Origin: Planctomycetota bacterium
GTDB lineage: Bacteria; Planctomycetota; Planctomycetia; Pirellulales; Pirellulaceae
Assembly (NCBI GenBank): GCA_023417165.1
Contig: JAEZGD010000584.1
Location: 1-11,936, forward strand
Direction: 5' to 3'
DNA: 11,936 nucleotides
Under the pieces are notes generated by a model. The model had not been told where the DNA came from, did not search any database, and worked only from the letters and a program-made list of their open reading frames with translations. Every line of letters starts with the position of its first letter. Positions within the stretch are counted from its first letter, which is position 1. Below, piece after piece: positions 1 through 11,936 of the stretch. Position numbers and translations under genes: made by a program.

Positions 1-22
1 TCCCATAGGTGCTGTTTGCCGA

Positions 23-478
23 TTAGAACTCCACGTCGTCGAGATTAAATTCTGGCAGCGATTCGACGGGCACTCGACGAGCGCGCACCACTAGACGGTT
101 CTCTGACTGAAGACAGGACTCCATAGATTCAGGCCAGTCGTCATCCTCTATACAACTGCAAAACATGAGCAAGTCGCCATCAATAGCGAACAGATACCTG
201 CTTACGATCGGTTGTAATTTGATCGAATCGAAAAGCTTGCGAGTAGACTCGCTGAACTCGCCAAAGTTGTAAGGGTGGCGAAACTCGTTGATCACCGTCA
301 GCCGGTGTGGAATACGTTCAGTATCGATGCTGATCCGAAAGAAATAGTAGCCACTCGTCCGCTGGCGAATCTCCAGTTCCTCTCCCCTAAAGAGCCAGCC
401 ATATCCAACCTCCTCGAGAGCGCACTTACCATCTTGTCTGGCTTCAAACGGTTGCCAGGCACCCTCAAGCAGCGACAT
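23..478 (-). CDS. Hypothetical protein (151 aa), no recognisable family. Local GC (~50%) is clearly below the window average.
   Basis: Uninterrupted ATG-initiated ORF. There are no overlapping alternative ORFs of similar length. No motif I can assign to a family. Composition differs from neighbouring genes. Confidence 0.45.
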   Translation of the reverse strand: MSLLEGAWQPFEARQDGKCALEEVGYGWLFRGEELEIRQRTSGYYFFRISIDTERIPHRLTVINEFRHPYNFGEFSESTRKLFDSIKLQPIVSRYLFAIDGDLLMFCSCIEDDDWPESMESCLQSENRLVVRARRVPVESLPEFNLDDVEF

Positions 479-675
479 CGCGACCTCTGAGCAGAATGGC
501 GGGTGGGGATGCTCGTAAAACGGACTGTAGCGTCGAGGATGACGAACTCTCAGTCAAGTCTTTGCGGCAAGCCAGCGACGAAGCATGGCTTCGCCCTCCG
601 TTCGGCCCATCGTCGCCCCCTGTTCGCGGAGCGAAAGGCGACAGACAGGCGGGCGAAAGAAGCTACAATAAGGCT

Positions 676-1032
676 ATGCCAGCACCCGATGCCTTTGATC
701 CCGTCGCCGATGGGCGGACGTGGCCGCGATTCTTTGCCAGAGCAGCGATTCTGTCGCCGTTTGCGGCCATGCTGTTGATTGCGCTGGCGCGCCAAATAGA
801 ACGCCATCGCTCGCCCGGCATGGCGGTGATGATCGAGAATGTCTCGAATGGCGCAAGCGCGAGCATTGCCGTCTTGGGATTCGTGCTTGGCATCGCCGGC
901 ATGATCGGCGGTTGGCGACGGCGCTCTCGCGATACGATGATGATCGCGGGACTAGGGCTCTTCGTGAGTGGCGGCTATCTGGTACTGGCGATCTTCGCCA
1001 ACGTGCTCACCGCGATGATGCGCCAGGGCTAA
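676..1032 (+). CDS. Small integral membrane protein (about 118 aa, 3 predicted TM helices). The ORF-track start at 496 is probably too far upstream.
   Basis: The C-terminal 110 aa are hydrophobic, with helices such as AAILSPFAAMLLIALA, IAVLGFVLGIAGMIGGW and GLGLFVSGGYLVLAIFANVL. A start at 496 would sit only 17 nt from the divergent start of the 23..478 gene. The internal ATG at 676 is preceded by AAGG. The start is uncertain (alternatives 496 or 820). Confidence 0.4.
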   Translation: MPAPDAFDPVADGRTWPRFFARAAILSPFAAMLLIALARQIERHRSPGMAVMIENVSNGASASIAVLGFVLGIAGMIGGWRRRSRDTMMIAGLGLFVSGGYLVLAIFANVLTAMMRQG

Positions 1033-1070
1033 GCCGCGCAGGCTACTAGCGTGCTCAAGAAAAGAACACA

Positions 1071-1093
1071 GGACGGGCGCGCGGTGCCCGTCC
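1071..1093 (-). terminator. Rho-independent terminator for the His-rich gene, on the minus strand.
   Basis: GGACGGGC(gc)-GCG-(gu)GCCCGTCC hairpin with an 8-10 bp GC-rich stem, 24 nt downstream of the TAA at 1117..1119. On the minus strand it is followed immediately by UGUGUUCUUUUCUU (reverse complement of 1051..1070). Confidence 0.65.
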
Positions 1094-1116
1094 TGCGTCG
1101 ATCACTGGCACTGACG

Positions 1117-1368
1117 TTACCAGTTGCATCCGTAACCGCCGTAGCCGTAGTACGGATTGTAATACGGCTGGATGACAATCGGCTTGTGGTGATGGTGGTG
1201 GAAGTGACCGTGTTTGTGATGGTGGTGTTTGTGGTGATGATGATGGCCATGGTGATGGTGCTTGTGATGATGACCACCACCGTGAGCGCTCGCCACACTG
1301 ACGCCGCCCAACACCAAGATCGCCGCGACCACTGCCAAAGCCAAAACTCGGGATACCAAACGTTTCAT
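1117..1368 (-). CDS. Secreted or periplasmic histidine-rich small protein (83 aa): Sec signal peptide, 34-aa poly-His/Lys/Gly tract, Tyr/Gly-rich C-terminus ending GCNW. Putative metal-binding protein.
   Basis: ATG at 1368 is preceded by GAGGAGG with a 7-nt spacer. An alternative in-frame ATG lies at 1386. The N-terminus MKRLVSRVLALAVVAAILVLGGVSVASA-HGGG has a typical n-h-c region with an AxA cleavage site. The mature part is HGGGHHHKHHHHGHHHHHKHHHHKHGHFHHHHHKPIVIQPYYNPYYGYGGYGCNW (29 His). It lies on the same strand, 127 nt downstream of the MNIO-partner gene. Confidence 0.7.
   Translation of the reverse strand: MKRLVSRVLALAVVAAILVLGGVSVASAHGGGHHHKHHHHGHHHHHKHHHHKHGHFHHHHHKPIVIQPYYNPYYGYGGYGCNW
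1183..1284 (-). repeat. Imperfect CAC/CAT(/AAA/GGC) trinucleotide microsatellite encoding the His tract. Slippage-prone.
   Basis: The plus strand reads gtggtgatggtggtggaagtgaccgtgtttgtgatggtggtgtttgtggtgatgatgatggccatggtgatggtg. These are GTG/ATG triplet iterations in frame with the His codons. Confidence 0.5.
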
Positions 1369-1495
1369 GGAATGCCTCCTCGGCATGAAGTTACCGCCCT
1401 GGAAATCCGCTCGTCTTAGTGACGAGCTTCTTCCTGTCTAAGCGGCCTCCTGCGAGAAGCGTTACACGACGATCAGCGATTTAATTCGCAGCGTC

Positions 1496-2245
1496 TCATG
1501 CCACCGCGACCAATCCCATCGCCGCCAGATCGCGCACGATGTCGAGCAGATCGTCGTTCGGCGCGGCCTTAGATGTCGCCGCCCAGGACAAGTAGGTCAC
1601 GGGTCCTAGCGCCGCCAACTCGGCCAACAGCGCGCTGCCGCAATCGTCGAGCGCTGCGGTGCTGATCTCGCCTGCGACGGGAAAGAAAACGACGCGAGTT
1701 GTACGATCGACTTGCTCGCCTAACAGTTCGGCGGTGCCAATCGTCGTCCAGACACGAATCGGATTGAGATACAAGATCGCCACCCCGGCAGGCAACTGCT
1801 CGACGAGTGCTTGCGTCACGCTCCAACGCTCATGAAAGCGCATATAGTCGAGCCGATGCTCGCGCGCCAGCGCTTCGACCTGATGCCGGGCGCGCTGGCA
1901 AGCGATGTAGTCGAGCTGCCGCGACGACAAGCGGCGCATTTGCTCGAGCCAGGTCAGCATGCGATCACAATCGCTGACGCCGGTATCGTAGGCTGAGAGT
2001 GTTGTCTCGCGGACATAGGCTTCGACGAGATTGTCAAAGCGCCGGAACGCCGGAGCGAGGAACTCCAAGCCATTCATCAGCTTCTCGAAACGTTTGTCGA
2101 GATTGCCGTCGACAAACATTTTGACTGCCGCCGGCGTCGAATCTGGCGCCAAATCGACGGCAATAGCTTCACTATTTGCATGCGCCAGCGCACGAGTCAT
2201 GCGCAACAGGTGATCGCGATACGTCGACGGGGTTTGCACCACCAT
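1496..2245 (-). CDS. Putative MNIO partner protein (MbnC/DUF2063-like position and size, about 249 aa). The family assignment rests on gene context, not on recognised motifs.
   Basis: It lies immediately downstream of the DUF692 gene on the same strand. ATG at 2245 is preceded by GGGAGG with a 7-nt spacer. The longer ORF-track version starts at a TTG at 2320, 5 nt after the MNIO stop. Known MNIO systems (MbnBC, TglHI, BufBC, ChrHI) pair DUF692 with a 250-280 aa partner encoded directly downstream. Confidence 0.5.
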   Translation of the reverse strand: MVVQTPSTYRDHLLRMTRALAHANSEAIAVDLAPDSTPAAVKMFVDGNLDKRFEKLMNGLEFLAPAFRRFDNLVEAYVRETTLSAYDTGVSDCDRMLTWLEQMRRLSSRQLDYIACQRARHQVEALAREHRLDYMRFHERWSVTQALVEQLPAGVAILYLNPIRVWTTIGTAELLGEQVDRTTRVVFFPVAGEISTAALDDCGSALLAELAALGPVTYLSWAATSKAAPNDDLLDIVRDLAAMGLVAVA

Positions 2246-2325
2246 GAGCAAGCCTCCCAAGCGAGAATGTCGAATGTCGAAATCCCAATGTCGAAGCCAT
2301 TCAACACGGGGATTTCCCAATCCTC

Positions 2326-3162
2326 TTACACACGCACCACGGGCCGATACGTTTCCTCGGCGATCGCCCTGGCGAGCCGCGCTTCGGCGCGCCAGCCGCG
2401 CTCATCCGGAAAGTTTTGATCGCGTTCGATAAAGATGGCGTCCACCTTGCCGCGGCCTTGCTGCAAGCCGAAGCGGTACAGTTCCCACACCGCATCGGGA
2501 ATGGGATGCGAGTGACTATCGATATACATGCCAGCCGCTTCGTCGAACACACCGCCCGCCAGGTGCATTTGCACCCGATGCGCCGAAGGCATCACCTCGG
2601 CGATGAACTCGTACGGATCGAACTGAAAGTTTAGCGCGTTGGCATACACGTTGGTCACGTCCAATAGCCAGCCGCAGCCTGTGCGCGTCAGCAATCGCGA
2701 GACAAACTCCGCTTCGCTCATCTCGCCTTGCAGGCGAAACAAGTAAGCAATGGTTTCGATGTAAAACGTCAGCGGCTCGAAGTAGTTCTGAATCTGATTG
2801 ACGTTGCGGCACGTGGCATCTAAGGCCGCTTCGGTCCATGGCGGAGGCGCAAAGTGCCCCATTTCGACGCCATCACGAACGTCGCGCGTGAATCCCAGAT
2901 GATCGCTGATACTCGCCGCGCCGTTTTCGAGCGCGATCTCGCGCAGCGCGCTTAAGTATTCGAGGCCCGGCGCTTCCGGACTGCATGGCGACAGCTTCAG
3001 CGCATGCAGGCTGACATAGGGGAAGTCGGCATCGGCGAGATAGCGTTCGATGCGCAGCGGATCGTCTGCACGCTCGAACGTGATTTCGCAGGCGTCGATC
3101 GCTGGATCGTCCAAGTAGGGCCGATTCTGTTCGCGCAGCGCATAACCGATGTAAGGTAGCAT
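2326..3162 (-). CDS. DUF692 / UPF0276 family multinuclear non-heme iron oxidase (MNIO; MbnB/TglH/BufB-like), 278 aa.
   Basis: The sequence carries the family signature blocks: IGYALR near the N-terminus, SISDHLGF, WLLDVTNVYANALNFQFDPYEFIAEVMPSAHRVQMHLAGG and DSHSHPIPDAVWELY. These correspond to the conserved metal-ligand regions of DUF692 proteins (xylose-isomerase-like TIM barrel). The length is typical. Confidence 0.85.
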   Translation of the reverse strand: MLPYIGYALREQNRPYLDDPAIDACEITFERADDPLRIERYLADADFPYVSLHALKLSPCSPEAPGLEYLSALREIALENGAASISDHLGFTRDVRDGVEMGHFAPPPWTEAALDATCRNVNQIQNYFEPLTFYIETIAYLFRLQGEMSEAEFVSRLLTRTGCGWLLDVTNVYANALNFQFDPYEFIAEVMPSAHRVQMHLAGGVFDEAAGMYIDSHSHPIPDAVWELYRFGLQQGRGKVDAIFIERDQNFPDERGWRAEARLARAIAEETYRPVVRV

Positions 3163-3241
3163 GGCATCTCAAGGCAAGAGGGAAGGGCAAGTCCCAAGTG
3201 CTCGTTCCCTCGCAGCACTTGGACTTGTTCATGCGGCCGAC

Positions 3242-3370
3242 TTACCAGCACCGACAACAGCGACAGCAACGGCAACAACGGCCGCCGCGCCGCTCTTGCA
3301 CGCCTTGGCGCTGGGTTGTCTTGAGGTTGACAAGTTCCCGCACCGCCTTGGTTTTGGGCTTGGTCTTCAT
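3242..3370 (-). CDS. Candidate RiPP precursor peptide (42 aa), MKTKPKTKAVRELVNLKTTQRQGVQERRGGRCCRCCRCCRCW. Lys-rich leader plus poly-Cys/Arg core. Absent from the ORF track because it is below the 60-aa cut-off.
   Basis: Hand translation of the minus strand gives ATG at 3370..3368 preceded by GGAGGAG (3376..3382 on plus) with an 8-nt spacer, and a TAA stop at 3244..3242. It is on the same strand, 79 nt upstream of the DUF692 start. Seven Cys fall within the last 11 residues. This is the canonical position for an MNIO substrate gene. Confidence 0.6.
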   Translation of the reverse strand: MKTKPKTKAVRELVNLKTTQRQGVQERRGGRCCRCCRCCRCW

Positions 3371-3610
3371 CGTTCCGTCTCCTCCGTCGTGGAAAAGAAG
3401 CGTTGTCTTGGCCGATCGCCGGCGAGTGCTTTGTCTTGAGCCTCACTTCCGGCGATCGCGGTGACTGCTACCAGGGGCTTATCAAAACGCATCCCGCACC
3501 CAGCACGTGACGCGAGAAAGTAAAAGGACCGCCGAGGGGGAGTGTCGCACGGCCCGCGTGACACCAACACTTCTCCTTAAAGCAGTCGCCGTGCCAAAGC
3601 GATCACTGCG

Positions 3611-3678
3611 AACGCAACTTGCGTTATGAAAGCGACTTAAGTCGCAATCGGGTAGTTTGATAGCGATGCTGGCATCGC
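3611..3678. promoter_or_regulatory. Cluster of three short perfect palindromes between the RecQ stop and the precursor gene: AACGCAA-c-TTGCGTT (3611..3625), GCGACTTAAGTCGC (3632..3645), GCGATGC-tg-GCATCGC (3663..3678). Candidate operator sites or stem-loops.
   Basis: The dyad symmetry is seen directly. The sites lie 240-310 nt upstream of the precursor ATG and 60-130 nt downstream of the RecQ stop on the same transcribed strand. No U-tract follows them. Confidence 0.3.
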
Positions 3679-3741
3679 CACTGCGCCATCAAAATGAATA
3701 CGCCTTCAACTCAAATCGATGGCGCACAAGCCTGTTTAGAA

Positions 3742-5654
<1,913 letters not shown>

Positions 5655-5658
<4 letters not shown>

Positions 5659-6446
5659 GGTTGCTCTCGCTTCGGCTCCGAAAGCAGCAACGTATTCTTG
5701 CTGCGATCGATGCCAATCAGCCCGCCAGTCACCGGATCGCTGGCAATGCCTTGGCCGGTGAAGGGCGACTTCTCGATCTGCACTAGTTCGATCGGCTGCC
5801 CTAGCTTAGGCAATCGCAGACGATACAAGCGGCGATGGTCATGATCGGTCGTCAGCAACGCACCTTCACGCCACACGCCGCCCGAGAGGCTATACGTACC
5901 GAGCTGCTCGATGACCTCGGGAGCGTACGTCCAGCGTGCGATCTCTTTCCAATCGTGATCGAACTGCACCAAAAACGTTTCGGCGTTCTGCTTGCCATAC
6001 TTGGCGAAGTTGCACCACCAGTGATTTTCGTGATGAATCGCCCAGGTGAGGCTGCCGCCATAGTCGCCGAAGTCTTTGAACGTCGTGAGCTTCATCGTCT
6101 CGACGTCGAGCACCTTGATCTCGCTTAGCTCCGGCGTGCGCGGGTAATTCGAGTGCGCGCAATACAGCTTCCCGTTCAGGAAGAAGCCGCTATTAAGATG
6201 GTGCGCCTCGCCGGTGCTGACCGCGATGCGCTGGCCCGTTTGGCGGTCGTACTTGGCGACAACGCGGTTGTCGATCGCATACAAGTGCTTCTCGTCGGCC
6301 GCGGCCGCTTGATTGGCTTCCGCCGCGGCGATTGAGCGCGTGGCTTGCCACTCGCTGGCCGTCGGCTGCTCTGCCCAGGCGGGGCTGAGCAGGCTCAGCA
6401 GCATGCAAACGGTTGAAGTAGCAAGCAAGCGCAGCGACCTTGGCAT
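5655..6446 (-). CDS. Secreted hypothetical protein (263 aa) with an N-terminal signal peptide. Translationally coupled to the flanking genes.
   Basis: The N-terminus MPRSLRLLATSTVCMLLSLLSPAWA-EQP has an AxA cleavage site. The start ATG is 3 nt after the upstream ABM gene's TAA. The stop TGA overlaps the RecQ ATG. No family is recognised; the sequence is Trp/His-rich (HHENHWWCNF). Confidence 0.6.
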
Positions 6447-6449
6447 GAC

Positions 6450-6734
6450 TTAGCTCTTATAGACCTTGTGCTGCGGACGCCCGGCGAGGATTTGTTCCTT
6501 GCCCCAATTGGTCACATCACGAAACGCCTGGCTTTGGATGAACGCGGCGAAGGCTTGTTCGCTGGCCCATTCGCTGGTGATCAGGTACGAGGCGTCGTCC
6601 GTCACATCGCGCCACAGCGTCGAGGTTTTGTGGTCGGGCGCCGCCTTCAGGGCCTCCAGCACCGCGGCAAACTTCTGCTCGAAATCCTGCTGCTTGCCAG
6701 GCAGGACTTTGTAATTCATTCCAACGGTAATCAT
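6450..6734 (-). CDS. Antibiotic-biosynthesis-monooxygenase (ABM/Dabb-like) domain protein, about 94 aa.
   Basis: MITVGMNYKVLPGKQQDFEQKFAAVLEALKAAPDHKTSTLWRDVTDDASYLITSEWASEQAFAAFIQSQAFRDVTNWGKEQILAGRPQHKVYKS matches the ABM ferredoxin-like fold consensus (KVKPGKEEEFE...WESEEAFEAHLASPHFK...). The 143-aa ORF-track version begins at a TTG (6881) and its extra N-terminus is low-complexity. The ATG at 6734 has only a weak RBS. Confidence 0.65.
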   Translation of the reverse strand: MITVGMNYKVLPGKQQDFEQKFAAVLEALKAAPDHKTSTLWRDVTDDASYLITSEWASEQAFAAFIQSQAFRDVTNWGKEQILAGRPQHKVYKS

Positions 6735-7063
6735 GCTGCATCCGTAATGCGAGGGGAAAACAAACTTGGGAACGTTCGCATTGTACCGCGAACCTTCGCC
6801 CTGCGAGATAACTCTGCTCTGAGTAGGTCCCGCCTGCCGGGCGGGACTTGCGTTGCGATTAACCGCAGTCCCTCCGGCCAACCGAGCCGGAATTCTCGAG
6901 GAGCTCGATCATGCGTACTTCCTGCAGTATTGCGCAATCGAGCCTACGAGCGCGCTAAGTCCGACTTCGCGTTCCGCTGGGCTCACACTCTCCGCTGATG
7001 GTTCTATCCTTCAGTTTGCCGGCGCAGATGTTCTGCGACGGTTTCTTCCTTTCGAGAGTTGAG

Positions 7064-7504
7064 ATGACTGCCAAGAAGCCTAACCGCAAGCAGATGCTTG
7101 CGCACTGTGACGAGCTGCGCGACGACGACGGCGTCGACCCTCGCGAATTCTTTCAACGAAAAGCCAGCGGCTCGCGCCGCCAACACCACCGCAAGACCGG
7201 CCAACTCTGTCAGCAAGTGGCCGAAACATTGAGCTTGGTGCTCGGTAGCGAATTCGACGATCCACAACTGCACAACCTGCAAGTCGTCTCGGTCACGCCT
7301 GCGCCGGATGCGACGCAATTGCTGGTGACCGTCGCCACCGATGGCCCGCTCGACGAAGCGACAATCGCCGCCACGTACGCATGCCTGGCGCGCGTCGCTG
7401 GGCGATTGCGCAGCGAAGTCGCGTCCGCCATCACGCGCAAGCGAGCGCCGCGACTATCCTTCCGGATCGTTACGATCGCCAACAACCAGGAGGTGCAACC
7501 ATGA
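7064..7504 (+). CDS. RbfA-like (ribosome-binding factor A, KH-fold) protein with a roughly 30-aa basic N-terminal extension, 146 aa.
   Basis: The region QQVAETLSLVLGSEFDDPQLHNLQVVSVTPAPDATQLLVTVAT...LARVAGRLRSEVASAITRKRAPRLSFRI aligns to RbfA (RVAEEI..IL...DPRL..VTVT.VEVS.DL..AKVYVS....AL..ASGFLRS.LGK.L.LR..PEL.F). The start is uncertain (ATG 6998 or 7064; 7064 is preferred because GAGAG lies upstream). The stop TGA overlaps the rtcB ATG. Confidence 0.45.
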   Translation: MTAKKPNRKQMLAHCDELRDDDGVDPREFFQRKASGSRRQHHRKTGQLCQQVAETLSLVLGSEFDDPQLHNLQVVSVTPAPDATQLLVTVATDGPLDEATIAATYACLARVAGRLRSEVASAITRKRAPRLSFRIVTIANNQEVQP

Positions 7505-8646
7505 AGCTGCATACCTGGTTGGCGGAACCGCTCGCGCCCGAAGTAGCTGCTTCGCTCGAACGCATACAAGCGCTCGACGATGTGCAACATGTAGCGGTGA
7601 TGCCGGACGTCCACTTAGCGATCGAGGTTTGCATCGGCGTTGCGCTAGCGACGACCGAACTGATTTATCCCGCTGCGGTCGGCGCAGACATCGGCTGCGG
7701 CATGGCGGCCGTGCGACTCGAGGCCGATGCACAGCTTTTGGACAGCGAGCAGGCCGCTGCGACGGTCCTGGCAGATCTCTATCGCCACGTGCCGTGGAAT
7801 AGGCATCCCAAAGCGACGCAGCCGCAACTTCCGGCGACGATTGCAAACGCGCCACTCAGCGATCCGCGACTGGAACAGCTGCGCCGGCGCGATGGGCGCG
7901 TGCAGTTTGGCACGCTGGGGCGTGGCAATCACTTTCTCGAGTTACAGGCCGATCAGACGGGCCAGCTATGGGCACTCGTGCATAGCGGCTCGCGCTCGAT
8001 GGGCCAAATGATCACTGCGCTTCATCTGCTTAACCCAGACGCGCGATCCGGCGGCTTGGCTTGTCTCTTGGCCAGTGAACCGACGGGCCAAGCCTACCTG
8101 CATGACGTCGCCTGGGCGCTTCGATATGCCGAGCATAGCCGCTTGGCGATGTTGCAAGCGGCCGAGCGGCTGTTTCGGGAGCGGTTCGCGGTTGGCGTCG
8201 ATTGGAGCACGCTCATCCAGTCGCATCACAACCACGTCCGCTACGAAGAGCACTTTGACCAGCGCTGGCTGGTGCATCGCAAGGGAGCCCAATCGGCGCA
8301 AGCCGACGAACCTGGCATCTTGCCGGGCTCGATGGGGGCCGTCAGCTTTCATTTCGTTGGCAAAGGCTGCGCTGCAGCGCTTTGTTCGAGCGCTCACGGG
8401 GCAGGGCGGAAGCTCAGTCGCACCGAGGCCAGCAAACGCATTTCCTCGCGCCAGCTAGAGCAGCAGCTAGAGCAGCAGCTAGAGCAGCAGCTGGGGCGCA
8501 TCTGGTTCGATCATCGCCGGGCGGACCAGCTGCGCGAGGAAGCGCCTGCGGCTTACAAAGACGTTCGCGCCGTGCAGCGTGCCCAGGCAGAACTGACGAA
8601 AGTCGTGCGCGAGTTGCGGCCGGTGCTCAGCTATAAGGGGGTGTAA
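7501..8646 (+). CDS. rtcB: RNA-splicing ligase RtcB (381 aa).
   Basis: AGGAGG sits 7 nt upstream of the ATG at 7501. The motifs VAVMPDVHLA, PAAVGADIGCGM, GRGNHFLELQ, HSGSRSMG and SAHGAGRKL match the RtcB metal-binding and His-GMP active-site blocks. The ORF-track start at 7381 is the read-through frame of the upstream gene's tail. Confidence 0.85.
   Translation: MKLHTWLAEPLAPEVAASLERIQALDDVQHVAVMPDVHLAIEVCIGVALATTELIYPAAVGADIGCGMAAVRLEADAQLLDSEQAAATVLADLYRHVPWNRHPKATQPQLPATIANAPLSDPRLEQLRRRDGRVQFGTLGRGNHFLELQADQTGQLWALVHSGSRSMGQMITALHLLNPDARSGGLACLLASEPTGQAYLHDVAWALRYAEHSRLAMLQAAERLFRERFAVGVDWSTLIQSHHNHVRYEEHFDQRWLVHRKGAQSAQADEPGILPGSMGAVSFHFVGKGCAAALCSSAHGAGRKLSRTEASKRISSRQLEQQLEQQLEQQLGRIWFDHRRADQLREEAPAAYKDVRAVQRAQAELTKVVRELRPVLSYKGV
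8452..8493 (+). repeat. In-frame tandem repeat (cagctagagcag x3 plus a partial unit) encoding (LEQQ)3 inside rtcB.
   Basis: Three perfect 12-nt units at 8452..8463, 8464..8475 and 8476..8487, followed by cagctg. It translates to SRQLEQQLEQQLEQQLGRIW. Confidence 0.8.
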
Positions 8647-8759
8647 GAACCCCAAGATAGCCGCGCGGAAGCAAAATTCCGTCCTTCGAGTGATGCGAAC
8701 CTTCGGCGCGCCAGGTCGCTCTCCTTATGCTGTCGGGCCATGTGGCTCGGCAGCATGAC

Positions 8760-8831
8760 GGCGCTGGAGCCAGACGGTGCGGCGGTTGCCTGCAAAGCAG
8801 CTTCAAGTGGGTTCGACTCCCATCGGCGTCT
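8760..8831 (+). tRNA. Candidate tRNA-Cys(GCA), 72 nt. Good cloverleaf with a U73 discriminator, but non-canonical G8 and G14. Possibly a divergent gene or a pseudogene.
   Basis: Hand fold. Acceptor: ggcgctg/cggcgtc, 7 bp with 2 G-U pairs. D arm: gcca-gacggtg-cggc. Anticodon arm: gttgc-cuGCAaa-gcagc. Variable loop: ttcaa. T arm: gtggg-ttcgact-cccat. Discriminator t at 8831; U73 is the CysRS identity element. Confidence 0.45.
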
Positions 8832-8934
8832 CTGTCCTCGATGGAGGACACTTCGTGCGCGGGCTGACCAGCGGCTTCGTGCGCCCATGGCGCTCGACGT
8901 TCCGAACATGGAATCTAAGCAGTTCGACACGGAA

Positions 8935-9006
8935 GAGCTTTTAGCTCAGTGGTAGAGCACCAGGTTTGTAATCTGGAGGTCACGGGTTCGACTCCCGTAT
9001 GGTTCA
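8935..9006 (+). tRNA. tRNA-Thr(UGU), 72 nt. Canonical D, anticodon and T arms. The acceptor stem has one U-U mismatch and two G-U pairs. CCA is not encoded directly after the discriminator.
   Basis: Acceptor: gagcttt. Then ta, gctc-agtggta-gagc, a. Anticodon arm: ccagg-ttTGTaa-tctgg. Variable loop: aggtc. T arm: acggg-ttcgact-cccgt. 3' acceptor: atggttc. Discriminator a (9006), then gcACCA. Confidence 0.6.
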
Positions 9007-9339
9007 GCACCATAGACCGGTTGGACGCAAACAGCGTTTAACCCCCAAGTGCCCAAAGGCGTTGGGCAAGCGAGTCCATCCGCCGCCGGGGCCTGGCGCG
9101 ATCCACGATCGCGTCATGCACGTGCGGCAGCAGTAGCCAGCGCTTTGTAGTGCGTAGATACCGCCGCGCGACGAGCGCCGGCAACGCTCCGCAGCGCAGC
9201 GACGAACCACCGACCAGCGAGTCTGGCCGGCGTGCGCGTCGCCAGCCAGCGGCGCTACGCCGGCCACGTCTTGCGGCTGAAGCGCACTCCGCGATTGGCC
9301 GCTGTGATGGCGAGTTTCGCCCGGCGCCGGCGGGTGTAT

Positions 9340-9487
9340 TTTACTAGCCCGACGCGCGAGCGAGGGAAGAGACAGGCTTGAACCCGATTGTCGCCATGGA
9401 TTCCGCTTTGCACCTTCCGCAGCGGAACCCATGGCTATGCGTGATTCAAACAGTGCTCTTCCCTCGCTCGCGCGTCGGGCTAGTAAA
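9340..9487. repeat. Perfect 32-bp inverted repeat (9340..9371 and 9456..9487) around an 84-bp spacer. The spacer contains a nested 13-bp near-perfect inverted repeat (9394..9406 and 9422..9434). Candidate MITE-like or regulatory cruciform in the 5' region of the SPFH gene.
   Basis: tttactagcccgacgcgcgagcgagggaagag is the exact reverse complement of ctcttccctcgctcgcgcgtcgggctagtaaa. The inner pair ccatggattccgc / gcggaacccatgg has 1 mismatch. It ends 35 nt before the SPFH ATG. Confidence 0.7.
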
Positions 9488-9522
9488 GAGAGAGCACGAG
9501 AAGGAATCGGAGAATTAGTAGC

Positions 9523-10623
9523 ATGTTTCAGCGCATCAAGATCCGCAGCGACGAACTGGGTTTCGTCTTTCACGATGGCGAATTCACGGGCGTGTTGCGC
9601 CAGGGCACGCACTGGAAGTTCGATCCGCTGCGCAAGCAGAAGATCGAAGTCGTACAGTTGCGCGACCCGTGGTTGTCGCACGCCAAGCTCGACGTCATCT
9701 ACAAGAGCGGTGTGCTGAAGGATCGCGCGATCGTGCTCGACCTCAAGGATTACGAGCGTGCGCTGGTCTGGATCGACGGTCGCTTTGCGCGCGTACTGGC
9801 GCGCGGCTTGTACGCGCTGTGGACCACGCACCGCGACGTGCGAGTCGAAATCATCGATGCGCGCGAAGTGCGTTTTGTACACAGCGACCTGAAGATGATC
9901 GCGCAACTGCAAAGCATTGCGATGGTGCTCGACATCTGCCAGGTCCAACGCGACCATGCAGGCGTGCTGTTTATCGACGGCAAGTACGTCGAAACGCTGC
10001 CGCCGGGCCAGTACGCATTCTGGAAGGGTGTCGGCGACGCGCGTGTGGTTGAAGTCGACCTGCGCGACTGCGTCGTGGATGTTAGCGGCCAAGAGATCAT
10101 CACCTCCGACAAAGTCACGCTGCGCATGAACGCGCTGGTGCTGTATCGCATTGTCGACGCACGCCGCGCGGTCAGCAAAAGCGACGACGCCCGCCAAGCG
10201 TTGTACCGCGAAGTGCAACTAGCGCTGCGAGCGGTGATCGGAGCGCGCGAACTGGATGCGTTTTTGACGGATAAGGACGCCGTCGCCAGCGACATCCACG
10301 AAGCGCTGAAGCGCCGCGCCAGCGAACTGGGTCTAGAGATCGTCTCGGTGGGCATCCGCGACGTGATCCTGCCTGGCGATATGAAGGACCTGATGAACAA
10401 GGTCACGGAAGCCAAGAAGGCGGCCGAGGCTAACCTGATCGCGCGCCGCGAAGAAACCGCCGCGATGCGCAGTCAGGCCAACACGGCGAAGCTGCTGGCC
10501 GACAACCCGACGTTGATGCGTCTGCGGGAGCTCGAGATCCTGGAGAAGATCGCGATCGGCGGCAAGCTTAACGTCGTGCTGGGCGAGAAGGGTCTGTCGG
10601 ACCGCGTCATCAACTTGCTGTAA
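9523..10623 (+). CDS. SPFH / band-7 (stomatin/HflKC-like) domain protein, 366 aa, with an N-terminal triplicated roughly 67-aa repeat region and no obvious TM anchor.
   Basis: The C-terminal half QEIITSDKVTLRMNALVLYRIVDARRAV...LGLEIVSVGIRDVILPGDMKDLMNKVTEAKKAAEANLIARREETAA... is a typical SPFH core plus coiled-coil. The N-terminal repeats are ELGFVFHDGEFTGVLRQGTHW..IEVVQLRD, ERALVWIDGRFARVLARGLYALW..VEIIDARE and HAGVLFIDGKYVETLPPGQYAFW..VVEVDLRD. Confidence 0.8.
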   Translation: MFQRIKIRSDELGFVFHDGEFTGVLRQGTHWKFDPLRKQKIEVVQLRDPWLSHAKLDVIYKSGVLKDRAIVLDLKDYERALVWIDGRFARVLARGLYALWTTHRDVRVEIIDAREVRFVHSDLKMIAQLQSIAMVLDICQVQRDHAGVLFIDGKYVETLPPGQYAFWKGVGDARVVEVDLRDCVVDVSGQEIITSDKVTLRMNALVLYRIVDARRAVSKSDDARQALYREVQLALRAVIGARELDAFLTDKDAVASDIHEALKRRASELGLEIVSVGIRDVILPGDMKDLMNKVTEAKKAAEANLIARREETAAMRSQANTAKLLADNPTLMRLRELEILEKIAIGGKLNVVLGEKGLSDRVINLL

Positions 10624-10630
10624 CCTTTTC

Positions 10631-10663
10631 GGCCCCGCAGCCGTCGCGCTGCGGGGCCTTTTG
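10631..10663 (+). terminator. Rho-independent terminator between the convergent SPFH and MgtC-like genes.
   Basis: GGCCCCGCAGC-cgtcgc-GCTGCGGGGCC, a perfect 11-bp stem followed by TTTTG. It is preceded by CCTTTTC, so it is partially bidirectional. Confidence 0.7.
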
Positions 10664-10685
10664 CATGCGCGGCATGGGCTGCTTC

Positions 10686-11936
10686 TTAGCCGGCCTTCAT
10701 CCAGACGATCGCCACCACACCGGCGATCACCACGGCTGCGGTCACGCTCGCCACGCGCCATGCCATGGGACGTGAGCCAAAAAAGAATACTAAACCACAT
10801 TTAACGAGCGTATTGCTGAGGACGGCGATGGTGATCGCGATGACCGCAATGTGTGAATCTTTGACTTCGGAAGCATACTGCGCCATCGCCAGCGTAATCG
10901 CATCCACATCGGTCAGCCCGGCGATCGCGGCCACCACGTAAAAGCCCTGCTCCGAAATATACGTCTTCACCAACTGGACAATCAGTTCGATCAAGGTGAA
11001 GAAGGCAGCAAATTTCATCGCCGAAATGAGGCTAAAAGGATTCTTCAGCGGCACCTCTTCCTCGTCGCCGCTTTCGGTCTGGCGACTGCGATACCAATAC
11101 CAAAGCGCCGCCGCCGCTACGAGCAAACCCATCGCGCTCATCGGCCAAATCAGTGGCCATACCAACGGACGATAGACAATCGATACCGCCGCAATGACGC
11201 GCACGAACATAATGGCCCATGCCAGCAATACGCCGGCGGCCAGGGACTTGTACAGCGTCTCGCCTTGGTGCTGTTGGCGGCTCTCGTCGACGCTGCGTTT
11301 GGCAAAGGTCAAAGTGACCGCGGTCGAGGAGACCATGCCACCGAACAATCCTGTGAGCGCATTACCATGCTGCGTGCCCAGCCAGCGCGTCGCGACATAG
11401 CCGACCAGCGACAAGCCGGAGATTAAGATCACCAACCACCAGATGCGATTGGGATTGATCGCGCCCCAAGGATCGATAGTTTGATCGGGCAGCAGCGGCA
11501 GCACAATAAACGAAGCAATCAGCAGTTTGACGCCAGCGTGAATGTCGTCCTGTCGCAACCTTGCGACCATGTTGTGCAGGGCCGGCTTGTAGGTGAGCGC
11601 GACCGACATGATCACCGCCATCCCGAGCGCCAACTCGCGATAACCGAAGACTGCGCAGCCGCCTAATAAAAAGACAAAGATGGCGGCAATCTCGGTGGTG
11701 ATGCCGTACGACTTGTTCTGGCGCGTATAAGCGAAGTAGCCAAAAATAATTTGGCCGCCGATCACCAGAGTCATCGCCGCGAAGATCCACGGCGAAGCCT
11801 GCATCGCCAGCCAGGCGGAGACCGCCCCGGCGAGCGCCAATAAGATAAAGGTGCGCAGCCCCGCGATGTCCCGGGCGTCGTCGACTTCCTTCTTGCGCTC
11901 GCGGTCGATACCAATCAGCACGCCAATGAGCAGTGC
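10686..11936 (-). CDS. MgtC/SapB-family N-terminal domain plus DUF4010-type polytopic membrane protein. 5'-partial: the true start lies just beyond the window edge.
   Basis: The reading frame stays open to the window end (…ALLIG-VLIGIDRERKKEVDDARDIAGLRTFILLALAGAV matches the MgtC N-terminal GxERE...AGLRT motif). The GTG at 11921 is an ORF-caller artefact. About 10 TM helices over more than 411 aa. TAA stop at 10686..10688. Confidence 0.7.
   Translation of the reverse strand, partial: ALLIGVLIGIDRERKKEVDDARDIAGLRTFILLALAGAVSAWLAMQASPWIFAAMTLVIGGQIIFGYFAYTRQNKSYGITTEIAAIFVFLLGGCAVFGYRELALGMAVIMSVALTYKPALHNMVARLRQDDIHAGVKLLIASFIVLPLLPDQTIDPWGAINPNRIWWLVILISGLSLVGYVATRWLGTQHGNALTGLFGGMVSSTAVTLTFAKRSVDESRQQHQGETLYKSLAAGVLLAWAIMFVRVIAAVSIVYRPLVWPLIWPMSAMGLLVAAAALWYWYRSRQTESGDEEEVPLKNPFSLISAMKFAAFFTLIELIVQLVKTYISEQGFYVVAAIAGLTDVDAITLAMAQYASEVKDSHIAVIAITIAVLSNTLVKCGLVFFFGSRPMAWRVASVTAAVVIAGVVAIVWMKAG

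What the first reader, a model, noticed from the sequence alone, without database searches (positions are those of the whole stretch)
1117..3370. Previously unrecognised MNIO (DUF692) RiPP-like cluster: Cys-rich peptide, MNIO, partner, His-rich secreted protein
Four co-directional minus-strand genes with short intergenic gaps. They are a 42-aa peptide with the Cys-dense C-terminus RCCRCCRCCRCW, a DUF692/MbnB-like oxidase with all signature blocks, a partner protein of about 250 aa in the MbnC/DUF2063 position, and a signal-peptide poly-His protein closed by a strong intrinsic terminator. Established MNIO systems (methanobactin MbnABC, TglHI, bufferin BufABC, chryseobasin) all modify Cys in a small precursor encoded directly upstream of the oxidase, and several yield metal-binding products. 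An (RCC)n-RCW core combined with a cationic Lys-rich leader lacking a signal peptide is not a described MNIO substrate class that I know of. The adjacent periplasmic poly-His protein suggests a metal (Cu/Zn/Ni) handling role.
Basis: partly seen in the sequence, partly recalled or inferred. Interest (0 to 1): 0.92.

Follow-up and report, generated by a model that had tools for sequence, protein, structure and literature searches.

The report
Planctomycete Arg-Cys-Cys peptide modification cluster
A tiny gene for a peptide ending in repeated Arg-Cys-Cys sits in front of an iron-dependent peptide-modifying enzyme and its peptide-binding helper. The trio recurs across Planctomycetota and looks like an undescribed branch of a known family of modified, probably metal-binding, peptides.

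Summary

The enzyme (2326..3162) is a true MNIO:
- Pfam PF05114 scores 173.6 bits.
- All nine iron ligands and the catalytic Asp are present.
- Its closest folds are solved MNIOs.

The ~250-aa partner matches no sequence family. Its confident model matches only the MNIO partners TglI and NGO1945 plus RiPP recognition elements.

The 42-aa peptide is real and conserved:
- 74 of 89 related loci, almost all Planctomycetota, have one upstream on the same strand.
- They share the leader motif KAVRELxxLRT.
- Their Cys/Arg repeat cores track the enzyme tree.
- Synonymous codons vary freely.
- A stable hairpin follows the stop codon.

Extra orphan copies occur elsewhere in one genome, as is typical of RiPP precursors.

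The His-rich secreted protein is not part of the system. It occurs only in the window and its two closest relatives. Most other lineages carry a PF13748 membrane protein there instead.

The cluster fails the membership tests for bufferins/captophorins, methanobactins and pearlins. I found no description of it in the literature searched.

Verdict: a new variant of a known kind. The product chemistry and metal role are still inferred. Interest is about 0.6.

The parts
3242..3370 (-). Precursor peptide gene ('A'): 42 aa. It has a cationic leader with the conserved motif KAVRELxxL(K/R)T, the core (RCC)3-RCW, and no signal peptide.
   Evidence: The ORF is listed. It is conserved upstream of the MNIO in 74 of 89 loci. 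The alignment shows R11, E12 and L16 as invariant or nearly so. 42 synonymous DNA versions encode the core. The longest hydrophobic run in the first 30 aa is 4 residues. 61 database clusters are all labelled 'hypothetical protein'.
3379..3385 (-). Shine-Dalgarno-like GGAGGAG, 8 nt upstream of the peptide's ATG.
   Evidence: Read directly from the sequence.
3188..3227 (-). RNA hairpin starting 14 nt after the peptide's stop codon. It is a probable partial terminator or transcript stabiliser that sets the ratio of precursor to enzyme.
   Evidence: -21.9 kcal/mol, z = -3.95, and 1 of 200 dinucleotide shuffles folds as well. Across 74 loci the 73 nt from the stop codon have a median MFE of -29.9, against -19.3 in control windows inside the MNIO gene. 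61% versus 3% have z < -2.
2326..3162 (-). MNIO enzyme ('B'): 278 aa, a multinuclear non-heme iron oxidative enzyme with a TIM-barrel fold.
   Evidence: PF05114 scores 173.6 bits, E = 6e-51. It is below every NCBIfam subfamily cut-off. H53, H88, E136, D168, N171, H200, D215, H217 and E246 are invariant and align to the TglH/3BWW/MbnB ligands. The AF2 model has pLDDT 84 and its top nine PDB matches are all MNIOs.
1496..2245 (-). Partner protein ('C'): 249 aa. It has an N-terminal helical DUF2063-like domain (~9-153) and a C-terminal RiPP recognition element (~157-248). It belongs to the 'PME-type 2' class.
1117..1368 (-). Lineage-specific accessory gene: a secreted poly-His protein (83 aa from the ATG at 1368; the ORF could also start at 1386). 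It is not part of the conserved system.
   Evidence: It has a signal-like N-terminus and 23 His in a 30-aa window. Orthologs exist only in L084 and L085. Its family hits are all weak (below the curated cut-offs) and mostly fall on the His-rich stretch.
1065..1099 (-). Intrinsic terminator closing the operon in this lineage.
   Evidence: 14-bp stem with 9 G-C pairs, a 7-nt loop and a T-rich tail.

Best explanation
This is a three-gene RiPP-type peptide-maturation system found mainly in Planctomycetota.

Proposed mechanism:
1. The 42-aa peptide is the substrate.
2. Its conserved leader, KAVRELxxL(K/R)T, is bound by the RiPP-recognition-element domain of the partner protein.
3. The partner forms a heteromeric complex with the MNIO, as TglI does with TglH and MbnC with MbnB.
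4. The partner presents the C-terminal Cys/Arg repeat core to the enzyme's iron centre.
5. The enzyme uses O2 to oxidise the Cys residues. The most likely result is sulfur-bearing heterocycles of the 5-thiooxazole type made by its nearest HMM relatives, BufB and HvfB.
6. The product is a strongly cationic, thiolate-rich peptide that most probably binds soft metals such as Cu(I).

A hairpin right after the precursor gene keeps the precursor transcript in excess over the enzyme transcript. In most lineages a PF13748 membrane protein, an ABC-type transmembrane domain without an ATPase, is encoded next and probably moves the product across the membrane. In the window's own lineage that gene is replaced by a secreted poly-His protein.

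Shown: gene content, conservation, folds, catalytic residues, co-diversification and the hairpin.
Inferred: complex formation, leader binding, which Cys are modified, the chemistry, export and metal binding.

My probabilities: about 0.85 that the peptide is the MNIO/partner substrate, about 0.45 for thiooxazole-like chemistry, and about 0.45 for a metal-handling role.
For: Enzyme:
- PF05114 scores 173.6 bits.
- The nine iron ligands listed for TglH in PMC10880893 align to invariant residues.
- The catalytic Asp of captophorin MNIOs, FonB-D249 (PMC13097082), corresponds to the invariant D248 through the 3BWW 'ERDF' / window 'ERDQ' alignment.
- The model's top nine PDB matches are MNIOs.
- The best subfamily HMMs are BufB at 142 bits and HvfB at 125 bits.

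Partner:
- The model is confident.
- Its only significant fold matches are the MNIO partners TglI and NGO1945, followed by RRE domains of TbtB, MibB, TigE, ThcOx, MccB, TbiB1, McbB, TfuB1, LynD, NisB, PbtF and PqqD.

Peptide:
- 74 of 89 loci have it, always upstream and on the same strand.
- The leader motif is conserved.
- 42 synonymous DNA versions encode the core.
- Core type and C-terminal variant follow the MNIO tree.
- Some loci carry multiple copies: three in L050 and two in L080.
- Orphan precursors exist. L211 holds a tandem array of three, in the same MAG as the full cluster L029.
- Two of four peptides found by the peptide profile alone sit directly upstream of MNIO plus partner.

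Other:
- The hairpin after the precursor gene is supported.
- PF13748 follows the partner in 46 loci, which is about two thirds of the loci with at least 1.2 kb of downstream sequence.

Metal context, which is weak: the poly-His protein in this lineage; DUF4198 and HemP upstream and an ECF sigma factor downstream in L001, L086 and L212; and copper binding by related MNIO products (PMC13097082).
Against: - No biochemical data exist for any member.
- The enzyme scores far below the curated cut-offs of every characterised subfamily: BufB 142 vs 310, HvfB 125 vs 360, ApyH 62 vs 400, ChrH 39 vs 600, MbnB 24 vs 325.
- By fold, both enzyme and partner are at least as close to TglHI as to the thiooxazole-forming lineage. 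TglHI does quite different chemistry, Cys beta-carbon excision.
- The residue after the catalytic Asp is an invariant Gln, unlike either captophorin group (Phe or Asp). Known enzymes were tested on isolated Cys flanked by Gly/Lys, not on vicinal Cys-Cys next to Arg.
- No protease is encoded, and there is no complete ABC exporter.
- The peptide has no signal peptide, so the site of action, cytoplasm or periplasm, is unknown.
- Eight loci with enough upstream sequence have an MNIO but no recognisable peptide. One of them, L006, also lacks the partner.
- The metal link rests on non-conserved neighbours.
Confidence: 0.6

Rival explanations
1. The three-gene RiPP logic is the same, but the chemistry and purpose differ. 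The MNIO would perform a transformation other than thiooxazole formation on the vicinal Cys pairs. Candidates are TglH-like carbon excision, MbnB-like oxazolone/thioamide formation, cross-linking, or something new. The Arg-rich product would then act as an antimicrobial, a nucleic-acid or membrane binder, or a redox agent rather than a metallophore.
For: - Both the enzyme and the partner have TglH and TglI as their best structural matches.
- The enzyme is far below all subfamily cut-offs.
- The specificity position after the catalytic Asp is a family-specific Gln.
- MNIOs are known to catalyse many unrelated reactions (titles and abstracts).
- The core is extremely cationic, with a median net charge of +10. 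This is unusual for the metallophores described.
- No conserved metal-related gene belongs to the core.
Against: - The best HMM matches are the thiooxazole-forming BufB and HvfB.
- Nothing in the conserved cluster looks like an immunity gene, a protease or a complete exporter, as expected for a toxin.
- The peptides seldom end in Cys (2 of 71), so a TglH-type reaction on a C-terminal Cys does not fit.
- No PEARL/TglB-like gene is conserved nearby.
Confidence: 0.25
2. The small ORF is a cis-acting regulatory leader peptide, not a substrate. It would be a transcription attenuator that senses Cys or Arg charging through its runs of Cys and Arg codons. The hairpin after it would be the attenuator terminator controlling the MNIO operon.
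For: The architecture resembles classical attenuators. A short ORF dense in one or two codon types is followed within 14 nt by a stable hairpin. In some loci the hairpin is followed by a U-run, as in L065 and L210.
Against: - The N-terminal part, which would be irrelevant for a codon sensor, is the most conserved part of the peptide. KAVRELxxLRT persists across MNIO divergence down to 59% identity.
- The downstream partner carries an RRE, a domain whose job is to bind such leaders.
- Core type co-varies with the enzyme clade.
- Orphan copies and a tandem triple array occur with no MNIO downstream.
- The gap between peptide and MNIO varies from 67 to about 1400 nt.
- No other candidate substrate is conserved in the neighbourhood.
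Confidence: 0.04
3. The peptide is an unmodified, metallothionein-like Cys-rich metal or redox buffer. It merely shares a neighbourhood with an MNIO/partner pair that acts on another, unidentified substrate.
For: - Seven Cys in 12 residues could bind metals without modification.
- Orphan peptide genes exist without an adjacent MNIO.
- Some MNIO/partner loci lack a recognisable peptide.
- One orphan array lies next to a secreted thioredoxin-like protein.
Against: - The association is tight and directional. 74 of the 83 loci with enough upstream sequence (89 in all) have the peptide, always upstream on the same strand.
- A leader motif is paired with an RRE partner.
- Core and enzyme co-diversify.
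- All characterised Cys-acting MNIOs modify the peptide encoded immediately upstream (PMC12452194).
- The genome holding the orphan array also has a full cluster.
Confidence: 0.05
4. One reading: a four-gene functional unit in which the secreted poly-His protein is an integral partner. For example, it could be a periplasmic metal donor or acceptor for the modified peptide.
For: - The gene is co-directional and lies 109-127 nt after the partner.
- No terminator lies between them, and a strong terminator lies after it.
- The gene is retained with sequence changes in the two closest relatives, so it is a real gene.
- It replaces the PF13748 gene at the same position.
Against: It is absent from every other related locus. 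The scan of 84 loci found it only in the window, and L084 and L085, fetched afterwards, are the only others. The next-closest clade, with an 87% identical MNIO, has an ECF sigma factor and an A2M-like gene there instead. Its family hits are all weak (below the curated cut-offs) and mostly fall on the His-rich stretch.
Confidence: 0.1

Closest known systems
Captophorins / bufferins / oxazolin (MNIO + PME-type 1 systems: BufABC, HvfABC, FonABC; PMC11626156, PMC13097082)
   Same: - The gene order is the same: Cys-rich precursor, then MNIO, then partner.
- The partner has a helical domain plus an RRE.
- These enzymes are the best HMM matches to the window's MNIO: BufB 142 bits and HvfB 125 bits.
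- The iron ligands and the catalytic Asp are conserved.
- The precursors have repetitive cores with many Cys next to basic residues (Lys-Cys or Cys-Lys there, Arg-Cys-Cys here).
- ECF sigma factors appear near some loci.
   Different: - The enzyme scores less than half of the curated cut-offs.
- The partner lacks the DUF2063 sequence signature entirely.
- The precursor has no Sec signal peptide and is only about 43 aa.
- The Cys are vicinal pairs flanked by Arg.
- The specificity residue after the catalytic Asp is Gln, not Phe or Asp.
- No DoxX gene is present.
- The leader has a crisp recognition motif, whereas DUF2063-associated precursors show none (PMC12710340).
- The host phylum is Planctomycetota, not Pseudomonadota.
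TglHI of 3-thiaglutamate (pearlin) biosynthesis (PDB 8HI7/8HCI; PMC10880893)
   Same: - Its substrate peptide also lacks a signal peptide.
- Its partner also lacks the DUF2063 Pfam signature (PME-type 2).
- All nine iron ligands align.
   Different: - Sequence identity is only about 22% for the enzyme and 12-14% for the partner.
- TglH acts on a single Cys appended to the C-terminus by a PEARL enzyme, and no such gene is conserved here.
- The peptides here seldom end in Cys.
- TglH's Asn73 (H-x-N) is Leu here (H-A-L), as in 3BWW.
Methanobactin MbnABC
   Same: It has a small signal-less precursor, an MNIO plus a partner, Cys as the site of modification, and a metal-binding product.
   Different: - The MbnB model scores 24 bits against a cut-off of 325.
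- There is no MbnC-like sequence.
- No TonB transporter, MATE exporter or aminotransferase genes are present.
- The core is a repeat rather than two isolated Cys.
'PME-type 2' partners and 'adjamnio' orphan precursor families of the MNIO landscape survey (Antoine et al. 2025, PMC12452194)
   Same: The survey already established three points. Many MNIOs pair with DUF2063-like partners that the Pfam model misses. Signal-less Cys-motif precursors exist. The absence of a signal peptide correlates with PME-type 2 partners. This cluster fits that pattern exactly.
   Different: None of the families it describes matches a ~43-aa Planctomycete peptide with a KAVRELxxLRT leader and an (RCC)n core. Those families are adjamnio-1, -2, -3 and -7 (CxxC), adjamnio-I (122-293 aa) and adjamnio-IV (119-146 aa, CxxCC). 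The only Planctomycete example discussed is a 516-aa TIGR04222 membrane protein of Pirellula staleyi. The survey's alignments are images and could not be searched.

Membership tests
MNIO superfamily (Pfam PF05114, MbnB_TglH_ChrH) | Matches the family HMM above the curated gathering score. | tested here: met
   173.6 bits against a cut-off of 25, E = 6.3e-51, covering profile positions 6-262 of 263.
MNIO superfamily (Pfam PF05114, MbnB_TglH_ChrH) | Full set of iron ligands (TglH H71, H107, E151, D184, N187, H216, D229, H231, E258). | tested here: met
   H53, H88, E136, D168, N171, H200, D215, H217 and E246 are invariant in 14 family members. They align to the TglH, 3BWW and MbnB motifs. The ligand list comes from PMC10880893.
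MNIO superfamily (Pfam PF05114, MbnB_TglH_ChrH) | TIM-barrel fold like solved MNIOs. | tested here: met
   The AF2 model has pLDDT 84.3 and pTM 0.87. Its top nine Foldseek PDB matches are TglH, 3BWW and MbnB, with TM 0.65-0.78.
MNIO superfamily (Pfam PF05114, MbnB_TglH_ChrH) | Iron-dependent, O2-dependent modification of a peptide substrate. | not testable with these tools
   This needs protein expression, metal analysis and an activity assay.
Captophorin/bufferin systems (MNIO + PME-type 1, 5-thiooxazole) | The MNIO reaches the curated score of the BufB or HvfB equivalog models. | tested here: not met
   BufB 142.3 against 310; HvfB 124.6 against 360.
Captophorin/bufferin systems (MNIO + PME-type 1, 5-thiooxazole) | The partner carries the DUF2063 (PF09836) sequence signature. 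| tested here: not met
   No Pfam or NCBIfam hit at E <= 1. The profile search finds nothing in PDB sequences. The partner family is compact, with 341 clusters and no large weak tail.
Captophorin/bufferin systems (MNIO + PME-type 1, 5-thiooxazole) | The precursor has an N-terminal Sec signal peptide. | tested here: not met
   The longest hydrophobic run in the first 30 residues of any of the 71 peptides is 4, and the leaders are Lys/Arg/Thr-rich.
Captophorin/bufferin systems (MNIO + PME-type 1, 5-thiooxazole) | A Cys-rich precursor is encoded immediately upstream of the MNIO, in the order A-B-C. | tested here: met
   74 of 89 loci, same strand, upstream; the partner follows the MNIO.
Captophorin/bufferin systems (MNIO + PME-type 1, 5-thiooxazole) | Cys is converted to 5-thiooxazole and the product binds copper. 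| not testable with these tools
   This needs MS, UV and NMR of the product plus metal-binding assays.
PME-type 2 partner proteins (Antoine et al. 2025) | Encoded right after an MNIO, lacks the DUF2063 Pfam signature, but is structurally related to NGO1945 (3DEE) and TglI (8HI7), with a helical domain with or without an RRE. | tested here: met
   [not shown]
Pearlin / TglHI-type systems | A PEARL (TglB-like) enzyme appends Cys to the scaffold peptide, and the MNIO acts on that C-terminal Cys. | tested here: not met
   No additional conserved enzyme gene lies in the neighbourhood. Only 2 of 71 peptides end in Cys.
Methanobactin (MbnABC) | MbnB and MbnC equivalogs. | tested here: not met
   MbnB scores 24.3 against 325, and no MbnC hit is found.
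Transcription-attenuator leader peptide | Only the regulatory codons are conserved, and the ORF is always in cis, directly upstream of the regulated genes. | tested here: not met
   The N-terminal motif is the best conserved part. Orphan and tandem copies occur without a downstream MNIO.
Transcription-attenuator leader peptide | Mutually exclusive terminator and antiterminator structures overlap the end of the ORF. | not tested
   Only the single hairpin after the stop codon was analysed.

The most novel reading that the evidence does not exclude
The MNIO acts on vicinal Cys-Cys pairs. Each Cys would use the carbonyl of the residue before it, so adjacent Cys could give directly linked bis-heterocycles or another sulfur chemotype not yet seen in RiPPs. 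The product would be a leader-retaining, poly-Arg peptide with no signal peptide. This would define a new RiPP class found mainly in the largely uncultured Planctomycetota. It would have its own recognition motif, KAVRELxxLRT, paired with a PME-type 2 RRE, and a non-canonical, ATPase-less ABC-type membrane protein for transport.
Probability: 0.3. Interest if true: 0.8.

Novelty: new variant of a known kind. Interest (0 to 1): 0.6.

Why it matters
MNIOs are one of the most active areas of RiPP enzymology, and each new subfamily studied so far has produced unexpected chemistry. This family offers several things.

1. It has a substrate type that no characterised MNIO has been tested on: vicinal Cys pairs embedded in Arg.
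2. It has an unusually clean, short leader motif paired with a sequence-orphan RRE partner. This could clarify how PME-type partners recognise substrates, which remains ambiguous for the DUF2063 class (PMC12710340).
3. Natural core variants (RCC, CRS, CxRG, LERCGR, CHxCH) co-diversify with the enzyme. They form a ready-made specificity series.
4. It is a first defined RiPP family for a phylum with few characterised natural products.
5. If the product is a metal buffer, it extends the captophorin strategy to peptides without signal peptides, which may act in the cytoplasm.

The minimal three-gene system is small enough for direct heterologous reconstitution.

Tried and rejected
1. Reverse-association test by DNA pattern. 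CGNTGYTGYCGNTGYTGYCGNTGY was scanned against metagenome contigs. All 80 loci returned were chance matches, namely GC-rich Ala/Leu/Pro-coding or trinucleotide-repeat DNA read in another frame. None had the leader motif or an MNIO. It was replaced by looking up the neighbours of peptides found with the peptide profile.
2. AlphaFold on peptide-linker-partner fusions, to test leader-RRE docking.
3. A small ORF in the 170-320 nt gap between MNIO and partner in many loci, called as a 53-aa gene in L002. It is not a conserved protein. The same DNA element is read in different frames in different loci, so it is a repetitive intergenic element.
4. The His-rich protein as a core component. Rejected because it occurs only in the window and its two closest relatives.
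5. tRNA-Cys(GCA), 5.4 kb away, as a functional neighbour of a Cys-rich peptide gene. None of 60 related loci has one, so this is coincidence.
6. A riboswitch or other known RNA near the cluster. Rfam finds only the two tRNAs.
7. Sigma-70 promoter scan. It found none, with 0.9 expected by chance. This is not informative for Planctomycetes.
8. A sequence-level link of the partner to DUF2063, MbnC or any PDB chain. None was found with Pfam, NCBIfam or a 50-sequence profile against PDB. The 1.84-billion-protein profile search shows a compact family without a large weak tail.
9. Searching the survey's supplementary alignments for the motif. They are held as images.
10. Alternative substrates in the loci without a peptide (L028, L033, L052, L068, L072, L079). 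No conserved Cys-rich candidate was seen upstream.

Full report
**Observation.**
- A 42-aa peptide at 3370..3242: MKTKPKTKAVRELVNLKTTQRQGVQERRGGRCCRCCRCCRCW. It has 7 Cys and a net charge of +11.
- A 278-aa enzyme at 3162..2326.
- A partner whose true start is the ATG at 2245. Its homologs are 249-250 aa, and a GGGAGG lies 7 nt upstream.
- A His-rich ORF ending at 1117. It probably starts at the second ATG, 1368, as its orthologs do.
- A 14-bp-stem intrinsic terminator at 1099..1065.
- A RecQ helicase gene lies upstream on the same strand.

**The enzyme.** The 278-aa protein matches Pfam PF05114 (MbnB_TglH_ChrH) at 173.6 bits over the whole model. The nine iron ligands reported for TglH are H71, H107, E151, D184, N187, H216, D229, H231 and E258 (PMC10880893). 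They align to H53, H88, E136, D168, N171, H200, D215, H217 and E246, all of which are invariant in an alignment of 14 family members.

The catalytic base of captophorin MNIOs is FonB-Asp249 (PMC13097082). It corresponds to the invariant D248 through the 3BWW 'ERDF' / window 'ERDQ' alignment. The next residue governs substrate selectivity. It is Phe in Lys-Cys enzymes and Asp in Cys-Lys enzymes, but here it is an invariant Gln.

An AlphaFold model (pLDDT 84) has solved MNIOs as its nine best PDB matches: TglH, 3BWW and MbnB. Membership of the MNIO superfamily is therefore secure. Membership of any characterised subfamily is not. The scores are BufB 142 against a cut-off of 310, HvfB 125/360, ApyH 62/400, ChrH 39/600 and MbnB 24/325.

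**The partner.** It matches no Pfam or NCBIfam family. A 50-sequence profile finds nothing among PDB sequences. Its AlphaFold model is confident (pLDDT 91.2, pTM 0.84) and shows a helical domain followed by a strand/helix domain.

This is what the MNIO landscape survey calls a PME-type 2 partner (PMC12452194). The family is compact, with 341 clusters at 50% identity among 1.84 billion proteins, 291 of them at E <= 1e-10. I found no sequence bridge to the very large DUF2063 family.

**The peptide is a real, conserved gene.** MNIO homologs at 59-87% identity are abundant in metagenomes and in Planctomycetota MAGs. The first four neighbourhoods examined all had a small upstream ORF with the same leader and an (RCC)n core.

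I built a leader HMM and searched it against all six frames of 89 loci. It found 77 hits in 74 loci. Every hit lay on the MNIO strand and upstream of it, and none lay elsewhere. Six of the 15 negative loci simply lack upstream sequence.

The alignment shows the motif KAVRE(L/I)xxL(R/K)T, with R11 invariant and E12 and L16 invariant or nearly so. A variable spacer follows, then the core.

The heptapeptide CCRCCRC is encoded by 42 distinct DNA strings. TGC/TGT and the Arg codons (CGN, with AGA once) are mixed at every position. Selection therefore acts on the amino acids, not on a DNA repeat.

The 71 distinct peptides are 37-68 aa long (median 43). Their median net charge is +10, and none has a hydrophobic stretch longer than 4 residues in its first 30. 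They therefore lack signal peptides.

Gene callers have predicted such peptides in 61 database clusters, all labelled 'hypothetical protein'.

Behind the same leader, other clades carry:
- (CRS)n cores (L055, L059, L067, L071, L073, L075);
- a period-4 CxRG repeat (Gemmata sp. IIL30, L065);
- eight LERCGR units (L070);
- FCHxCH cores (L061, L063, L066).

On a neighbour-joining tree of the MNIOs, these core types and the C-terminal variants (...RCW...RGGR...RCRR) group by enzyme clade. This is expected if the enzyme and its substrate co-evolve.

**What belongs to the cluster.** I clustered all neighbouring ORFs across loci. Only three protein families recur broadly: the MNIO, the partner, and a ~300-aa membrane protein directly after the partner in 46 loci. 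That is about two thirds of the loci with at least 1.2 kb of downstream sequence.

The membrane protein is PF13748 (ABC_membrane_3, 124-178 bits). It is an ABC-exporter-type transmembrane domain without an ATPase, with only faint similarity to the transmembrane halves of BmrA and MsbA. The window's clade lacks it.

The His-rich secreted protein occurs only in the window and in its two nearest relatives, L084 and L085, which share the whole synteny. The next clade, with an 87% identical MNIO, has an ECF sigma factor and an A2M-like gene at that position. The fourth gene of the finding is therefore a recent, lineage-specific addition.

**A conserved RNA feature.** The 73 nt that begin at the precursor's stop codon fold much more stably than control windows inside the MNIO gene. 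The median MFE is -29.9 against -19.3 kcal/mol, and 61% against 3% have z < -2.

The window's own hairpin (3227..3188) has -21.9 kcal/mol and z = -3.95 against dinucleotide shuffles. In some loci a U-run follows the hairpin.

A hairpin between precursor and enzyme genes is a familiar way to keep the precursor transcript in excess. That statement rests on my own knowledge of lanthipeptide and other RiPP operons.

**Reverse association.** I looked up four peptides that had been found by the peptide profile alone.
- Two lie directly upstream of MNIO plus partner (L210 and L212).
- One is solitary (L209).
- One is a tandem array of three precursor genes beside a secreted thioredoxin-like protein (L211). 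It sits in the same MAG (JBGTSJ01) that carries a complete cluster on another contig (L029).

L050 and L080 carry three and two copies respectively, next to the enzyme. Extra and remote precursor genes are typical of RiPP systems and hard to reconcile with a purely cis-regulatory role.

**Mechanism proposed.** The RRE domain of the partner binds the leader motif. The partner and the MNIO form a heteromer, as TglHI and MbnBC do, and present the Cys/Arg core to the iron centre. O2-dependent oxidation then modifies the Cys residues.

The nearest HMM relatives make 5-thiooxazoles that bind copper (PMC13097082). I therefore rate a thiooxazole-like, thiolate-bearing, soft-metal-binding product as the most likely outcome. 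In most lineages it would be exported by the PF13748 protein.

My probabilities are:
- about 0.85 that the peptide is the substrate of the pair;
- about 0.45 for thiooxazole-type chemistry;
- about 0.45 for a metal role.

The chemistry cannot be read from similarity. By fold, both proteins are at least as close to TglHI, which excises a carbon from a C-terminal Cys. The selectivity residue is unique to this family. No characterised MNIO has been tested on vicinal Cys next to Arg.

**Rivals.**
- A classical attenuator leader peptide has the same outline: a short ORF rich in a few codons, then a hairpin. I took this seriously. It is contradicted by the strongly conserved N-terminal motif, the RRE in the partner, the co-diversification of core and enzyme, and the orphan and tandem copies.
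- An unmodified metallothionein-like peptide is contradicted by the same association data.
- The four-gene reading with the poly-His protein can hold only for this shallow lineage.

**Comparison with what is known.** The system works like the captophorin/bufferin and TglHI systems but fails the defining tests of each. It does not reach any subfamily score. It has no DUF2063 signature, signal peptide or DoxX gene. It has no PEARL enzyme or C-terminal Cys, and no MbnC.

It fits the survey's generalisation that signal-less precursors go with PME-type 2 partners (abstract). None of the described 'adjamnio' families matches it. The only Planctomycete case discussed there is a 516-aa TIGR04222 membrane protein.

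I found no paper in the held library containing the core motif in a relevant context. None of the 2025-2026 MNIO papers deals with this family. Some of these MNIOs and a few of the peptides are in NCBI, so they were probably inside the surveyed data sets without being singled out. The survey's alignments are images, so I could not exclude this.

DUF2063-associated RREs show no clear recognition motif in their precursors (PMC12710340). That makes the crisp leader motif here useful.

**Dead ends.**
- The metagenome DNA-pattern scan returned only chance matches.
- The small ORFs between MNIO and partner are a repetitive intergenic element, not a gene.
- The nearby tRNA-Cys is a coincidence.
- No riboswitch is present.

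**Verdict.** The His-rich component and some of the novelty claims are not.

This is a new variant of a known kind: an undescribed precursor, enzyme and partner family within the MNIO RiPPs. It is widespread in Planctomycetota, and its chemistry and function remain to be determined. Interest is 0.6.

Noticed in passing
L211:3501-4354 (same MAG, JBGTSJ01, as L029); L209:3501-3629: Orphan precursor genes with the same leader and (RCC)n core occur away from any MNIO. L211 has a tandem array of three (44, 44 and 42 aa) directly after a secreted thioredoxin-like protein. L209 has a single copy next to a histidine kinase and a SpoIIE-type response regulator.
   Followed up: partly
L006:6001-6846: This is an orphan MNIO, 81% identical to the window's enzyme. 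It has no peptide and no partner nearby. A DnaK-like gene lies upstream and a ScpA-like gene downstream on the other strand. It may be a decayed cluster or one that works in trans.
   Followed up: partly
L018, L025, L031, L036-L041, L044-L046, L051: the 170-320 nt gap between MNIO and partner (e.g. L031:6841-7026): A repeated intergenic DNA element lies between the MNIO and partner genes in one clade. It reads as ...GRPGRSVEVC... in one frame and ...GGVWKFCLDDV... in another. It is not a conserved ORF and may be a REP/MITE-like element or a structured RNA.
   Followed up: partly
window 8760-8832 (+) and 8935-9006 (+): tRNA-Cys(GCA) and tRNA-Thr(TGT) genes lie here. The tRNA-Cys is about 5.4 kb from the Cys-rich peptide gene. 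None of 60 related loci has a tRNA-Cys, so the proximity looks coincidental.
   Followed up: yes
window 1117-1368 (-): After its poly-His tract, the His-rich protein ends in a Tyr/Gly/Pro-rich tail with a single Cys: KPIVIQPYYNPYYGYGGYGCNW. Its two orthologs keep this tail with variations. Its best family hit is a sub-threshold match to NCBIfam VPA0510 (32 bits against 95).
   Followed up: partly
window 496-1032 (+): A convergent 178-aa membrane protein, with a weak DUF2189 hit, lies just beyond the terminator. It is syntenic in the two closest relatives, L084 and L085.
   Followed up: no
window 5655-6446 (-) and 3742-5658 (-): A 263-aa protein with a signal-like N-terminus matches no family. 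Its stop codon overlaps the start of the RecQ helicase gene by 4 nt, which suggests the two are co-transcribed upstream of the peptide cluster.
   Followed up: no
window 6998-11921: The other genes in the window are ordinary housekeeping or context genes: an RbfA-like gene (6998-7504, +), RtcB RNA ligase (7381-8646, +), an SPFH/Band 7 protein (9523-10623, +) and an MgtC/DUF4010 membrane protein (10686-11921, -). The 404-aa ORF at 9004-10218 (-) overlaps the SPFH gene and looks spurious.
   Followed up: no
L001:1684-2683 and 4987-5535; L086:2013-2564; L212:646-1266 and 5551-6126: Some clusters are flanked by ECF sigma factor genes. L001 also has a DUF4198 protein and HemP upstream. This loosely echoes the sigma/anti-sigma pairs of bufferin clusters, but it is not conserved across the family.
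   Followed up: partly
L002:4866-5027; L012:~6849-7020: In two loci a small hydrophobic ORF of about 50-70 aa, with one predicted transmembrane stretch, lies between the MNIO and the partner. It is not conserved elsewhere. It may relate to the very small 'adjamnio-V' proteins that the survey reports after MNIO genes.
   Followed up: no

What the first reader, a model, noticed from the sequence alone, without database searches (positions are those of the whole stretch)
1117..1368. Extreme poly-His secreted protein (29 His in 34 residues) with YG-rich tail ending C-N-W, linked to the MNIO operon
The sequence is signal peptide, then HGGGHHHKHHHHGHHHHHKHHHHKHGHFHHHHHK, then PIVIQPYYNPYYGYGGYGCNW. 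It resembles cytoplasmic Ni/Zn storage proteins such as Hpn in composition, but it is exported. Its single Cys sits two residues from a C-terminal Trp, echoing the ...RCW terminus of the upstream precursor. That may be coincidental, or it could mark a second MNIO substrate (bufferin precursors also carry Sec signal peptides). Between it and the partner gene there is only a weak 7-bp hairpin at 1409..1427 with no U-tract, so co-transcription is plausible.
Basis: partly seen in the sequence, partly recalled or inferred. Interest (0 to 1): 0.7.

Follow-up and report, generated by a model that had tools for sequence, protein, structure and literature searches.

The report
Exported poly-histidine protein beside MNIO operon
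A real, very small exported protein that is 44% histidine after signal-peptide removal sits at the tail of a peptide-modifying (MNIO) operon in a planctomycete. It is a recent, lineage-specific add-on, most likely a periplasmic metal sponge, and probably not a second substrate of the enzyme.

Summary
The ORF is real and lies on the minus strand at 1117-1368. It encodes a Sec-type signal peptide, then a 34-residue block with 24 His (not 29), then a Tyr/Gly/Pro tail ending G-C-N-W. It has a good Shine-Dalgarno site, a strong terminator 17 nt after the stop, in-frame indels only, and dN/dS of 0.31-0.41 among three close homologues. AlphaFold2 predicts disorder after the signal peptide.

It follows a precursor (…RCCRCCRCCRCW), an MNIO enzyme and a TglI/NGO1945-like partner. 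That three-gene operon is widespread in Planctomycetota. I read 23 other lineages with DNA downstream of the operon, including ones with MNIO 84-87% identical. None has the poly-His gene; 13 of the 21 genome loci have an ABC_membrane_3 gene after the partner instead. The only remote homologue (P0004, …GGGCHAW) is not preceded by an MNIO partner gene.

The protein lacks the invariant VRE[LIV] leader of the true precursors. The partner is of the type that the literature links to precursors without signal peptides.

Best reading: an orphan, exported, disordered His-rich metal-binding or buffering protein. Its link to the MNIO operon is positional, with possible co-transcription. The reading as a second MNIO substrate is unlikely (about 0.08). 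No function was tested.

The parts
1117..1368 (-). Coding sequence of the 83-aa poly-His exported protein, stop codon 1117-1119 included
   Evidence: ORF list and translation. The gene was called on 3 metagenome contigs. Homologues occur in L004, L034 and L026. dN/dS is 0.31-0.41.
1285..1368 (-). Sec-type signal peptide (aa 1-28, MKRLVSRVLALAVVAAILVLGGVSVASA), predicted cleavage after A-S-A
   Evidence: Read directly from the sequence. The h-region has mean hydropathy 2.8. AF2 predicts a helix at residues 2-21. ASA|HGGGH is invariant in all 4 homologues. There is no lipobox Cys and no twin-arginine consensus.
1183..1284 (-). His block (aa 29-62): 24 His, 4 Lys, 5 Gly, 1 Phe, no acidic residue. 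It begins with His at the predicted mature N-terminus.
   Evidence: Predicted disordered, pLDDT about 50. Its length varies by in-frame indels among homologues.
1120..1182 (-). Tyr/Gly/Pro-rich tail PIVIQPYYNPYYGYGGYGCNW. KPIVIQP and G-C-N-W are invariant in the three close homologues. The single Cys lies 2 residues from the C-terminal Trp.
   Evidence: Tail similarity to P0004 (…SYGGFYGGGCHAW) was reached by only 5 of 2000 composition-preserving shuffles.
1375..1380 (-). Shine-Dalgarno AGGAGG, 6 nt upstream of the ATG at 1368
   Evidence: Invariant in L004 and L034.
1369..1498 (-). Leader between the partner stop and the poly-His ATG. It forms a long imperfect hairpin whose tip is the 7-bp stem at 1409-1427 and in which CUUCUCGCA (1451-1459) pairs with the SD region.
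   Evidence: MFE -49.1 kcal/mol, z -2.95. Conserved in L004 and L034 with 96% of cells paired but no compensatory changes. No Rfam match. The regulatory role is an inference only.
1065..1099 (-). Intrinsic terminator (14-bp stem, 9 GC pairs, then CTTTTCTT), 17 nt after the poly-His stop. This is the 3' end of the transcription unit.
   Evidence: Identical in L004 except for one base outside the stem core.
1496..2245 (-). MNIO partner protein (249 aa from the ATG at 2245; an alternative TTG start at 2320 gives 274 aa). It has a helical N-domain plus an RRE-like C-domain.
   Evidence: No Pfam or NCBIfam hit. AF2 pLDDT is 91. The best PDB fold matches are TglI 8hi7_A (E 7.5e-4) and NGO1945 3dee. 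It follows the MNIO gene in 19 of 21 genome loci.
2326..3162 (-). MNIO enzyme (278 aa)
   Evidence: PF05114 MbnB_TglH_ChrH, E 6e-51. It scores below the cut-off of every NCBIfam equivalog: BufB 142/310, HvfB 125/360, ApyH 62/400, ChrH 39/600, MbnB 24/325.
3242..3370 (-). Genuine precursor peptide (42 aa, no signal peptide): Lys-rich leader with AVREL and core RCCRCCRCCRCW
   Evidence: Family alignment of 18 lineages with invariant VRE[LIV].

Best explanation
The gene encodes a small orphan protein. The Sec pathway exports it, and signal peptidase I is predicted to cleave it after A-S-A. The product is a ~6.7 kDa, basic (pI about 9.5), intrinsically disordered polypeptide in the periplasm or envelope.

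Its N-terminal 34 residues hold 24 His and start with a free N-terminal His. This block would act as a high-capacity, low-specificity ligand field for divalent transition metals (Zn, Ni, Cu, Co). That makes the protein a periplasmic metal buffer, sponge or chaperone. The conserved KPIVIQP…GCNW tail may provide a thiolate ligand, a disulfide dimerisation point or a docking site.

The gene is a recent, lineage-specific insertion at the 3' end of a Planctomycetota MNIO RiPP operon (precursor (CCR)n, MNIO, TglI-like partner). It sits where relatives carry an ABC_membrane_3 or ECF-sigma gene. It is probably transcribed by read-through from that operon, and it is translated from its own SD, which a leader hairpin can mask. 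It is not a conserved component of the MNIO system and is probably not its substrate.

Shown here: gene reality, export signals, composition, predicted disorder, operon anatomy, phylogenetic distribution.
Inferred: metal binding, compartment, co-transcription, SD masking.
For: - Real, constrained gene.
- Signal peptide, SD and terminator.
- Composition: 24 of 34 His, no acidic residues, one Cys.
- Predicted disorder.
- Curated models: only weak, composition-type matches, all to metal-handling His-rich regions (ZrgA, ZnuA loop, RcnA-type and DmeF loops, HypB prefix, CopL), and all below cut-off.
- Motif-level analogy to the zinc-binding periplasmic ZraP, which reads AFA|HGGHG… …GYGGCGGGGHMGMGHW*. 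ZraP is described as lowering free periplasmic Zn (PMC9175090).
- Lineage-specific presence: 3 close lineages have the gene and 23 lack it.
- A homologue lies outside any visible MNIO context.
- Similar small proteins with the layout signal peptide, His-rich block, Tyr/Pro-rich tail occur elsewhere. None of them is next to an MNIO gene.
Against: - No metal-binding, localisation or expression data exist. Everything functional is inferred from composition.
- dN/dS of 0.3-0.4 is 3-20 times higher than for neighbouring genes, so constraint is weak.
- The family is tiny: 4 members found.
- The protein searches under-sample the family. The window's own protein is absent from the 15-billion-protein collection.
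- P0004's contig is only 1.9 kb, so an MNIO gene further away cannot be excluded.
- The conserved tail and its single Cys have no explained role.
- MNIO products are often metallophores, so a functional rather than merely positional link remains possible.
Confidence: 0.5

Rival explanations
1. Second MNIO substrate. The MNIO-partner pair modifies the C-terminal Cys of …GYGCNW in the cytoplasm before Sec export (for example to a thiooxazole, an oxazolone-thioamide or a carbon-excised product), as happens with bufferins or ChrA/MelA1-type proteins.
For: - The gene is adjacent to and on the same strand as the MNIO and partner genes, with no terminator between them.
- A Cys lies close to a C-terminal aromatic residue, as in the …RCW precursor.
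- The literature has precedents. Most MNIO precursors carry Sec signal peptides (PMC12452194). ChrH-type enzymes modify C-terminal Cys motifs of signal-peptide proteins of >30 kDa (PMC13056109).
- The partner's best structural match is TglI, whose enzyme acts on a C-terminal Cys.
Against: - The gene is not co-conserved. 23 related lineages, including ones with MNIO 84-87% identical and identical RCCRCCRCCRCW cores, lack it.
- The remote homologue with the same C-x-x-W end is preceded by an unrelated gene.
- There is no VRE[LIV] leader. An HMM of 18 genuine precursors gives negative scores.
- It lies after the partner, not before the MNIO gene.
- The partner lacks the DUF2063 signature. PMC12452194 (section 19) ties Sec-signal precursors to DUF2063 (PME-type 1) partners.
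- The MNIO is not ChrH-like (39 bits against a cut-off of 600).
- There is no hit to any curated bufferin or precursor model.
Confidence: 0.08
2. Dedicated accessory of the RiPP. The exported poly-His protein works with the mature Cys-rich (CCR)n product. It could be a periplasmic metal donor or acceptor, a carrier or receptor, or a self-protection factor. In this lineage it functionally replaces the lost ABC_membrane_3 or other third gene.
For: - It occupies the third-gene slot of the operon and shares its terminator.
- The arrangement is kept in three lineages whose synonymous divergence is 0.2-0.6.
- MNIO RiPPs are predominantly linked to copper or metal stress (PMC12452194, PMC11626156 abstracts).
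- Related operons have neighbours with metal or redox annotations: hemP, DUF4198 and thioredoxin-like genes.
Against: - The three lineages are very close (MNIO >=98% identical), so shared synteny may simply be shared ancestry.
- No other lineage of the system has any His-rich gene within about 5 kb.
- The homologue P0004 lies in an unrelated context.
- No ABC_membrane_3 gene is found on the 22-kb contig. The exporter is therefore missing, not replaced by an equivalent activity.
Confidence: 0.15
3. A role other than metal homeostasis. The protein could be a cationic His/Tyr/Gly-rich secreted peptide that acts as an antimicrobial or competitor peptide (histatin- or shepherin-like). Alternatively it could be a self-assembling or coacervating envelope or adhesive material.
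For: - The mature peptide is short (55 aa), basic, free of acidic residues and disordered, with His-rich and GYGGYG-type segments.
- It belongs to a loose set of small proteins with the layout signal peptide, His-rich block, Tyr/Pro-rich tail, found in varied genomic contexts.
- From my own knowledge, not tested here: histatins and the plant shepherins are Gly/His-rich antimicrobial peptides, and His/Gly/Tyr-rich proteins form metal-hardened biomaterials.
Against: - No immunity, export or processing genes are nearby.
- A plain Sec signal would deliver the protein only to the periplasm of a diderm.
- There is no sequence relationship to any such family.
- The reading is purely compositional.
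Confidence: 0.12
4. Not a functional gene: a chance ORF through a (CAC/CAT)n simple-sequence tract, or a decaying young gene.
For: - The sequence is low-complexity.
- The antisense strand is also open.
- Constraint is relaxed (omega 0.3-0.4).
- Taxonomic spread is tiny.
Against: - The signal peptide, SD, start, stop and terminator are all conserved.
- All indels are in frame.
- Synonymous excess is significant in the sense frame but is not consistent across the three comparisons in the codon-aligned antisense frame.
- A homologue with 41% identity has the same ordered architecture and beats region-wise shuffles 0 of 2000.
Confidence: 0.03

Closest known systems
Hpn / Hpn-like histidine-rich nickel-storage proteins of Helicobacter pylori
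   Same: A very small protein in which roughly 40-50% of residues are His, arranged in runs broken by Gly, Lys or Gln. The presumed function is multi-ion binding of Ni, Zn or Cu. (The Hpn properties come from my own knowledge.)
   Different: Hpn is cytoplasmic and has no signal peptide. This protein has a conserved Sec signal peptide, a Tyr/Gly/Pro tail and a C-terminal G-C-N-W. No sequence homology was detected to any curated family.
ZraP (CpxP/Spy family), zinc-binding periplasmic chaperone of E. coli
   Same: ZraP has a Sec signal peptide and a mature N-terminus HGGHG (here HGGGH). Its Gly-rich C-terminal tail has a single Cys and a terminal Trp: GYGGCGGGGHMGMGHW* against GYGGYGCNW*. It is described as binding Zn through two sites and lowering free periplasmic Zn (PMC9175090).
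   Different: ZraP has a central helical LTxxQ/CpxP-like domain that is absent here. There is no BLASTP alignment at all and no Pfam hit. ZraP has no poly-His run. The resemblance is at motif level only.
Sec-signal MNIO substrates (bufferins BufA1/BufA2, oxazolins, ChrA/MelA1)
   Same: These are exported proteins encoded in an MNIO gene cluster, and their Cys residues are the modification sites. C-terminal Cys motifs are modified in ChrA-type proteins (PMC13056109).
   Different: The protein matches no precursor model. It has one Cys only. It is encoded after the partner gene rather than before the MNIO gene. The partner is not of the DUF2063 type. The MNIO is not a BufB or ChrH equivalog. The gene is not co-conserved with the enzyme.
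VPA0510 family (NCBIfam NF052668), the best-scoring curated model
   Same: Small proteins whose profile aligns to the signal peptide plus the His-rich stretch (profile positions 3-64 of 110).
   Different: The score is 32.7 bits against a cut-off of 95 (22-31 bits for the homologues, none for P0004). The match is driven by the signal peptide and composition. No literature on the family was found.
His-rich loops of periplasmic zinc proteins (ZrgA PF10986, PA4063/DUF2796, ZnuA)
   Same: His-rich, flexible, periplasmic metal-capturing segments. They give weak hits.
   Different: Those segments are loops within folded domains. Here the His block is essentially the whole protein. All scores are below the cut-offs.

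Membership tests
MNIO RiPP precursors with Sec signal peptide (bufferin-type) | N-terminal Sec signal peptide | tested here: met
   The n/h/c regions and A-x-A motif are conserved in 4 homologues. AF2 predicts a helix at residues 2-21. No dedicated predictor was available.
MNIO RiPP precursors with Sec signal peptide (bufferin-type) | Match to a curated precursor model (DUF2282/BufA and related) | tested here: not met
   No such hit in Pfam or NCBIfam at E <= 0.1.
MNIO RiPP precursors with Sec signal peptide (bufferin-type) | Partner protein with the DUF2063 signature (PME-type 1), as reported for Sec-signal precursors (PMC12452194, section 19) | tested here: not met
   None of 17 partner homologues hits DUF2063. 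The fold matches TglI and NGO1945, which corresponds to PME-type 2.
MNIO RiPP precursors with Sec signal peptide (bufferin-type) | Co-occurrence with the MNIO gene across lineages | tested here: not met
   Present in 3 closely related lineages only. Absent from 23 lineages of the same MNIO subfamily with readable downstream DNA. The P0004 homologue has no partner gene upstream.
MNIO RiPP precursors with Sec signal peptide (bufferin-type) | Cys actually modified by the enzyme | not testable with these tools
   Needs co-expression and mass spectrometry.
(CCR)n precursor family of this operon | Leader with invariant VRE[LIV] motif and a C-terminal CC-R repeat core | tested here: not met
   An HMM of 18 precursors scores -2.1 to -2.4 bits on the poly-His proteins (no score was reported for P0004). 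The protein has no CC pair.
ZraP / CpxP / Spy periplasmic chaperones | Central LTxxQ helical domain detectable by sequence | tested here: not met
   No Pfam hit. The Spy model gives E 0.018, 15 bits against a cut-off of 174. There is no BLASTP alignment to E. coli ZraP. AF2 predicts no helices after the signal peptide.
ZraP / CpxP / Spy periplasmic chaperones | His/Gly-rich N-terminus after the signal peptide, and a Gly-rich C-terminal tail with a single Cys and a terminal Trp | tested here: met
   Direct comparison with the ZraP sequence read from NC_000913. This is a motif resemblance only.
VPA0510 family (NF052668) | Whole-protein score of at least 95 bits | tested here: not met
   32.7 bits. 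Homologues score 21.8 and 31.4 bits, and P0004 scores nothing.
ZrgA family (PF10986) | Score of at least 27.4 bits | tested here: not met
   14.6 bits, over the His-rich stretch only.
Hpn-type His-rich metal-storage proteins | Extreme His content in a very small protein | tested here: met
   24 of the 55 mature residues are His.
Hpn-type His-rich metal-storage proteins | Cytoplasmic location (no signal peptide) and demonstrated multi-ion Ni binding | tested here: not met
   A signal peptide is present. Metal binding cannot be tested with these tools.

The most novel reading that the evidence does not exclude
The poly-His protein is a newly recruited working partner of a so far uncharacterised Planctomycetota (CCR)n MNIO peptide. 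One version is an imidazole-rich periplasmic protein that hands metal to, or takes it from, a thiol- or heterocycle-rich RiPP. The other version is an exported protein whose C-terminal Cys is itself modified by a TglHI-like enzyme pair. Either version would be an instance of an MNIO system caught in the act of acquiring a new client or accessory.
Probability: 0.15. Interest if true: 0.6.

Novelty: new variant of a known kind. Interest (0 to 1): 0.35.

Why it matters
If the main reading holds, this is an exported, almost pure poly-His counterpart of the cytoplasmic Hpn-type metal-storage proteins, found in Planctomycetota. It would be a compact natural model for disordered periplasmic metal buffering. 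It would also illustrate how low-complexity genes are born and attached to existing operons.

The case also has a practical lesson. Adjacency to an MNIO gene plus a stray Cys is not enough to call a RiPP precursor. Leader motif, partner type and co-conservation decide.

The more valuable by-product is the operon itself. It is a conserved, apparently undescribed Planctomycetota MNIO system with (CCR)n precursors, a TglI-like partner and often an ABC_membrane_3 gene.

Tried and rejected
- Two metagenome-contig scans with the poly-His alignment and with P0004 found nothing.
- PDB sequence search returned only engineered His-tags and His-rich loops.
- Rfam search of 1000-3800 found no riboswitch or known RNA in the leader.
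- The covariation test of the leader hairpin had no power: 3 close sequences and 0 compensatory pairs.
- A sequence-profile search of the partner against PDB and Pfam found nothing. Only the fold search identified it.
- Literature searches for VPA0510, for the CCRCC motif and for the sample accessions gave nothing usable.
- I looked for an ABC_membrane_3 remnant in the window and in the 22-kb contig L001 and found none.
- I considered a his-operon-type attenuator leader peptide and rejected it. The ORF has a signal peptide and a conserved non-His tail. It is followed by a terminator and then a convergent gene, so there is nothing downstream to regulate.
- I considered a Tat signal from the in-frame upstream ATG at 1386 (MPRRHS…). 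The RR codons coincide with the SD AGGAGG, there is no Tat consensus, and gene callers use the ATG at 1368.
- I considered the + strand ORF 1051-1419 as the real gene and rejected it. It spans the terminator, and its dN/dS is up to 1.16.
- I tested whether His-codon (CAC/CAT) order is unusually conserved. About 1 synonymous change was observed where about 2 were expected, which is not significant.
Full report
**Observation**

The feature is a minus-strand ORF at 1117-1368.
- signal peptide MKRLVSRVLALAVVAAILVLGGVSVASA,
- then HGGGHHHKHHHHGHHHHHKHHHHKHGHFHHHHHK,
- then PIVIQPYYNPYYGYGGYGCNW and a stop.

The His count was wrong. The 34-residue block has 24 His, 4 Lys, 5 Gly and 1 Phe. That is still far beyond chance: P is about 8e-31 at the 2.6% His frequency of seven long ORFs in this window. 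The mature protein would be 55 aa and 6.7 kDa, with pI about 9.5, no Asp or Glu, one Cys and one Trp.

**Is it a gene?**

Several lines of evidence say yes.
- AGGAGG lies 6 nt before the ATG (1375-1380).
- A 14-bp GC-rich hairpin followed by a T-run at 1099-1065 starts 17 nt after the stop.
- The exact protein is called on three metagenome contigs (L001-L003).
- Two further close homologues exist. P0001 is in L004 (71% identity by BLASTP, 83% in the MAFFT alignment). An 88-aa protein is in L034 (81% identity).
- All length differences among the three are in-frame indels within the His block and the Tyr-rich tail.
- Sense-frame dN/dS is 0.31-0.41 with a significant excess of synonymous changes (P = 0.007-0.03). 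The codon-aligned antisense ORF (1051-1419, + strand) gives 0.39-1.16.

Constraint is nevertheless much weaker than on the neighbouring genes, whose dN/dS is 0.02-0.10.

**Export and structure**

The N-terminus has the three regions of a Sec/SPase I signal:
- K2, R3 and R7 in the n-region,
- an 18-residue hydrophobic core with mean hydropathy 2.8,
- A-S-A at positions -3 and -1.

There is no lipobox Cys and no twin-arginine consensus. ASA|HGGGH is invariant in all four family members, including the remote one.

AlphaFold2 was run on a three-sequence alignment. It predicts only the signal-peptide helix (residues 2-21), and everything after it has pLDDT of about 50. This is consistent with an intrinsically disordered mature protein. 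I had no dedicated signal-peptide predictor, so export is inferred from these features.

**Surroundings**

Upstream on the same strand lie three genes.
- A 42-aa precursor without a signal peptide (3242-3370, MKTKPKTKAVRELVNLKTTQRQGVQERRGGRCCRCCRCCRCW).
- An MNIO enzyme (2326-3162). It hits PF05114 at E 6e-51 but scores below the cut-off of every NCBIfam equivalog.
- A 249-aa partner (1496-2245) with no Pfam or NCBIfam hit.

I modelled the partner from 52 homologues (pLDDT 91). Its best PDB fold matches are TglI (8hi7_A, E 7.5e-4) and NGO1945 (3dee), with an RRE protein (TbiB1) further down the list. Antoine et al. use exactly these two reference structures to define MNIO partner proteins. Proteins with this fold but without the DUF2063 signature are their 'PME-type 2' (PMC12452194, section 18).

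Between the partner stop and the poly-His ATG there are 127 nt. This gap has no terminator on the coding strand.
- MFE -49.1 kcal/mol, z = -2.95.
- CUUCUCGCA (1451-1459) pairs with the SD region.
- The structure is conserved in L004 and L034 but has no compensatory changes.
- It has no Rfam match.

Co-transcription with the MNIO operon is therefore plausible but unproven. Translation may be separately gated.

**Is it part of the MNIO system?**

I fetched 21 Planctomycetota genome loci whose MNIO is 63-81% identical. Through partner homologues I fetched seven more metagenome loci: L034-L039, L041 and L042.

The core of precursor, MNIO and partner is conserved.
- 19 of the 21 genome loci have the partner.
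- 18 lineages have a clear precursor, with an invariant VRE[LIV] leader motif and a (CCR)n core that usually ends in an aromatic residue.

The poly-His gene is found only in the window's own tight clade (MNIO >=98% and partner >=90% identical; window/L001-3, L004, L034). It is absent in the other loci.
- No ORF with 8 or more His in 20 residues occurs in any of the 21 genome loci, apart from one evidently spurious antisense ORF in L019.
- At a threshold of 7 in 20, none occurs in L035-L039. These include lineages whose MNIO is 84-87% identical and whose precursor core is the same RCCRCCRCCRCW.
- L041 and L042 have other called genes downstream of the partner.

After setting aside three loci whose contig ends just after the operon (L006, L009, L016), the count is 23 lineages without the gene against 3 with it.

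In the third-gene position:
- 13 of the 21 genome loci carry an ABC_membrane_3 protein (PF13748).
- The closest metagenome relatives carry an ECF sigma factor.
- No ABC_membrane_3 gene is present on the 22-kb contig L001.

Synteny with other lineages breaks exactly after the partner gene. The poly-His gene therefore sits at a rearrangement boundary.

**The family**

A word-indexed search of 5.8 billion proteins found only P0001.

A full HMMER scan of 1.84 billion representatives added ten weak hits. One of them has the same ordered architecture. P0004 (85 aa) reads …GIASA|HGGGHGGHGHHGHHGHYHSHYYPSYRPVRVYYSQPYIYNSYYTPSYGGFYGGGCHAW. Its similarity to the window protein beats shuffles that preserve composition within each region:
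- 0 of 2000 shuffles reached the observed score for the whole protein,
- 5 of 2000 for the tail alone.

Its 1.9-kb contig shows an unrelated gene fragment upstream. That fragment has no Pfam hit and no similarity to the partner. A spermidine-synthase-like gene lies downstream.

Other hits are small proteins that share the layout signal peptide, His-rich block, Tyr/Pro-rich tail, but not the termini (for example P0012, P0014, P0017). None of them is near an MNIO gene.

One caveat applies. The window's own protein and the L034 protein are not in the 15-billion-protein collection. Protein-level searches therefore under-sample this family. The DNA-level reading of MNIO loci does not depend on them.

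**Second-substrate hypothesis**

Points in favour:
- The gene is adjacent to the MNIO and partner genes.
- A Cys lies two residues from a terminal Trp.
- The literature has precedents for Sec-signal MNIO substrates and for C-terminal Cys motifs modified on large exported proteins (PMC12452194; PMC13056109).

Points against:
- (i) The gene is not co-conserved with the enzyme.
- (ii) The C-x(1,2)-W end is a trait of the poly-His family itself. It is also present in P0004, which has no partner gene upstream.
- (iii) The protein lacks the VRE[LIV] leader. A precursor HMM gives negative scores.
- (iv) The gene follows the partner instead of preceding the MNIO gene.
- (v) The partner is of PME-type 2, whereas Sec-signal precursors are reported to go with DUF2063 (PME-type 1) partners (PMC12452194, section 19).
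- (vi) The MNIO is not ChrH-like (39 bits against a cut-off of 600).

I put this reading at about 0.08.

**Most likely function**

Composition is the only functional evidence. The mature chain has 24 imidazoles in 34 residues and no competing carboxylates. It starts with a free N-terminal His and ends in a tail with one thiol.

Every weak hit in curated libraries is to a His-rich metal-handling segment: ZrgA, ZnuA, RcnA-type, DmeF, HypB prefix and CopL. All are below cut-off.

The nearest analogy I could verify is E. coli ZraP, read from NC_000913. ZraP reads signal peptide…AFA|HGGHG… and ends …GYGGCGGGGHMGMGHW*. It is a periplasmic Zn-binding protein said to lower free periplasmic Zn (PMC9175090). 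However, ZraP has a central helical domain that is missing here, and BLASTP finds no alignment.

I therefore commit to the following reading, with confidence about 0.5. The protein is an exported, disordered, high-capacity metal-binding buffer or chaperone. It was acquired recently and is probably transcribed with the MNIO operon.

A specific functional partnership with the Cys-rich RiPP remains possible (about 0.15). Non-metal roles (antimicrobial or material-like) are at about 0.12. A non-functional ORF is at about 0.03.

**Novelty and value**

His-rich metal-binding proteins are a known kind. An exported, nearly pure poly-His protein with a conserved YG…GCNW tail belongs to no described family, so I rate it a new variant of a known kind.

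It is a curiosity with modest constraint and very narrow distribution. The link that made it look exciting does not hold up. Interest is 0.35.

The (CCR)n/VRE-leader MNIO system of Planctomycetota, which I did not find described in the MNIO landscape paper, may deserve more attention than the poly-His gene.

Noticed in passing
window 1496-3370 (minus strand); L004-L025, L034-L042: A conserved Planctomycetota MNIO system. Its precursors are 37-45 aa, have no signal peptide, carry an invariant VRE[LIV] leader motif and have a C-terminal (CCR)n core that usually ends in W, F or Y. It also includes an MNIO enzyme and a TglI/NGO1945-like partner without the DUF2063 signature. 13 of the 21 genome loci have an ABC_membrane_3 (PF13748) gene. 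I did not find it in the MNIO landscape paper: no 'Planctomyc' mention, and the CC-repeat family is not listed.
   Followed up: partly
window 1369-1498 (minus strand): The structured leader of the poly-His gene (MFE -49.1 kcal/mol, z -2.95) pairs an upstream CUUCUCGCA with the Shine-Dalgarno region. It is conserved in L004 and L034 but has no covariation support and no Rfam match. It may gate translation.
   Followed up: partly
L022:4618-4824: A divergent relative of the operon (MNIO 63% identical) has a precursor with the same SVREI leader but a different core made of (LERCGR) repeats instead of (CCR)n.
   Followed up: no
L035, L036, L037, L041 (downstream of partner); L037:2492-2683, L041:331-582; L037:1684-2391: In the closest poly-His-less relatives, the operon is followed by an ECF sigma factor and a large protein (alpha-2-macroglobulin-like in L037). 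In L037 and L041 it is preceded by hemP, and in L037 also by a DUF4198 gene. DUF4198 is the family of the gonococcal zinc-capture protein Zcp (PMC12663993 abstract). This hints at a metal-related context for the MNIO system.
   Followed up: no
L034:2058-2324: In the third homologue the tail motif GYGGYG is replaced by GHGGHG (…SHFGHGGHGCNW). This is a Tyr-to-His exchange by single-base TAC-to-CAC changes, while G-C-N-W stays invariant.
   Followed up: partly
window 1117-1368; L034:2058-2321: The exact poly-His proteins of the window and of L034 are absent from the 15-billion-protein collection, although their genes are indexed by position. Small low-complexity proteins like this one are therefore under-represented in the protein searches.
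   Followed up: yes
window 1369-1386 (minus strand): A second in-frame ATG lies 18 nt upstream (MPRRHS-MKRL…) and is conserved in L004 and L034. Its RR codons are the SD AGGAGG itself. Gene callers use the ATG at 1368, and either start gives a signal peptide.
   Followed up: partly
window 1051-1419 (+ strand): A 122-aa antisense ORF (…VVMVVEVTVFVMVVFVVMMMAMVMVLVMM…) is open only because His codons read as Val or Met on the other strand. It runs through the terminator and shows no consistent constraint.
   Followed up: yes
window 3492-3517 (minus strand): A terminator-like hairpin lies between the RecQ-family helicase gene (3742-5658) and the precursor gene. It suggests that the MNIO operon has its own promoter in roughly 3371-3491.
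   Followed up: no
L025:6775-8031; L038:987-2054: Thioredoxin/AhpC-TSA-like genes lie next to the MNIO operon in two lineages. The L025 protein starts with a signal-peptide-like hydrophobic N-terminus.
   Followed up: no

What the first reader, a model, noticed from the sequence alone, without database searches (positions are those of the whole stretch)
3242..3370. Unannotated 42-aa ORF with 9-nt periodic Cys/Arg codon repeat (CGY-TGY-TGY)
The C-terminal core is encoded by cgt tgt tgc / cgt tgc tgt / cgc tgt tgt / cgg tgc tgg. This gives three and a half iterations of a 9-nt unit, visible on the plus strand as acagcgacagcaacggcaacaacg. Such a repeat is prone to slipped-strand expansion or contraction, so the number of RCC units, and therefore the number of modification sites, could vary between strains. 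The leader is rich in Lys/Thr, has a VRELVNL segment, and ends in a GG just before the core (QERRGG|RCC...), which is reminiscent of leader-core junctions. Because the ORF is below the 60-aa threshold, automated annotation would miss it entirely.
Basis: seen in the sequence. Interest (0 to 1): 0.8.

Follow-up and report, generated by a model that had tools for sequence, protein, structure and literature searches.

The report
Cysteine-pair RiPP precursor beside MNIO enzyme
The 42-codon gene is real and conserved: it most likely encodes the substrate peptide of the neighbouring iron-dependent peptide-modifying enzyme, and it belongs to an apparently undescribed family in Planctomycetota whose tail of Arg-Cys-Cys repeats is probably converted into a sulfur-rich metal-binding product.

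Summary
Window 3370..3242 (-) encodes MKTKPKTKAVRELVNLKTTQRQGVQERRGG-RCCRCCRCCRCW behind a GGAGGAG ribosome-binding site. The CGN-TGY-TGY codon pattern is exact and occurred in 0 of 200 shuffles.

It is the first gene of a compact cassette: precursor, stem-loop, MNIO enzyme (PF05114), then a 249-aa partner. The partner matches no sequence family, but its predicted fold matches the DUF2063/RRE partners NGO1945 and TglI.

The same small gene lies upstream of the MNIO in about 30 related Planctomycetota loci. Ninety-four distinct peptides share a KKAVRELKxLRT leader, 19-22 residues from the first Cys in 86 of the 90 that carry VRE[LIV]. Their Cys-rich cores vary.

Six loci with identical cores differ at 82 nucleotide positions, all third-codon, so the gene is translated and under selection.

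The DNA repeat is degenerate, with an exact run of 5 nt or less, and four close relatives keep the same Cys-pair count. The GG before the core is not conserved.

Most likely mechanism, inferred only: leader-guided oxidation of the Cys residues to thiooxazole-type groups, giving a captophorin-like metallophore. I rate it a new variant of a known kind.

The parts
3379..3385 (-). Shine-Dalgarno-like GGAGGAG, 8 nt upstream of the precursor ATG
   Evidence: Read directly from the sequence. All 22 aligned precursor genes have an ATG; in most a GGAG/AGGA/GGGAG-like purine motif lies within about 15 nt upstream.
3242..3370 (-). Precursor peptide gene (42 aa + stop): MKTKPKTKAVRELVNLKTTQRQGVQERRGGRCCRCCRCCRCW
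   Evidence: A homologous small ORF lies upstream of the MNIO in 17 of 20 genome loci that have enough upstream DNA, and in every additionally fetched locus with enough upstream DNA. Third-position-only divergence is shown.
3317..3346 (-). Leader recognition motif AVRELVNLKT (aa 9-18), the most conserved part of the peptide family (consensus KKAVRELKxLRT)
   Evidence: In alignment A3, R11 is invariant and K8, V10, E12 and L16 are at least 90% conserved. The motif is present in 94 unique family members. Spacing from V of VRE to the first Cys is 19-22 aa in 86 of 90.
3245..3280 (-). Core RCC-RCC-RCC-RCW (aa 31-42), with 9-nt periodic CGN-TGY-TGY codons
   Evidence: Exact pattern match with 0 of 200 shuffles matching. 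TRF reports period 9. Six loci share the identical 12-aa core, and all 82 of their nucleotide differences are at third codon positions.
3188..3227 (-). Stem-loop between precursor stop and MNIO start (14+ bp stem, CAAGUCCAAGUGCU...AGCACUUGGGACUUG); likely partial terminator or mRNA stabiliser that sets the precursor:enzyme ratio
   Evidence: Centroid fold. The 79-nt spacer is 79/79 identical to L022 although the loci are 89% identical overall. In 15 of 22 loci the post-precursor hairpin is in the top 5% of same-locus background windows. In the window itself the rank is only 0.19.
2326..3162 (-). MNIO (DUF692) peptide-modifying enzyme, 278 aa
   Evidence: PF05114 at E 6.3e-51, 173.6 bits against a cutoff of 25. 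Best NCBIfam hits are BufB (142 bits) and HvfB (125 bits), both below their equivalog cutoffs. The conserved DH, E, DxxN, HxAGG, DxH and ERD motifs align to 3BWW, TglH and MbnB. Ten checked motif residues (D87, H88, E136, D168, N171, H200, D215, H217, E246, D248) are invariant in 121 family members; H53 of the first motif was read from the alignment only, not checked in the family.
1496..2245 (-). Partner protein, 249 aa from MVVQT (an upstream TTG at 2320 is possible): N-terminal helical domain plus C-terminal RRE-like beta3/alpha3 domain

Best explanation
The 42-aa ORF is the precursor (substrate) peptide of a three-gene RiPP cassette: precursor, MNIO, then an RRE-containing partner.

Proposed mechanism. 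The N-terminal 30 residues act as a leader. Its KKAVRELKxLRT-type motif is bound by the RRE domain of the partner. This places the C-terminal core RCCRCCRCCRCW, which begins a fixed ~20 residues downstream, in the active site of the MNIO. The MNIO uses O2 and its iron cofactor to oxidise the Cys residues. The most likely outcome is a 4-electron conversion to 5-thiooxazole-type heterocycles, as in the nearest characterised MNIOs (BufB, HvfB, FonB). That would give an Arg-rich, thiolate-rich peptide that chelates soft metals such as Cu(I). In about half of the relatives it would be exported by a transmembrane-only ABC_membrane_3 protein. A stem-loop after the precursor gene probably keeps precursor mRNA in excess over enzyme mRNA.

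What is shown here: the gene is real, under purifying selection at the protein level, and genetically coupled to the MNIO and partner; the leader is conserved while the core varies; the partner has an RRE/DUF2063-like fold; the MNIO motif residues are intact.

What is inferred: leader-RRE binding, which Cys residues are modified, the thiooxazole chemistry, the metal-binding function and export.
For: 1. Synteny. The small ORF lies immediately upstream of the MNIO in 17 of 20 genome loci with enough upstream DNA, and in L022-24, L030-36 and L039-40.
2. Purifying selection. All 82 nucleotide differences among six loci with identical cores are at third codon positions. Window versus L022 differs at 7 positions in the CDS, 6 of them third positions.
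3. Translation signals. An ATG in all 22 genes, with an SD-like motif upstream in most.
4. Classic RiPP pattern. The leader is conserved and the core is variable: (RCC)1-3RC[WFHR], FCHRCHRCH, YCSCCYCW..., CKCCKCCKGCG and (LERCGR)x8. The distance from leader motif to first Cys is fixed.
5. Multiple tandem precursors. Two in L019 and three in L032.
7. MNIO. The domain is confident and the motif residues are invariant. It is nearest to the BufB/HvfB models and to 3BWW.
8. Precedent. MNIO plus DUF2063-RRE partner plus Cys-rich peptide yields 5-thiooxazole copper-binding peptides (PMC11626156; PMC13097082, read). The L018 core ERCGR mirrors the EGKCG repeat of that class, with Arg in place of Lys.
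9. Sporadic metal-related neighbours. A Csp copper-storage gene (L030/31), RND-MFP and OEP genes (L032/33), DUF4198 + HemP (L023), and a His-rich secreted ORF (window and L022).
Against: There is no experimental evidence of translation or modification.

The MNIO scores below every curated equivalog cutoff, so its chemistry could differ. The residue after the putative catalytic Asp is an invariant Gln, where Lys-Cys and Cys-Lys captophorin MNIOs have Phe or Asp (PMC13097082).

Adjacent Cys-Cys pairs have no characterised MNIO precedent in the papers I could search. FonB prefers a small residue after the modified Cys.

The peptide lacks the Sec signal peptide typical of bufferins and oxazolins.

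Metal-related neighbours are absent from most loci. The window itself has no adjacent transporter.

Two relatives, L001 and L010, have the MNIO without an intact precursor.
Confidence: 0.82

Rival explanations
1. Contingency (slipped-strand) locus: the 9-nt repeat expands and contracts rapidly, so strains differ in RCC unit number and the repeat acts as a hypervariable switch.
For: Unit number differs across the family, from 0 to 3 CC pairs, and the changes are in-frame. Some relatives have cleaner DNA repeats, for example L007 with a 21-nt exact lag-9 run.
Against: In the window the lag-9 identity is 74% and the longest exact run is 5 nt, because synonymous codons are mixed. The TRF score is only 35. 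L022, P0202 and L023 have an identical core and L024 keeps three CC pairs. The His-rich tract in the same pair of genomes changed length while the core did not. No peptide has more than 3 CC pairs among 94 sequences, which points to a constraint rather than free expansion.
Confidence: 0.07
2. The peptide is an unmodified Cys-rich metal-binding or redox peptide (metallothionein-like) that merely shares an operon with the MNIO, which acts on another substrate.
For: Seven Cys in 12 residues could bind Cu(I) or Zn without modification. Metal-related genes occur nearby in some loci.
Against: A conserved 30-aa hydrophilic leader with fixed spacing to the core has no role in a simple metallothionein. 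The partner has a peptide-binding RRE fold. No other candidate substrate is conserved in the cassette. Partners of this fold class (DUF2063 PME1) are reported to be encoded almost always next to MNIOs, as dedicated partners (PMC13097082).
Confidence: 0.06
3. Regulatory leader peptide: a Cys-codon-rich upstream ORF followed by a hairpin works as a translation-coupled attenuator that senses Cys-tRNA supply and controls MNIO expression. The peptide itself has no function.
For: A run of 7 Cys codons at the end of a short ORF is followed within about 15 nt by a strong hairpin. This superficially resembles amino-acid operon attenuators.
Against: The amino-acid sequence of the non-Cys leader is conserved across 94 sequences while nucleotides drift. 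Cores such as FCHRCHRCH and (LERCGR)x8 carry few or dispersed Cys codons. The spacing to the MNIO varies from 79 to 428 nt. Tandem duplicated copies exist. No alternative antiterminator pairing was identified.
Confidence: 0.03
4. Chance ORF in a 5' UTR, not a gene.
For: It is short, and several gene callers missed it.
Against: 0 of 200 shuffles gave the pattern. All 82 differences among identical-core loci are synonymous. The profile HMM finds it at E 1e-12 to 1e-20 in the syntenic position in about 30 loci.
Confidence: 0.01

Closest known systems
Captophorins: bufferins (BufABC), oxazolin (HvfABC), fontiphorin (FonABC). These are MNIO + DUF2063/RRE partner (PME1) + Cys-rich precursor, giving 5-thiooxazole copper-binding peptides (PMC11626156, PMC13097082).
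   Different: The partner is undetectable as DUF2063 by sequence: 0 of 45 members hit it, and a profile search reaches only 342 representatives. The MNIO is below the equivalog cutoffs and has an invariant Gln where these enzymes have Phe or Asp. The precursor has no Sec signal peptide; instead it has a strongly conserved hydrophilic leader motif. The core is a 3-residue Arg-Cys-Cys repeat with adjacent Cys at the extreme C-terminus. It fits none of the three described precursor categories: DUF2282, Lys-Cys 5-mers, Cys-Lys. It is restricted to Planctomycetota rather than Pseudomonadota.
Methanobactin system (MbnA/MbnB/MbnC)
   Same: A short leader-core precursor without a signal peptide. An MNIO and partner modify Cys next to defined residues to produce a copper chelator.
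TglHI / pearlin (3-thiaglutamate) system
   Different: TglH acts on a C-terminal Cys added by a PEARL enzyme. Here the C-terminal residue is W, F, H or R. No PEARL/LanB-like gene is present in the window or conserved in relatives.
Chryseobasin (ChrA/ChrH)
   Same: An MNIO acts on two nearby Cys residues (CPACGMG) in a C-terminal core.
   Different: The ChrH model scores only 39 bits against a cutoff of 600. According to PMC13056109, all ChrH-family MNIOs carry an extra C-terminal helical bundle. The 278-aa enzyme here is matched by the 263-position Pfam MNIO model over residues 9-268, which leaves no room for such a domain. The partner type is also different.

Membership tests
MNIO / DUF692 (PF05114), for the enzyme downstream of the ORF | Pfam PF05114 match above the gathering score | tested here: met
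   173.6 bits against a cutoff of 25, covering residues 9-268.
MNIO / DUF692 (PF05114) | Conserved His/Asp/Glu metal-binding and catalytic motifs | tested here: met
   H53, D87-H88, E136, D168/N171, H200, D215/H217 and E246-R247-D248 align with the conserved motifs of 3BWW, TglH and MbnB. D87, H88, E136, D168, N171, H200, D215, H217, E246, R247 and D248 are invariant in 121 family members; H53 was not checked in the family. The assignment of individual residues as ligands rests on general knowledge of MNIO structures and was not tested here.
RiPP precursor peptide (generic) | Small gene adjacent to and co-oriented with the modifying enzyme, with a conserved leader and a variable core | tested here: met
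RiPP precursor peptide (generic) | Peptide is translated and post-translationally modified | not testable with these tools
   Only indirect evidence: synonymous-only divergence and an ATG with, in most genes, an SD-like motif.
Captophorin (MNIO-PME1 thiooxazole metallophore) | Partner carries a DUF2063 (PF09836) domain detectable by sequence | tested here: not met
   No PF09836 hit at E<=1 for any of 45 partner homologues. No NCBIfam partner model hit. The profile search finds only 342 representatives.
Captophorin (MNIO-PME1 thiooxazole metallophore) | Partner has the two-domain DUF2063 + RRE fold (PDB 3DEE) | tested here: met
Captophorin (MNIO-PME1 thiooxazole metallophore) | MNIO reaches the BufB or HvfB equivalog score | tested here: not met
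   BufB 142.3 against 310; HvfB 124.6 against 360.
Captophorin (MNIO-PME1 thiooxazole metallophore) | Precursor is DUF2282, a Lys-Cys 5-mer repeat or a Cys-Lys type (PMC13097082), usually with a Sec signal peptide | tested here: not met
   No Pfam or NCBIfam hit for the peptide. The core is an Arg-Cys-Cys 3-mer. The N-terminus is hydrophilic (MKTKPKTKAVRE...) with no hydrophobic stretch.
Captophorin (MNIO-PME1 thiooxazole metallophore) | Cys converted to 5-thiooxazole; product binds copper | not testable with these tools
   Requires MS, NMR and metal-binding assays.
Methanobactin | MbnB equivalog with an MbnC partner | tested here: not met
Pearlin / TglHI | Substrate Cys at the C-terminus, with a PEARL enzyme in the cluster | tested here: not met
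   The C-terminal residue is W, F, H or R in nearly all family members. No LanB/PEARL domain was found among the window ORFs.
Double-glycine leader peptides | Conserved GG/GA at the leader-core junction plus a C39-peptidase ABC exporter | tested here: not met
   GG is present in the window subclade and a few other sequences (L020, P0217, P0233); most relatives lack it. The only conserved transporter is a ~300-aa ABC_membrane_3 protein without a peptidase or ATPase domain.
Simple-sequence contingency repeat | Near-perfect tandem DNA repeats whose copy number differs between close strains | tested here: not met
   Lag-9 identity 74% with a longest exact run of 5 nt. L022, P0202 and L023 have an identical core and L024 keeps the same number of CC pairs.

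The most novel reading that the evidence does not exclude
The Planctomycetota RCC peptides are a distinct RiPP class. In this reading the MNIO acts on vicinal Cys-Cys pairs to make a product with no precedent, for example directly linked bis(5-thiooxazole) units or another Cys-Cys-specific rearrangement. The reaction would be guided by a true leader peptide and by a partner family that has diverged beyond sequence recognition from DUF2063. The Arg-rich, polythiolate product would then have a role beyond periplasmic copper buffering, for example cytoplasmic metal handling or an exported bioactive peptide.
Probability: 0.3. Interest if true: 0.8.

Novelty: new variant of a known kind. Interest (0 to 1): 0.6.

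Why it matters
MNIO enzymes are among the most actively studied sources of new peptide chemistry, but large-scale mining has relied on recognisable DUF2063 partners and annotated precursors. This cassette escapes both routes: its partner has no sequence-family match, and its precursor is often not called as a gene. It also offers a substrate type that has not been examined, namely adjacent Cys pairs separated by Arg behind a well-defined leader motif. The family supplies natural variants with 0-3 Cys pairs, CHR repeats and ERCGR repeats, which form a ready-made structure-activity series. It extends MNIO-made Cys-derived peptides to Planctomycetota. It also shows concretely how small-ORF omission hides RiPP clusters.

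Tried and rejected
1. Metagenome scan with a back-translated AVRELVNLKT pattern, meant to find near-identical strains and count units. It returned 5 unrelated chance matches (L025-L029) and no precursors.

2. Literature searches for the motif. 'CCRCC' and 'RCCRCC' returned only renal-carcinoma and primer papers. MNIO/DUF692 + Planctomycet*, MNIO + Cys-Cys, and RiPP + Planctomycetota found no description of this family. The MNIO review PMC11806912 is not held.

3. Sequence-level identification of the partner. Pfam, NCBIfam and a PDB profile search all came back empty. Only the fold comparison worked.

It was redone with database homologues.

5. Sigma-70 promoter scan found nothing upstream of the ORF.

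6. A His-rich ORF next to the cluster was sought in the 21 genome loci and L022-L024. It is present only in the window and L022, so it is not a family feature.

7. A systematic metal-gene association was not found. Four extra well-annotated contexts show only housekeeping neighbours.

8. The overlapping mechanical ORFs were rejected as genes: 2997..3446(-) of 149 aa, 3161..3439(+) and 3198..3464(+). They span the variable spacer, and the selection signal lies in the precursor frame.

Full report
**1. The observation**

On the minus strand, window 3370..3242 reads ATG...TAA and translates to MKTKPKTKAVRELVNLKTTQRQGVQERRGGRCCRCCRCCRCW*.
- GGAGGAG lies at 3385..3379, 8 nt before the ATG.
- The codon pattern (CGN TGY TGY)x3 CGN TGY matches exactly at 3280..3248. 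It never occurred in 200 dinucleotide-preserving shuffles, even with two mismatches allowed.
- Tandem Repeats Finder sees period 9, 3.1 copies and 78% matches, but only at score 35.

The description is therefore accurate. The periodicity is much stronger in protein than in DNA.

**2. The surroundings**

- The next gene on the same strand (3162..2326) is a confident MNIO/DUF692 enzyme: PF05114, E 6e-51.
- NCBIfam places it nearest to the thiooxazole-forming BufB (142 bits) and HvfB (125 bits). It falls below every curated equivalog cutoff.
- The nearest solved structures are 3BWW, TglH and MbnB. The conserved His/Asp/Glu motifs align with them, and ten checked motif residues are invariant in 121 family members.
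- The following gene (2245..1496, 249 aa) has no Pfam or NCBIfam match. Neither do any of 45 homologues.
- A profile of that family reaches only 342 representatives among 1.84 billion proteins.
- The cassette is thus precursor, MNIO, RRE partner. It is flanked by unrelated housekeeping genes: RecQ upstream, and ABM, RtcB, Band7 and MgtC elsewhere.

**3. Comparative evidence**

A genome scan with the MNIO returned 21 loci, all from Planctomycetota MAGs.
- Twenty of these loci have enough upstream DNA. In 17 of them, a 37-45-aa ORF with the same architecture sits 80-430 nt upstream on the same strand.
- L018 carries a variant with eight LERCGR repeats.
- The partner follows the MNIO in 19 of the 21 loci.
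- Further loci reached through exact-protein look-ups all carry the peptide when enough upstream DNA is held.
- A profile search found 74 already-called peptides, all 'hypothetical'.

Across 94 unique sequences:
- The leader KKAVRELKxLRT is strongly conserved.
- The distance from the V of VRE to the first Cys is 19-22 residues in 86 of 90.
- The core varies: (RCC)1-3RC[W/F/H/R], FCHRCHRCH, YCSCCYCWVPKPQA, CKCCKCCKGCG and HCRCRCGCGR.
- L019 has two tandem precursor genes and L032 has three.

This is the canonical RiPP signature.

**4. Is it translated?**

- All 22 aligned genes start with ATG, and most have an SD-like purine motif just upstream.
- Six loci encode the identical 12-aa core. Their 15 pairwise comparisons contain 82 nucleotide differences, all at third codon positions.
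- The window and L022 are 89% identical over 4.2 kb. They differ at 7 positions in the precursor gene, 6 of them third positions.

The chance-ORF and pure-UTR readings are excluded.

**5.

Slippage:
- In the window the longest exact lag-9 run is 5 nt, because Arg and Cys codons are mixed.
- L022 (MNIO 99%), P0202 (precursor 98%) and L023 (87%) have an identical core. L024 (85%) keeps three CC pairs and differs only in ending RGW.
- Meanwhile the His-rich ORF downstream shows three indels between the window and L022.
- No family member exceeds three CC pairs.
- Unit number is an evolutionary variable between species. It is not a demonstrable strain-level switch.

GG junction:
- GG is present in the window's subclade and a few other sequences (L020, P0217, P0233). 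Most relatives have ERH, DRH, HH or LG.
- No peptidase-containing exporter exists.
- The RGG codons lie in register with the RCC units, two mismatches away. GG may therefore be a decayed CC pair.

**6. Additional anatomy**

- A stem-loop (3227..3188) sits between the precursor stop and the MNIO start.
- The 79-nt spacer is 79/79 identical to L022.
- In 15 of 22 loci the post-precursor hairpin is in the top 5% of same-locus background windows. About one locus would be expected by chance.
- In the window itself the hairpin is only moderately strong (rank 0.19). Several relatives have a T-run after it.
- This fits the common RiPP arrangement of a leaky terminator or stabiliser that raises the precursor:enzyme transcript ratio. 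That role is inferred.
- Twelve of the 21 genome loci, and three of four extra contexts, add a ~300-aa ABC_membrane_3 (PF13748) transmembrane-only protein after the partner.
- The window lacks this gene.

**7. Mechanism**

The closest characterised systems are the captophorins: bufferins, oxazolin and fontiphorin. In these, an MNIO with a DUF2063-RRE partner converts Cys residues of Cys-rich precursors to 5-thiooxazoles that bind copper (PMC11626156; PMC13097082).

By analogy I propose leader-guided, partner-dependent four-electron oxidation of the core Cys residues. The L018 repeat ERCGR is the Arg analogue of the captophorin repeat EGKCG, which supports the analogy.

Differences caution against assuming identical chemistry:
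- The Cys residues are adjacent.
- An invariant Gln follows the putative catalytic Asp, where the known specificity classes have Phe or Asp.
- There is no signal peptide.
- The partner is beyond sequence recognition.

Metal-related neighbours are suggestive but not systematic:
- a signal-peptide Csp copper-storage protein in L030/31;
- RND-MFP and OEP genes in L032/33;
- DUF4198 and HemP in L023;
- a His-rich secreted ORF in the window and L022.

**8. Novelty**

I found no description of this family in the searchable literature. Neither the peptide nor the partner matches a curated model. Subscription-only papers could not be searched, and large MNIO similarity networks may include these enzymes without comment.

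I rate it a new variant of a known kind: an MNIO-partner-Cys-rich-precursor RiPP system with a new precursor class and a new partner sequence family.

Confidence is about 0.9 that it is the MNIO's precursor, about 0.4 for thiooxazole chemistry, and about 0.35 for a copper or metal role.

Noticed in passing
window 1368..1117 (-): A small ORF lies 128 nt after the partner gene on the same strand: MKRLVSRVLALAVVAAILVLGGVSVASA|HGGGHHHKHHHHGHHHHHKHHHHKHGHFHHHHHKPIVIQPYYNPYYGYGGYGCNW. It has a Sec-signal-like N-terminus, a long His/Lys tract and a Tyr/Gly tail, and is preceded by GAGGAGG. It has no Pfam hit. It is present in L022 with three indels and absent from the other related loci checked. It may be a secreted metal-binding protein.
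   Followed up: partly
window 1051..1419 (+) and 2997..3446 (-): These are mechanical ORFs that are almost certainly spurious. The 122-aa V/M-rich ORF is the antisense reading of the His-rich gene. The 149-aa GTG ORF runs out of frame across the precursor, the spacer and the MNIO start.
   Followed up: partly
L003-L019 genome loci, about 100-300 nt after the partner gene (e.g. L004:5746-6669, L008:4484-5383): A ~300-aa ABC_membrane_3 (PF13748) transmembrane-only protein follows the partner in 12 of 21 genome loci and in 3 of 4 extra contexts. There is no adjacent ATPase gene and no NCBIfam match. It is absent from the window. It may be an exporter or importer of the product.
   Followed up: partly
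L018:3618-3824: The precursor variant MATTSKPQMSKSVREIMAFHAADNDG(LERCGR)x8 has one Cys per 6-residue repeat (one repeat has Ala). It resembles the EGKCG repeats of captophorins with Arg in place of Lys. Its MNIO is 63% identical to the window's.
   Followed up: partly
L019:3039-3371 and 3707-3823; L032:2858-3641: Tandem duplicated precursor genes with different cores. L019 has FCCRCCRCF and RCCRCY. L032 has YCSCCYCWVPKPQA twice plus CCCCRVPKPLA.
   Followed up: partly
L030:169-588 and L031:844-1263: A signal-peptide Csp copper-storage protein (PF03860) lies two genes upstream of the FCHRCHRCH-type precursor-MNIO-partner cassette. That precursor was seen on 19 contigs. Other metal-related neighbours: L032 has an RND-MFP gene, L033 has an OEP gene plus a membrane protein with a His-rich tail, and L023 has DUF4198 + HemP.
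   Followed up: partly
L001:4000-4773: An orphan MNIO, 81% aa identical to the window's. DNA homology begins exactly at the MNIO start and ends inside the gene. No precursor or partner lies within 4 kb on either side.
   Followed up: partly
L010:3745-3790 (opposite strand): The MNIO, partner and ABC_membrane_3 genes are intact, but no leader-bearing ORF lies upstream. The only trace is a Cys-rich stretch, CRRLCCVCCRCECAW, on the opposite strand, with no start codon and no leader. It may be an inverted or decayed precursor.
   Followed up: partly
window 3459..3449 and 3422..3412 (-): An inverted repeat, GCGATCGCCGG ... CCGGCGATCGG, lies in the ~120 nt upstream of the precursor ATG and is shared with L022. 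The block GCGTTTTGATA is conserved in the window, L022, L023 and L024. These could be an operator, a promoter or a 5'-UTR structure.
   Followed up: no
window 3281..3289 (-): The codons cgc ggc ggc (RGG) just before the core are in the same 9-nt register as the RCC units and are two substitutions from CGN TGY TGY. This may be a fourth unit in which both Cys became Gly.
   Followed up: partly
window 3492..3517 (-): A terminator-like hairpin with a T-run lies about 225 nt downstream of the RecQ gene stop (3742). This suggests the precursor cassette is its own transcription unit.
   Followed up: no
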